Shown one piece after another: positions 1 to 64,000 of a DNA stretch of 64,000 bases. Positions within the stretch are counted from its first letter, which is position 1. Each line of letters begins with the position of its first letter. The position numbers and the translations under genes are program-made. The notes under the pieces were generated by a model. The model saw nothing but the letters and a program-made list of their open reading frames with translations, did no database searches and was not told where the DNA came from. The DNA comes from a virus (lineage: Duplodnaviria > Caudoviricetes): the IMG/VR virus record IMGVR_UViG_3300025016_000004; one strand, 5' to 3'.

Positions 1-1
1 A

Positions 2-811
2 GAAGATTTAGTTTCTAAAGTGGTGATGTTCATAACCAATAACCCTAATCCGTATAGCAATAGTAGTGCTAATGACATTGATTGGATTGAAAGGGTTAAA
101 ATTCAATCAATAATTCAGAAATATACAACCCATTCAATTAGTTCAACAATTAATTTACCTACTGATGTAACTAAAGAGGAAGTTTCTGAAATTTACATCA
201 AAGCTTGGGATATGAATTTGAAGGGTGTTACTATTTATCGTGATGGTTGTAGAACTGGAGTTTTAGTTACTAAAACTGACCCTAAAGAAGATGAAATTGT
301 TTATACAGACGCACCAAAAAGACCTGAAAAATTAGAATGTGAAATTTATCATTCTAAAGTAAAAGGTAAAATTTATACAGTAATAATTGGATTATTAAAA
401 GGTAAAGTTTATGAAGTATTTGCTAGTGATGAAGAAATTGGTAAAGGTTATACTGAAGCTTATAATAAGAAAATTAAATCTGGTCATTATAGTCTTATAA
501 CTAGAGGTACTGAAGAAATGATTTATGATAATATCGGTAGCAATATGACTGATGAAGAAGAGATGTTCACAAGAGGGTTATCAGCTGCATTAAGACATGG
601 TATGCATGTTAAATTCGCTGTTGAAATGTGTAACAATGGGAAGGGTGATATCACTTCATTTACAAAGGTTATTGCTAGAACTCTTAAGAGATATATTGAG
701 GATGGAACTTCTTCATCTAAAAAATGTCTTGATTGCGGTGCAGAAAATAGTATTATTTATGAAGAAGGTTGTCAGCGATGTAAAATCTGTGGTAGTTCTA
801 AATGTGGTTAA
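2..811 (+). CDS. nrdJ: Class II (B12-dependent) ribonucleotide reductase, C-terminal part; 5'-truncated by window edge
   Basis: Frame is open from the window start. Contains HSISSTINLP and KGVTIYRDGCRTGVL, a TSCPD-like region and terminal Zn-ribbon CLDCG..EEGCQRCKICGSSKCG typical of Bacteroidota NrdJ. Confidence 0.92.
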   Translation, partial: EDLVSKVVMFITNNPNPYSNSSANDIDWIERVKIQSIIQKYTTHSISSTINLPTDVTKEEVSEIYIKAWDMNLKGVTIYRDGCRTGVLVTKTDPKEDEIVYTDAPKRPEKLECEIYHSKVKGKIYTVIIGLLKGKVYEVFASDEEIGKGYTEAYNKKIKSGHYSLITRGTEEMIYDNIGSNMTDEEEMFTRGLSAALRHGMHVKFAVEMCNNGKGDITSFTKVIARTLKRYIEDGTSSSKKCLDCGAENSIIYEEGCQRCKICGSSKCG

Positions 812-847
812 TTTTTAACAGCTTCCCTTATCATTTATGTTAAGGCC

Positions 848-892
848 AAGAGGTGTAAGTCATATAGAATTAGACTTACACCTCTTTTTTTT
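848..892 (+). terminator. Rho-independent terminator after nrdJ
   Basis: Perfect 14-bp stem AAGAGGTGTAAGTC (848-861) / GACTTACACCTCTT (873-886) followed by a T run. Confidence 0.85.
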
Positions 893-934
893 GTTTAAAA
901 CTTTACTTTTAGATATTTATTAGTAAATAAAGTC

Positions 935-1318
935 ATGGCAAATAAGAGTATTAATATTAACTTCCCCTTTAAAGATAGTCCAAAAGGGTTCTTTTTAGAT
1001 TTAAATACCGTTGATAATAAAGCAATCAAGGCTGATTTATTACATTTAATTCTAACCAATAAGGGTGAACGTTTATATTTACCTGATTTTGGAACCAATT
1101 TAAGAAAATATTTATTTAATCCTTATGATGGAATTACTGAAAGTGAGATAAAATCTGAAATTAGTGAAGCCATTAAAAAATACATTCCTAATTTGAAAGT
1201 AAATTCAATAACTTTCGAAGAAGCACCTCAAAGTCAATATGGTGCTGTAGTTAAATTAGAGTACACTATCACTGAAGATGTATTCGAAACTCGTGACATG
1301 ATTATTATTCAGTTATAA
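935..1318 (+). CDS. Baseplate wedge subunit, gp25/GPW-like
   Basis: LHLILTNKGERLYLPDFGTNLRKYLFNP motif; 127 aa; lies just upstream of a baseplate J/gp6-like gene. Confidence 0.88.
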   Translation: MANKSININFPFKDSPKGFFLDLNTVDNKAIKADLLHLILTNKGERLYLPDFGTNLRKYLFNPYDGITESEIKSEISEAIKKYIPNLKVNSITFEEAPQSQYGAVVKLEYTITEDVFETRDMIIIQL

Positions 1319-2930
1319 TTTCATATTTTAAATTACCAGAATCGTAAATCCTATATAAACCTAATTTTTGTGTAATCTCATTTTCTGTTAAGTTTGAATC
1401 ATAACCCATTTTAACTAATTTATGTTTTTGATATTTAAATCTATTCTCTCTTATTTTTAAAACATCATTAAATAATGTGTAATTAGGTAACGAAGCATGT
1501 TTAAATTCAAACCCTAAATTTTTATATAAATTACCAGAACTCCACCTTCTATCAGCATAGGATATAATTGATTTGGGTTTATAAGTTTTAACAAAGTATT
1601 TAAATAACTTACTAGCACCACCAATGACTGTAGTATCTAATTTATTACAAAATCTAATTAATTCCCACTCAGAGTTACCAAATATTTTTCTTTTACCAAA
1701 AGTCATTAGACTAATTAACTCATCATCATAATATAACCCTAATTTAATTTTAGAATTAACATTACCTTGAATATGGTTATTATCTAAAAATATCTTACTT
1801 GTTTTACTATCTATTAATTTTACAATAGTGTTTCTACCATAAATTCTATTCTTACTTAATCCCAATAAATTTTTCAATCTTGATTTAACAATTTCTTTTT
1901 TATAAACCCATTCATCTTCGAATAGGTGAATTAATTGAATACCTTTAGATTCACATAATTTAGTTTTATTTAAGTGATATTTTTTATCTTTATATATTTC
2001 TGAATGCCAATACAACCCATTAATTTCAATACCTATTTTTTTAGATGGTATGTAAATATCTAATTCTTTACCACCCAATACAGACCTATCATTTTTAATA
2101 AAATTTAAATCAATTGATTTAATAAAATCAATAACTTCCATTTCAATTATTGATGTTGAATTGGTACACTTTTTACAACCATAGTTATTTATATGGTATA
2201 AGGGTGTTTCTTTTACTAATCCGTGAGTTTTACAAATAATATCAACTTCAGTGGTCAAATCAATATATTTTACTTTAGAATAATCATATTTATTACCATG
2301 AATTTTTTTAGCTTTAGTTATAAATGATTTAGTGTCAAATACTCTACCTAAACAACTTAAACAACCTTGACCTTTTGATAAATGATTATTCGGTAATATA
2401 TCAAACTCACCATGTTTAGGGCAAATAATTGTTATATTAGTTTTAGTGTCAACATATTTTACTTTAGAATAATCATATCTATCACCATGAATTTTTTTAG
2501 CTTTAGTTATAAAAATTTTGGTATCTAATTTAGCAGTTCCACCACAATATTTACACCCTTTACCTTTTATATGATTATCAGGTATTTGTTGAAATTCACC
2601 ATGTTTAGGACAAATTATTATAACTTTATTCTTATTTCCAGAGTATTTTACTTTAGAATAATTATATCTATCACCATGAATTTTTTTAGATTCATTTATA
2701 AATTCTTCATTTGTTTTTAATTGAGATAACCCAAATTCTATATTTTTACATTTTGGACAACCTTGATTTCTATTTAAATGGTGCACTGGGGTTTTATAAA
2801 ATTCACCATGTTTAGGGCAAACTATAATAACTTTATCATTATTTCTAACATACACTACTTTAGAATAATCATATCTATCACCATGAATTTTTTTAGATTC
2901 ATTTATAAATTTTTTAGTTGTTTTTTTCAT
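1305..2930 (-). mobile_element. Free-standing Hef-like homing endonuclease gene, antisense insertion
   Basis: Tandem KKIHGDRYDYSKVxY..IICPKHGEF..CxxC repeats; ELDIYIP..IGIEINGLYWHS nuclease motif; C-terminal GNAT-like region (ELIRFC..GGASKLF..SYADRRWS.GNLY). Confidence 0.75.
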
Positions 2931-3034
2931 ACCTATTTAAATATACCATAAATATACTAAAAAATAATTAAAAAACCTAATTTACTTTATTTTTTATAAA
3001 AATTATTTATCTTATATTTATAATAAAACAAATT

Positions 3035-4852
3035 ATGAGTAAAGGAATTGCATATTCAAGTAGAAATTTTGCTGATGTAAGAACAGAATTAATAGATTTT
3101 GTAAAACAATATTACCCTGATATTTTATCGGATTTCAATGATGCATCTATTGGTATGCTTTTAATTGAGTTAAATGCTGCGGTTAGTGACATGCTTTCAG
3201 TAAACACTGATAGAATGTTTCAGGAAACTCAAATTGACTACGCACAACAAAGAAGTTCAGTATTATCAATGGCTAGAACTTTTGGTCTTAAAATTCCAGC
3301 TAAAAGGCCATCTATAAGTATCGTAGATTTTTCAGTTACTGTTCCAGTACTTGGAGATTCATTTGATGTTAGATATGCGCCTTTAGTTAGAGTTGGCGCA
3401 CAAGTAGCTGGTGGTGGTAAAGTGTTTGAAACGATAGATGATATTGATTTCTCAAATCCTTTTACTACAGGTGGTTTACCTAATAGGTTAATAATACCTA
3501 ATTTAGATAGCAACAATAACATCACCAACTATACATTAACAAAAAGAGAAATAGTTTTAAATGGTATTACTAAAACATTTAAGAAAACAATTTCAACTTC
3601 GGATGTAGTACCTTTTTATGAATTGGTATTACCAGATAACGATATTTTATCAATTACTTCAATTATAACGAAAAATGGCACTTCATATTCAACTGAACCA
3701 ACCATTGATGAATTTTTAAATTTTGATAATAGATGGTTTGAAGTTGATGCTTTAGCTGAAGACACTAAATTTATTGAAGATGTAAATGCTAGTTCAGATA
3801 ATGCTGGTATTCGACCAGGTAAATGGGTTAGAATTACTAGAAAATTTATAAAAGAATATACAGACAATGGCTTTATAAAAATAATTTTTGGTGGTGGCAG
3901 TTCAGATGTGACATCCTTATCAGAATTTAATGTTAATGGTTCATTAACAGATAGAATAGGTGATTTCATCAATAACTTATCATTGGGTGAAACTCTTAAA
4001 GCTGGAACAACATTATTTGTGCAGTATAGAGTCGGTGGTGGCTCAAACACAAATTTAGGTTCTAACACAATCACTACAACTAATTTGATTAATATGTTTA
4101 TTAATGGGCCAATCGATGCAACCAACAATTCAGTTAGGCAATCATTAACAGTTAATAATCCAGTTCCAGCATTAGGTGGTAGAGATGAACCTACAGTTGA
4201 TGAAATTAGAAATTTAGTTAGATATAATTTCGCTTCACAAAATAGAGCGGTAACAATTAAAGATTATCAAGCTAGAGTTAGTCTTATGCCTGGTGAATTT
4301 GGTGTTCCTTTTAGAACTGGTGTCTTTGAAGAACAAAACAAGATATTAATTTATATTCTAGGTTTAGATGGTAGTAGTAAATTAACCAATTCATCAACTA
4401 GCACGTTAAAACAAAATATTTCCAATTATTTAGCTGATTATCGAATGTTGAATGATTATGTAGCCATTGCTGATGGCCAAATCGTTAATCTAGGGTTTGA
4501 ATTTGATTTATTGGTAGAAAAAGATTACCCACAATCACAAATCATTTCAAATGTAATTAATAATGTAAAAGATTTCATGGATATTAATAAACATCATATG
4601 GGTGAAAATATCTATTTGGGTCAATTGATTGAAAATGTAAATAATGTTGGTGGGGTAACCAACGTAATAGATATTAGAGTTTTTAACAAAGTAGGTGAAG
4701 GAAAATATTCAATGAATGAAATTGAACAACCTTATGTAGATACTACCACAAGACAAATTATGGTTTCAGATGAATACACATTATTCGGAAATCCTAAAAG
4801 TATGTTTGAAGTCCGTTTCCCAGAGAAAGATATCCGCATCCGTGTGAAGTAA
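3035..4852 (+). CDS. Baseplate wedge protein (T4 gp6 / baseplate J-like)
   Basis: SRNFADVRTELIDFVKQYYP..DFNDASIG; GGRDEPTVDEIRNLVRYNFASQNRAVTIKDY. Confidence 0.88.
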   Translation: MSKGIAYSSRNFADVRTELIDFVKQYYPDILSDFNDASIGMLLIELNAAVSDMLSVNTDRMFQETQIDYAQQRSSVLSMARTFGLKIPAKRPSISIVDFSVTVPVLGDSFDVRYAPLVRVGAQVAGGGKVFETIDDIDFSNPFTTGGLPNRLIIPNLDSNNNITNYTLTKREIVLNGITKTFKKTISTSDVVPFYELVLPDNDILSITSIITKNGTSYSTEPTIDEFLNFDNRWFEVDALAEDTKFIEDVNASSDNAGIRPGKWVRITRKFIKEYTDNGFIKIIFGGGSSDVTSLSEFNVNGSLTDRIGDFINNLSLGETLKAGTTLFVQYRVGGGSNTNLGSNTITTTNLINMFINGPIDATNNSVRQSLTVNNPVPALGGRDEPTVDEIRNLVRYNFASQNRAVTIKDYQARVSLMPGEFGVPFRTGVFEEQNKILIYILGLDGSSKLTNSSTSTLKQNISNYLADYRMLNDYVAIADGQIVNLGFEFDLLVEKDYPQSQIISNVINNVKDFMDINKHHMGENIYLGQLIENVNNVGGVTNVIDIRVFNKVGEGKYSMNEIEQPYVDTTTRQIMVSDEYTLFGNPKSMFEVRFPEKDIRIRVK

Positions 4853-4913
4853 TTTATTTCACACATGATAATTGTTTTTTATAAATTTTTGATATTTATT
4901 AATAAATAAAAAA

Positions 4914-5810
4914 ATGAAGTGTAGTGAATGTAGTAATAAAGTGCAAAAATTTGGCAAAGTTAATAATGAACAAAGATATTTTTGTGTTAAATGTAATAAA
5001 ACATTTTCAAAAAAATCAATTAAAAGGGAAGTAGAACGTAAAGAAAAATATGAAAGAATTAAAAAAATGTATATAGAAGATAATTTATCTACAATTGAAA
5101 TTGCTAAAATATTAGGTGTTAGTTCCACAGTACCACAGAGAATTATTAAAAAAATGGGAATATCTAAAACAATAAGTGAAGCTAAAAAAGGTAAGGTTAG
5201 AATAAGTAAATTACCAGCACAAAAAATAATCAATTTTTATTTAGATGGTGATTCATCAATAGAAATAAGTGAAAAATTAAATATATCTAAAAGGTCAGTA
5301 TTAAATATTTTAGAAAAACATGGAATTGAAAGAAATAATATTTATGAATATAAACATGATAAGATTGATGAAATTAAAAAATTATATTTAAATGGAAATT
5401 CAATGAATAAGGTTAGTGAAAAATTAAATATACCTTATACTACAATTAACACTAATTTACATAAATTGGGTATTGTAAGAACCGAGGATAAATTTAGAAT
5501 TGGTATTAATTATGAAGAATATTTAGAAGTATTACCAGCTTTTAAAAAATATAGAAGTGATGTTATGAAAATTACAAATAAACAAAAAATATATAAATTG
5601 GTTAATTTTGATAGAAGGGGTTTATGCGGTGTTGATGGTGTGTACCAATTAGACCATAAATTTTCAATTTTAGAAGGTTTTAAACAAGGTATTGAACCAG
5701 AAATTATTGGTGATATTAAAAATTTAGAATTTATTCCTTGGGAAGAAAATTTAAACAAAGGGTCAAAATGTTCAATAACGGAAAAAGAATTAAGAAAGGG
5801 AGTAAAATAA
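4914..5810 (+). mobile_element. Putative HNH homing endonuclease with Zn-ribbon and repeated HTH domains
   Basis: N-terminal CxxC..QRYFCxxC; three HTH-like repeats; C-terminal YQLDHKFS..NLEFIPWEENLNKG. Confidence 0.72.
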
Positions 5811-5816
5811 AAAGTT

Positions 5817-6143
5817 ATGGGATGTGGATGTAAAGGTGATAAAGTTTCACCACAAATAGAAAACGAAGAAAAAACTAAATTAACATTAGGTGGTCAATTA
5901 TTAAAAATACTAACCATAATTTTATTAAGTATTTTGATAATTGTGTTATCACCAATATTACTTATTATTTCTTGGTATATTGCATTTAGAGCGGTATTTA
6001 GTGATAATTTTAATATTGTAAATTTCATATTAAAGCATTTTACAATTCTCTATTCTGATAAAGAATTTAATAAAGATGATTTTAATGAGCAAGAATTTAA
6101 TGAAGACAATTATGAAATTGTTGGTGTAGATGTAATAAAATAA
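5817..6143 (+). CDS. Small putative membrane protein
   Basis: MGCGCKG start, long hydrophobic stretch and acidic tail; in the structural operon. Confidence 0.6.
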   Translation: MGCGCKGDKVSPQIENEEKTKLTLGGQLLKILTIILLSILIIVLSPILLIISWYIAFRAVFSDNFNIVNFILKHFTILYSDKEFNKDDFNEQEFNEDNYEIVGVDVIK

Positions 6144-6147
6144 ATAA

Positions 6148-9100
6148 ATGTCAAAAAATATAAGAATACGTACAACCCCTAATGGTGGTGATAACCATGT
6201 AAAAATTCAATTAAATCAAGATTTTGATTTTCTTGAAATTTTATCTTTAAAAATATCACAAGAAGATGTATACCGTAGTTTTTACTCAGACTATGGTGTT
6301 GTTGTTGGGCGTGTTATTATGAATAGTGGTGTTGGTGTACCTAATGCTAGAATTTCGATATTCATCCCACTTACAGATGATGATGCAGCCAACGAGCAAA
6401 TAGCTCAATTATATCCATATAAAGATTTACAAGATGTTAATTCTGATGGTATTAGATATAACACTTTACCTAAAGATGCTCAAGGTGAATGTCACGTACC
6501 TATTGGTACATTCCCAACAAAAAGAGAATTAGTTGATAATGAAGAGCTAATGTCTATTTATGAAAAATATTATAAATACACTACTACAACAAATGATGCT
6601 GGTGATTTTATGTTATTTGGAGTTCCAGTTGGAAATCATATTGTGAATGTTGATGTGGATTTATCTGATATTGGTATATTTTCTCAAAGACCTTATGATT
6701 TTATAGAGCAAGGAAATCCTGAACGTTTGTTTGATTCCCCAACTAAATTTAGAACTAATACAAATTTAAATAATTTAACGCAAATTAAAAATAGACAAGT
6801 AGGTATTAATGTAATACCATTTTGGGGTGAAAAGGAAAGTAATGAAGTTGGAATATCAAGAATTGATGTTGATTTAAATTATAATATTAAACCTAAAGCT
6901 ATTTTTATGGGCTCTATTTTTGGGGATAATGAAAAAAATAGTGTTAATAAAACTTGTACCCCTAGAAAAAAATTAGGTAGAATTTGTGAAATTAATGAAG
7001 GTGAAGGTTCAATTCAAATGTTAAGAAAAAATTTATTTGGACTTAATGAAAGATTTGATGTTGATGGCGGTAGGGTTATAAATGAAAATGGTAGTTGGGC
7101 TTATCAAATACCCATGAATTTAGATTATGTGGTTACCAATGAATTTGGTGATTTAGTAAAAACTGAAGATACAACTAGGGGAATTGCGACTAGAGCTAGT
7201 GTTCGTTTTAAAATAAATATGGATGAAACTGGTGACGAAGGGCGATTAAGGAGTAGGGCCAAATTTTTAGTACCTCACAACCCATCGACTACAAACGAAA
7301 TTGATTATTCTTTTGATGAATCAACTCCCGATACGCAATTTACTGATATATATTGGAATAAAATTTATACTGTTAAAAACTTCGTTTCTAGATTTCAAAG
7401 CAACGATAATAAACAAAATAGAAATTTTGTTGGTTTTAAAGATGTTGATAATTGTGTTGGGTCTAAATCACCATTACCATTTAATACAATAGATGGGGAT
7501 TGGAACCCATTGTTTGTTGTGTTATGTATTATTATTGAAATAATCGTAACTTTAGCTAGAATTCTAGCTATTGTTAAAAAAGTTAGGCTACCATGTGACG
7601 GCACTAACATTAGAATTAGGGCGAGCTCATCAAAGGGGGCTAGGCAATGGACAAAATGTACGAAATTAAACTTAGCTGAATCATTAAATGTTTATGAAAT
7701 GGATTTTTATAATGATTGGTTAAATGGGTCGTTATACGCCTATTTATTCAAATATAAACGTAAAAAAAGTGATGAAAAATTCTGTGGTGATGGAGATGGA
7801 GATGGAACTAATAAAGTAATAAATAGTAATTCATTTACGCATTATGCTTCACAGGGTGTACAATCAGCTAATGTCACAAAAGGGTTAATTGCTAGTTATG
7901 AAGGTGAATTATTTTATAAACCTATGTCACCAGAAGGTTGGAAATTATACCCAACTGATTTACATTTTTTAGGTTCAGTTTTTAATTGTGATTGGCAAGC
8001 TAAACCAAAAATTAACCAAAAATTAACTCCAACAACATATGAATTTCCAAGTTGGACAGATGTAAGTTTATTATTTGATTTAACTTGTCTTGGTGGAGTT
8101 AAAATCAATCAAAGAAATTCTATAAACATTAGAAGGATGTGTGAGATTGGGGTTGACATTAATGAAAATACTGATAATGAAATTAATGAAGAAGATTTGA
8201 AGGATGCGTTAGTTAGAAATCAATTAATGATATTAAATGATGATATTTTTAGAGGTTTAGATGTAACTCAAGTGGATTCATTGTTTACATCAAATGATTA
8301 TATAGATTATAGATTATATGATTCATCTAAAAGTCTATATCAATCTAATGGCAACTCATTTTATTATTATTTCGGTAGTAAGCCAAATAATACAGCACTT
8401 GATTTAATGAATTCAAGGTATTTCACTGATTGTACTAGAATAGTAAAAAGTAATATTACTATTTTAGGTGTTGTTACTAATGTATCAACAATTAATGGTA
8501 GTAATGGGTCTATTAATGTTACAGTAAATGGTGGTATACCTGATTATACTTATACATGGTATGATTTAGCTGGTCAAAGGGATGGGAATGGTCAATTATT
8601 ACCAATAAGTGTTTCAACTGAGTCACCAGACATCGCTAATTTAAGTGGTGGTACATATTATATTATAGTAACGGATGATAATGGTACTGGTACACAAGTT
8701 AAAAAAACCTTTATAGTTGAAAATCTTAAACCATTATCCGCTAATATAACAACTATTAATACGAATGCAGCAGGTGCATTCAATGGTAAAATAAAAATTC
8801 AATCAATTACGGGTGGTGTTAAACCTTATGATGTGGAAATAACAGGGCCAATATCAACTCCATTGATTTTTAATGACATTTCTTATTCATTATTAGTAGA
8901 AGGGTTAAGAGATGGCACATATATAGTTAAAATAACAGATAACACTGGAAGTGTAGTAACATATAGCGTAGTTATAAGTATACCTGATACAATATCAGTC
9001 AATTTAATATCAATATCTGACCCAAGTTGTATTGGTTTTGGTGATGGTAGTCTTGTAATTCAAATTAATGGTGGTACGCCAGATTTTAGTGTTCAACTTA

Positions 9101-9468
9101 CTGATGGAGTTTCAACATATCAACCTAATAATACAGGTGATACTATATATACATTTACTAACTTAACACCAAATCCCCAAACATTAACCGTGGTTGATTT
9201 ATATGGTCAAACATTAACTAGAAATTATACAATAAATGAACCTCTTGAATTAGTTTTAACTTGGGATAGTTTAGGTACAACTTCCAGACGATTTACACTT
9301 TCAAATACAATTATTGGTATAGAATATAATTTTGAAGACGATGGTGGTAATATTTTTGAAACAATAGTGGCTACTAGCAATACAATTGTTTTTACTAAAG
9401 TACCATTCACTAATGTAACGGGTGTACAAGCTATAAGTCAATATGGTTGTACAAGTAATATTTTATAA
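6148..9468 (+). CDS. Large baseplate/tail-associated protein with C-terminal SprB-like repeats
   Basis: 1106 aa. GRVIMNSGVGVPNARISIF beta-sandwich start; repeats such as NGSINVTVNGGIPDYTYTW and GSLVIQINGGTPDF; operon context. Confidence 0.65.
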   Translation: MSKNIRIRTTPNGGDNHVKIQLNQDFDFLEILSLKISQEDVYRSFYSDYGVVVGRVIMNSGVGVPNARISIFIPLTDDDAANEQIAQLYPYKDLQDVNSDGIRYNTLPKDAQGECHVPIGTFPTKRELVDNEELMSIYEKYYKYTTTTNDAGDFMLFGVPVGNHIVNVDVDLSDIGIFSQRPYDFIEQGNPERLFDSPTKFRTNTNLNNLTQIKNRQVGINVIPFWGEKESNEVGISRIDVDLNYNIKPKAIFMGSIFGDNEKNSVNKTCTPRKKLGRICEINEGEGSIQMLRKNLFGLNERFDVDGGRVINENGSWAYQIPMNLDYVVTNEFGDLVKTEDTTRGIATRASVRFKINMDETGDEGRLRSRAKFLVPHNPSTTNEIDYSFDESTPDTQFTDIYWNKIYTVKNFVSRFQSNDNKQNRNFVGFKDVDNCVGSKSPLPFNTIDGDWNPLFVVLCIIIEIIVTLARILAIVKKVRLPCDGTNIRIRASSSKGARQWTKCTKLNLAESLNVYEMDFYNDWLNGSLYAYLFKYKRKKSDEKFCGDGDGDGTNKVINSNSFTHYASQGVQSANVTKGLIASYEGELFYKPMSPEGWKLYPTDLHFLGSVFNCDWQAKPKINQKLTPTTYEFPSWTDVSLLFDLTCLGGVKINQRNSINIRRMCEIGVDINENTDNEINEEDLKDALVRNQLMILNDDIFRGLDVTQVDSLFTSNDYIDYRLYDSSKSLYQSNGNSFYYYFGSKPNNTALDLMNSRYFTDCTRIVKSNITILGVVTNVSTINGSNGSINVTVNGGIPDYTYTWYDLAGQRDGNGQLLPISVSTESPDIANLSGGTYYIIVTDDNGTGTQVKKTFIVENLKPLSANITTINTNAAGAFNGKIKIQSITGGVKPYDVEITGPISTPLIFNDISYSLLVEGLRDGTYIVKITDNTGSVVTYSVVISIPDTISVNLISISDPSCIGFGDGSLVIQINGGTPDFSVQLTDGVSTYQPNNTGDTIYTFTNLTPNPQTLTVVDLYGQTLTRNYTINEPLELVLTWDSLGTTSRRFTLSNTIIGIEYNFEDDGGNIFETIVATSNTIVFTKVPFTNVTGVQAISQYGCTSNIL

Positions 9469-9469
9469 T

Positions 9470-11185
9470 ATGGAAGATAAAAAATTTAGATTAAATAGTG
9501 CATCATCTCAATTGGCAGCCAATGAGGATATTTTTGATAAGATTAATATCGAATCAAAAAGTAATCCAATACCTGTTGGTGAAACCAATAAAGTAATAAA
9601 TTTAGGTGAACAATTTAATCAAGAAAGACAAAATTCTAAATTATATAGATTAACTGGTACATTTAATACCTTATTTACTAATGTTCTATTTAATACAACT
9701 GGGGCGAATAGTTGGACATCATTTAATAGTACTATTTTTAGGGATGGGACTTTTCCACCAGCAGCGATAATTTCATTAAATGATGTTGAAGATTTAACTT
9801 ATAAAGAAGCGGTTTCTAAATATCTAAAGGAAGAAAACGGTTGGTTTGGTTATTATAATCCAGACCCATCACAAACAACTTTATGTACTTGGGTTGATAT
9901 GGAGCCTAGACGAGAATTATTCTCAATGGCACCTAGAAGTGGAATTAAGAACTGGGAAGTCACGATAACTTACCCATCACCATTAGGTAATCGAGTTGGT
10001 GATTATAACCATCCAATTGTTAAAGATGGTGGTTTATTGTTAATCGATGTTTCTATCTCAATTATTGGTAATAGAAGTATGTTAACATTCGCAACACCAG
10101 TTAAACATAATTTAGTTCAAGGTGATAGTATTAAATTAAAAGGGTTAAGGTTAGCTAGTAATAGTGGTGCCTTAAGCCCTTATAATGGTGAATATAGTGT
10201 AATTAGATTAGGTAAAGATAATGGTGATGATATGAACTATTATTTTAGTGTCGATATTGGTGAATTGGTTTCAATAGATACTAATTCAAGAATGACTAGG
10301 TTAGTGAATGGTAACCCATCGGAATATTATTTTAGGGTTTTTAAAAAAATTAACACAAAAGTTGGTGTTATAGAAAATGACGATTATGAAATATATCCGT
10401 TAGCGTTTGGACAAACTATTTATGAAGATAAATCATATCAATTTGTATTTAATGAAGATATTGACATAACATCATTAACAGATAATAGAGGGAGGCCGTT
10501 AAGTGAAATATATATAACTATAATTAAAACAGATAGTGATAATATTTTCACATCCGTAAAATCAGGAGTTAAAATGCCATTTTTCACCGATAATAATGCG
10601 GGAATCTCTGATATAAATAGAATTACAAATAATTTGTCAACAACTCACAATCCTTTACCTGATTCAGATGGTGGTGTTGTAATAGATGATGAAAATTTTT
10701 ATGGTGATGTTGCTGAATATAATATATTAGGTTCCAAGGAAATTATTTTAGGTGAAGTCTACCACAGATTTAATTCAATAAAGAGAGAAATTAATGCGGC
10801 TATTGGCACCGACTCTTTAGGTGTTAGATATGAAGGTTATATGTATAAACCACACCATAAAATTAAAATAAGAGAATACTCAAATTATATTGAGCAAGGA
10901 ACTTATAATACTTTAGATAGGCCAACTTATTCAGATACTCTTGGTGATGGAAGATATTTTTGGAGAGACTTACTAGATATTGGGTTAAATGACACTAAAA
11001 AAACTTATTTAGACTACCCATTTTTAAATGGTTGTCATTACATAAATAGTTCAATTACATTACCGTTGTTTAGACAGGACCCATTTGGGTTTTATGGTTT
11101 GAGGTGGGATGGTTTTTCACCAGATAGACAAGGTATTTTAATGGAAGATAAATTAATAATTAAAACCTCACAAGATGTCTGTTAA
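9470..11185 (+). CDS. Putative structural (baseplate/tail) protein
   Basis: Long ORF; likely start is ATG 9470 directly after the upstream stop; coupled to the next gene. Confidence 0.6.
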   Translation: MEDKKFRLNSASSQLAANEDIFDKINIESKSNPIPVGETNKVINLGEQFNQERQNSKLYRLTGTFNTLFTNVLFNTTGANSWTSFNSTIFRDGTFPPAAIISLNDVEDLTYKEAVSKYLKEENGWFGYYNPDPSQTTLCTWVDMEPRRELFSMAPRSGIKNWEVTITYPSPLGNRVGDYNHPIVKDGGLLLIDVSISIIGNRSMLTFATPVKHNLVQGDSIKLKGLRLASNSGALSPYNGEYSVIRLGKDNGDDMNYYFSVDIGELVSIDTNSRMTRLVNGNPSEYYFRVFKKINTKVGVIENDDYEIYPLAFGQTIYEDKSYQFVFNEDIDITSLTDNRGRPLSEIYITIIKTDSDNIFTSVKSGVKMPFFTDNNAGISDINRITNNLSTTHNPLPDSDGGVVIDDENFYGDVAEYNILGSKEIILGEVYHRFNSIKREINAAIGTDSLGVRYEGYMYKPHHKIKIREYSNYIEQGTYNTLDRPTYSDTLGDGRYFWRDLLDIGLNDTKKTYLDYPFLNGCHYINSSITLPLFRQDPFGFYGLRWDGFSPDRQGILMEDKLIIKTSQDVC

Positions 11186-12017
11186 TAAGTTTAAAATAAG
11201 ATTAGTTGATTTCGAAAATACTGATAAATTAAAAATTCCGTTATCATTAGATTTCAATTCAGTAGACCAAGCTGAAATAGTTAACAGAGATTTTATTTCG
11301 GTTGAAACTGAAAAGGCTATAAATCCAATTGTTGACTATGAGAGGGTTAGGTTTACACCTAAATTAAATAACGGTAATCTAGTTCAAGATTTAATATTTA
11401 AATTAAATTTTCTATTAGATGATTCATACCTATCTCCAACTTATTATGGTAATATTGGATTTACTGATGATGACATACAATTTAGAAAAAATAGATTTTT
11501 AAATTCATTTTTAAAGTTAAGTTTTTATGATTCAGATATTCCAACCAATCAAAATTTAGTATCATATATTACCATTTATTCTAAAATTACATCGCTTGAT
11601 ATAATAGAATTCACAGATGAATTTGGTAATGTGCGAGTTGGTTCAGGATTACCTGTAAATGCAAATGAATTTTTAGTTAGATTTATATTAAATAACCCAG
11701 TAACAAAACCCGAAGGTTTCGCTGAAGGATTTTATATTTATCACTATAAAAGTGATGTTAATTCTACCACACCAACAGCTTTATATATGAGGGCTGAATT
11801 TAATAATGCGTCAACAGGTAAAAGCACTAAATTTATTACAACAAATGAATTATTAGATATTAATTCAGTAATTAAAAAATTACATGTAAGGTATTTATTA
11901 ACAAGGAACGCTACTGGTTATTATTACACGATAGATAATTCTTATAATAATGCGTCAAATATCAATGAAACAACCACTGGCCTTAATGTAGACTTATACG
12001 AAATAAGAGTTGAATAA
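11175..12017 (+). CDS. Putative structural protein
   Basis: 280-aa ORF overlapping both neighbours in the structural operon. Confidence 0.55.
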   Translation: MSVNKFKIRLVDFENTDKLKIPLSLDFNSVDQAEIVNRDFISVETEKAINPIVDYERVRFTPKLNNGNLVQDLIFKLNFLLDDSYLSPTYYGNIGFTDDDIQFRKNRFLNSFLKLSFYDSDIPTNQNLVSYITIYSKITSLDIIEFTDEFGNVRVGSGLPVNANEFLVRFILNNPVTKPEGFAEGFYIYHYKSDVNSTTPTALYMRAEFNNASTGKSTKFITTNELLDINSVIKKLHVRYLLTRNATGYYYTIDNSYNNASNINETTTGLNVDLYEIRVE

Positions 12018-12709
12018 TGGAAATAATTAAAAGAAAAATATTATTTAGTGAATTGCAAGATAAGATTTATCTTAAAATTCCATTATATCAAAATATTGAT
12101 AATATGGGGTTAAGAACTGATATGCCTTATGGTAGTAATGTAATCACTGAATCAGTTAGTAATTATTTTAAACAAGGTGGTATTATTATTAGTGCTTCAG
12201 ATTCTAAATTATCTCAATTAAAATCTTATGATGAAACTGAACAATATAAAATTGATTTTAATATTAAAAGAGAAAATTATGTAAATTATCAAGGTAACCC
12301 GATTATAGGTGTTGATAGAGTGACAAATATTGATGGTGAAACCATTACATATGTTTTTGATACAGTTAGAGATTCTTTTATTGGTACCACAGGACAAACA
12401 ACAGGGATTTTATATCAAGATAACCCAATTAATGGAGTGGATATCCCAGAAGAATTAGATGGTGATATAACAAAAACACGAGTACAATATCAAAGCGAAG
12501 GTTGGAATGAAACCAACACTTCAATAGAGGCTCAAATTCAAGAAGAATATTTATTAGGCATTATTAGTGCACCAGAAGTTGAAAGTGATGTATTTATAGA
12601 TAGAAGCACATTTAGTGTGTTGGATAAACATTTAAGATTATCTGAAGTAGAAAGTCTAGACCATTTATCTAGATACGGTAACGGATTTTATAATATTAAT
12701 AGAGATTAA
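12017..12709 (+). CDS. Putative structural protein
   Basis: 230-aa ORF with TAATG coupling; C-terminal PEVESDVFIDRS..HLRLSEVESLDHLSRYGNGFYNI. Confidence 0.55.
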   Translation: MEIIKRKILFSELQDKIYLKIPLYQNIDNMGLRTDMPYGSNVITESVSNYFKQGGIIISASDSKLSQLKSYDETEQYKIDFNIKRENYVNYQGNPIIGVDRVTNIDGETITYVFDTVRDSFIGTTGQTTGILYQDNPINGVDIPEELDGDITKTRVQYQSEGWNETNTSIEAQIQEEYLLGIISAPEVESDVFIDRSTFSVLDKHLRLSEVESLDHLSRYGNGFYNINRD

Positions 12710-12712
12710 AAA

Positions 12713-13670
12713 ATGGTAAATCAATATACAATGAAAAAATATAATAATAATGAAATAAATGAAATTATTTTATTATATGATGGTGGTATGTCATTCACAA
12801 TGATTGGTAAAAAATTAAATAGGCAAAAAAACACAATAAAAAAAATATTAATTGAAAATGGTGTTTGGGTTGATGGTAGAGACATTAATTTAAAGAAGTT
12901 TAATAGTATCGAGATAGAAAAAGTGATTTCTTTATATAACCAAGGGTTATCGGCAACTAAAATAAGTAAAATCTATGATATTAGTAGACCAAAAATAGTT
13001 AGGTTGTTAAAAGATAATGGGATTAACGTTAAGAGTTTTAGTGATGGTAAAAAAATAAATTTATGTGAAGATAAAAAACGTGACATAAAGGATTTATATT
13101 TAAATGAAGGTAAAAATACTTACGAAATAGCAGAAATGGTGCAATTAACTCAAGGTTTTATTTCTAAACACATATTTGATAATGGTTACATAAGAAATAA
13201 AAGCCAAGCAATTTCTATAGCACGAAAAGGTAAGAAAGCTTCTGTAGAAGCTAAGAGAAATATGAAAATAGCACAAATGAAATTAGCTAGAAGTGGAAAA
13301 AGAAAACAAACGGGTGGTTATTGTAAATTTCACAAAGTTCACGGTTTAAGATACCAAGGTACTTATGAAAAAAAAATATATAGAATACCTTAAAAATAAA
13401 AATAATAAGTTACCTAATAACACAAATTCGATAAATACTCCACATGGGGTTTATTATCCAGATTTTGAATATGATGATAAATTTATAGAAATAAAATCTT
13501 CATATACTTATGATGTGTTGTTAGGTAAAATACCGAGTAGGTTTAATGGTAAATATGATTTTAAGCAAATCAAAAAAATTAAATGGGTTAATGAAAATGT
13601 TAAACCAGTTGATGTTATTATAGTTAGTCGAAATGGTAATAAATTAATTAAAAAAGATATAAAAAAATGA
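12713..13670 (+). pseudogene. HTH-repeat / PD-(D/E)XK homing endonuclease, frameshifted at an A9 run (ORFs 12713-13393 and 13365-13670)
   Basis: Removing one A from 13368-13376 joins QGTYEKK to YIEYLK..YYPDFEYDDKFIEIKSSY. Confidence 0.7.
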
Positions 13671-14581
13671 GCGGAAATTACGGGACAGTTAGACCAGCCG
13701 ATGTATCATTAGATGATATTGAAGTTTTCTTGCATTACACCCCATCTAGAAATCAAATAGGTGACACTACATTAACGAAATTAAACACGAATGATGTTTT
13801 ATCACAAATGAATAACCCAAATAATACAGGTTCTGTAGAAATTTTTGGTGGAATGTATACATTAACTTTATCTAAAACAGTTTTTAGTGAAAAGGGTATA
13901 TATACCATCTCAATCAAGCCAATTGAGATTAGAACTACTATTTTAGATTGTGGTGTATTAGCCGCTAAGTCAGATGTTAAAGGGTTGATATTTGATACGG
14001 CATCAGCTAATTTAAGTGGTCAGTTCTCATCAAGATTTAGAAATAACGGTTTAGTTGGGTATAGAGTGGAATATTTAAGCAATGATAACGCTGATGGTGA
14101 TGTTAAAGTTAGGAATTTCTTTAGAATAATCACATCAAATAACAGGGTGGATGTAGTTAACCAAAATTTAACCAATACAAATCAAAAAGCTGTGAGATAT
14201 AATTTTAATGATAATTCTACTTTAGTTTTTTGTACAGTAACCCCAAGTTCAAGTTCTAGTGTAAAACCTAATGTATTGCCATTTATAGGTGAGCCTAATC
14301 AAGATGTAATTATAACTAATACTTTTTTTAACCCAATTCAAATTGAGATTGAAATGGTTGAGCATGATATAGAAACAATAGCATATGGTATATATGGACC
14401 ACAAAGCAAGTCAATGGAAGATGGTGTTTTCACGAATTATACATTTGATAAACAAATTTATAAACAATATAATTTATTTGAAATTAAAGACCAATTTACT
14501 GGTGAGCCTTTATTTGAAATAAGAGAACCTAAAACAAATATTGATTTTAGCAAAGATTTTGATAATATCAGTAATGTGTAA
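13667..14581 (+). CDS. Putative structural protein
   Basis: 304-aa ORF (GNYGTVRPADVS..) overlapping the upstream stop, in the structural operon. Confidence 0.6.
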   Translation: MSGNYGTVRPADVSLDDIEVFLHYTPSRNQIGDTTLTKLNTNDVLSQMNNPNNTGSVEIFGGMYTLTLSKTVFSEKGIYTISIKPIEIRTTILDCGVLAAKSDVKGLIFDTASANLSGQFSSRFRNNGLVGYRVEYLSNDNADGDVKVRNFFRIITSNNRVDVVNQNLTNTNQKAVRYNFNDNSTLVFCTVTPSSSSSVKPNVLPFIGEPNQDVIITNTFFNPIQIEIEMVEHDIETIAYGIYGPQSKSMEDGVFTNYTFDKQIYKQYNLFEIKDQFTGEPLFEIREPKTNIDFSKDFDNISNV

Positions 14582-14624
14582 TTATAAATTAACTGAATAA
14601 AATAGTAATGTTAAATGAAATTAT

Positions 14625-17558
14625 ATGAGTCGTATTAAAGTAGTAGGTTATGCTAAAAAAGAAGTTTTTGGCAATGGAATAGAGTATAGAAATTTCTCAC
14701 CAGATTTAGTTGGAAATCAATTTGGTGCAGCTGAAGGTACCCCTATTTTTACTTCTGGAAGTTTTAATATATCAACAAATATTGATAGTAAGGTTGATAA
14801 AAACTTTGTTACTAATAATTTCACTAATTTTTTATCTTTAGAAACATTAAATTTAGACTCAACACTAGAAAGTGTTATTACTAAATACTCTAAAAACGCA
14901 AAACTTAATTTAGATTATAATGACGCTTTAACATTTGCGTTTTTTGGGTCATTAAGAGAATATATTAGAGTTTCTTTAGAAAATATAATAATAAAATGGC
15001 CAGCATCGTTATACATTAGAGAAGTTGATGAAACTGACCCTTCATTAACAGGTAACACTGTAACTGATTATATATATAACCCATCATCAAATTCAAGTAC
15101 GTTTAATATTGATACAGCTAGAATAGAAAATAAATTCAGTATAAATTTTCTAAGTGGTGGTACAATCGAAAATACATTTAATGAGAGTAATACGTTAAGA
15201 AATTTAGTTTTAAATTATAGTAGTTATGTAATTTCAACGTCAGGTGGAACATACCCGATAATAAGTTTATCTGGAGCTTCAGCTTTAACAAACTCAATTA
15301 TTTCAGTGGCAGTAAATGGGAATCCATTCCCTGATTCTGGAACTACCATAATAAATTACCATATAAAACCTAACGACACTAGAATTGAAGAATTTTTCTT
15401 CAATATAAATGAGTTTGAGAATAATTTACTAAACCGTTTAACGATTCCATTATACACTAGTAGTTTTAAAGTTTACAATGAAAGTCAAACTGGTGATATT
15501 ATTGAAACTATTAAAAAATTAACATGGCCAATATCAGATGGGTATAATATTGATTTTAATTCGATATCGTATGTTAATTTTGTAAATCAATTATTAAATA
15601 TAGCGGACATCAACGATAATTCAAAATCTAATTTAATGGTTAGATTCTTGGTATCTACATCTATTTCAGAATTCGATAGTATTGCTGATATTAATGGCAC
15701 ATACCCAGATTCAAATGGCCAAAAAATGACCAGTACTCTTAAAATTTATGGTAGAGAATTTGATGAGATTAAAAAATATTCGGATGGTATTAGATTTGCT
15801 AATACGGTTACTTATGATAAGAAAAATAACACACCTGATGCAGTGCTTAAAAACCTCGCAAGAATATTAGGTTGGGAATTAACTTCTTCTATATCACAAG
15901 TTGACGTGTTAGGTAATTTTTTATCATTAAATAATAGTTATTATGATGGTCATTCTAGAGGTTATAGCGATGCTGAATCTGAAATTGAATTATGGAGAAG
16001 AGTTGTTCTAAATACACCTTGGCTTTGGAAATCTAAAGGTACTAGGAAGGCGATTGAATTCTTATTTAAATTCATAGGTGCTCCAGATGGTTTAGTGGCC
16101 TTTAATGAGTACCTATACGTTGCTGATAAACCAGTAAATGTTGAGTTGGTAACTGAAATGATGAACCATTTCAATAATACCACTGATATTTCAACAATAC
16201 ACATCGATTCTGAAGGGTATCCAAAAGTATTTCCTGATACACCAGACATGTATTTCCAAAAAGCTGGTTTATGGTATAGACAAACAGGTGGCCCTGCGCC
16301 AGATATAGATATTTTAGCTGGAAATAACCCACATATCGGGCCTTATGATGGTGGCCAAGCATATATAGACCAATTTAGAGGTTGTTTAGTACCTAATTAT
16401 AGTGCTACTACCGCTGAAGAAGTAAATATTGATGCTGAAATCAATTTATTTACTAATTATGCAAATGGAACATTCGATGAATGCTGTGATGCTGATGTTT
16501 TAGTGGTACTTGACACTGACCATGATTTTGATTCAATATTAACAACAAACTTAAATCAAATATATGATAATAATCCAGTTAATGAAACTGGGTGTACTAT
16601 AACAAATATTTGGACCTTAACAGCGTCATTAACTGGTGAAACATTCCATACTTATATATTCCCTGTGACTGGTTCTACTGCAATAACGCAAGGTGAATAT
16701 GTTACTGGATTGTTTTCTATAGCTGAATCACCTTTAAGTGCATCAACATTAAGTGGTGCTACATATACTAGTGGTGATACAACATTTACAATTACAGGTC
16801 CAAACGGTTGTGATAGTGAATTATTAAACACCTATTTTAAAATCCAATTATGTCTTGATTCAACTTATGATTGTATTGATTTAACCCCATTAAGTGCTTT
16901 AACGGCATTTAATGTTAGTTTGCAAACAGATGACGCATGTAATCCAGTGGCTGCTTTACCTTTAATAAGGACTTATTATCATAATGGTAGCGGTATATTA
17001 CCAACATTTGGTGATACAGTATATTCAGATATAAATGGAATAAACACTGTAAGTCATTCAGCTGCAACTCAAGTTTATATGGGTGGTAATTATACTAGCG
17101 TAGCTAATTGGTTACAAACAAACACTAGTGGTGTCAGAGAAGTAATAATTTGCCCAGTAATTACTTGTGATGTAGACGTTAAGATACTTACTAATATAAA
17201 TACTGGGGTTAAATCATTCACTATTGATGGCCTTACCGCCACAACTTACGCTACAATTACGTTTAATTTAAGTAATGTGGTTAAAAGTCCAGAAACAAAG
17301 TTAAGAATAGCAATATCTAATTCATCTTACATTTTTACTTTAAATCCAACAAATACGGTGCATACATTAACTAATATTCCATTAACCCCTAATTCAGAGT
17401 ATAATGGCGTTTACGATTTCTTTATAACACCAGTAATAACAGCAACTGGAGCTGCAAGTGGTAAGGTAACCATGCATTTAGATTCATTGAATTCAGGTTC
17501 TCAATGTGTTGGTGTTACATCTAAATCAATAGATTTAAGTATTAATAATTTACAATAA
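14625..17558 (+). CDS. Large baseplate/tail protein
   Basis: 977 aa. LWRRVVLNTPWLWKSKGTRKAIEFLFKFIG resembles tail/baseplate P2-I-like KGT motifs; Thr/Ser-rich C-terminus. Confidence 0.65.
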   Translation: MSRIKVVGYAKKEVFGNGIEYRNFSPDLVGNQFGAAEGTPIFTSGSFNISTNIDSKVDKNFVTNNFTNFLSLETLNLDSTLESVITKYSKNAKLNLDYNDALTFAFFGSLREYIRVSLENIIIKWPASLYIREVDETDPSLTGNTVTDYIYNPSSNSSTFNIDTARIENKFSINFLSGGTIENTFNESNTLRNLVLNYSSYVISTSGGTYPIISLSGASALTNSIISVAVNGNPFPDSGTTIINYHIKPNDTRIEEFFFNINEFENNLLNRLTIPLYTSSFKVYNESQTGDIIETIKKLTWPISDGYNIDFNSISYVNFVNQLLNIADINDNSKSNLMVRFLVSTSISEFDSIADINGTYPDSNGQKMTSTLKIYGREFDEIKKYSDGIRFANTVTYDKKNNTPDAVLKNLARILGWELTSSISQVDVLGNFLSLNNSYYDGHSRGYSDAESEIELWRRVVLNTPWLWKSKGTRKAIEFLFKFIGAPDGLVAFNEYLYVADKPVNVELVTEMMNHFNNTTDISTIHIDSEGYPKVFPDTPDMYFQKAGLWYRQTGGPAPDIDILAGNNPHIGPYDGGQAYIDQFRGCLVPNYSATTAEEVNIDAEINLFTNYANGTFDECCDADVLVVLDTDHDFDSILTTNLNQIYDNNPVNETGCTITNIWTLTASLTGETFHTYIFPVTGSTAITQGEYVTGLFSIAESPLSASTLSGATYTSGDTTFTITGPNGCDSELLNTYFKIQLCLDSTYDCIDLTPLSALTAFNVSLQTDDACNPVAALPLIRTYYHNGSGILPTFGDTVYSDINGINTVSHSAATQVYMGGNYTSVANWLQTNTSGVREVIICPVITCDVDVKILTNINTGVKSFTIDGLTATTYATITFNLSNVVKSPETKLRIAISNSSYIFTLNPTNTVHTLTNIPLTPNSEYNGVYDFFITPVITATGAASGKVTMHLDSLNSGSQCVGVTSKSIDLSINNLQ

Positions 17559-18649
17559 TGAGTATAACAGGGAGAACAAATACATGTCAAATTTTAACTA
17601 ACACACCATTTGTGTTATCAGGGTTATCACAAACCAATCTATCAACTATTAATATAACTGATGTAAATGGTTTAGATGTTTCTCAATGCTTTGGTATTAC
17701 ATCAAAAATAGTTACTGTATCAGGCACTAATGTTATTTTAAGCGGTGATTGTAATACTAGTTTAGAAATTAATATAACAGAAGGTGTTACGAATCCAGTT
17801 GAATGTTTGTATACTGCTGTTACACAACAACAAAATGGTATACTTTTATTTAATTTTGTTGATGGGACAATTTCAGATAATATTCACCCAGAATGTTGTA
17901 CAGCGTTAGAAGGTTTCCCTGAAATAGGACCTAAAAATTATTATATTTGTAGAACAGTACCAGAAATATGTATTGAATGCTGTTCAGCTTACACACCAAC
18001 AAATACATTTGAGGGTCTATACCAAATATTTGATTTTGTAACTGGTGGTACCGTAACTACAGTTCCTAGTGCGCAATGTTGTTATGATTATGGATTTGTT
18101 GAAAGTATCGTAGGTGACCAAATTAAATGTATTGAATATGTGACGCCTGACCCATGTGAAGGATTAATAATTGTTGAGCCAGTACCACAGTATGGTGACA
18201 TTACTTTCGTAAATCCATCAACTAACGTTCAAACTACTTTGGTACCAACAGCTGAATGTTGTACTTCATTAGGTTATAGTTATGCTATTAGTGGAACTAA
18301 ATTTACATGTTTCAATTCAATAGCTTCACCACCAACGGTAATTATAACAAACGACTCATGTTGTTTACAGACTCAAATAACTTATTATTATGCTTTCGCT
18401 AGAGAATGCACCGATAGTGCTAGAGTAAGTGATGGTGTATTAGGTGATGTGGTAGTTAGAACTACAACAAATATAACAAATTGGAGTCATATTTTAATTC
18501 CTAGATATTTTGGAGATACAGGAGCTGTTTTTGAATTTTATGCGGGATTAACAACTAAAGATAATTATGATAATAATGCTGGGGATTACCCATCTATTGA
18601 TTTGGATACAATAACAGGCGTTGAAGAAAGAACCTCATGTTCTAATTAA
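17558..18649 (+). CDS. Cys-rich repeat virion-associated protein
   Basis: 363 aa, about 21 Cys, five xCC motifs. Confidence 0.55.
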   Translation: MSITGRTNTCQILTNTPFVLSGLSQTNLSTINITDVNGLDVSQCFGITSKIVTVSGTNVILSGDCNTSLEINITEGVTNPVECLYTAVTQQQNGILLFNFVDGTISDNIHPECCTALEGFPEIGPKNYYICRTVPEICIECCSAYTPTNTFEGLYQIFDFVTGGTVTTVPSAQCCYDYGFVESIVGDQIKCIEYVTPDPCEGLIIVEPVPQYGDITFVNPSTNVQTTLVPTAECCTSLGYSYAISGTKFTCFNSIASPPTVIITNDSCCLQTQITYYYAFARECTDSARVSDGVLGDVVVRTTTNITNWSHILIPRYFGDTGAVFEFYAGLTTKDNYDNNAGDYPSIDLDTITGVEERTSCSN

Positions 18650-18662
18650 ATAATATAAAAAT

Positions 18663-19298
18663 ATGTGTGTAATAAATATATCATTAAACCCAACTACACC
18701 AGCTGGTACAACGATAACTAACAGAAATGGTAGGTATAGGAAAGTTGGTACGACAACATGGACTAATTTTACCATATCATCAAACTCTTATACACTTAAT
18801 GTAAATGATTTAGGTCAATATGAATTACAAGTTAATGTAACTAACAGTCTAGGTGTTGTTAGCTCTTGGGCTTCAAGCACATTTTCGGTAACAACTGATT
18901 GTGGTGCAACAACTACTACTGCCACTACGGTCACTAATTCTGGTATTTTTAATAATGGAACAACACTTACACATAGTCATGTTTTACCATCAGCAGACCC
19001 AGCTTCTACAATAAAAACTGGTACTTTAACGGTAACAGGTAGTAAAACATATAAAATTACTGTCAAAAATAATTTTAATTATAATAATCTAGGTACAGGT
19101 AGTTTAAAATTAGAAAGAAATGGTGGCACTATTTTAGGTACAATAACAGTATCTACAGATGGTACTTCTAATACAAAAACATCAGTTAGTAGTTTAGTGG
19201 TGCCAGCTGGAACTTATACTTATACATTAACTTCTTGGTTAGATATCATACCATCAGCCACATCTGGTGCAGTAACAGTTAATATTATAGAAGCATAA
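18663..19298 (+). CDS. Thr-rich beta-sandwich (FN3/Ig-like) virion protein
   Basis: YRKVGTTTWTNF..YELQVNVTNSLG pattern. Confidence 0.5.
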   Translation: MCVINISLNPTTPAGTTITNRNGRYRKVGTTTWTNFTISSNSYTLNVNDLGQYELQVNVTNSLGVVSSWASSTFSVTTDCGATTTTATTVTNSGIFNNGTTLTHSHVLPSADPASTIKTGTLTVTGSKTYKITVKNNFNYNNLGTGSLKLERNGGTILGTITVSTDGTSNTKTSVSSLVVPAGTYTYTLTSWLDIIPSATSGAVTVNIIEA

Positions 19299-19330
19299 AA
19301 AGAAATATAGATATTTATTAAAAAAGCATA

Positions 19331-21001
19331 ATGGAAGTAACAAACTGTACAGATATTAACGGAGTCGCATTAAATGAAGTTCAATTTAATGTAGATGGTA
19401 CTGTTGTTGGGATAATTGATAACAATGGGGTTCCAGCAACAAGTAAACTTAGTTATGATTGCTGTATAGCTCAAGGATATACATTTGACCCAAATGATGC
19501 AAAATGTTATTGGGCACCTAGTTGTTTGAGTGGTGGTACATTTAATATAGTATTAGACCCAGAAGGTAATACAGGTGCGTTATTCCAAGTTGATGATATT
19601 GAACAAACATTATGTCATTTAGAAATTAGTTTTAAGTTTTTATTGAAAATTGATTGCGAAAGTATACCAGTAGATGGTTTACGAGACCTATTAGAAACAC
19701 TTAAATTAACGGTTAATCTTGATAAAGTTATTTATAATGAAGCTTTACCTATACCTAATAATTTGCAAAATGTATCATCACAAGATTTATTCAATATAAC
19801 AGATATTTTCAATTTTTTAAGCGGAAACACAAACACAGGTATATTATTAAATGGTAATTGTGATTATGTAATTACAAATTTTTTAAATTCATTATCACCA
19901 AATCAAAGCGTTGTAAATGAATTCTCACTTAATTCAGATTGGTTAGAATTTAAGATGGTGGTTGATAATCCACCTATATTACAATCAATTTTTAATGAAA
20001 GACTTAAGGTTTCAATAACAGGTAATCAATTAAAGAATTTTTCCATATTACTTGATGATGTGCAATTAAATAGAGTATGTGATGTACCAACACCACCTAA
20101 AGCATTTAATGAAGCATGCCCTCAATTTGAATTAAAACGAATTATTGATAATAAAAAATCTTGGGTTAAAAATACTGAATTAGAATTAAGGCAATTTGAT
20201 TTAGAAAGAAGAATAACTACCTACAATATAAACCATGAAAACCTATCAATCAACACAAAGGAAGTTGATTTAGCAATTAACCCAGCACAAGCAATTGAAA
20301 ATGATGTGGTTAATACAGTGGTTAATAACGATTGTATATTAGGGCCGCTTACTGGAGTTACTGGTGCAACAAGTCATGAATATATTGATTTAAGACCTTT
20401 AATTACAACTGAAGTTATTAATAATGACGATTTAATTTCGATGCTAATTGACGTTAAAAATAGGAAAACTATTAATGGTTATCCAACATTAGATTTAGTT
20501 TATTATAGATACCTAAATGCTGATGTACGTTGTAGTGGTTCTACCAGCAATACACTAAATTCAGATTCAATAAATCAATTCATTGAGTTAATTGGTACAT
20601 ATTGGTTAGATTTATTAGAACAAATAGTTCCAGCAACAACAATTTGGGGTTCATCATTAACCAATAGTGATTCTGGTGTATTTAATGGTGGTGGAAGTGG
20701 AACCAATAAATTTGTTTATAGAAAAGGCACAACATTATTTTGTAATGCAATAAATTATTCAGTACCTAGCCCAGTTTCAGGTGGAACAGTTTATTATGAT
20801 GTAGTGACAGAAGATATAACAGATACTACAACTATCACTACAACTACTTGTAATTTAATAGCCGTTAGACAGTTGAATTATGGTTCAGAATTTATAGGCA
20901 CCGTTAATATAATAGGCGATGGTGAAGGTCCTGTTACAGGTGATACAATTTCAATAACTGAAACAATTGAAGATTCTTGTAATTTATACGAAACTTGTTA
21001 G
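19331..21001 (+). CDS. Putative structural protein
   Basis: 556-aa ORF preceded by a TATTTAT motif; YWLDLLEQIVPATTIW. Confidence 0.55.
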   Translation: MEVTNCTDINGVALNEVQFNVDGTVVGIIDNNGVPATSKLSYDCCIAQGYTFDPNDAKCYWAPSCLSGGTFNIVLDPEGNTGALFQVDDIEQTLCHLEISFKFLLKIDCESIPVDGLRDLLETLKLTVNLDKVIYNEALPIPNNLQNVSSQDLFNITDIFNFLSGNTNTGILLNGNCDYVITNFLNSLSPNQSVVNEFSLNSDWLEFKMVVDNPPILQSIFNERLKVSITGNQLKNFSILLDDVQLNRVCDVPTPPKAFNEACPQFELKRIIDNKKSWVKNTELELRQFDLERRITTYNINHENLSINTKEVDLAINPAQAIENDVVNTVVNNDCILGPLTGVTGATSHEYIDLRPLITTEVINNDDLISMLIDVKNRKTINGYPTLDLVYYRYLNADVRCSGSTSNTLNSDSINQFIELIGTYWLDLLEQIVPATTIWGSSLTNSDSGVFNGGGSGTNKFVYRKGTTLFCNAINYSVPSPVSGGTVYYDVVTEDITDTTTITTTTCNLIAVRQLNYGSEFIGTVNIIGDGEGPVTGDTISITETIEDSCNLYETC

Positions 21002-21066
21002 AGTTTAAAGCTAAGTAATTTCAAACCTTTCTTATCAATTTTCAAGTATTTTAATCTAAATTTTTA

Positions 21067-21074
21067 TATTTATA
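21067..21074 (+). promoter_or_regulatory. Putative late promoter motif TATTTATA (representative copy)
   Basis: TATTTAT(A) also at 914, 3015, 4893, 19312, 26102, 28025, 28571, 30347, 43074, 47715, 50886, 52864, 54907 and 63883, each shortly upstream of a start codon. Confidence 0.6.
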
Positions 21075-21087
21075 TAAAAAGTAACTG

Positions 21088-24000
21088 ATGAGTATAGAAT
21101 CCATTTACAATAAAATAAATAACATTACTGATGGCGGTAGGAATACTGCCGCTGAAATGAGAGCTGTTTTAAGTGATATAACAGAACAATTTTCAGCTAC
21201 AACCGCATTTTCAGGTACTACAGATAACGTACCAGAAGGTAGTGGTAATTTATATTATACTGACACTAGAGTTGACGCCAAATTACTTGATTATTCATTA
21301 ACTGGTCATACACATAATTTATCTGAATTAAATAATGACGTAGGATATTTAACTGGTGCAACAAGTACAGCTGATGATTATGTAACAGGTTCTACTTTCA
21401 ATACAACCACTGGGTTATTAGAATTTACTAGATTATCTGGCGATACTTTTAACGTTAACCTTGATGGTAGATACCTAACAGGTTATACCCCAACTGTAAA
21501 TACTGATGATTACATAACTTCAGCCACTTTCAATTCATCAACTGGCGAAGTAACACTTACAAGAGTTTCAGGTGGAACTGTTGTAACTAATTTAGATAAT
21601 AGATATTCATTAACTGGCCATACTCATACTGATTATGTATTAAATAGTTATTTTAATACTCACACTGGTGATACAAGCGTTCATTACACTAAATCATCAA
21701 TAAATTTATCTGATTTAGGTGCAACTGGCCACACACATACAGTATCTAATATAACAGACTTCCCAACAAATTTAAGTTATTTTACAAATGATAGTGGTTA
21801 TTTAACTGGTGCAACAAATACAACTGATTTTATTAGTCATACAGGTGATACTACAATACATTATGCGATGAGTGGTATTAGTATTAATGAATCTCAAATA
21901 TCAGATTTAGGGTCATATACAGATGATACAAACTTAAATGCGCATACAGGTGATACAAGTATACATTTCACCAAATCTTCAATAAATTTATCTGATTTAG
22001 GCTCAAGTGCACATACACATACTGAATATTCATTAATTGGTCATAATCATGATATATCTGAAATAACTGGGTTTACTGATAATTCAACTAATTGGAACAC
22101 TGCTTATAGTGATTCAATAACTGGTGTTACAGTAACAGGTTCTGGGACTAAAACTCTTACATTAACTCAAAGAGATGGTAGTACAATAGTAACTAATTTC
22201 ACTGATTTACAAGGCTCAGGTGGTGGAACTGGTGAGGAAATAACTGGCGCAACATTTAACCTATCAACTGGTGATTTAACCCTTATAACAAACTCAGGTA
22301 GTACGATAATAGCTAGTTTAGATGGTAGGTATGCTTTTGATTCTCAATTCATAACACATACTGGTGATACAACAATACATTTTACAAAAGGTAGTATTAA
22401 TTTATCAGACCTAGCTTCAACTGGTCATACACACAATTTATCATTATTAAATAATGATATTGGATTTATAACTGGGTATACAGACACAAATGATAATATA
22501 TATGTTACGGGTTCAACATTTAACACTGGTAACGGTGTATTAACCTTTTCAAATATTTCAGGTGGAACATTTACGGTTGATTTAGATGGAAGATACCTTA
22601 CAGGTTATACTGAGACATCAAATACAGACGATTACGTAAGCTCTGCTGCATTTAATACAACAAATGGTATACTAACCTTAACTAGAATTTCAGGTGGCAC
22701 AGTGACTGTTGATTTGGATGATAGATATAGCCTTACAGGCCATACTCATACAGCATCACAAATAACAGATTTTAGTGATGCGGTAACTGGAAATACAGCG
22801 GTTTTAGCTAATACTGATAAAATATCTTATACAGACGCTACATTAGTTGCTAACACAGCAAGTGGTTTAGTGAGTCATACTGGTGATACAAGTATTCACT
22901 TTACAAAAGGTTCAATTAACCTTAGTGATTTAGGTGCAACTGGTCATACACATAGTGAATATACTTTAAATGCTGTATTGAATAGTCATACTGGTGACAC
23001 TTCTATTCATTATACAAAAGGGTCAATTAATCTTAGTGATTTAGGCTCATCAGCACATACACATACCGTATCTAATATAAGCGATTTCCCAACAAATGTA
23101 AGCTCATTTACAAATGATTCAGGATATATAACTGGATTCACAGATACAAATAATAACGATTATGTAACAAGTGGAGCTTTTGATACTGGAAATGGTAATT
23201 TAACACTTACTAGAGTTTCAGGTGGAACAGTTGTCACTAATTTAGATAATAGATACAGCCTTACAGGACATACACACTCTATTTACGCTTTAGACAGTGA
23301 GTTTACTAGTCATACTGGTGATACATCTATTCATTACGCTAAAAATACAATTAATTTAAGTGAATTAGGTTCTTCAGCTCATACACACGCTATAAGTGAA
23401 TTAAGCGATTTCCCTACAAATGTAAGTTCATTCACAAATGATGCGGGCTATTTAACTGGTTATACTGACACAAATGTATATTTAACTGGAGCAACCGTAA
23501 CTGGTACAACAACCAAATCTATTAATTTATTCCAAAGTGATGGTAGTTTGGTTCAAGCTAGTTTTACAGATTTACAAGGCTCAGGCGGTGGTGGTGACAC
23601 TATAACTGGAGTTACATTTAATACATCAACTGGTGATTTAGATTTAGTAAGTACAGGTAGTACAATTACAGCTAATTTAGATGGAAGATATTCATTAACT
23701 GGTCATACACATAGTGAATATACCTTAGATTCAATATTCAATTCACATACTGGTGATACAAGCATTCATTTTACAAAAGGTAGTATTAATTTATCTGATT
23801 TAGGTAGTTCAGCACATACTCATACTATAAGTAACATAACAGACTTCCCAACCAACGTAAGTTATTTTACTAATGATAGTGGGTATTTAACTGGTTATAC
23901 AGATACAAATGAGTATATTACTGATGGTACGTTTAATACATCAACTGGTAATTTAGACCTTATAACCAATTCAGGTACTACAATTACAGCTAATTTAGAT

Positions 24001-24573
24001 GGAAGGTATTTGGACCTTTCAGCAGCAACAACTATAGTTGAAACATTAGTGGCGACTGGTGGTGAAACACAATGGGTTTTATCATCAACACCATCAAGTG
24101 GGTATTCTCGTACTCTGTTTAATGAAAATATTTACTTGGTTGAAAATGTTGATTGGTCCTTATCAGGTAATACCATAATATTCTCAGGAAGTTCATCACC
24201 TTTAATTTCTGGCGATGTAATTACATTTTATTATCATGATGTTAGCGCACCATTAGCTCAGTTAAATACATATGGTAGAGTTTTTGAAGATAGCGCACTT
24301 TCAGGGACTACAGATATAGATTGGGGTAGTTATGAAACATTTGTTTATACTCTATCAGGGGCAACTGTGTTTAGTGACATAAATCTACCATCAAATGGTA
24401 AAAGTAAAACAATAACAGTATATATGACAGGTAATTTTGCGCCAACATACCCGTCAGGCTGGAGTACATATATTAATGGTACATACAATGGGCTTGTTTT
24501 AAATACCATTGTGGTTGAATATGTAGCATCAAGCACCCCATTTTATAAAGTAATGATAACACAACCCGATTAA
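21088..24573 (+). CDS. Long tail fibre-like protein with His-rich mosaic repeats
   Basis: 1161 aa; 8x HTGDTxIHxTKxSINLSDLGxxxHTH-type and 8x xTFNxxTGxLxL..NLDxRY modules. Confidence 0.75.
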   Translation: MSIESIYNKINNITDGGRNTAAEMRAVLSDITEQFSATTAFSGTTDNVPEGSGNLYYTDTRVDAKLLDYSLTGHTHNLSELNNDVGYLTGATSTADDYVTGSTFNTTTGLLEFTRLSGDTFNVNLDGRYLTGYTPTVNTDDYITSATFNSSTGEVTLTRVSGGTVVTNLDNRYSLTGHTHTDYVLNSYFNTHTGDTSVHYTKSSINLSDLGATGHTHTVSNITDFPTNLSYFTNDSGYLTGATNTTDFISHTGDTTIHYAMSGISINESQISDLGSYTDDTNLNAHTGDTSIHFTKSSINLSDLGSSAHTHTEYSLIGHNHDISEITGFTDNSTNWNTAYSDSITGVTVTGSGTKTLTLTQRDGSTIVTNFTDLQGSGGGTGEEITGATFNLSTGDLTLITNSGSTIIASLDGRYAFDSQFITHTGDTTIHFTKGSINLSDLASTGHTHNLSLLNNDIGFITGYTDTNDNIYVTGSTFNTGNGVLTFSNISGGTFTVDLDGRYLTGYTETSNTDDYVSSAAFNTTNGILTLTRISGGTVTVDLDDRYSLTGHTHTASQITDFSDAVTGNTAVLANTDKISYTDATLVANTASGLVSHTGDTSIHFTKGSINLSDLGATGHTHSEYTLNAVLNSHTGDTSIHYTKGSINLSDLGSSAHTHTVSNISDFPTNVSSFTNDSGYITGFTDTNNNDYVTSGAFDTGNGNLTLTRVSGGTVVTNLDNRYSLTGHTHSIYALDSEFTSHTGDTSIHYAKNTINLSELGSSAHTHAISELSDFPTNVSSFTNDAGYLTGYTDTNVYLTGATVTGTTTKSINLFQSDGSLVQASFTDLQGSGGGGDTITGVTFNTSTGDLDLVSTGSTITANLDGRYSLTGHTHSEYTLDSIFNSHTGDTSIHFTKGSINLSDLGSSAHTHTISNITDFPTNVSYFTNDSGYLTGYTDTNEYITDGTFNTSTGNLDLITNSGTTITANLDGRYLDLSAATTIVETLVATGGETQWVLSSTPSSGYSRTLFNENIYLVENVDWSLSGNTIIFSGSSSPLISGDVITFYYHDVSAPLAQLNTYGRVFEDSALSGTTDIDWGSYETFVYTLSGATVFSDINLPSNGKSKTITVYMTGNFAPTYPSGWSTYINGTYNGLVLNTIVVEYVASSTPFYKVMITQPD

Positions 24574-24576
24574 ATT

Positions 24577-25329
24577 ATGGTAGGAATTATAATAACACAA
24601 GAATTAAAAGATTTAAACATCGAATTGTTTAAAAATAACACAGTAAATAGCATCAGAATATTTTCAACAATACCTTCATCATTTTACTCAATAACATATT
24701 TTAATGGAAGTAGAACTGATGGTTATCACACATTAGATACTTCTATACATCAAGCTGATGGGTTTTATGAAGTAATAATACCAGTTTATGATAGTAGTAT
24801 AGAAAAGCTCGGTGATATATTTTTTAGTCAGAGTAGTTTTACATATCCAGTAATAAGTAAAACAGAAATTGAAATTCAAAATGAAATATTAGCAACTTCA
24901 GATGAAAATAAACAAAATTTAATTAGAATTAAAACTGAAAAACTAATAATAACAAATGCACAAACTTATGATGATACGACAGCATTAGATAATTTTGGTT
25001 TATTTCCAATGTGGAAATATCCATTTGATTACCCTTTAGCTTATAAATGTCAAGATTTTAGTGGTACAACATTAAATCTTTACAAATGTGTACAAGCACA
25101 TACAAGTCAAGCAGATTGGCGTCCAAAAGATGTTCCAGCGTTATTCACCAAAGTGGCTTATCCAGGTCAAATTCCTGTTTGGGTACAACCAACTGGAGCA
25201 CAAGACGCCTATAATATTGGGGACCGAGTATATTATCCAACTGCTAATGATAGTGTATATGAAAGTTTAATAAATGCTAACGTTTGGAGTCCAACAGGAT
25301 ATCCAGCTGGATGGCAATTAATACCGTAA
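24577..25329 (+). CDS. Fibre-associated protein with carbohydrate-binding (CBM5/12-like) modules
   Basis: YKCVQAHTSQADWRP and WVQPTGAQDAYNIGDRVYY..YESLINANVWSP..PAGWQ. Confidence 0.72.
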   Translation: MVGIIITQELKDLNIELFKNNTVNSIRIFSTIPSSFYSITYFNGSRTDGYHTLDTSIHQADGFYEVIIPVYDSSIEKLGDIFFSQSSFTYPVISKTEIEIQNEILATSDENKQNLIRIKTEKLIITNAQTYDDTTALDNFGLFPMWKYPFDYPLAYKCQDFSGTTLNLYKCVQAHTSQADWRPKDVPALFTKVAYPGQIPVWVQPTGAQDAYNIGDRVYYPTANDSVYESLINANVWSPTGYPAGWQLIP

Positions 25330-25332
25330 GTT

Positions 25333-25911
25333 ATGAGTAAGAAAAAAATGTTATTAAATCCAACAATTGGAACTACTACTGATAGTTTGATGTTGTCTGC
25401 TGGCAACTTACAATTAAATCCTAATGATTTTACTGTTTATCCTTGGACTAGACCTTCAACAATAGTTACTCCAAATGTATTTGAAGGAAATACTATAAAT
25501 GACGCACATAAATTGTCAGCGAGCATAAGCACATCTCAGCATGAATTGACTTCTTCTTCATCGCCTGTAATTGTTGGAAATATTTATGAATTTGTGGTTT
25601 TTGCAAAAGCAAACGAGTATGGTTATGTATCAGTAAACTGCGGATTTACAACATTTAGTGGTTGGAAAGTTGCTTCGTTTAACCTTTTTACTGGAACAGT
25701 AAATGGGGGCAACATGTCTAATATGACTATAGAGTCAAAAGGTAACGGATGGTACAGGTGTTCTGCTAGAGCAACTTGCACAAACAGCGGAAATACATCT
25801 TTTGGCATGAAACTAAGTGACAACGCATCTCAAGATTCGCAAGGGCCATTTTTTACAGGAGATGGTATTAGCGGAATTCAAATATGGGGTGCCGAATATT
25901 TTCAAGTATAA
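25333..25911 (+). CDS. Putative virion spike/adhesin beta-sandwich protein
   Basis: GNGWYRCS..GDGISGIQIWGA motif seen in phage spike/fibre proteins. Confidence 0.55.
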   Translation: MSKKKMLLNPTIGTTTDSLMLSAGNLQLNPNDFTVYPWTRPSTIVTPNVFEGNTINDAHKLSASISTSQHELTSSSSPVIVGNIYEFVVFAKANEYGYVSVNCGFTTFSGWKVASFNLFTGTVNGGNMSNMTIESKGNGWYRCSARATCTNSGNTSFGMKLSDNASQDSQGPFFTGDGISGIQIWGAEYFQV

Positions 25912-25913
25912 AA

Positions 25914-26072
25914 ATGAAACCAACCCTATTAAGCAACGAGAACCTATGGTGCGGTTATTTTTTAACCTATGCGCAAAAACGAGAATTGTTAAACCAAACA
26001 CCATGTACAGGAACCCCAGATTGTACATGTCCAGTAAAAGATTTATCAACAAATTGTTCTATATATAGCTAG
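25914..26072 (+). CDS. Small Cys-rich hypothetical protein (52 aa)
   Basis: ATG 2 nt after the upstream stop; MKPTLLSNENLWCG..PCTGTPDCTCPV..NCSIYS. Confidence 0.4.
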   Translation: MKPTLLSNENLWCGYFLTYAQKRELLNQTPCTGTPDCTCPVKDLSTNCSIYS

Positions 26073-26113
26073 TACGGGTGATTTAAAACAAGTAATATAA
26101 CTATTTATAATAA

Positions 26114-26530
26114 ATGATAGACGCTAGACACTTAAGACCTAATTTAACACCATCAAAATTGTTAGATTTACCCCAACATTTTGGTTGGGGTTTAAGTGCT
26201 TTTGATATGACACCAACGTCTGGGTTTGTTGAAACAGATATAATACCAAATAGATTTACATGTTCTGAAGTTAGAATATCGTTAACAAGTGGTGATACTA
26301 GCAGTATCGTTAGTGTTGATATTTATAGAAATGGAACTTCAATATTTGAAGTTCCAGTATCAATTGATATATCAGGCACAACAAGTGTTGGTTCGACAGC
26401 ACCATACCTTTTTAATCTTAGTGCGTCAACTTTTAATTTTTTAGAGAATGATAGAATATATTTTTATGTATCAGGGGCAACTAATTGCTTAGGCTTAAAA
26501 GTTAAATTAATTGGTAATAGAATAATATAA
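26114..26530 (+). CDS. Virion-associated protein, tandem paralog A
   Basis: Shares SGDT.SIVSVDI..NGTSIFEVPVSID.SGTTSVG with the next gene. Confidence 0.65.
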   Translation: MIDARHLRPNLTPSKLLDLPQHFGWGLSAFDMTPTSGFVETDIIPNRFTCSEVRISLTSGDTSSIVSVDIYRNGTSIFEVPVSIDISGTTSVGSTAPYLFNLSASTFNFLENDRIYFYVSGATNCLGLKVKLIGNRII

Positions 26531-26533
26531 ATA

Positions 26534-26956
26534 ATGATAGATAGTAAACATTTAAAACCGAATATACCTTCATCTAAATTCATTGAAATGCCCCAAGAAT
26601 TTGGATGGGCGTTATCGTCTGCATTTGGGGTACCTACATCTGGGTTAACCGTTTCAGATAGGTTACCAAATGGTTTTGAATGTTCTGAAATAAAATTAAC
26701 ATTAACTAGCGGTGATACCAGTGGTATAGTATCAGTTGATATCCATAAAAATGGAACTTCTATATTTGAAGTTCCAGTATCAATTGATGTATCAGGTACA
26801 ACTAGCGTTGGAGCAACCACACCATTTTTATTTACAAGTAGTGCAACTACTACAACCTTTTTAGATAATAATGAAGTTAAATTTTATGTTAGTGGTGCAA
26901 CAGATTGTTTAGGGTTAAAGGTTAGAATGATTGGTAATAAAATAATAAATGGCTAA
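26534..26956 (+). CDS. Virion-associated protein, tandem paralog B
   Basis: Full-length similarity to 26114-26530. Confidence 0.65.
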   Translation: MIDSKHLKPNIPSSKFIEMPQEFGWALSSAFGVPTSGLTVSDRLPNGFECSEIKLTLTSGDTSGIVSVDIHKNGTSIFEVPVSIDVSGTTSVGATTPFLFTSSATTTTFLDNNEVKFYVSGATDCLGLKVRMIGNKIING

Positions 26957-26972
26957 GTAGATAAGTATAAAG

Positions 26973-27932
26973 ATGAGTTTAATAATAAATACATACAAGA
27001 GTTTTCCAAAAAATATTAACATTAATATTAATATTAATATTGATACCTTGTCATTGATTTATACCATTGAAATTGTGGGAGTTGTAATTTATTCAAACCC
27101 AAATGTAGATGTAAATACTTTAGAATTAACATATACAGCTTTAGACGCAACCGTTATTATCAATACAACAGTATTGATTGATACATTAGAATTAATATAT
27201 TCTGTTGAAACAGTTGAAACAGTTGTAGTAATTACAGACCCAATACAAATGATTTCTGGGTTGATAGTTGATTTGAATAGTGCAAATATACTTAATGCTT
27301 CAGGTGATACAGCAACTGAAGGTCAAGAAATATACAATTGGGTTAATGCGGTAAATGATAATGGTGTGACAGGTGCAACTCAATATAGAACTGGTAGATA
27401 CCCAATTATGCAAACAGTTAATGGTAATAAAGAAGTTAAATTTAATGGTAGCACTACTTTTTTAGAATTTGAAGTTGTACCCGATTTACATTTTGAAACT
27501 ACCGATAGTTGGACTGTGTTATTTTTATTGGGTAGTGTAGTTGGTAATGGACCAATGTACCATAAAGGTGGTTCTGGTAACAGGCATATAGGAATATTTA
27601 ATTTTAGTGTGTTTACATCATATACTTATCATCAATCAAATCAGCTAACCTCTAATTTATTAGCTAATGAGGTTGGTGCAGTTGACCATAATGGTGGTAC
27701 AAGGCAAATGCGTATTTTTAGGGAGAATGTAACTGAATTAGATTATACAAATCTTAGTACTGTAACAAATACGCAAAATACCTTAATTGGTTGTAGACAA
27801 AATAATAGTGCTGATAACACTTCTTGGGCATTCTTTTATGGAGGTTCAATTAGAAGATTGTTAGTTTTTAATAGAGTGTTAACACCTGAAGAGAGAACAA
27901 CCATATATAACGAATTAAAGGGCAGTTTATAG
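26973..27932 (+). CDS. LamG/concanavalin-like lectin domain virion protein
   Basis: VKFNGSTTFL, NTLIGCRQ..FYGGSIRRLLVFNRVLTPEER pattern. Confidence 0.65.
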   Translation: MSLIINTYKSFPKNININININIDTLSLIYTIEIVGVVIYSNPNVDVNTLELTYTALDATVIINTTVLIDTLELIYSVETVETVVVITDPIQMISGLIVDLNSANILNASGDTATEGQEIYNWVNAVNDNGVTGATQYRTGRYPIMQTVNGNKEVKFNGSTTFLEFEVVPDLHFETTDSWTVLFLLGSVVGNGPMYHKGGSGNRHIGIFNFSVFTSYTYHQSNQLTSNLLANEVGAVDHNGGTRQMRIFRENVTELDYTNLSTVTNTQNTLIGCRQNNSADNTSWAFFYGGSIRRLLVFNRVLTPEERTTIYNELKGSL

Positions 27933-28031
27933 TAAAGTATTATCAGCTTCTGAAATAACTGATATTATAAATACTCATAGGGTAAATTAAAACATAGATT
28001 GGTAAACTAAACATTTACTTTACCTATTTAT

Positions 28032-28082
28032 AAAACGGAGCATAAAACCCATTCATCGCTTTAGCGTGGATGGGCAGTTCAC
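28032..28082 (+). mobile_element. Minimal IS200/IS605-like end remnant (hairpin + TCAC)
   Basis: GC-rich hairpin CCCATTCATCGC-TTTA-GCGTGGATGGG followed by CAGTTCAC, directly after TTTAT; no transposase nearby. Confidence 0.55.
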
Positions 28083-28113
28083 AATGTATAATAAATAAAT
28101 AAATAAAACGAAA

Positions 28114-28539
28114 ATGGCAAATGCAATTTACAACTCTTTTAAGAGAGACATCCAAAATGGAACTATCAATTTAACAGCTGATACCATTAATGTGATGTTA
28201 GTTACGAGTACTTACACTCCTAACATTGATACGCACACAAAGCGTTCAGATATAACAAACGAAGTTTCAGGTTCTGGATATACTTCTGGCGGTACTTCTT
28301 TAGTAACAACTGTAGTTAGTGCTGACACAACAAATGACAAAGGTGTTTTTGATGCCGATGACGTTTCTTGGACAGGCTCAACAATTACAGCAAGAGGTGC
28401 AGTTCTTTACAAATCTAGAGGTGGCGCAGCATCAGATGATGAATTAATCGCTTATTTAGATTTTGTAACGGATAAGGTATCAAGCGGTGGTAATTTTAAT
28501 CTAGTATTTAACGTTAATGGTATATTGACTCTGGCGTAA
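28114..28539 (+). CDS. Conserved phage structural protein
   Basis: MANAIYNSFK..DTINVMLVTSTYTP..NEVSGSGYTSGG..FDADDVSWT..ARGAVLYK, a widespread phage/prophage family. Confidence 0.7.
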   Translation: MANAIYNSFKRDIQNGTINLTADTINVMLVTSTYTPNIDTHTKRSDITNEVSGSGYTSGGTSLVTTVVSADTTNDKGVFDADDVSWTGSTITARGAVLYKSRGGAASDDELIAYLDFVTDKVSSGGNFNLVFNVNGILTLA

Positions 28540-28589
28540 ATAATAAATGTTGTTATTATTTAATAACGTATATTTATAAATAAAGGAAT

Positions 28590-28850
28590 ATGCCAATATT
28601 ATTAAAGAAAATAGATGGAAGTATACTATCATTAATTGGGCCTGATGGTGCTGATTACATAGGTAGTGTAATATTCATACAAAGTATTGTAGGTGAACTT
28701 GGTGTAGAAGATTACATCAAATTAACAGCATTGGAAGCTCTAACACAAGACTTTGGAAGTGTTGGCGATGCTGAATATTATGAAACAACACCAGTTTTAT
28801 TTGGTCCTAACACATGCTCTAGTTATACAAATTTAAATTTATCGTTTTAA
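28590..28850 (+). CDS. Hypothetical protein
   Basis: 86-aa ORF after a TATTTATA motif, coupled to the next gene. Confidence 0.55.
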   Translation: MPILLKKIDGSILSLIGPDGADYIGSVIFIQSIVGELGVEDYIKLTALEALTQDFGSVGDAEYYETTPVLFGPNTCSSYTNLNLSF

Positions 28851-30316
28851 TGAGATATCAAGAAAGAACATATATACAAACACCAATCAGTTGCGTTAGA
28901 AATAAGGTAATCAATATTGTTAGCATGAGTTCAGATTTATGTGAATTCAATGAACCCACATATGTAATGACTGGTGCTACAAATATATTTAGTGCTGATA
29001 CGAGTGGTAATACAATTATGATAACAGGTGCTACAAGCTCTGATGATTATATTCATATTATTGATAGTGGAACCACATTTGATTTATCATTCGCATTTAC
29101 TGGCAATGTGGAAACTTTCATTAATACTGATGCTTCATTTAAATATAACATTTATCGTTATACCCCAAATACTAACGTATTTACAACGCCAGCAATTTTT
29201 TCATCTGGCCCTATTGAGTGGTCAACCTTTAGCGCATCAACTGGGTTTACTGATAGTTTATTAGAAAGTGAATTTGTTGTTGATGGTCAATATATAATAA
29301 AAGGTAGTTACGAATTTACGTCTTGCACTGATTATTTATTTGAATTAGGTGATACCAAAGATACAACTTTACCATTGGTTGGGGATTATTATAATATATA
29401 TAACTCTAATTTTGATAATTATTTTGCTTTAATAAGCAAAGCTATAAAACCAATTTTTAGTTCAACCCCAACAGACCCAACTAGTATAGGTACGTTAATT
29501 GTTGAATCAACAATATTTGATGGTGTTGATGTACCCGTAGTTGATGAAGTAACCACGGAAAATACATGGGTTGGAAATGTAATAGTGTCATTAAATGGTA
29601 TTACATTAGCTGAAGATGAAGATTTTACTACCGTAGACGACACAATATTTTTTGGGGCACCGATAAGTTTAGATGACGTAGTAACTGTAGCGTATGTTAA
29701 TAGTGGAACTGGCAATGGCCTTACTTCTGAATCATTTATTGTAACAGCACCAATAGCTTCGGGTGCAACCGATGGTGAGGGTACTAATATATATTATTAC
29801 AATACTGACATAAATAAAATTGAGATTTATATGTTAACGGAACCAGTAATTTTTAATGATGTTATAGTAACACTTAACGGTGTTACATTAGCTAATGGAG
29901 TTGACTATTATCAATCAACGGCAAACCCTAAGAGGATAATACTTAATGGTCTTATATACGATACGGATGTAATGACTATTTCATATAATGCATATGCTGG
30001 TATTTCTGGAATTATTTATACTAACATTTTTGATATCTACTGGGGTGTAGACCCAGCACCAATAAATATCAATGGGTTATTTACCGCTTTGGTAGCAACT
30101 GACAATTCATTTTCTGCTGGAACTGTAGTATATAGTGCGACAACACCTTATGTTGCAAATGAGAGTACGTATTCAGTTAATATTAATTTAAGTGGTTATA
30201 CTGGAACAACAGTGGTATATAAAGTAATAAACCAAAAAGACTTTACATTAATCAACGGTGATGTAATTTCAACAATAACAGATAGTGATATTATACCAAT
30301 AACACTTCAATTATAA
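28850..30316 (+). CDS. Putative structural protein with repeated VxLNGITLA..D(Y/F) modules
   Basis: Two copies: VSLNGITLAEDEDF and VTLNGVTLANGVDY. Confidence 0.6.
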   Translation: MRYQERTYIQTPISCVRNKVINIVSMSSDLCEFNEPTYVMTGATNIFSADTSGNTIMITGATSSDDYIHIIDSGTTFDLSFAFTGNVETFINTDASFKYNIYRYTPNTNVFTTPAIFSSGPIEWSTFSASTGFTDSLLESEFVVDGQYIIKGSYEFTSCTDYLFELGDTKDTTLPLVGDYYNIYNSNFDNYFALISKAIKPIFSSTPTDPTSIGTLIVESTIFDGVDVPVVDEVTTENTWVGNVIVSLNGITLAEDEDFTTVDDTIFFGAPISLDDVVTVAYVNSGTGNGLTSESFIVTAPIASGATDGEGTNIYYYNTDINKIEIYMLTEPVIFNDVIVTLNGVTLANGVDYYQSTANPKRIILNGLIYDTDVMTISYNAYAGISGIIYTNIFDIYWGVDPAPININGLFTALVATDNSFSAGTVVYSATTPYVANESTYSVNINLSGYTGTTVVYKVINQKDFTLINGDVISTITDSDIIPITLQL

Positions 30317-30382
30317 AAAAAATAAAATAATTTATTGATTTATTTATATTTATAAGTAAGATACATATACAACAGAAACGTT

Positions 30383-32413
30383 ATGAGTTATATAATTAAA
30401 AGTACATCACCCTTTGCTAGTACAAAGTTAACCGAAACAGGTAGAGAAAAAATTGCCAGAGGACAATTAAATTTCACTAGTTGGTCTATTGGTGACTCTG
30501 AAATTAATTATGTTAGAGAAGGAGAAATTCAAGATGCAGTTATAACTGGCACTACCAGTAAAATACTAAGACCTAAAGATAAACAGCCTAATTTAAAATA
30601 TTTTATTAGTAATTCTTCAGGTACAGCCGCATTTAATTTTGGTTCTGGCGATATTAGATGTATAAAAGCTACAGTGAATAATCAAGCCGCTGAAAGAGGA
30701 TTTTTTAGTGGTACTTCGTTATATGACTATACAGCAATTACAGGTGAAACTATGTCAAATTATATTAGACTAGTTAGAGAATTACCAGCTACCACACTTG
30801 CTGGTGGTACTACATTAAATCTTGGAGCTTCTGATGCCGCTGTAGGTGATGTAATATTATTAAAAATAGGTTATTCTGATTTAACCAACGTAACCCCAAC
30901 GGCACATTTATGGTTTAAAGTTCAAGCGACTGGTGCTACATCAGTAACAGTAGATAGAGTATTACCTACAATAGGTAGTGATGCAACAATGGCCATTGTT
31001 TATAAAGGTGGTGAATTAGATACTTTAGAAGCCCCACAAATTGCTTATTGGGATACAGGTACATTATCATTTGATGCTTCAGGTTGTACAACAACAATGA
31101 TTGATGTCCCAATTTGGAATATGAACATTCCTTTTGCTGAAAATATTCTTGGAACACCAACAACTGGAACAACTGAAGAATTTAATCGTTATGGTTCATA
31201 TGATTTAATGGGTGAAAAAAATAATTATTTATATCCATCAACAGATGCTTTCCTTAAATCAGTTGCAATTATACATTATTCAAATAAAACAATTTCAAAC
31301 CTATATGGTGAGTTTTTACATATAGATGGTATAACAAAAAGCGTTAAATTACATTTACCTACTTTGATGTATCATAGAAGAGATGTATTTACTGGAACTA
31401 CAGGTGGTGAAATGGGAATGACATTTATTGCTAGTGGTACTTCAGTATCAGTAGGTTCTAATGGTTTATCATATGTTCCATTAATAGAAGATGCGACTTA
31501 TGTCACTGGCAGTACAGTAACTTCAGTTGGTAGAGTTTATCCAGATTTAAAAATAGTTGTTATAGACAACCCAGAAGTAGTTGCAGCAATTTCGTACAAA
31601 TCAAATAGAAATTGGACGTTACCAGCGTTAAATTTAGCACTTACAAACGCAACATCAGGACCAACCAATGGTTTATTACCTGTTAATTCAACAATATATG
31701 TTACATATGCAGTAGATAATGAAAGTGGAAGTGGAATAACTCCAGCATTACCAAGTCAAAATTTTGCAACAATAACAAATACAACTACATCATCTAAAGA
31801 CGTATCATTTAATATTGAAGCTACTGATTTATTTCCTTATATGCAAAGTGGTACAACAAGTGGTGGTTTTTATGCTGATACATTTAAAGTGATATATCAA
31901 ATAACTACCGATGGTGCTAGACCTACATCTGGTAATTGGAAAGTGTTGGATTATACCACATCAGTTGTTGCTGGTGGTGGAATTATGAATCCAGCTGATT
32001 TAGAAACACAAAACCCACTAGCGGTTGTTTCAGGTGGAGATATATTACAATTAACAAAAACTAAAGATTTAACTGCACCAATTTATTCAGTTGTGAGTAC
32101 GTTAACAATGCCAGATAAAACAACACCAGAGATATTACAATTTGGTGATGAAAGGTTCTTTTATGGAAATATAGAATCCTTTATAGGTGCAACAATTTTT
32201 AAAACAATTTTTAAAATCTCAATCAATGCTAGTGATTTTACTTCAACAACTAACCTCACTAGGGTTAGTGGTGTAAACCCACCTAATATAAGAGTTAGCG
32301 AAGTTGGTGTTTATAACTCTGATGGAGATTTAGTAATAATAAGTAAACTTAGTGTTCCAGTTGAACTAACACCAGGTAAGACAATGATTCTAGAATTATC
32401 AATGGATTTTTAA
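30383..32413 (+). CDS. Baseplate/tail-fibre attachment protein (tail-collar-like N- and C-terminal motifs)
   Basis: KLTETGREKIARG..WSIGDSEINY and IRVSEVGVYNSDGDLVIISKLSVPV. Confidence 0.62.
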   Translation: MSYIIKSTSPFASTKLTETGREKIARGQLNFTSWSIGDSEINYVREGEIQDAVITGTTSKILRPKDKQPNLKYFISNSSGTAAFNFGSGDIRCIKATVNNQAAERGFFSGTSLYDYTAITGETMSNYIRLVRELPATTLAGGTTLNLGASDAAVGDVILLKIGYSDLTNVTPTAHLWFKVQATGATSVTVDRVLPTIGSDATMAIVYKGGELDTLEAPQIAYWDTGTLSFDASGCTTTMIDVPIWNMNIPFAENILGTPTTGTTEEFNRYGSYDLMGEKNNYLYPSTDAFLKSVAIIHYSNKTISNLYGEFLHIDGITKSVKLHLPTLMYHRRDVFTGTTGGEMGMTFIASGTSVSVGSNGLSYVPLIEDATYVTGSTVTSVGRVYPDLKIVVIDNPEVVAAISYKSNRNWTLPALNLALTNATSGPTNGLLPVNSTIYVTYAVDNESGSGITPALPSQNFATITNTTTSSKDVSFNIEATDLFPYMQSGTTSGGFYADTFKVIYQITTDGARPTSGNWKVLDYTTSVVAGGGIMNPADLETQNPLAVVSGGDILQLTKTKDLTAPIYSVVSTLTMPDKTTPEILQFGDERFFYGNIESFIGATIFKTIFKISINASDFTSTTNLTRVSGVNPPNIRVSEVGVYNSDGDLVIISKLSVPVELTPGKTMILELSMDF

Positions 32414-32416
32414 GAT

Positions 32417-33607
32417 ATGGGATTTATAGCAAGCGCACAGACAGTAACGATAACAGCCAAATTAACACCTTTTGGTAGACAACAACTATTAACCAATAGT
32501 AGTAGCATTATAACACAATTTAGTTTGGGCGATAGTGATGCTAATTATTATGGTACAGCAACTTTAGAAAGAGGTAAGGTACCATCATTAGCGGGTGAAG
32601 TAGGTAGTAATAATTTATTTAGCAATGGTGTTTATTCAGGTGTTGGAATAAAATCTCCAATTACAGTTAACTCTACTGGTGTTACAAAAAAGGCTGTTCA
32701 AGCTGGTTCTAGTTCTGTCATAATAACTCCTAAATTAATTGGATTAACAGCTCTTACAGATACATTTTTAACACAGTTAACTATTAATAGAACTTTAGGT
32801 GCTACTGATGGTAATACTAACCTATTTCATACATTCGGATTACCTATAACACAAGCTGATAAAAACAAATATACTACATTTGTTTCACCAACAGGTTATT
32901 TAGATACAGCAATTGCTGGGTTTAATAAAGATTCAGTGTTGGTGATTGCAATTGATAATTGTAGTTATGGTGAAATTTTGGATGGTAAAAATGTTAAAAT
33001 TGAGATAGAATCTAGTGGTGCCACATCTTATACAGGATATACGACATTCCAAAAAAGTCTTACACCTTTAACAAGCGTTGATTCCCAAGTTAGAGAATTA
33101 TTAGAGTTAGGTACAGCTATTGGTAATAACGTAGCATTTATATTCTCTGACCAAATACGAAGACCTAATGGTAATGCAGCTAAAAGTTGGGCTACTGGGT
33201 TTAATACGGTTAAACCATTTAGCACCAATAATAAAGAATTATTTAATGCTAAATCAGTTCCATCAACAAGTACAAATGTTGATGAAGCGATAGGTATCGC
33301 TTATCTAGATAGAGGTATTATTGTTATAACACATCCTGATATTGTAGGTGCTTACGTACCATCTGGAACAACGATAACATATAATAGCATTTCGAATGAA
33401 GTTGCTCAAAATATTACATGTATTGTTGAAAGAGGTGAATTCGCTTCAACAAATAATAGAACTTATACTACTGGTGAATCACTTAGAGTTACTGAAGTTG
33501 CGTTATATGATACATTTAATAATGTGATAGCATTTGCTAAAAGTAATGAGCATATTCTTATCGGTGCTAATCAATATATGGCATTAGGTGTTAGAATTTT
33601 AGTATAA
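32417..33607 (+). CDS. Baseplate/tail-fibre attachment protein, paralog of the upstream gene
   Basis: KLTPFGRQQLL..FSLGDSDANY and LRVTEVALYDTFNNVIAFAKS. Confidence 0.62.
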   Translation: MGFIASAQTVTITAKLTPFGRQQLLTNSSSIITQFSLGDSDANYYGTATLERGKVPSLAGEVGSNNLFSNGVYSGVGIKSPITVNSTGVTKKAVQAGSSSVIITPKLIGLTALTDTFLTQLTINRTLGATDGNTNLFHTFGLPITQADKNKYTTFVSPTGYLDTAIAGFNKDSVLVIAIDNCSYGEILDGKNVKIEIESSGATSYTGYTTFQKSLTPLTSVDSQVRELLELGTAIGNNVAFIFSDQIRRPNGNAAKSWATGFNTVKPFSTNNKELFNAKSVPSTSTNVDEAIGIAYLDRGIIVITHPDIVGAYVPSGTTITYNSISNEVAQNITCIVERGEFASTNNRTYTTGESLRVTEVALYDTFNNVIAFAKSNEHILIGANQYMALGVRILV

Positions 33608-33658
33608 AATATTTACTTATTTTTTTTATTTAGTATATTCCCTTATAAATTTATAATT

Positions 33659-34327
33659 ATGAAGGAAAAACAAGAATTTATCCTTGGTTTAGACGTTTCA
33701 ACAAAAACCATTGGTATTGCGTTATACGAGAATTTAGGTGAAAAAGGTAAATTAACTGCCTTGACTCACGTTACCCCTAAAATAAAACCACTACCACCTA
33801 CAAAAACACAAGAATTATTTGAGAAATGTGATATTTTTGATGAACAATGTTTAGATAAATACAAAAGTTTTAATATCACAAGAGTAATAATTGAAGAACC
33901 TTTATTAAGGTCTAATAATGTGAATACAGTAGGAACGTTATTACGATTTAATGGTATGATTTCAAGAGCAGTTTATAAAAAATTAGGTGTTGTACCTGAT
34001 TTTATTTCATCATTTGACTCTAGAAAATATGCCTTTCCTGAATTAATGGCTGTTAGAACTCATAATAAAAAGGGTGAAAAATATCCAGAAAAAGATATAG
34101 AAAAGAAAAGTAAATTAAAACAAACAACTCTTTTCGGGGCTTTCGATTGGGATGTTGATAAAAAAACAATTATTTGGGAAAAGGTTGCATATCTATATCC
34201 ACAAATTACATGGCTATACAATAGGAATCAAGTATTGGCTAAAGAAAATTATGATATGAGTGATAGTGCTACATGTGTACTAGGGTTTATGAGTTTAATT
34301 GGTGAGTGGCCAATAGAAAAAAGATAA
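33659..34327 (+). CDS. ruvC: RuvC-like Holliday junction resolvase
   Basis: ILGLDVSTKTIG, IIEEP, YDMSDS acidic catalytic motifs. Confidence 0.78.
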   Translation: MKEKQEFILGLDVSTKTIGIALYENLGEKGKLTALTHVTPKIKPLPPTKTQELFEKCDIFDEQCLDKYKSFNITRVIIEEPLLRSNNVNTVGTLLRFNGMISRAVYKKLGVVPDFISSFDSRKYAFPELMAVRTHNKKGEKYPEKDIEKKSKLKQTTLFGAFDWDVDKKTIIWEKVAYLYPQITWLYNRNQVLAKENYDMSDSATCVLGFMSLIGEWPIEKR

Positions 34328-34336
34328 ACGGCAACT

Positions 34337-34363
34337 AAATCGGCAATCATTGCCGATTTTTTT
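34337..34363 (+). terminator. Rho-independent terminator
   Basis: AAATCGGCAAT-C-ATTGCCGATTT inverted repeat followed by a T run. Confidence 0.75.
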
Positions 34364-34369
34364 ATTTTG

Positions 34370-34401
34370 TTTGGTTTTTAATTAAATTTTTAGTATATTT
34401 G
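34370..34401 (+). promoter_or_regulatory. Bacteroidota-type sigma promoter for primase
   Basis: TTTG-N20-TATATTTG. Confidence 0.75.
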
Positions 34402-34405
34402 CATA

Positions 34406-35383
34406 ATGTCAATGATTGTAAATATATTAGAAAACTTCTTAGGAACCCCTCACTCGCATTATGAGAACAAATCTCAAGTGCAGTTTGACTGCCCTATGTG
34501 TTCTGCTGAGAAGAATAAATATGAAGGTGATGGTAAAGGTAATCTAGCAATCAACTACGAAAAAGGTGTTTATAAATGTTGGAATTGCTGGGAAAGAAAT
34601 AATATGCATGGCTCTTTATTATATTTGATAAGAAAATATGGTAATAAACAACACCTTAAAGATTATTTGCTTATCGCACCTAAAATCATTAAAGATAGAA
34701 GTAAAGAAGAGAAAGATGATATTCTAATAGATGTAAAATTACCTGAATCTTTTAGAGCTTTTAGTGATAGCACTTCTTATAATACAAATCACAATGATGC
34801 ATATCGCTATGTTAAGGGTAGAGGAATAGATAATAACATTCTCCATAAATTTAATATAGGTTATACTTGTGATGGTAAACATAAAGATAGAATTGTAATC
34901 CCTTCATACGATATTAACGGTGAATTAAATTATTATATTGCTAGGTCATTCAATAAGTGGAATAAAACCAAATATTTAAACCCAGAATCTGATGTTGAAG
35001 CCAAAAATAAGAATGAGATTATCTTCAATGAACATAAAGTTAATTGGGATTCAACAATTTATTTAGTGGAAGGTGCCTTCGACCATATCGTAACACCCAA
35101 TTCAATACCTTTATTAGGTAAATTCATTTCAGATAAATTATTTCATGCGTTACAAACCAAAGCAATGGGTAAAGTTGTTATTGTATTAGATGGTGGTGCT
35201 GAGGAAAGAAAAGATATGATACTTTTATATAAAAAGTTAAATACTTTAAATCTATATAATAGAGTTAGAGTTGTTTATCTTGAAGATAAAATGGACTTAT
35301 CATTAATTTATCAAAAACAAGGGCCTAGAGGTATTTTAAGGAATTTAAGACAGGCTGTGAAACTTAAAGAAAGTCGTCTTTAG
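34406..35383 (+). CDS. DNA primase (Zn finger + TOPRIM)
   Basis: CPMC..CWNC; RIVIPSY; LVEGAFD; VLDGG. Confidence 0.88.
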   Translation: MSMIVNILENFLGTPHSHYENKSQVQFDCPMCSAEKNKYEGDGKGNLAINYEKGVYKCWNCWERNNMHGSLLYLIRKYGNKQHLKDYLLIAPKIIKDRSKEEKDDILIDVKLPESFRAFSDSTSYNTNHNDAYRYVKGRGIDNNILHKFNIGYTCDGKHKDRIVIPSYDINGELNYYIARSFNKWNKTKYLNPESDVEAKNKNEIIFNEHKVNWDSTIYLVEGAFDHIVTPNSIPLLGKFISDKLFHALQTKAMGKVVIVLDGGAEERKDMILLYKKLNTLNLYNRVRVVYLEDKMDLSLIYQKQGPRGILRNLRQAVKLKESRL

Positions 35384-36405
35384 AAACTATAATCATCAAA
35401 TCCTTGATAATCTGAAGTACCAATGTTAAATGAATTCGATTGAAACTGTTTAATTGATATTAAGTTAACACCTTTACCTTTATTTTTTAATGTAATTTCT
35501 TTTTCATTAGGGTATTGCATATTATATTTGAAAGTCTCGATTACATCAATATCGTTTTTATTCGCTTTAACTGTTAAAATAAATGGTTGACCTTTACTGT
35601 TTAAATGTGGTTCGGTATAATGAGAACCATCTAAATCATTTTTACTAAGAACATAATGAGAACCTAATTGGATTGTGTTTAAATCATTTTTATTTTCTAA
35701 AAACACAACTCTATATAAAGTTAAAGTATTCGGTAATTTATTAAACATGTTAATTAGATTTTTAAGGTTTTCTTTATTAACATCTAAATCATCGTGAGCA
35801 CCATATTTTAAAAACTCATTATAATTAATTCCCTCTTTAACCATACCAATTTCATATTCATCATCATCAACACCTTCGGTATTTGCATGATGATATGTTA
35901 ATTCTTCATCCACATTATCACCCTTACCCATTATAAAATCTTCATAATACATTTGTAATTGTTTTTCGTTTTGAAAATATTTAACATCATCAGATGGGCT
36001 ATAATTTACCATTTCCCTACCTTTTATGATAACACCGTCATACCCCATTTTTTGCATTTCACCTTCTATTGTAGAATTTTTAAAAAACGCTCTTTGGTCT
36101 GGAAATTTCCCAGTTGAATATTTCATGAATAAATTTCTTTGAGACCATATCTCCCATTCATTTAATGAGTTTACAACTAAAGGTGTTTTAGGTATAGCAC
36201 CAATTAAGAAATATACAGTCCCGTATTCTTTAGCCAAAGCTCTATTCCCTAAAGGAGTGACATATAACCCTAACCCAAGCATTCCACCACCGCCATTTGC
36301 TTGTCCTACATTTTGGACACCTCTAATGGTTACGTTTTTACGTTTCCATTTTAAATACTCCCTGTGGTCATATTCAACTGCCTCATATATATTAAGTAAT
36401 TTCAT
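35380..36405 (-). CDS. Two-domain ADP-ribosyltransferase-like protein with MKL..YE N-terminal motif
   Basis: Domain 1 RG..GLGLYVT..AKEYG..GYDGVII; domain 2 LYRV..LGSHY..EKEITL. Confidence 0.55.
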   Translation of the reverse strand: MKLLNIYEAVEYDHREYLKWKRKNVTIRGVQNVGQANGGGGMLGLGLYVTPLGNRALAKEYGTVYFLIGAIPKTPLVVNSLNEWEIWSQRNLFMKYSTGKFPDQRAFFKNSTIEGEMQKMGYDGVIIKGREMVNYSPSDDVKYFQNEKQLQMYYEDFIMGKGDNVDEELTYHHANTEGVDDDEYEIGMVKEGINYNEFLKYGAHDDLDVNKENLKNLINMFNKLPNTLTLYRVVFLENKNDLNTIQLGSHYVLSKNDLDGSHYTEPHLNSKGQPFILTVKANKNDIDVIETFKYNMQYPNEKEITLKNKGKGVNLISIKQFQSNSFNIGTSDYQGFDDYSF

Positions 36406-36980
36406 TCTACTTTTTCTATTAATTTAATACTATTCGGATTAAACATAATTATATGCTTCTCACCAACCCAATCACTAGGTGGGTCAACAACCAATCCATC
36501 ATAACCTAATTTAGTCATACTTTTAAGATAACGAAGTGGTGTATGTTGATACCACCCATTTAAAATATTAAAGAATACCCCAGCTTCATCACCAGCTGAA
36601 AAAGCAGCTCTTAACGCTTTTTGAAGCCCTTTTTGTGGGTCTTCATCCCAATTTTGTGCTTCCATTTCCCATTCATCTGCATCTTCACCACTCATTTTCA
36701 TAAGTGTTATAATTTCTTGTTTATTAACTTTATAAGAGGGTGTATCGGTTTCTATGAACCTACCAGTTAATTCAACCTTATATACATTCTTACCGAACAT
36801 TCTAGCGTTTTCAAAACTTGTGGCGAAATAAATACCTGGCCCATGATGTTGTGTAACACCTTCACCATCTACGAAACTATCTGAAAACTTCTTTATATCA
36901 TGGTCAGTACCATGATATGCAATAAACGTTTTGGATATTGATTCGGATAAAATATTTTCGTATAAGTTTCTTAATTTCAT
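36402..36980 (-). CDS. ART-PolyVal-like ADP-ribosyltransferase domain protein
   Basis: AYHGT..F..GPGIYFATS..A..FG..VY..GYDGL..IMFNPNSIK. Confidence 0.65.
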   Translation of the reverse strand: MKLRNLYENILSESISKTFIAYHGTDHDIKKFSDSFVDGEGVTQHHGPGIYFATSFENARMFGKNVYKVELTGRFIETDTPSYKVNKQEIITLMKMSGEDADEWEMEAQNWDEDPQKGLQKALRAAFSAGDEAGVFFNILNGWYQHTPLRYLKSMTKLGYDGLVVDPPSDWVGEKHIIMFNPNSIKLIEKVE

Positions 36981-37378
36981 TATACTTTATTTAGCATAAA
37001 TTTGGCGTTAGGAAATAAAACTATTTCCCCACTATCACCATTAGGTAAAACACATATAATTGCGTCATACCCTAACTTCATTAATTTTTTTGTTAAAGAT
37101 TTCCCTTTAGATTTAAATTTATTTGATAATTCATTTTTATATTTAATTAAATTATTATCATTAACATTTATATATAAAGGGTTTTGTAAATAAGCCATTC
37201 CTACGGCATAATTTCCAGTTATTTCCCCATCAAAATCTTTTTCAGTAACATAAATTCCACTAGGTTCAACATCTTGACCAAAACGACTTCCCATATATGG
37301 AGCCTTTTCTAAATTTTTCATTATCTTTAGTTGAACTGATTCATTTAAAACACTTATATATAAATCGTTTAATTTCAT
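36980..37378 (-). CDS. Short ART-like protein
   Basis: SGIYVTE..LQNPLYI..GYDAII..EIVLF. Confidence 0.45.
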   Translation of the reverse strand: MKLNDLYISVLNESVQLKIMKNLEKAPYMGSRFGQDVEPSGIYVTEKDFDGEITGNYAVGMAYLQNPLYINVNDNNLIKYKNELSNKFKSKGKSLTKKLMKLGYDAIICVLPNGDSGEIVLFPNAKFMLNKV

Positions 37379-37776
37379 TATACTTTAAATTGTCTATTGG
37401 TTGTTGAGAAATTCTTTTTTCTCATGATGGTTTTACTCATAAGTTGAATTTCATTTCTAGACTTATCAACACGTAAAACAAAAGGTACGTTTATATTATT
37501 ATTTAAATCAATTATAACAGCTTCAGCTTCTTTATTATAATTCTTTAAACCTTGGCCATGTTTTTTGTATAAACGACTGAATGTATTTATCACTTCTTCA
37601 CCTTCAATTTCTTCACCATTTCTAGGGTCATTGGCTCTATCCAAAAAATGATTGGAAAATTCAATGTCAATATTAAGACTCTTAAACAAATCATCTAAGT
37701 AATCTTCAATTTTCTTTAACCCAGAATTACTGATGTATTCATTCACTACGGATTCAAATATATTACTTAATTTCAT
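37378..37776 (-). CDS. Conserved phage protein with MKL..FE N-terminal motif
   Basis: IEFSNHFLDRANDPRN..INVPFVL; ATG 37776 follows a TATTTAT motif. Confidence 0.55.
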   Translation of the reverse strand: MKLSNIFESVVNEYISNSGLKKIEDYLDDLFKSLNIDIEFSNHFLDRANDPRNGEEIEGEEVINTFSRLYKKHGQGLKNYNKEAEAVIIDLNNNINVPFVLRVDKSRNEIQLMSKTIMRKKNFSTTNRQFKV

Positions 37777-37801
37777 AATAACCAATTCTTTTTAATAAAT
37801 A

Positions 37802-37833
37802 TTTGTTTTTATAGTAAAAATTTAGTATAATTG
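37802..37833 (+). promoter_or_regulatory. Sigma promoter (variant -7 box)
   Basis: TTTG-N20-TATAATTG. Confidence 0.7.
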
Positions 37834-37849
37834 CGTAAAATGATAATAT

Positions 37850-39619
37850 ATGGTAAAAGAATTTGTTGGCCCAGTTTATTTGGAGCCAATTGAACATGTT
37901 TATATTCATAGACAAACAGGTAAACGTTATGGTTCAGTAACCCAAATGTTAGGCTCAATTGAGCATGAATTTGAAACTGAATTGGTTGCAGAAAGAATAT
38001 CAATGCAGCGAGATGACGACCCTAAGAAGAATCCTGATTACCATGGTATGACCATGGAACAAATTTTAGATTATTGGCAATACTTGAATGATAGTGCCAA
38101 CGAATACGGAACATATGTTCATGAAACAGTTGAAACGTATCTTTTAAAACAAAAATGGTGGTATCCAACAGATGAGTTGCAGAAAGCTGTTATAAAGGCG
38201 TATAATGAATTAGAAGTTGATGAAGGTAAGTGTGTATACCCAGAGCGAATTATGTTTTCGGAAAAATATAGTCTAGCGGGGACTGCCGATTTAAAAATTG
38301 ATATTGATGATGAATGGTTTGATATTGGAGATTGGAAAGGGTTACCAATTGATACCCCAATATTCACTAATAATGGATGGAAAACTATGGGTAGTGTATC
38401 ATATGGTGATAAAGTTTATGACATGGATGGTAATCTATGTGATATATTACATTTTTCTGGGGTAAAAAATAAAGATTGTTTTGAAATTGAATTTGATAAT
38501 GGTGAAATAATTATCGCAGATTACGAACATAGATGGTTAATATCTTTTATGCGTGATGGTAATTTTACTGATAAAGTTATGACTACTGATGAACTATTCG
38601 ACTATACCACTGAATTAAATAAAAGTAATAAAAGATGGTCGCATAAAATACCTAAAATTAAGATAACCAAACCGTTAAATAATCCGAATATCACATTACC
38701 CTTAGACCCTTATTTGTTAGGTGTATGGTTAGGTGATGGGCATAAAACTGACACCAAGATAACTAATATGAATAAAAAAATGTGGTTAGAATTGGAAAGA
38801 CGTGGTTATGAATTAGGTGGTGATGTAAGCCAAGGTGGTTCTGGTAAAGCTCAAACTAGAACAGTTTTAAATGTGAGTAATATATTTAATGAATTAAATT
38901 TAATTCAAAATAAGCATATACCAGATATATTTTTAATGGCATCACATGAACAACGGCTTGATTTATTGCGTGGGTTTATGGATACCGATGGTCATTATAA
39001 TTCATCACGTAAAAGATTTGTTATGTCAACAACTAGAGAGTGGCAAGCAAATGAATTTAATAAATTAGTATCATCATTAGGTATTAAAACAACAGTAATT
39101 AGGTATAAGAAAAAAGCTATGGGTAAAATTATTAATGTAATTGATATTTGTTTTAGTACTAACAATTTAAACCCATTTTTAACTAGAGATGATTTAAAAA
39201 TTGAATATACTAAGATAAATAATAAAACGTTTAAAAATATTGTTTCAGTTAAAAAAGTGAAATCAGTACCAACTAGATGTATTGAAGTTGATAGCCCAAG
39301 TAGTACTTTTTTATATGGCTATAATTTTGGTGTAACACATAACACTAATAAAAGGTTTGAGTTTTATAGCCCATTTGGTCAAACACTTAAAAAACCTTTC
39401 AACCATTTACAACAATGTCATCATTCAACATATAGTTTACAGTTAAGTGTGTACGCTAAAATGTGTGAGGAAGAAACTGGAATGAAATGTAGACAAATAT
39501 GGATAGGATATTGGAGTAGGGAAACTGAAAAGTTTACTAGAATCCCAATTACATATCTTAAACACGAAGCAACACAACTATTGGAGCTTCACAAATATAA
39601 TAAAGAAATAGCTACTTAA
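37850..39619 (+). CDS. PD-(D/E)XK (Cas4-like, no Fe-S cluster) exonuclease containing an intein
   Basis: YGTYVHE, AGTADL, DWK|TNK split by intein, YSLQLSVYAKM. Confidence 0.85.
   Translation: MVKEFVGPVYLEPIEHVYIHRQTGKRYGSVTQMLGSIEHEFETELVAERISMQRDDDPKKNPDYHGMTMEQILDYWQYLNDSANEYGTYVHETVETYLLKQKWWYPTDELQKAVIKAYNELEVDEGKCVYPERIMFSEKYSLAGTADLKIDIDDEWFDIGDWKGLPIDTPIFTNNGWKTMGSVSYGDKVYDMDGNLCDILHFSGVKNKDCFEIEFDNGEIIIADYEHRWLISFMRDGNFTDKVMTTDELFDYTTELNKSNKRWSHKIPKIKITKPLNNPNITLPLDPYLLGVWLGDGHKTDTKITNMNKKMWLELERRGYELGGDVSQGGSGKAQTRTVLNVSNIFNELNLIQNKHIPDIFLMASHEQRLDLLRGFMDTDGHYNSSRKRFVMSTTREWQANEFNKLVSSLGIKTTVIRYKKKAMGKIINVIDICFSTNNLNPFLTRDDLKIEYTKINNKTFKNIVSVKKVKSVPTRCIEVDSPSSTFLYGYNFGVTHNTNKRFEFYSPFGQTLKKPFNHLQQCHHSTYSLQLSVYAKMCEEETGMKCRQIWIGYWSRETEKFTRIPITYLKHEATQLLELHKYNKEIAT
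38339..39343 (+). mobile_element. Class-3-type intein (335 aa, Gly1) with LAGLIDADG endonuclease
   Basis: GLPIDTPIFT; ADYEHRW; YLLGVWLGDG; LLRGFMDTDG; VPTRCIEV; VTHN followed by Thr. Confidence 0.85.
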
Positions 39620-39650
39620 TTATGGTAAAGAAAATAATACATTGCGCTGA

Positions 39651-39977
39651 TTATTGAGTTATTGTTTTAAATTTTTTATATTTTCTATCTAAACCTATAT
39701 TATCATAATTTTTGTATATATACTCACCTAATTTAATAATTCCATCTTTATTGGTTATTCTTAAGTAAGATGAGGATGATTTTAAATTTTTATTTCTTTT
39801 TATTTTATAATTGATTTGTAATTCATCACATAAAGATTCGAAATAACCCCAATCTTGTTCATATGTTGACGCTAAAGCAAATTGTCTTAATGTTGAGCCT
39901 AATTTTGGTTTATAATAATAAAAACAACCATCACCATCAATTAACCCTCGAAACCAATAATGTTTTAATTTATTCAT
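39651..39977 (-). mobile_element. Short single-motif LAGLIDADG endonuclease (possibly a remnant)
   Basis: WFRGLIDGDGCFYY; 108 aa. Confidence 0.65.
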
Positions 39978-40023
39978 TCTAAGTCATTCATATTAAATAA
40001 ATATGAAAAAAACATGAAAAAAA

Positions 40024-40055
40024 CTTGTTAAAGTTTTAAAAATGTAGTATAATTG
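40024..40055 (+). promoter_or_regulatory. Sigma promoter for the sbcD operon
   Basis: CTTG-N20-TATAATTG. Confidence 0.7.
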
Positions 40056-40072
40056 CCTTAAATATATAAAAT

Positions 40073-40894
40073 ATGGCAGTACTTAAGGTAATTCATTGCG
40101 CAGACATACATATCAGAACATTTAGAATGCATGAAGAGTATAAAGAAGCTTTTCAAAAGTTTATCGATGAAGTAAAAGATTACTGCAAAGACTTTGATTA
40201 TGAAGAAATTAGAATTGCGGTAGTTGGTGATTTGGTTCACCAGAAAATTACAATATCCAATGAACAATTAATACTTAGTTGTTGGTTTCTTAATGAGTTA
40301 TCAAAAATAGGTAAAGTTGTTATCGTTGCTGGTAACCATGACTTATTAGAAAACAACCGAGATAGGGTTGATAGTATTTCCCCAATGATTCAATTATTGG
40401 ATAATGAAAATATAGCTTATTATAAAGAAAGTAAATGTTATACCGATGAAAACATTGTTTGGTGCAATTATTCGATTTTTGAAGAGAACTCTAGACCTGA
40501 CATTGAGAGGTACGTAGTTGATAATCAACCAGATGAAGAAGTTACTTTTGTTGGGTTATATCATGCACCACTTGTTGGCGCATCTACCGATATTGGGTAT
40601 GAGTTTAGTGAAGGTACAACGTTAGAGCATTTCGAAGGGTGTGATATGGTATTGTTAGGCGACATTCATAAAAGACAAGCGTTTGATTATAAAGGAACCC
40701 CAATAGCTTACCCATCATCACTTATTCAACAGAATTTTGGTGAAACGGTAAGTAAACATGGTTATTTAATTTGGGATGTTGAATCTAGAACGTATATTGA
40801 AAGGGATATAACAACAAGATACGGTTTTTATCAATTTAAAATAAAATCATTGGATGATATTGAAAACGAAAATGAAATTTTAACAAATGAATAA
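40073..40894 (+). CDS. sbcD: SbcD/Mre11/gp47-like metallophosphoesterase nuclease
   Basis: ADIHI, GDLVH, AGNHD, YHAP, LGDIH motifs. Confidence 0.9.
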   Translation: MAVLKVIHCADIHIRTFRMHEEYKEAFQKFIDEVKDYCKDFDYEEIRIAVVGDLVHQKITISNEQLILSCWFLNELSKIGKVVIVAGNHDLLENNRDRVDSISPMIQLLDNENIAYYKESKCYTDENIVWCNYSIFEENSRPDIERYVVDNQPDEEVTFVGLYHAPLVGASTDIGYEFSEGTTLEHFEGCDMVLLGDIHKRQAFDYKGTPIAYPSSLIQQNFGETVSKHGYLIWDVESRTYIERDITTRYGFYQFKIKSLDDIENENEILTNE

Positions 40895-40946
40895 ATTTTA
40901 ACAAATAAATAAATTTTAACAAATAAATAAATTTTAACAAATGAAT
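40875..40946 (+). repeat. 4 x 18-bp tandem repeat AAATTTTAACAAAT(G/A)AAT across a gene junction
   Basis: Units start at 40875, 40893, 40911 and 40929. Confidence 0.9.
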
Positions 40947-41309
40947 AAATGTGAAATTACTGAAAAATGGAAGAATCTAGGGTTTTTAGATGGGTTATCT
41001 TTATCTGATAAACAAAACTTTGAGTTAGCTCAAGCAATGGAATATGCGGCTAAAATTTTAATACGTGATGGTAAGAAATGTAATCGAAAATATAACGATA
41101 AAGTAGATATAATAACATTCCCAATATTGAGGTTATTGATAGATAAACATGAGATGAGTAAACCGTTTATTCTACATTTGTTAGAAAAACTTAAAAAATT
41201 AACTGAAAGTTCGGTTTATGATGGTATTGAAGATTTACATCCTAGTACTGGAGTAGACCCCGAAGTTGAATTAATAAGACTTTTTGTAGAATTACATTAT
41301 GGAAAATAA
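40941..41309 (+). CDS. Hypothetical protein with an N-terminus resembling major-capsid N-terminal segments
   Basis: EKWKNLGFLDGL..LAQAME; similar to the N-terminus of 59222-59605. Confidence 0.5.
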   Translation: MNKCEITEKWKNLGFLDGLSLSDKQNFELAQAMEYAAKILIRDGKKCNRKYNDKVDIITFPILRLLIDKHEMSKPFILHLLEKLKKLTESSVYDGIEDLHPSTGVDPEVELIRLFVELHYGK

Positions 41310-41310
41310 T

Positions 41311-41887
41311 ATGCGCACAAAAAAAAGATTATGATGATTATATCTTTATCATAAATCAACGAGTTGATAAAATTAGAGGTTCAATAGCTACTTTACATGA
41401 ATATGAATGGATTGCTAGATTAACTTACGAACAGTGGTTAAAATACTTAAAAGGTGATTTAAAAATTAATGACCCATTAGATGTTACTGATGTTATTCGT
41501 TCTAGAGAATTTAGATATTATTTTAATGTTGGTGAAATAGTGAAATTGGATTTTACGGTTATGACTAAAGAACAAAAAGAGTTTTATAAAGATTTAGAAG
41601 GTATGCATGCTGTTGTAACTAAATGTTGGTCTGATTTACATGCTTTTTCTTGTGGTTCTAGTTATGACCATGAATTAAGGTTTGAAAACGGTGTTGAATC
41701 ACCTATAAAACCACTAAAATATTGCCCACATACATTTGAACCTCCTTTATGGCGTGTCCGAACTTATATGATAATAGGTGTAAGTGAAGATGAGAAGAAA
41801 TACTATAAAAAAGAATTTGAAAATAGAACCCCAAATCAAAAACTTTGGTGGTACGTTACACCTAATAGTTGGTTAAATGATAAATAA
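41311..41887 (+). pseudogene. Hypothetical protein frameshifted at an A8 run (41319-41326)
   Basis: ATG 41311 joins the long open frame ending at 41887 if one A is removed: MRTKKDYDDYIF..IVKLDFTVM. Confidence 0.55.
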
Positions 41888-42458
41888 AGAACTTTTAAAG
41901 GAAATAGAAGCGTATTGTGAACTTAACGAATTGGAAGTCCCTAAAACGCTAAATGAGGCACTTAGAAGCGGTTTTACGATACTTAAGTATGGAATGGGTC
42001 CGAATACAGCTAAACCTAAAGAAAGGGTCATAGAGGTCATTAAAGAGGTTATTAAAGAAGTGCCTGTCGAAGTAATAAAAGAGGTTGAAGTCATAAAGGA
42101 GGTTCCAGTTGATAGAATTGTGGAGATTATAAAAGAAATTGAAGTAATAAAGGAAGTGCCAGTTGATAGGGAAGTGATAAAAGAGGTCGCTGTTGATAGA
42201 GAAGTCATAAAAGAAGTCCCAGTAGAAAAAAGTATTAACATTAATGTTGATGGCCATAAAATAAGTTATATGGAATACATTGACCAATTGAATGTTACTA
42301 TAAGTGAATTAGAAGTTAATAAAAAGAAAACATCCAAAGAATTATTGGATATTAATAATAAAGCTGATAACCTTCAAAAAGAATTATCAGACTATAAATC
42401 CAGATTAGATAAATGCCTTAAAGAGAAGGCATCTGGGTTAGATTTATACGGAGAATAA
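41877..42458 (+). CDS. Protein with (E)VIKEVPV(E/D) repeats and C-terminal coiled coil
   Basis: Repeat tract at about 42021-42229. Confidence 0.65.
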   Translation: MINKELLKEIEAYCELNELEVPKTLNEALRSGFTILKYGMGPNTAKPKERVIEVIKEVIKEVPVEVIKEVEVIKEVPVDRIVEIIKEIEVIKEVPVDREVIKEVAVDREVIKEVPVEKSININVDGHKISYMEYIDQLNVTISELEVNKKKTSKELLDINNKADNLQKELSDYKSRLDKCLKEKASGLDLYGE

Positions 42459-43033
42459 TGAATAAAAAAATAGTAGTACCAGAGAATGCTAGAGTAAAAG
42501 TTTATTGGGATGATAGGCCTGAGAACTATTCTAGACAAGCTAAATTAAATGTAGGAAATTACTTTAGTAAAAAATATGGGATAAGTAAAAATAACATAAA
42601 TGTAGTTTACAGACCTGTTAAAATTGGTAAAAATGGTGAAGTGATAGAAATTAGCGGTGCTGGAATTGAAAATATTCTAGATAGAAACTATCAACTTGAA
42701 TTAATGAAAGAATGGTTTAAGCGTGAAAAGAAAACCATAGATTTTAACCGTATTATTGATTTAGATAAAAAAGTTAATGACGCACTAGATAATCAAAGTG
42801 AGATTATTAACAATAGGTCTTGGGAATTAAAATGGTTATTCATTGATAATTTCCTATGTTTCGGTGAAAAAAACTTCGTATCATTTGGCAGATTAAAAGG
42901 GCTTAATATTGTAACTTCAGAACCAGCAAATCAAGGTGGTAAATGCTTACGTGGTGATTCTAAAATTAAAATTAATTTTAGTGTTGATAAAATAATAGAA
43001 AAGTTAGGGTTTTTACCAGAAGAATTAAAGTAA
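42458..43033 (+). CDS. sbcC: SbcC/Rad50/gp46 N-terminal half fused to a 29-aa split-intein N-fragment
   Basis: WELKWLFIDNFLCFGEKN..PANQGGK|CLRGDSKIKINF..EELK-stop. Confidence 0.88.
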   Translation: MNKKIVVPENARVKVYWDDRPENYSRQAKLNVGNYFSKKYGISKNNINVVYRPVKIGKNGEVIEISGAGIENILDRNYQLELMKEWFKREKKTIDFNRIIDLDKKVNDALDNQSEIINNRSWELKWLFIDNFLCFGEKNFVSFGRLKGLNIVTSEPANQGGKCLRGDSKIKINFSVDKIIEKLGFLPEELK

Positions 43034-43092
43034 TTTAAGCAGCTCTTTACCTTTTTGATTAAATGGTTATATTTATTTATAAATATTTAATC

Positions 43093-44112
43093 ATGGGTAA
43101 AGTTTATAGATTTAATGAAAATGAAATAAAAGATATTATTAAAATGTATGTGGAAGATTTTGAATCAACAAATAATGTCGCTAAAAAATATAAAGTTGAT
43201 AGTAGTGTCATATCTAAAAGATTAATAGATAATAACATTATTTTAGCTAAAGGTTCTGCGTATTCTGAACAATATTGGTTAGATAGGGGTATGGATAAAA
43301 CTGATATTAAAAATCATATTAAAACATTAAGACCAGTAAATAAAGAATATTGGTTAAAGTTAGGTTATACCGAAGAAGAAAGTATATTACAAATAGAAGG
43401 TCAAAAATTGGTTTCAGAAAGAGGTTGTGTTGCTAGGTATGGCAAAATTGAGGGTAAACGTATTTGGAAAGAAAGGGAAGATAAAAGAAGTAAAAATGGT
43501 AAAAAAGGCTCTACAAGTTTAGAATATTGGATTAATAAAGGGTATTCAGAAAAAGAGGCTAAAATTAAGCGAAGTGAAAGGCAAAAAACGTTTTCAAAAA
43601 AAAAATGTATCGAAAAATATGGTAAAAAAGAAGGTTTAATTATTTTTACTGAAAGACAATGTAAATGGCAAAAAACGTTATATAAAAATGGGAAATTAAA
43701 ATCTGGGTATTCGGGTATTTCACAAGAATTATTTTTTGAAATAATTAAATATGTTGATGATACTAAATTATTAAATCAAATATTTTTTGCTGAAAAAGGT
43801 GGTGAGTATGTAATGGATAGTGAATATGGATTTTATAGGTTTGATTATGTAGACACCAAAAATAAAAAAATTGTTGAATATAATGGTGACCAATATCATG
43901 GGAACCCAAATAAATACATTGCTGAAGACACACCGCATCCATTTAGAAAAGATATAACAGCACAAGAAATGTGGGATAATGATAAACGAAAAATAGATTT
44001 GGCTAAAGAAAATGGGTTTGATGTATTAATAATTTGGGACTCGGAATATAGGTTAGGTAATAAACAAGATATAATAAATAAATGTATAAAATTTTTAAAT
44101 TACAATAAATGA
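43093..44112 (+). mobile_element. Free-standing Vsr-like (EDxHD-type) homing endonuclease between the split sbcC halves
   Basis: YWxxxGYxEEE repeats; RFDYVD..IVEYNGDQYHGNP..GFDVLIIWDSE. Confidence 0.78.
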
Positions 44113-46355
44113 TTAAAGAAATAGAGATAGGTAAATTAAACGATTTATTGAAAAAATACCCACAATTATTACCCAATGATTTCCAAGTTGATACACCATA
44201 TGGTTTTCATGATATTGAATGGTGTGGTATAACTGAGGAAAATGCTGAAGTTTATCGATGTGAATTAGAGGATGGTAAATATGTTGAAGGGGCTGATTAT
44301 CATAGATTAAAAAAAGAAGATGGTAAATTTACAACATTAAAGGGTATTGAAGTTGGAACTCCAATACAAATAATTGGGGGTAAAACATCTAATGTTAAAT
44401 CCATTGAATTATTAGAAAAACGTGATACCTTATATGATATTCAAGTAGCAAAAGTTCAACAATATTATTCAAATGATATGGTATCACATAACACAACTTT
44501 CAGTGTTGACGCCATTAAATTTTTATTATTTGGTAGAACTACAAAGACTGATAAAAATGAGCAAATATTTAACACTTACACTGATAAAAATACGTTGGTA
44601 GTAAGAGGTATGTTTGAAATTGAAGGTCAAGAAACTATTATTGAACGTAAATTAAGTCGTAGTGCTAAAAAATCTGGTGGTTGGACTGTAGTTAATAAAG
44701 TTAATTATTATAAACTACTCCCTGATGGTGAAGAGGTTTTATTAAATGATGAAGATTCCAAAAAAACAAGTGAAGTAATAAAAGATAATATTGGTGATGA
44801 AACTGATTTTGATATCACTATATTAGCTACCGCTAGAAACTTAGAAGATTTAGTTGATGCCAAACCAACTGAAAGTGGTAGGTTGTTAACTAAATTTATT
44901 GGGTTAGAAGTTATTGAAAATAAAGAAATCATTGCCAAACAAATGAATTCAGATTTTAATAAGACTAAAAAGGGTAATCACTATAACGTAGTTTCCCTAT
45001 TAACGGATAACACAACCAATGAAGAAAATATTAAATTATATTCTGACCATTTAAAAACCCATAAAGAAAATCTATCAGTTGTTGAAAGTACGATAGGTAA
45101 ATTAGATAATGAGAAAGACCGTTTATTAAATAGTAAATTAAAAGTTGATGTTGAAATTTCTCAGTTAAATCCAGAAACGATTCAAACAGAAATTGACCGT
45201 ATAACAGATAGGGGTTTAGAGTTTAAAGAAAGAATCAAAGAATATGAAGCTAAAATCAAAGAAATTGCAAATATTTCATATGATGAATATTTATACGATG
45301 AATTAGAGAAGAAAAGTAGAGATTTAACAATTAAGATTGGTGGGTTAGAAAATGATGTAGTACAATTTGGTAAGGTTATTGCTGATTTAGAGAATAGCGA
45401 AATTTGTCAAGCCTGTAAACGGCCATTAGATGATGTAGATAATTCACAATCAATAGCTGATTATAAAGCAAAGATTGGTAGTACTAGAGTCTCAATTGAA
45501 GCGTTAAAAATAGATTTGGCTGAAATCGATGGTTCTATATCTAAAATGAAGGAAAATAGAGAAATCGTAGATAGAAGAAATAGATTAGAACTGGAGAAAG
45601 ATAAGGCTGAAGTTGAGATTGGTTCTTTAAGAAATAAAATGATGGATAAGAAAGCCGATTTGAAAAAATACAAGGCTAATGAAGAAGCTATCAAAACCAA
45701 TATTAATATTGAGGCTGACATATCGGCAGTAAAAACCAACTTAATTGTTGAGAATAGACAAAAAGATGATGTAAATCAAAAAATTTATTCTACACAAACA
45801 GCAATTACAGCGGCTGAACAACAAATCATCATGAATGATAAGATGATTAAAACACTTAAGAAAGAAGAAGAAATTGAAAAGGTGTTTAAAGTTTATCTAG
45901 AGATGGTTGGTAAAAAAGGTATTAGTAAATTAGTCTTAAGGTCAGTTTTACCAATTATCAATTCGGAATTACATAGATTATTAGATGAAGTTTGTGATTT
46001 TGAAATTGAATTAGTTATAAATAGTAGAAATGAGGTTGAATATAATCTAATAAAAAGTGATGTGATTAAATCACTTAAATCTGGTAGTGGTTTAGAAAGA
46101 ACTATAGCTAGTTTAGCATTAAGATGTGTATTAGGTAAGATATCACATTTACCAACACCAAATTTTATTACGTTTGATGAAGTGTTGGGTAAAGTTGCCG
46201 CAGTTAATATAGAAGCGTTAAAACCTATGTTTGAGAAAATTACGGACATGTTTGATATAGTATTTTTCATATCACACAATGATTTAGTTAGAGATTGGGG
46301 TGATAATGTGATAACAATTAAGAAAGTTAACGACATTTCATCGATTAAAGTATAA
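44109..46355 (+). CDS. sbcC: 128-aa split-intein C-fragment fused to the SbcC/Rad50/gp46 C-terminal half
   Basis: VDTPYG, GADYH, LYDIQV, VSHN|TTFSVDAIKFLLFG; coiled coil, CQAC zinc hook, LKSGSGLE signature, ITFDEVL Walker B. Confidence 0.9.
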   Translation: MIKEIEIGKLNDLLKKYPQLLPNDFQVDTPYGFHDIEWCGITEENAEVYRCELEDGKYVEGADYHRLKKEDGKFTTLKGIEVGTPIQIIGGKTSNVKSIELLEKRDTLYDIQVAKVQQYYSNDMVSHNTTFSVDAIKFLLFGRTTKTDKNEQIFNTYTDKNTLVVRGMFEIEGQETIIERKLSRSAKKSGGWTVVNKVNYYKLLPDGEEVLLNDEDSKKTSEVIKDNIGDETDFDITILATARNLEDLVDAKPTESGRLLTKFIGLEVIENKEIIAKQMNSDFNKTKKGNHYNVVSLLTDNTTNEENIKLYSDHLKTHKENLSVVESTIGKLDNEKDRLLNSKLKVDVEISQLNPETIQTEIDRITDRGLEFKERIKEYEAKIKEIANISYDEYLYDELEKKSRDLTIKIGGLENDVVQFGKVIADLENSEICQACKRPLDDVDNSQSIADYKAKIGSTRVSIEALKIDLAEIDGSISKMKENREIVDRRNRLELEKDKAEVEIGSLRNKMMDKKADLKKYKANEEAIKTNINIEADISAVKTNLIVENRQKDDVNQKIYSTQTAITAAEQQIIMNDKMIKTLKKEEEIEKVFKVYLEMVGKKGISKLVLRSVLPIINSELHRLLDEVCDFEIELVINSRNEVEYNLIKSDVIKSLKSGSGLERTIASLALRCVLGKISHLPTPNFITFDEVLGKVAAVNIEALKPMFEKITDMFDIVFFISHNDLVRDWGDNVITIKKVNDISSIKV

Positions 46356-46359
46356 AAAA

Positions 46360-46391
46360 CTTGTTTTACCAGGTAAATTATAGTATAATTG
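46360..46391 (+). promoter_or_regulatory. Sigma promoter for the sigma-factor operon
   Basis: CTTG-N20-TATAATTG. Confidence 0.7.
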
Positions 46392-46404
46392 CACAAAAAA
46401 TTAA

Positions 46405-46890
46405 ATGAACGATAGAAAATATTGTATAGTGGTTTTAGATAACACGGCTGGTGTTGAAAAGGATTTGGGGTTAATAATCTCTAATCCTATTAATATTGTT
46501 AATAGTCAAAGTGAAACTGTTGCGATAGCTACATTTGAATCACCTTTAAGTCCAGCTAGGATTAAGAAGGCTTTGAATGTGGGTAATCGTAGAAGTTTCT
46601 TTGTGTTTGAGTTAAACGCTAAAACATGCTCAGCGCATGTTGACGAAGAAGACTTACATGTGTTTTTGTTTAGGGATTTGGATATTGAATCAGAGATAGT
46701 TATCGAAGATGAAAATAGGGAATTCCTTGAGGAATATAAAGTTGCCAATTTACCGTTTAAATACGATGAAGAAGCTTTATTAGCTCTAAACGAGGAAGAA
46801 AGAGAATTGTTGATAGATAAACTATTAAGTAATGCAAGAAACCTCACGAATAACCAAAAGAAGACTTTAAGTTTTCTAGCGAGTTTATAA
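46405..46890 (+). CDS. Hypothetical protein
   Basis: 161-aa ORF downstream of the promoter. Confidence 0.6.
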   Translation: MNDRKYCIVVLDNTAGVEKDLGLIISNPINIVNSQSETVAIATFESPLSPARIKKALNVGNRRSFFVFELNAKTCSAHVDEEDLHVFLFRDLDIESEIVIEDENREFLEEYKVANLPFKYDEEALLALNEEERELLIDKLLSNARNLTNNQKKTLSFLASL

Positions 46891-46897
46891 ATGAGTA

Positions 46898-47707
46898 ATG
46901 AAAGAACACATAATAACGGATAGGAGTGATACGCTTACTAAATATTTTAAAGATATAAATAAATCAGATTTATTAACAGTTGAAGAAGAAACCAACATAG
47001 CTAATAGAATTCAAAATGGTGATAAAGAAGCTATTGATGAATTAGTTAAAGCAAATTTAAAATTTGTAATTAGTGTGGCTAAAGAATTTCAAGGGTTAGG
47101 ATTACCGCTACCAGATTTGATTAGTGAAGGTAATTTAGGTTTAATGAAAGCTTCAACTAGATTTGACCCTACTAGGGGGTTTAGATTTATATCTTATGCT
47201 GTATATTGGATTAAACAATCCATAATGCAAAGCTTGAATGAAAATTCAAGAATGATTAGATTACCAGCTAATATTATCCATAAAATAGGTCAATTAAATA
47301 AAAAAACATCTGAAGAATTTTCAAAAGAAAAAGCTGAGGACGAAGAAACCGTATATCCAACTTGCGTATCATTAAACACAACATTAAATTCACAAATGGG
47401 TGAATCTTTTAGTACTGAGTTAAGTGATATGATAATTGATGATAGCGTTGATAAATTAGATGTTTTAGAACATGAAACTGAAAGATTAAAACGAGCCGTT
47501 AATAATACACTTAATTGTTTAGATGAACGTGAGCGTGGTATTATTGAATGTTACTTCGGGTTAAATACGCATTGTGAACCAATGACATTAGAAGCTATTG
47601 GTGATAGATATGATTTAACCAAAGAGAGAATTAGACAGATTAAAGAAAAGGCTATTAGACGCTTAAGACATAACAACATGGAGTTGTATTCTTTGATTAA
47701 TTCATAA
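46898..47707 (+). CDS. Sigma-70 family RNA polymerase sigma factor, Bacteroidota primary-sigma-like
   Basis: LVKANLKFVISVAK, DLISEGNLGL, RFDPTRGFRFISYAVYWIKQSI, TLEAIG..LTKERIRQIKEKAIRRL; no region 1.1. Confidence 0.92.
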   Translation: MKEHIITDRSDTLTKYFKDINKSDLLTVEEETNIANRIQNGDKEAIDELVKANLKFVISVAKEFQGLGLPLPDLISEGNLGLMKASTRFDPTRGFRFISYAVYWIKQSIMQSLNENSRMIRLPANIIHKIGQLNKKTSEEFSKEKAEDEETVYPTCVSLNTTLNSQMGESFSTELSDMIIDDSVDKLDVLEHETERLKRAVNNTLNCLDERERGIIECYFGLNTHCEPMTLEAIGDRYDLTKERIRQIKEKAIRRLRHNNMELYSLINS

Positions 47708-47735
47708 ACTACCATATTTATATAAAAATAAAATT

Positions 47736-48998
47736 ATGAAAATACATTTTGGATATTTAGTGGGGTTAGCAGCATTAGCAATAGGTGGTTGTGCGGCTTT
47801 TTTCTCAGTTTATGGAATAAGTCAATTATTTGCTGGGGCTTTTACAGCTGTAGTAATAATGGCATCGTCATTAGAATTTGGGAAACTAGTATTAGCTAGT
47901 CACCTACAAAGATATTGGAAAAAGATAAATAAGATAAGACGAACTTACCTATCAACTTTAGTTATATTTCTTATGATAATAACTTCAGCTGGTATTTACG
48001 GATTACTATCATCAGCATATCAAAAAACATACACGAGTTATACAATAATGGATAATGAGGTTTCTTTTTTAAAGCAAAAAGAAGAATTCTTTCAATCAGA
48101 TATAGATAGATACGAAAAAGATATAGCTCAAATAAATGATAATATTGGTACTCTTTCAGGGGCTAAAGTATCTAGTTTACAATATAAGGATAAACAAAGT
48201 GGTGAAATTATAAACTCAATATCAACAACAGAGCTTAGGGTTGCTCAAGCTAGAATAGCTACAGAAGAAGCTAACAAAAAAGAATTAGAAGCTAAGCGAA
48301 TTGTAGCGATTGATAGCCTTAATACATATAAAACTAAAATATTAATTTTACAGAATAATACAGATATTTCTGGTGAATTAGGGCCATTGATTTATTTAAA
48401 AGATTTAACAGGTTTACCTATGGATAAGGTTGTTAATTTTTTCATAATTTTATTGGTATTTGTATTTGACCCATTAGCAATTATGCTAGTGTTAGAAGCT
48501 AATAGAATATTTGAAGATAAACGAAATGAACGTGAAGGAAAAGAAAATAAACCTTCCGATACCATTACTTTGTCAACTGGCGAAGTTTTTGATGTTGTTA
48601 AAAAAAATGACGCTGTAAATGACGCTGTAAAGCAAGAACCTAAAGTAAGTATGTTGAGTAGTATGAGTAATTTATTTTCAAGAAAAGCAAAGGCACCTGA
48701 ACCAGAAGTAAATGTTGAATCAGAAGTGAGGATTGAACCACCTAAAACGGTTGCAACACCAATCGGTGCTCGCACTGTTTTACAAAGTGGTTTTAGTACT
48801 GCAATTCCTGAACCTAAAATTACAGAGGCTGAGTCAGCACCTGAACCTGAGCCAGCATCACAACCTAAACCAGAAGTAGCTAAAACCCAAATAACTTCAG
48901 TTAAGCCAGATGGAATTAGTGATGAAGATATAAATAAGATTAGACAAAACCAAAATAGGAATTTTAGTAGAAGTATTCCAGCAAGACGTGGATATTAA
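47736..48998 (+). CDS. Multi-pass membrane protein with coiled coil and Pro/Glu-rich tail
   Basis: N-terminal TM helices; GELGPLIYL..FFIILLVFVFDPLAIMLVL. Confidence 0.65.
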   Translation: MKIHFGYLVGLAALAIGGCAAFFSVYGISQLFAGAFTAVVIMASSLEFGKLVLASHLQRYWKKINKIRRTYLSTLVIFLMIITSAGIYGLLSSAYQKTYTSYTIMDNEVSFLKQKEEFFQSDIDRYEKDIAQINDNIGTLSGAKVSSLQYKDKQSGEIINSISTTELRVAQARIATEEANKKELEAKRIVAIDSLNTYKTKILILQNNTDISGELGPLIYLKDLTGLPMDKVVNFFIILLVFVFDPLAIMLVLEANRIFEDKRNEREGKENKPSDTITLSTGEVFDVVKKNDAVNDAVKQEPKVSMLSSMSNLFSRKAKAPEPEVNVESEVRIEPPKTVATPIGARTVLQSGFSTAIPEPKITEAESAPEPEPASQPKPEVAKTQITSVKPDGISDEDINKIRQNQNRNFSRSIPARRGY

Positions 48999-49593
48999 TA
49001 AAGAATATAGGTTAAAAGAGACTTCTTATTTTAAACAAAAATTTAGGAAAACCCAAATTGTGATTGGTAATACATCCAATAAGGGTATGACCCATTTTGA
49101 TATTTGGAATAGAAAAATAAGTGGTAAATATAAAGGTACTAGTCCATATACAATAGGGTTAAATGGTATTGTATATGAACATTATGACCCAATTTATTAT
49201 TCTTCATTCGTAAAAGATACAAATCTTGATAAAAAGATAATTTCCATTGTTTTAGAGAACGAAGGTTGGGTAACCAAGGATTTTAATAAAAAAAAGTATA
49301 TTATGTGGGATGGGGATATTTATAATAGGATGGACCCATTAGTTGAACGTAAATGGAGAGGTAAATTACGATGGGCACCATATTCTGAAAAACAATTGGA
49401 CAGTTTAGTATTATTATGTAATAAACTTACAGATGATTTTAAAATTCCGAAGGTTGTTTCTTCAGATAATATAATAATAAATGAAATTACATCTAAAGAT
49501 GGTATATTTTATCGAGGTAATTACTCTAAAAATTTTTTAGACGTATCACCCGCATTTGATTTTAATTACTTAAAGACCAAAATAGAAGAATAA
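48988..49593 (+). CDS. Amidase_2-like protein with apparently degenerate catalytic residues
   Basis: KTQIVIGNT, PYTIGLNGIVYEHYDP, PYSEKQLDSLVLLC, DVSPAFDF; expected Zn-binding His residues not seen. Confidence 0.6.
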   Translation: MDINKEYRLKETSYFKQKFRKTQIVIGNTSNKGMTHFDIWNRKISGKYKGTSPYTIGLNGIVYEHYDPIYYSSFVKDTNLDKKIISIVLENEGWVTKDFNKKKYIMWDGDIYNRMDPLVERKWRGKLRWAPYSEKQLDSLVLLCNKLTDDFKIPKVVSSDNIIINEITSKDGIFYRGNYSKNFLDVSPAFDFNYLKTKIEE

Positions 49594-50042
49594 TGGAAAG
49601 ATTAGACGAACAAGATATCACTAAAAAAATGTTATCTACAATTAGAAAGAGAACTCTAATAAATGAAGCGAATAATTCAAATGCTGATGAAGAAGAATTA
49701 ACTTCAGCTGAATTAAGTGAGCAACAAACCAATTTTAGGGATACTGTATCACCTAGAGTTAATTTTACAGGATTCAAAGTATATCCTAAGAATAAAAATG
49801 TAGTATTTTCAGGTAAATTTGAAAATATGGGTGGTTTAGAATGGGAATTCACATTAGAAGATACCAACGGGCTATACATTACAGCCAATAACGTACCATT
49901 CAGCGATGATACGATAGAAATGATTAAAAAACTTAAAGGTTTCTATGATAATTGGGCTGATGAATGGGCGCAAAAATTAGCTACCGAATATAATAGAGGT
50001 TCTGAAAGTGATGAACAAGTTCAAGAACCAGACGCAGTATAA
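49593..50042 (+). CDS. Acidic hypothetical protein, possible internal head protein
   Basis: KKMLSTIRKRTLINEA; TAATG coupling. Confidence 0.55.
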   Translation: MERLDEQDITKKMLSTIRKRTLINEANNSNADEEELTSAELSEQQTNFRDTVSPRVNFTGFKVYPKNKNVVFSGKFENMGGLEWEFTLEDTNGLYITANNVPFSDDTIEMIKKLKGFYDNWADEWAQKLATEYNRGSESDEQVQEPDAV

Positions 50043-50047
50043 AAATT

Positions 50048-59222: not shown

Positions 59223-59605
59223 TGAACACTGAAGAACTAAAAAGAATAGCTGATAAGTGGGGTGCTACGGGTTTTTTATCTGGTATACATAAGGAATTAA
59301 GTAAATCTATTGCCGAATTATTTGAATGTGAAGCTTCTTATTTATTAACTGACAACTATTATTATGTTTATATGGTTGAATGTTCAGATGGTACAATATA
59401 CACAGGAATCGCTAGGGACGTTTCTAAGCGCATTTCAGTACATAATAAAGGCAAAGGAGCTAAATACACTAAAACACGCTTACCAGTGACCTTAAAATGG
59501 CAGAAACTGTGTAGAGATAGGTCTATGGCAAGTAAATATGAATATAGAATCAAAAAACTGTCTAGAAAACAGAAATTAAAATTAATAGAAGAATATGGAA
59601 AATGA
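59222..59605 (+). CDS. GIY-YIG (UPF0213-like) nuclease with a capsid-N-terminus-like leader
   Basis: YYVYMVECSDGTIYTG..RISVHNKGKGAKYTKTRLPV; leader DKWGATGFLSGI..IAELFE. Confidence 0.78.
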   Translation: MNTEELKRIADKWGATGFLSGIHKELSKSIAELFECEASYLLTDNYYYVYMVECSDGTIYTGIARDVSKRISVHNKGKGAKYTKTRLPVTLKWQKLCRDRSMASKYEYRIKKLSRKQKLKLIEEYGK

Positions 59606-59789
59606 ATTTAAGGTATTTTCAGGGTCATCGTTTACCCTTACAAGTGATTATACACACTATAAAATTAATGTGAATAATATTAAAACTATTGATGACGTTA
59701 AGCTTATTTTAAGTTATTTAGATATGACCTACTCACCAAAATCAAAAGAAGATTTTGAGAAGATGAAACATTTGTTAATAATTAATTAA
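59595..59789 (+). CDS. Hypothetical protein
   Basis: 64-aa ORF overlapping the upstream gene. Confidence 0.5.
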   Translation: MENEFKVFSGSSFTLTSDYTHYKINVNNIKTIDDVKLILSYLDMTYSPKSKEDFEKMKHLLIIN

Positions 59790-59796
59790 TAAAAAT

Positions 59797-59828
59797 TTTG
59801 GTTTTTATCGATAAAATACGTATATTTG
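59797..59828 (+). promoter_or_regulatory. Bacteroidota-type sigma promoter
   Basis: TTTG-N20-TATATTTG. Confidence 0.72.
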
Positions 59829-59851
59829 CTGTCTAACCGTAAATTATATCG

Positions 59852-60025
59852 ATGAAAAACAAAGATTTTGATAAATTTAAGTATTTACTTAGGACTTCTT
59901 ATATCCATAATAAAAAATATAATAATATACCTGAATCTAGGTATACTAACGCTTGGGGTTTAATACTAATACCTTTAATTATTTTTATAAGTATTATATA
60001 TTATACTTTTAAGGTCTGGTTGTAG
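59852..60025 (+). CDS. Small membrane protein, 57 aa (not in ORF track)
   Basis: MKNKDFDK..AWGLILIPLIIFISIIYYTFKVWL; directly downstream of the promoter. Confidence 0.55.
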   Translation: MKNKDFDKFKYLLRTSYIHNKKYNNIPESRYTNAWGLILIPLIIFISIIYYTFKVWL

Positions 60026-60668
60026 TTCTCCAAATTTTGGTATAATCCCAACCAGTTTTTTCGTGGATTAATTCATAATAATCACCAGCCATCTTTTTAT
60101 TAGCGGTACCCATAAAAAATAGATTTTTTATCTTATTATCTTTAGCGGCTTTTGATAGAGCATGATGAAGTCGTTGCGCATCCCGTTTACATTTACAAAT
60201 TACCATATCAAATTGGTCTTCAACATGAATAAGTAATTTATTATTTACAACAACCACTTGTTTGGTTTTTTTAGGGTCACCCATACCAACCATAAGTAAT
60301 TGTATAATATCTATGATAGTTTTTCTATCATTTCGTTTATCATAACCATAAACCCAGAATTCTTCTTCAACATCATAACTAGAATCATGTAATACAGTCC
60401 AAATACCAAAAATAGGTTTTTCATAGACTAATTTACCCATTCTATCTCTAATTAATCTAGGTTCATCAGTTTCATCATAATCTTTAACAACATATATTTT
60501 ATATTCTACAGGTATGATGCCGTTATAATTGATATATTCTTTTCTAAATAGTACATTGTTTTCCATTTTAATTTTATTAAAATTAAGGAAAGACGTTTGC
60601 TCTTTTTTACATTTATGAAGGGTTTTTTTATATTCCCCGTTTCTAGTTAAGATTACACGATATAGCAT
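60009..60668 (-). CDS. Hypothetical protein
   Basis: 219-aa ORF on the minus strand; codon usage matches neighbours. Confidence 0.65.
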   Translation of the reverse strand: MLYRVILTRNGEYKKTLHKCKKEQTSFLNFNKIKMENNVLFRKEYINYNGIIPVEYKIYVVKDYDETDEPRLIRDRMGKLVYEKPIFGIWTVLHDSSYDVEEEFWVYGYDKRNDRKTIIDIIQLLMVGMGDPKKTKQVVVVNNKLLIHVEDQFDMVICKCKRDAQRLHHALSKAAKDNKIKNLFFMGTANKKMAGDYYELIHEKTGWDYTKIWRTTTRP

Positions 60669-60704
60669 ATGTTAAATATAAAGATAATATTTTAATAGTA
60701 AAGA

Positions 60705-60736
60705 CTTGGTTTATAGGTTTTTTTTTAGTATATTTG
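60705..60736 (+). promoter_or_regulatory. Sigma promoter for dnaJ
   Basis: CTTG-N20-TATATTTG. Confidence 0.72.
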
Positions 60737-60752
60737 CACATAAATGTAACTT

Positions 60753-61793
60753 ATGAGTAAAGACTTATATAAAATTCTGGAAATTGATAAAAATGCCAGC
60801 GAAAGTGATATTAAAAAAGCTTATCGTACTATGGCAAAAAAATACCATCCAGATAAGAATCCAGATAATAAAGAAGCTGAGCAAAAATTCAAAGACGTTG
60901 CTGAAGCTTATGAAGTATTGAGTGACCCTAATAAAAAAGCTAGGTATGATTCGATGGGTTATGATGCGTATAATGGTGGCCCTACTCAAAACCATGCGAA
61001 TCCCCATGATATGTTTGCAAATTTCTTCAACTCTATGCGAGAGCAACAAGAAAATGAACAACTTAAAAGGCAACACACCATTATTCAAAAAATAGCTTTG
61101 ACTATGGAAGAAGTTTATCATGGTGTGACCAAGAAATTTAAATATAAAAGGTCAGTTAAATGCGGTACTTGTAATGGTAAAGGTGGTGAGAATATAGTTA
61201 GATGTGAAGCGTGTAACGGGCAAGGCGTTCAATATAGAATTATACAAACTCAACTTGGTAGAATGCAAGAAACCATTTCATGTAATTCATGTAGTGGTCG
61301 AGGGTTTAAAATTGGTAAGACATGTAATTCATGTAGTGGTCAGGGTCTCGTTAGAGTAGATGAAATTTTAGAAGTTAAAATACCTCATAGTGTAATGCCT
61401 AACCAACATATAGTATCCCGTAATAAAGGTCATTATTATGCCGATAGAAGTGGTGAACGTTATGGTGATATGGTAATGTTAGTTGAAATAAATCAAGATA
61501 AGTACACAATTATTGAAGATTATGGTTTGATGTCTAAAGTTGATATACCATATGAAGTAATGGTATTGGGCGGTGAATTTACCTTTGATTCGGTAGATGG
61601 TTCTAAGGTAAAGGTACCAGTTTCTAAATTAAGTGATATAGGTCATAAATTAAAATTAAAGGGTAAAGGATTGAAAAACCCTAATCAAAGTGTAAGAGGG
61701 GACCAATACATTATGCTTGATTTAAAATTCCCTACAGAAATTACAGAAGAAGAAGAAAAATTACTTAATGAATTAAAAAAATTAAAGGGATAG
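60753..61793 (+). CDS. dnaJ: DnaJ chaperone
   Basis: J-domain with HPD; four CxxCxGxG repeats; C-terminal GDQYI..FP. Confidence 0.95.
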
Positions 61794-61825
61794 CTTGTTT
61801 ATTCCCTTTTTTTTTAGTTATATTG
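61794..61825 (+). promoter_or_regulatory. Sigma promoter-like motif upstream of the clpP operon
   Basis: CTTG-N20-TTATATTG. Confidence 0.5.
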
Positions 61826-61851
61826 CATATAAATTAATAAAAATAGATATT

Positions 61852-62283
61852 ATGGCAAAATGGGGAGAACCTTCAGATGAAACTTTTAAAAAAGTCACAG
61901 ATGTGTTAATTAGTACTGGGTTAGAAAACTTAGTAGACACTAAAATAATTTTAAATGATGACCAAAAAAAGGTTATAGTGGTTCAAAAAGAATCGGCAGT
62001 TAATAAATTCGCTTATGGTTATGATTTAAAACTAACCATAAATGAAATAATTTTTGATGGATTAACAGATATTCAACAAGTACAAATTATTGAAGAAGCG
62101 TTGGCTGGTACTTGGTATGATTTCGATAACGATAAGTTAGTTGTTAATGCACCTGATAAAGTTTACAGGTCATTCATTGAAAAATATGGGTGGGATGAAA
62201 CTGAAAAATTACGTGAGTCAGTTAAATCTTTATATGATAAAGAAAAAAATAACGGTGAAGACCCTAACGTAGATACTGAGTAA
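61852..62283 (+). CDS. Hypothetical protein, possibly a degenerate phage metallopeptidase-like fold
   Basis: LTINEIIFDGL..IIEEALAG; no HExxH motif. Confidence 0.5.
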   Translation: MAKWGEPSDETFKKVTDVLISTGLENLVDTKIILNDDQKKVIVVQKESAVNKFAYGYDLKLTINEIIFDGLTDIQQVQIIEEALAGTWYDFDNDKLVVNAPDKVYRSFIEKYGWDETEKLRESVKSLYDKEKNNGEDPNVDTE

Positions 62284-62286
62284 TAT

Positions 62287-62991
62287 ATGGGATTAGATTT
62301 TTATAGTGAATTTAAAGATTATGCTATAAAGCATATGGGGATAAGTAGTATGCAATTACATTATTGGGAAAAAACTCAGAATAATATTTATGGTAATTGT
62401 ATGGTCACGGGTAGTATGACACCTATGGTATTAGAGGAAAGACCAATTAGGGTAAGCCAAATGTCAGTATTTGACAGACTTATGATGGATAGAATACTTT
62501 GGTTAGCTGGACCTGTTAATGATTTAATGAGCACAACAGTTCAAGCTCAACTTCTATTTTTAGAAAGCGTTGATAAAAATAAAGATATTACGATTTATGT
62601 AGATTCACCAGGTGGAAGCGTTAAGTCAGGATTATCAATGATTGATAACATGATGTTATGTGAAGCTGATATTAGAACAGTAAATACTGGTATGGCCGCT
62701 TCAATGGGTTCATTGTTGTTAGGTGCTGGAACTAAAGGTAAACGTAGTACGTTAAGATTTAGTAGAGTGATGTTACATCAAGTATCATCAGGTTATGAAG
62801 GTAATATTCAAGACATAGAAATTTCATTTCAAGAATCAAAAAAATACAATAAAACATTATTTGATTTATTAGGTGGTTTTTGTGATAAAGACCCTAAAAA
62901 AGTCATGGAAGATGCTAGTCGAGATTTATGGATGAATGCTGAAGAAGCCTTAACTTATGGAATAGTAGATGAAATAATTACTAAGAAATAA
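62287..62991 (+). CDS. clpP: ATP-dependent Clp protease proteolytic subunit
   Basis: DSPGGSV, GMAASMG (Ser), VMLHQ (His), RDLWM (Asp); Bacteroidota-style N-terminal extension. Confidence 0.95.
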   Translation: MGLDFYSEFKDYAIKHMGISSMQLHYWEKTQNNIYGNCMVTGSMTPMVLEERPIRVSQMSVFDRLMMDRILWLAGPVNDLMSTTVQAQLLFLESVDKNKDITIYVDSPGGSVKSGLSMIDNMMLCEADIRTVNTGMAASMGSLLLGAGTKGKRSTLRFSRVMLHQVSSGYEGNIQDIEISFQESKKYNKTLFDLLGGFCDKDPKKVMEDASRDLWMNAEEALTYGIVDEIITKK

Positions 62992-63344
62992 TGAACAAGA
63001 TAAATATTGTAAATAAAAGTAACCACGCCCCAACCGATAGAGATTTCTATGTAGGTCGGGGTTCGGCTTTTGGCAACCCTTTTACCAGTCAAAAAATAGA
63101 AAGGACTAAAGCTGAATTTCAAGCAAGTAGTAGGGAAGAAGCTATTGAAAAATATGAGACTTACTTAGAAGTGCAATTAAGATTAAAACAAAGAAATGTC
63201 ATCAATGGGCTTGAGAAAATGGTGGAGATGTTGAAAGAAGGTGATATTAATTTAGTATGTTATTGTGCACCAAAGAGATGTCATGCTGAAGTTATAAAAA
63301 ATAAAGTGATGGGGATGTTACTTAAAAATTTAATGCCAGAATAA
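62991..63344 (+). CDS. DUF4326-like protein
   Basis: YVGRGSAFGNPF..LVCYCAPKRCHAEVI. Confidence 0.75.
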   Translation: MNKINIVNKSNHAPTDRDFYVGRGSAFGNPFTSQKIERTKAEFQASSREEAIEKYETYLEVQLRLKQRNVINGLEKMVEMLKEGDINLVCYCAPKRCHAEVIKNKVMGMLLKNLMPE

Positions 63345-63402
63345 TTTGGTGTTTTAAAAAAATCTGTATATTTAAATTATACAAACGTTCTTTAACATAA
63401 TG

Positions 63403-63774
63403 GGGGGTGACTGGATTTGACCAGATTTGACGGAAATTTACAGCATGTAGTGTTAGATTGGAAACACTTTAAATACACTATCAAATTTTTTAAACGGCAA
63501 TATTTTAAATATTGAAGAAAATATCTTTGCTAACGCTACTTGTGGTGTTGCTGGGGAGGTTGTTTTAGCCTAAATTAAAACAATGGTGGTAATCCACTAA
63601 AAACTCGACTCTGATGTGTTACGAGTGAACCGAAAAACACATTAATCCTCTCTTTATCGGATTTAAATTGGTATTGACATATTTTTTGTTATTTTTTTTA
63701 GTAAAAATTTAACTAAACATGTAGACGTACTTTAATGTACTTTTGGGACTGGGTTTCGAATACCCACACCTCCA
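63403..63774 (+). ncRNA. ssrA: tmRNA
   Basis: 5' GGGGGTGACTGGATTTGAC pairs with 3' CACCTCC-A (G3.U70); T-arm TGGGT-TTCGAAT-ACCCA; internal tag ORF 63496-63573. Confidence 0.9.
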
Positions 63775-63893
63775 GGCTATCGAATTAACTCACTTGCACG
63801 TAGTGATAGCCGCACATTTCAATTGGAATGACTAAGAAGTTAATAAATTGTGGAGATTTACTGTTTTACGTGGAGATAAATATATTTATAAGT

Positions 63894-64000
63894 ATGGAAA
63901 TAAAAAATAATTATCAAAGACCACAATTAAATGTAATTTGTTCCACTTGCGGAATATCTTTTAAAAAAGATGGTTCTGAAGTTAGACGTAATGATAAAAT
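63894..64000 (+). CDS. Partial ORF with Zn-finger start, probable homing endonuclease
   Basis: MEIKNN..VICSTCGISFKK..EVRRN; follows TATTTATA; runs off the window end. Confidence 0.45.
   Translation, partial: MEIKNNYQRPQLNVICSTCGISFKKDGSEVRRNDK

Follow-up and report, generated by a model that had tools for sequence, protein, structure and literature searches.

Why do four neighbouring genes amid the replication genes of a phage begin their proteins with the same few residues? We analysed a 64-kb stretch of DNA (64,000 nucleotides, the window) from a giant uncultured phage. The four genes, P0001 to P0004, are arranged head to tail along the minus strand between 35380 and 37776 and are translationally coupled. 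Neighbouring reading frames overlap by 1–4 bases, hence they form one operon. The operon is antisense to both flanking genes and sits away from the head genes. Thus the layout agrees with the preliminary description, which had reported an antisense array of four genes opposite to the replication genes (here the primase).

37850-39619, plus strand: flanking intein-bearing gene
37776..37378, minus strand: P0001, 132 aa
37378..36980, minus strand: P0002, 132 aa
36980..36402, minus strand: P0003, 192 aa
36405..35380, minus strand: P0004, 341 aa
34406-35383, plus strand: flanking primase

For P0001 the ATG at 37776 is favoured over the TTG at 37785 by ten homologues that begin with MKLS or MKLT. 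The head module and the prohead protease of the source phage lie outside the window. A complete 342-kb record (G003) was rejected as a proxy for the source phage because it has only four proteins in common with the window. Searches of the phage collections with DNA and protein returned no close relative of the locus or of P0004, and the primase query found no relative among viral contigs. Pfam, PHROGs and NCBIfam gave no match for P0002, P0004 and most structural genes.

All four proteins start with a common leader, MKLxN[IL][YF]. The N-termini quoted for the four genes in the preliminary description are exact.

37738..37776, minus strand: leader of P0001, MKLSNIFESVVNE, residues 1-13, ending in V-N-E
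37340..37378, minus strand: leader of P0002, MKLNDLYISVLNE, ending in L-N-E
36942..36980, minus strand: leader of P0003, MKLRNLYENILSE, ending in L-S-E
36373..36405, minus strand: leader of P0004, MKLLNIYEAVE, ending in A-V-E

Among open reading frames of at least 40 aa in all six frames, the pattern M[KR]L..[ILVM][FYW] stands at the head of these four genes only. When the four leaders are scored against each other, they take the top four places among 891 candidate starts in the window, with scores of 22.7-32 against a mean of -8.8 (sd 7.2) and a next best start of 15.3. The leader claimed for the array is therefore shared to a degree far above chance and confined to this operon. It also stands apart from what follows. 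The AlphaFold model of P0001 places it apart from the domain core, as a helix of low confidence, and in P0004 and its homologues the conserved domain (YxHxEYLKWKRKNV) starts right after it.

The ends of the leaders resemble a protease site. The cleavage motif of gp21, the prohead protease of T4, is (L/I)-x-E (PMC9026906). P0002 (L-N-E) and P0003 (L-S-E) fit this motif and P0001 (V-N-E) nearly fits. In P0004, A-V-E is a non-canonical site, and I-Y-E occurs at residues 6-8. Among the RegB-like relatives of P0001, 32 of 42 have a leader whose last residues, precisely where the domain begins, are [LIVM]-x-E, which matches the gp21 motif.

Across the window and the homologues, the leader is found ahead of at least five unrelated domains, and some RegB-like homologues are without it entirely. 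Judged from the sequences, the leader is a separable module. Leaders from one phage locus also resemble each other more than leaders from different loci do (mean best score 12.6 versus 6.0; 31 distinct leaders, Wilcoxon p 0.0016), and the best match is usually the neighbour on the same strand. Such likeness within a locus is expected of a tag that is recognised by a phage-specific receptor. In fusion proteins V-[LI]-x-E-E, which corresponds to the C-terminal half of the leader, is kept at the domain joint.

The leader had been likened to the T4 capsid-targeting sequence (CTS). This comparison is supported as to a separable tag whose end resembles a prohead-protease site, but not as to sequence similarity of the leaders in the window: against MKTYQEFIAE, with which T4 ipII and ipIII start (T4 genome), the window leaders reach BLOSUM scores of -6 to 5, as do 9-48% of background open reading frames. 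In other phages, some orthologues and their neighbours carry near-canonical T4 tags (MKTFKQFIRE, MISFKEYIAE, MKTYKHFIES) that score up to 30 against the T4 CTS, exceeding every background open reading frame. Hence the link to T4 runs through intermediates in the family. A scan of viral and metagenome contigs for the exact start pattern of P0001 gave no match. PF03420, the T4-type prohead protease (Peptidase_S77), occurs in five of the six IMG/VR records (at least 64% complete) that carry a RegB-like gene.

Behind the leader (residues 1-13), P0001 is modelled as a RegB-like endoribonuclease domain of the RelE/BECR-type fold (AlphaFold, pLDDT 87.6). Among 48,161 PDB representatives the best structural match is T4 RegB (2hx6, Z 6.8, 108 residues aligned), with RelE toxins next in rank. 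The two proteins have the motif [YF]-S-x-H-x-L-D-R-A in common: F-S-x-H-F-L-D-R-A in P0001, with key residues H43 and R47, aligns with Y-S-Q-H48-L-L-D-R52-A in T4 RegB. H48 of T4 RegB is catalytic (PMC3014915). The second catalytic residue of RegB, His68, is not conserved in the P0001 family, which has no second invariant His. The family invariants are instead R52, N53, E61, R119 and K120, a combination of Arg, Lys and Glu that recalls RelE. The match to the Pfam RegB family PF10715 stays below threshold (E 0.031, 14.8 bits, cut-off 27). By motif and model, P0001 is a RegB-like RNase. Thus the HFLDR protein that had been noticed next to the ART (ADP-ribosyltransferase) genes is indeed there, but it is not an unknown.

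The ART assignment is clearest for P0003, which matches Pfam PF18760 (ART-PolyVal) with E 2.8e-11 and 44.8 bits against a cut-off of 31.2. Iyer et al. 2017 defined the H-Y-D triad of ART-PolyVal (PMC5512222). In P0003 the triad consists of H23 (strand 1), Y51 (strand 2) and D161 (strand 5), all invariant in alignment A4. P0002 carries the leader and a diverged ART-PolyVal-like domain with K18, Y43 and D105 (K-Y-D). It has no match in Pfam. Its Atlas model reaches a TM of 0.56-0.66 to ART-PolyVal clusters, and its language-model features match ART-PolyVal clusters at 0.93 and AcrIF11 clusters at 0.86. In hhalign comparisons P0002 is linked to the P0003 family with 92% probability over the C-terminal GYD block and to the family of the P0004 N-terminal half with 70%. 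Since P0002 is without the strand-1 His or Arg, it may be inactive.

In P0004 the leader is followed by an N-terminal module with R-Y-D, then by an acidic linker and finally by a predicted ART-fold domain of the R-S-ExE type.

35929..36372, minus strand: P0004 N-terminal half, residues ~12-159, WKRKNVTxRG .. GxGLY .. GYDG
35821..35928, minus strand: acidic joint, residues ~160-195, ..NVDEE then LTYHHA..DDEYEIGMVKEG
35383..35820, minus strand: core of the C-terminal half, residues ~196-341, ART fold

The N-terminal half (R28, Y48, D123) has 90 homologous segments with 46-68% identity, none of which matches Pfam. The module is mobile: it occurs in N-terminal, internal or C-terminal position in multidomain proteins, fused to Nudix, GNAT and kinase-like domains in proteins that reach three or more domains. 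An hhalign comparison with the ART-PolyVal family (A4) yields a probability of 68% (E 4.7e-5), and the Atlas features of P0007, which bear on this half, point to ART-PolyVal at 0.92. The K-Y-D domain of P0002 and the R-Y-D module of P0004 would then be variants of ART-PolyVal whose activity is uncertain.

The acidic linker described earlier for the 341-aa protein is found at residues ~160-195. It is modelled as disordered: in the model of the C-terminal half, the first 26 residues have a pLDDT below 50. Homologues show V-[LI]-x-E-E at the joint, ahead of LTYRHA, and in stand-alone proteins the LTYRHA segment follows directly after the leader.

The core of the C-terminal half is modelled with a pLDDT above 90 as an ART fold, as had been expected, with R232 on strand 1, S249/H250 at the start of strand 2 and E301-x-E303 before strand 5. 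Its best fold matches are all ARTs (TreX/TreTu, cholera and LT A1, scabin, pierisin, PltA, DraT), with a Z of only 4-5.3 and a Foldseek probability of up to 0.92. T4 Alt, ModA and ModB are absent from these best matches, and the Pfam ART families give no match at the sequence level. The R-S-E ARTs (DraT, cholera/LT A1, TreX/TreTu and the Alt/VIP2 clade) have Arg, Ser-x-Ser and Glu-x-Glu in strands 1, 2 and 5, and the model puts Arg, Ser and Glu-x-Glu of P0004 on the corresponding strands. One difference is His250 beside the Ser: in alignment A3 the Arg, the His and the ExE are invariant, whereas the Ser varies in two homologues.

Taken one by one, the Pfam match, the structure and feature matches, hhalign and the fold bear out the estimate of about four ART-type domains in three genes. 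The payloads had also been described as unrelated to each other beyond their fold, which does not hold: three of the ART domains are distant homologues and therefore have more than a fold in common. The C-terminal half of P0004 is apart from them (hhalign probability of 0.2% to the P0003 family). PDB-sequence profile searches with three families gave chance-level matches only.

The surroundings of the operon yield one further signal. The motif ATATTTAT, noted earlier upstream of the array, is present 18 nt before the first ATG (37795..37802, minus strand). Of 71 genes, 13 have it at an upstream distance of 12-29 nt, against a background frequency of 1% of 45-nt windows. One of these is the baseplate wedge gene at 3035, and others belong to the tail region (19331, 21088 and 30383). 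ATATTTAT is likely a promoter element of the four-gene operon. Scans of the locus for sigma-70 promoters and terminators gave counts at chance level.

To explain the shared leader, we propose that the operon encodes cargo enzymes whose leaders act like the T4 CTS, so that the proteins are packaged and injected with the DNA. On balance we consider this reading probable. During prohead assembly the amphipathic leader of 11-13 residues would dock the protein to the scaffolding core. A T4-type prohead protease would then cut the leader off after the Glu of the hydrophobic-x-Glu site, and it may also cleave the V-D-E-E joint within P0004. The mature enzymes would remain in the head and reach the next host along with the DNA. 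There, the RegB-like RNase would cleave host or competing mRNAs, and the ART-type enzymes (one H-Y-D, one R-S-ExE and two diverged) would use NAD+ to ADP-ribosylate host targets or defence proteins. The ClpP encoded in the window was rejected as the head protease, being of the cellular type (NCBIfam 2.4e-71). ARTs packaged in the head recur in myoviruses, whether established or predicted (PMC5512222, PMC9503650). The proposal is further favoured by the separability of the leader and its confinement to the operon, the greater likeness of leaders within a locus, the cut-site motif at leader ends and fusion joints, the near-canonical T4 tags on orthologues, PF03420 in most of the fairly complete records and the ATATTTAT motif that baseplate and tail genes have as well. 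The A-V-E end of the P0004 leader counts against it.

Alternatively, the genes may encode takeover or anti-defence enzymes that are made in the infected cell and never packaged. The shared helix would then serve efficient translation start, oligomerisation, partner binding or timed turnover by the ClpC/ClpP of the phage itself. T4 provides the precedent, since its RegB, ModA and ModB are early, unpackaged proteins (PMC3014915, PMC5512222); T4 RegB is also without a leader, whereas P0001 carries one. The position amid replication genes and the lack of significant likeness between the window leaders and the T4 CTS speak for this alternative as well. So does CBB_455, an ART-PolyVal homologue with a leader-like start from the cultured phage CBB, which is listed neither among the CBB virion proteins detected by mass spectrometry nor as a shared structural protein of GAP32 or RaK2. 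The homologue M12_458 of phiM12 receives no mention in the related phiM9 paper. The phage encodes DnaJ besides its cellular-type ClpP, so tag-directed proteolysis is conceivable. However, enzymes that never enter the head leave three observations unexplained: [LIVM]-x-E at the domain boundary in most relatives, the retention of the motif at fusion joints and the near-canonical T4 CTS decamers on orthologues. That ATATTTAT is common to the operon and to baseplate and tail genes also counts against them. We regard this alternative as rather unlikely.

Two further explanations treat the leader as a relic. RelE/RegB-like RNases and small ARTs (TreX, TreTu, ParT) are typical toxin domains. The operon could hence be a toxin island that serves to exclude superinfecting phages, to compete with other phages or to abort infection. 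Its ART and RNase toxins would act on rival phages or in the cell that makes them, and the leader would be left over from shared ancestry; domains of these kinds are the nearest structural matches. Yet no small genes resembling antitoxins or immunity genes adjoin the operon, whose genes directly border one another and the primase next to them. The great majority of the family is viral, and a leader that stays conserved on unrelated payloads points to a signal in use and not to a remnant. These points make a toxin island improbable. Still more doubtful, to the point of being very improbable, is that the shared start is a functionless trace of the tandem duplication of one ancestral gene. Some duplication did occur, since three payload domains are distant homologues, and about 17 nt (AAAGTATAATGAAATTA) are common to the gene junctions. 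But P0001 and the C-terminal half of P0004 are unrelated to the other payloads and nonetheless stand behind the same leader, which is conserved although the payloads are less than 30% identical and which precedes other domains in other phages.

The reading as injected head cargo extends a principle that is already established by the T4 CTS, packaged ARTs and polyvalent effectors; it is not a new kind of system. On this reading the operon would be a larger counterpart, with other contents, of the internal proteins and Alt of T4. The T4 tag measures 10-19 residues, and like the leader described here it is carried by otherwise unrelated proteins, has an aromatic residue at position 7 and ends in hydrophobic-x-Glu, a site that is canonical or nearly so in three of the four window leaders. 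In both cases hypervariable payloads follow a conserved tag, with an ART among the known or predicted cargo, and the decamers of P0001 orthologues from other T4-like phages come very close to MKTYQEFIAE. The window tag differs in being longer and diverged, with no score against the T4 tag. T4 internal proteins are small and basic, whereas the predicted cargo of the window is enzymatic (an RNase and ART-PolyVal-type proteins) and encoded in one coupled operon adjoining the primase.

T4 Alt is a packaged ART, and the array had been called Alt-like. The term fits the strategy but not the family, because only one domain belongs to the R-S-E class and no Alt relative appears at the sequence level.

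The polyvalent proteins of Iyer et al. 2017 (PMC5512222) contain the same ART-PolyVal (PF18760) H-Y-D family and have the same predicted role as effectors delivered with the DNA. Their characteristic GNAT partners are also found on homologues of the P0004 N-terminal half, together with Nudix and kinase-like domains. In contrast to polyvalent proteins, which are defined by 2-15 effector domains per polypeptide, most of the window domains are encoded by separate small genes that each carry a leader: P0004 has two such domains, and P0001, P0002 and P0003 have one each. The multidomain homologues here keep a protease-type site at the joint, and fusions to MPTase, MuF or portal are absent.

If the tag works as proposed, it provides a sequence rule to predict which proteins of uncultured T4-type and jumbo phages are carried in the head and injected. 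Besides Alt-type ARTs and small internal proteins, the known cargo would then also comprise ART-PolyVal enzymes and a RegB-like RNase. More tentatively, and we think of this as possible at best, the arsenals of T4-type jumbo phages could generally be assembled from three units, namely a leader specific to the lineage, a cut site of the hydrophobic-x-Glu type and a swappable enzyme module, with the modules either as separate genes or as polyproteins cut by the prohead protease in the head. RegB-like RNase cargo would then destroy host messages from the moment of injection, before phage expression, and LTYRHA..DDEYEIG, a second conserved acidic segment, would act as an additional signal for sorting or ejection. 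The N-terminal half of P0004 is attractive for biochemistry, as it is very conserved and very mobile and its 90 homologues, mostly at about 50-60% identity, are without a Pfam family or known function.

The cassette content is a further point in favour of the cargo reading. In the nearest relative the flanking genes are 60-76% identical and the cassette content is different, which matches the hypervariable internal-protein loci of T4.

The window comes from a large tailed phage that is AT-rich and very diverged. Its genes include a gp6-like baseplate wedge, SbcCD-like genes, a sigma-70-like factor and an amidase. Four minus-strand genes occupy the gap between a primase and an intein-bearing gene, and neighbours overlap by 1-4 bases. 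The three internal junctions are alike in DNA: over about 17 nt (AAAGTATAATGAAATTA) the stop of the upstream gene overlaps the next start, coding for ..K-V-stop overlapped by Met-Lys-Leu. Such shared joints could aid recombinational shuffling of modules.

34406-35383, plus strand: primase, flanks the operon
37850-39619, plus strand: intein-bearing gene, flanks the operon
37776-37378, minus strand: P0001, 132 aa
37378-36980, minus strand: P0002, 132 aa
36980-36402, minus strand: P0003, 192 aa
36405-35380, minus strand: P0004, 341 aa
36978-36994, 37376-37392 and 36403-36419, minus strand: shared junction DNA, AAAGTATAATGAAATTA

Within the intein-bearing gene (589 aa) the intein insert is of LAGLIDADG type (Pfam LAGLIDADG_3, 3e-6), and the minus strand has a free-standing LAGLIDADG-like ORF at 39651-39977.

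The preliminary description proposed a leader common to the four antisense genes, and this leader is real. In all six frames of the window, the strict pattern M[KR]L..[ILVM][FYW] heads these four ORFs only. Cross-scored over their first 13 residues, they take ranks 1-4 among 891 candidate starts, 4-5.6 sd above the mean. The leader forms a module of its own: it stands before unrelated domains, both in the window and in homologues, and some RegB-like genes lack it. Leader flavours (for example MKLxN[IL]YE, MIKLKxLLxE and MKxFKxYLxE) go with the phage and recur in neighbouring genes, and leaders are more similar within a locus than between loci (p 0.0016).

We consider it rather probable, judging from sequence comparison, that the operon encodes head cargo and that the leader is a capsid-targeting tag. 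Compared directly, the window leaders resemble the T4 capsid-targeting sequence MKTYQEFIAE only weakly, with scores within background, and the case for a putative tag rests on comparative evidence. The leader appears to occupy the capsid-targeting slot of T4-like phages, because T4-type decamers (MKTFKQFIRE, MISFKEYIAE, MKTYKHFIES, MKKFSEFITE) are found there in some orthologues and in many of the genes next to them. Cultured T4-like phages, for example of the Melnitz or phiM12 type, bear a canonical tag on their RegB-like gene. In 32 of 42 RegB-like relatives the leader ends in [LIVM]-x-E exactly at the domain start, and this motif is the cleavage rule of gp21, the T4 prohead protease (PMC9026906). 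In T4, replacing the Glu by Asp stops processing and leaves targeting intact. Of the six records with the RegB-like family and a completeness of at least 64%, five encode Peptidase_S77. The joint ahead of the second module in fusion proteins retains V-[LI]-x-E-E irrespective of the first domain (N-V-D-E-E in P0004), which suggests polyproteins separated by the same protease.

What would be delivered? P0001, singled out in the preliminary description as an HFLDR protein, is present as described, and its identity is now read as a predicted RegB-like endoribonuclease. Its model (pLDDT 87.6) matches T4 RegB best among 48,161 PDB representatives (Z 6.8, 108 residues aligned), followed by RelE toxins. 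The invariant F-S-x-H-F-L-D-R-A aligns with Y-S-Q-H48-L-L-D-R52-A of RegB, taken from the T4 genome. RegB has two catalytic histidines, one of which is His48 (PMC3014915). The other, His68, varies in the P0001 family, where Arg, Asn, Glu, Arg and Lys are retained instead, and the Pfam RegB score is below cut-off. Because fold and His48 motif match while His68 and a significant Pfam score are absent, P0001 probably shares the RegB/RelE-like mode of action yet belongs to a separate family. This family is very common in viral contigs (at least 567 loci).

The ART-like payloads that had been proposed are borne out to differing degrees. P0003 is a bona fide ART-PolyVal domain: it matches Pfam PF18760 above cut-off (E 2.8e-11), and H23, Y51 and D161 form the His/Tyr/Asp configuration given for this family by Iyer et al. 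(PMC5512222). P0002 has no Pfam match. In the ESM Atlas, the model of this very protein is similar in structure to ART-PolyVal clusters (TM 0.56-0.66); by features it lies closest to clusters of ART-PolyVal and of AcrIF11, an anti-CRISPR ART. With hhalign, the GYD block at its C-terminus joins the P0003 family at a probability of 92%. Hence P0002 is predicted to be ART-PolyVal-like, but its activity is uncertain since Lys sits at the expected position of the strand-1 His.

The N-half of P0004 (WKRKNVTxRG .. GxGLY .. GYDG) has no Pfam family. This module is remarkably conserved and mobile: its 90 homologous segments are 46-68% identical, and they begin, end or lie within proteins whose other domains are ART-PolyVal, Nudix, GNAT or kinase. 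The module can be aligned to the P0003 family, its motifs in the same order (probability 68%, E 4.7e-5), and a stand-alone homologue has ART-PolyVal among its top feature matches (0.92). We think it quite likely that the N-half is an Arg-Tyr-Asp (R-Y-D) variant of the ART-PolyVal superfamily. In the metagenomic proteins P0019-P0021, P0041, P0042, P0047, P0050 and P0068 the module is joined to Nudix, GNAT and AAA-kinase-like domains; these fusions place it in the NAD+/ADP-ribose conflict toolkit.

The C-half of P0004 is unrelated to the ART-PolyVal-type domains (hhalign probability 0.2%) and is not a sequence relative of T4 Alt. Its model, with a core pLDDT above 90, matches only ADP-ribosyltransferases (TreX/TreTu, cholera and LT A1, scabin, pierisin, PltA, pertussis S1, DraT), at modest scores (Z 4-5.3). 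R232, S249/H250 and E301-x-E303 are invariant and lie on strands 1, 2 and 5. Fold matches and residue placement thus predict an ART fold of the R-S-E class. The domain also occurs alone, directly after a leader.

Behind the leader or a fusion joint comes a conserved acidic segment predicted to be disordered, LTYRHA .. G .. DDEYEIGMVKE. At least three kinds of domain follow it (the R-S-E ART, one GNAT-like and one unknown), and it may act as an additional signal for sorting or ejection.

35821-35928: acidic segment, also in P0006, P0008-P0010, P0013, P0016 and P0181

Alternatively, the proteins could act in host takeover or anti-defence without being packaged. We regard this as clearly less probable than head cargo, and all remaining readings together as improbable. 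The operon is located amid replication genes and the leader end of P0004 is non-canonical, both of which speak against head cargo. So does T4, where RegB and ModA/ModB are not packaged (PMC3014915, PMC5512222); myovirus ARTs, on the other hand, are predicted to be often head-packaged (PMC9503650). The sole direct datum found on packaging is negative. CBB_455, an ART-PolyVal homologue of the cultured jumbo phage CBB, starts leader-like, and CBB encodes a gp21 homologue; yet the virion proteome of CBB does not flag CBB_455 as detected, nor as common to the GAP32 or RaK2 structural sets. This proteome was obtained from gels and comprises about 55 proteins; cargo present in few copies could have escaped it.

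An upstream motif forms part of the head-cargo case. ATATTTAT, probably the phage's own promoter element, sits 12-29 nt upstream of 13 of the 71 window genes, compared to 1% of background windows. Among these genes are the baseplate wedge gene, genes of the tail region, the cassette and three of homing-endonuclease type. Its presence at the operon would fit co-expression with structural genes, though homing-endonuclease genes carry it as well. The sigma-70-like factor gene lies at 46898-47707.

3014-3021, 19311-19318, 21066-21073, 47714-47721 and 52863-52870: examples of the 13 ATATTTAT sites

The concept itself is already known from the T4 capsid-targeting sequence and internal proteins, Alt, polyvalent effectors and the prediction of head-packaged myovirus ARTs. 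New are the splitting of ART-PolyVal-type genes, each with its own tag, and, probably, a RegB-like RNase as head cargo. The apparent retention of a cut-site motif at fusion joints and the unnamed, highly conserved putative R-Y-D module are also new.

Compared to the nearest relative (L001/L005), flanking genes are 60-76% identical; in the cassette only the RNase (72%) and an ART-PolyVal gene (43% identical) are common, and the remainder is replaced. This turnover belongs to the comparative case for a putative tag. The primase-side position recurs in Sinorhizobium phage phiM12, where a RegB-like domain forms the C-terminal end of the 602-aa SmphiM12_458 (L106:1582-3390), about 1.3 kb from the gp61 primase gene. 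G003, a complete 342-kb IMG/VR jumbo phage unrelated to the window, may hold another tagged cargo cluster (L090:9776-19522), with starts MRLYDLFENE, MRLDEVEQP, MRLHEFKIE and MKLTQLTES. Among the products of this cluster are a RegB-like fusion of 502 aa, a cytidylyltransferase-like protein and a protein of 1216 aa combining HD, CCA/poly(A) polymerase and NT5C.

The window also encodes DnaJ and ClpP, and the phage apparently has a proteostasis set of its own. The ClpP belongs to the cellular type: its NCBIfam match is 2.4e-71 to ClpP versus 1.7e-17 to head-maturation ClpP. Its best model is PRK14514, which may hint at the host.

62287-62991 and 60753-61793: cellular-type ClpP and full-length DnaJ, adjacent
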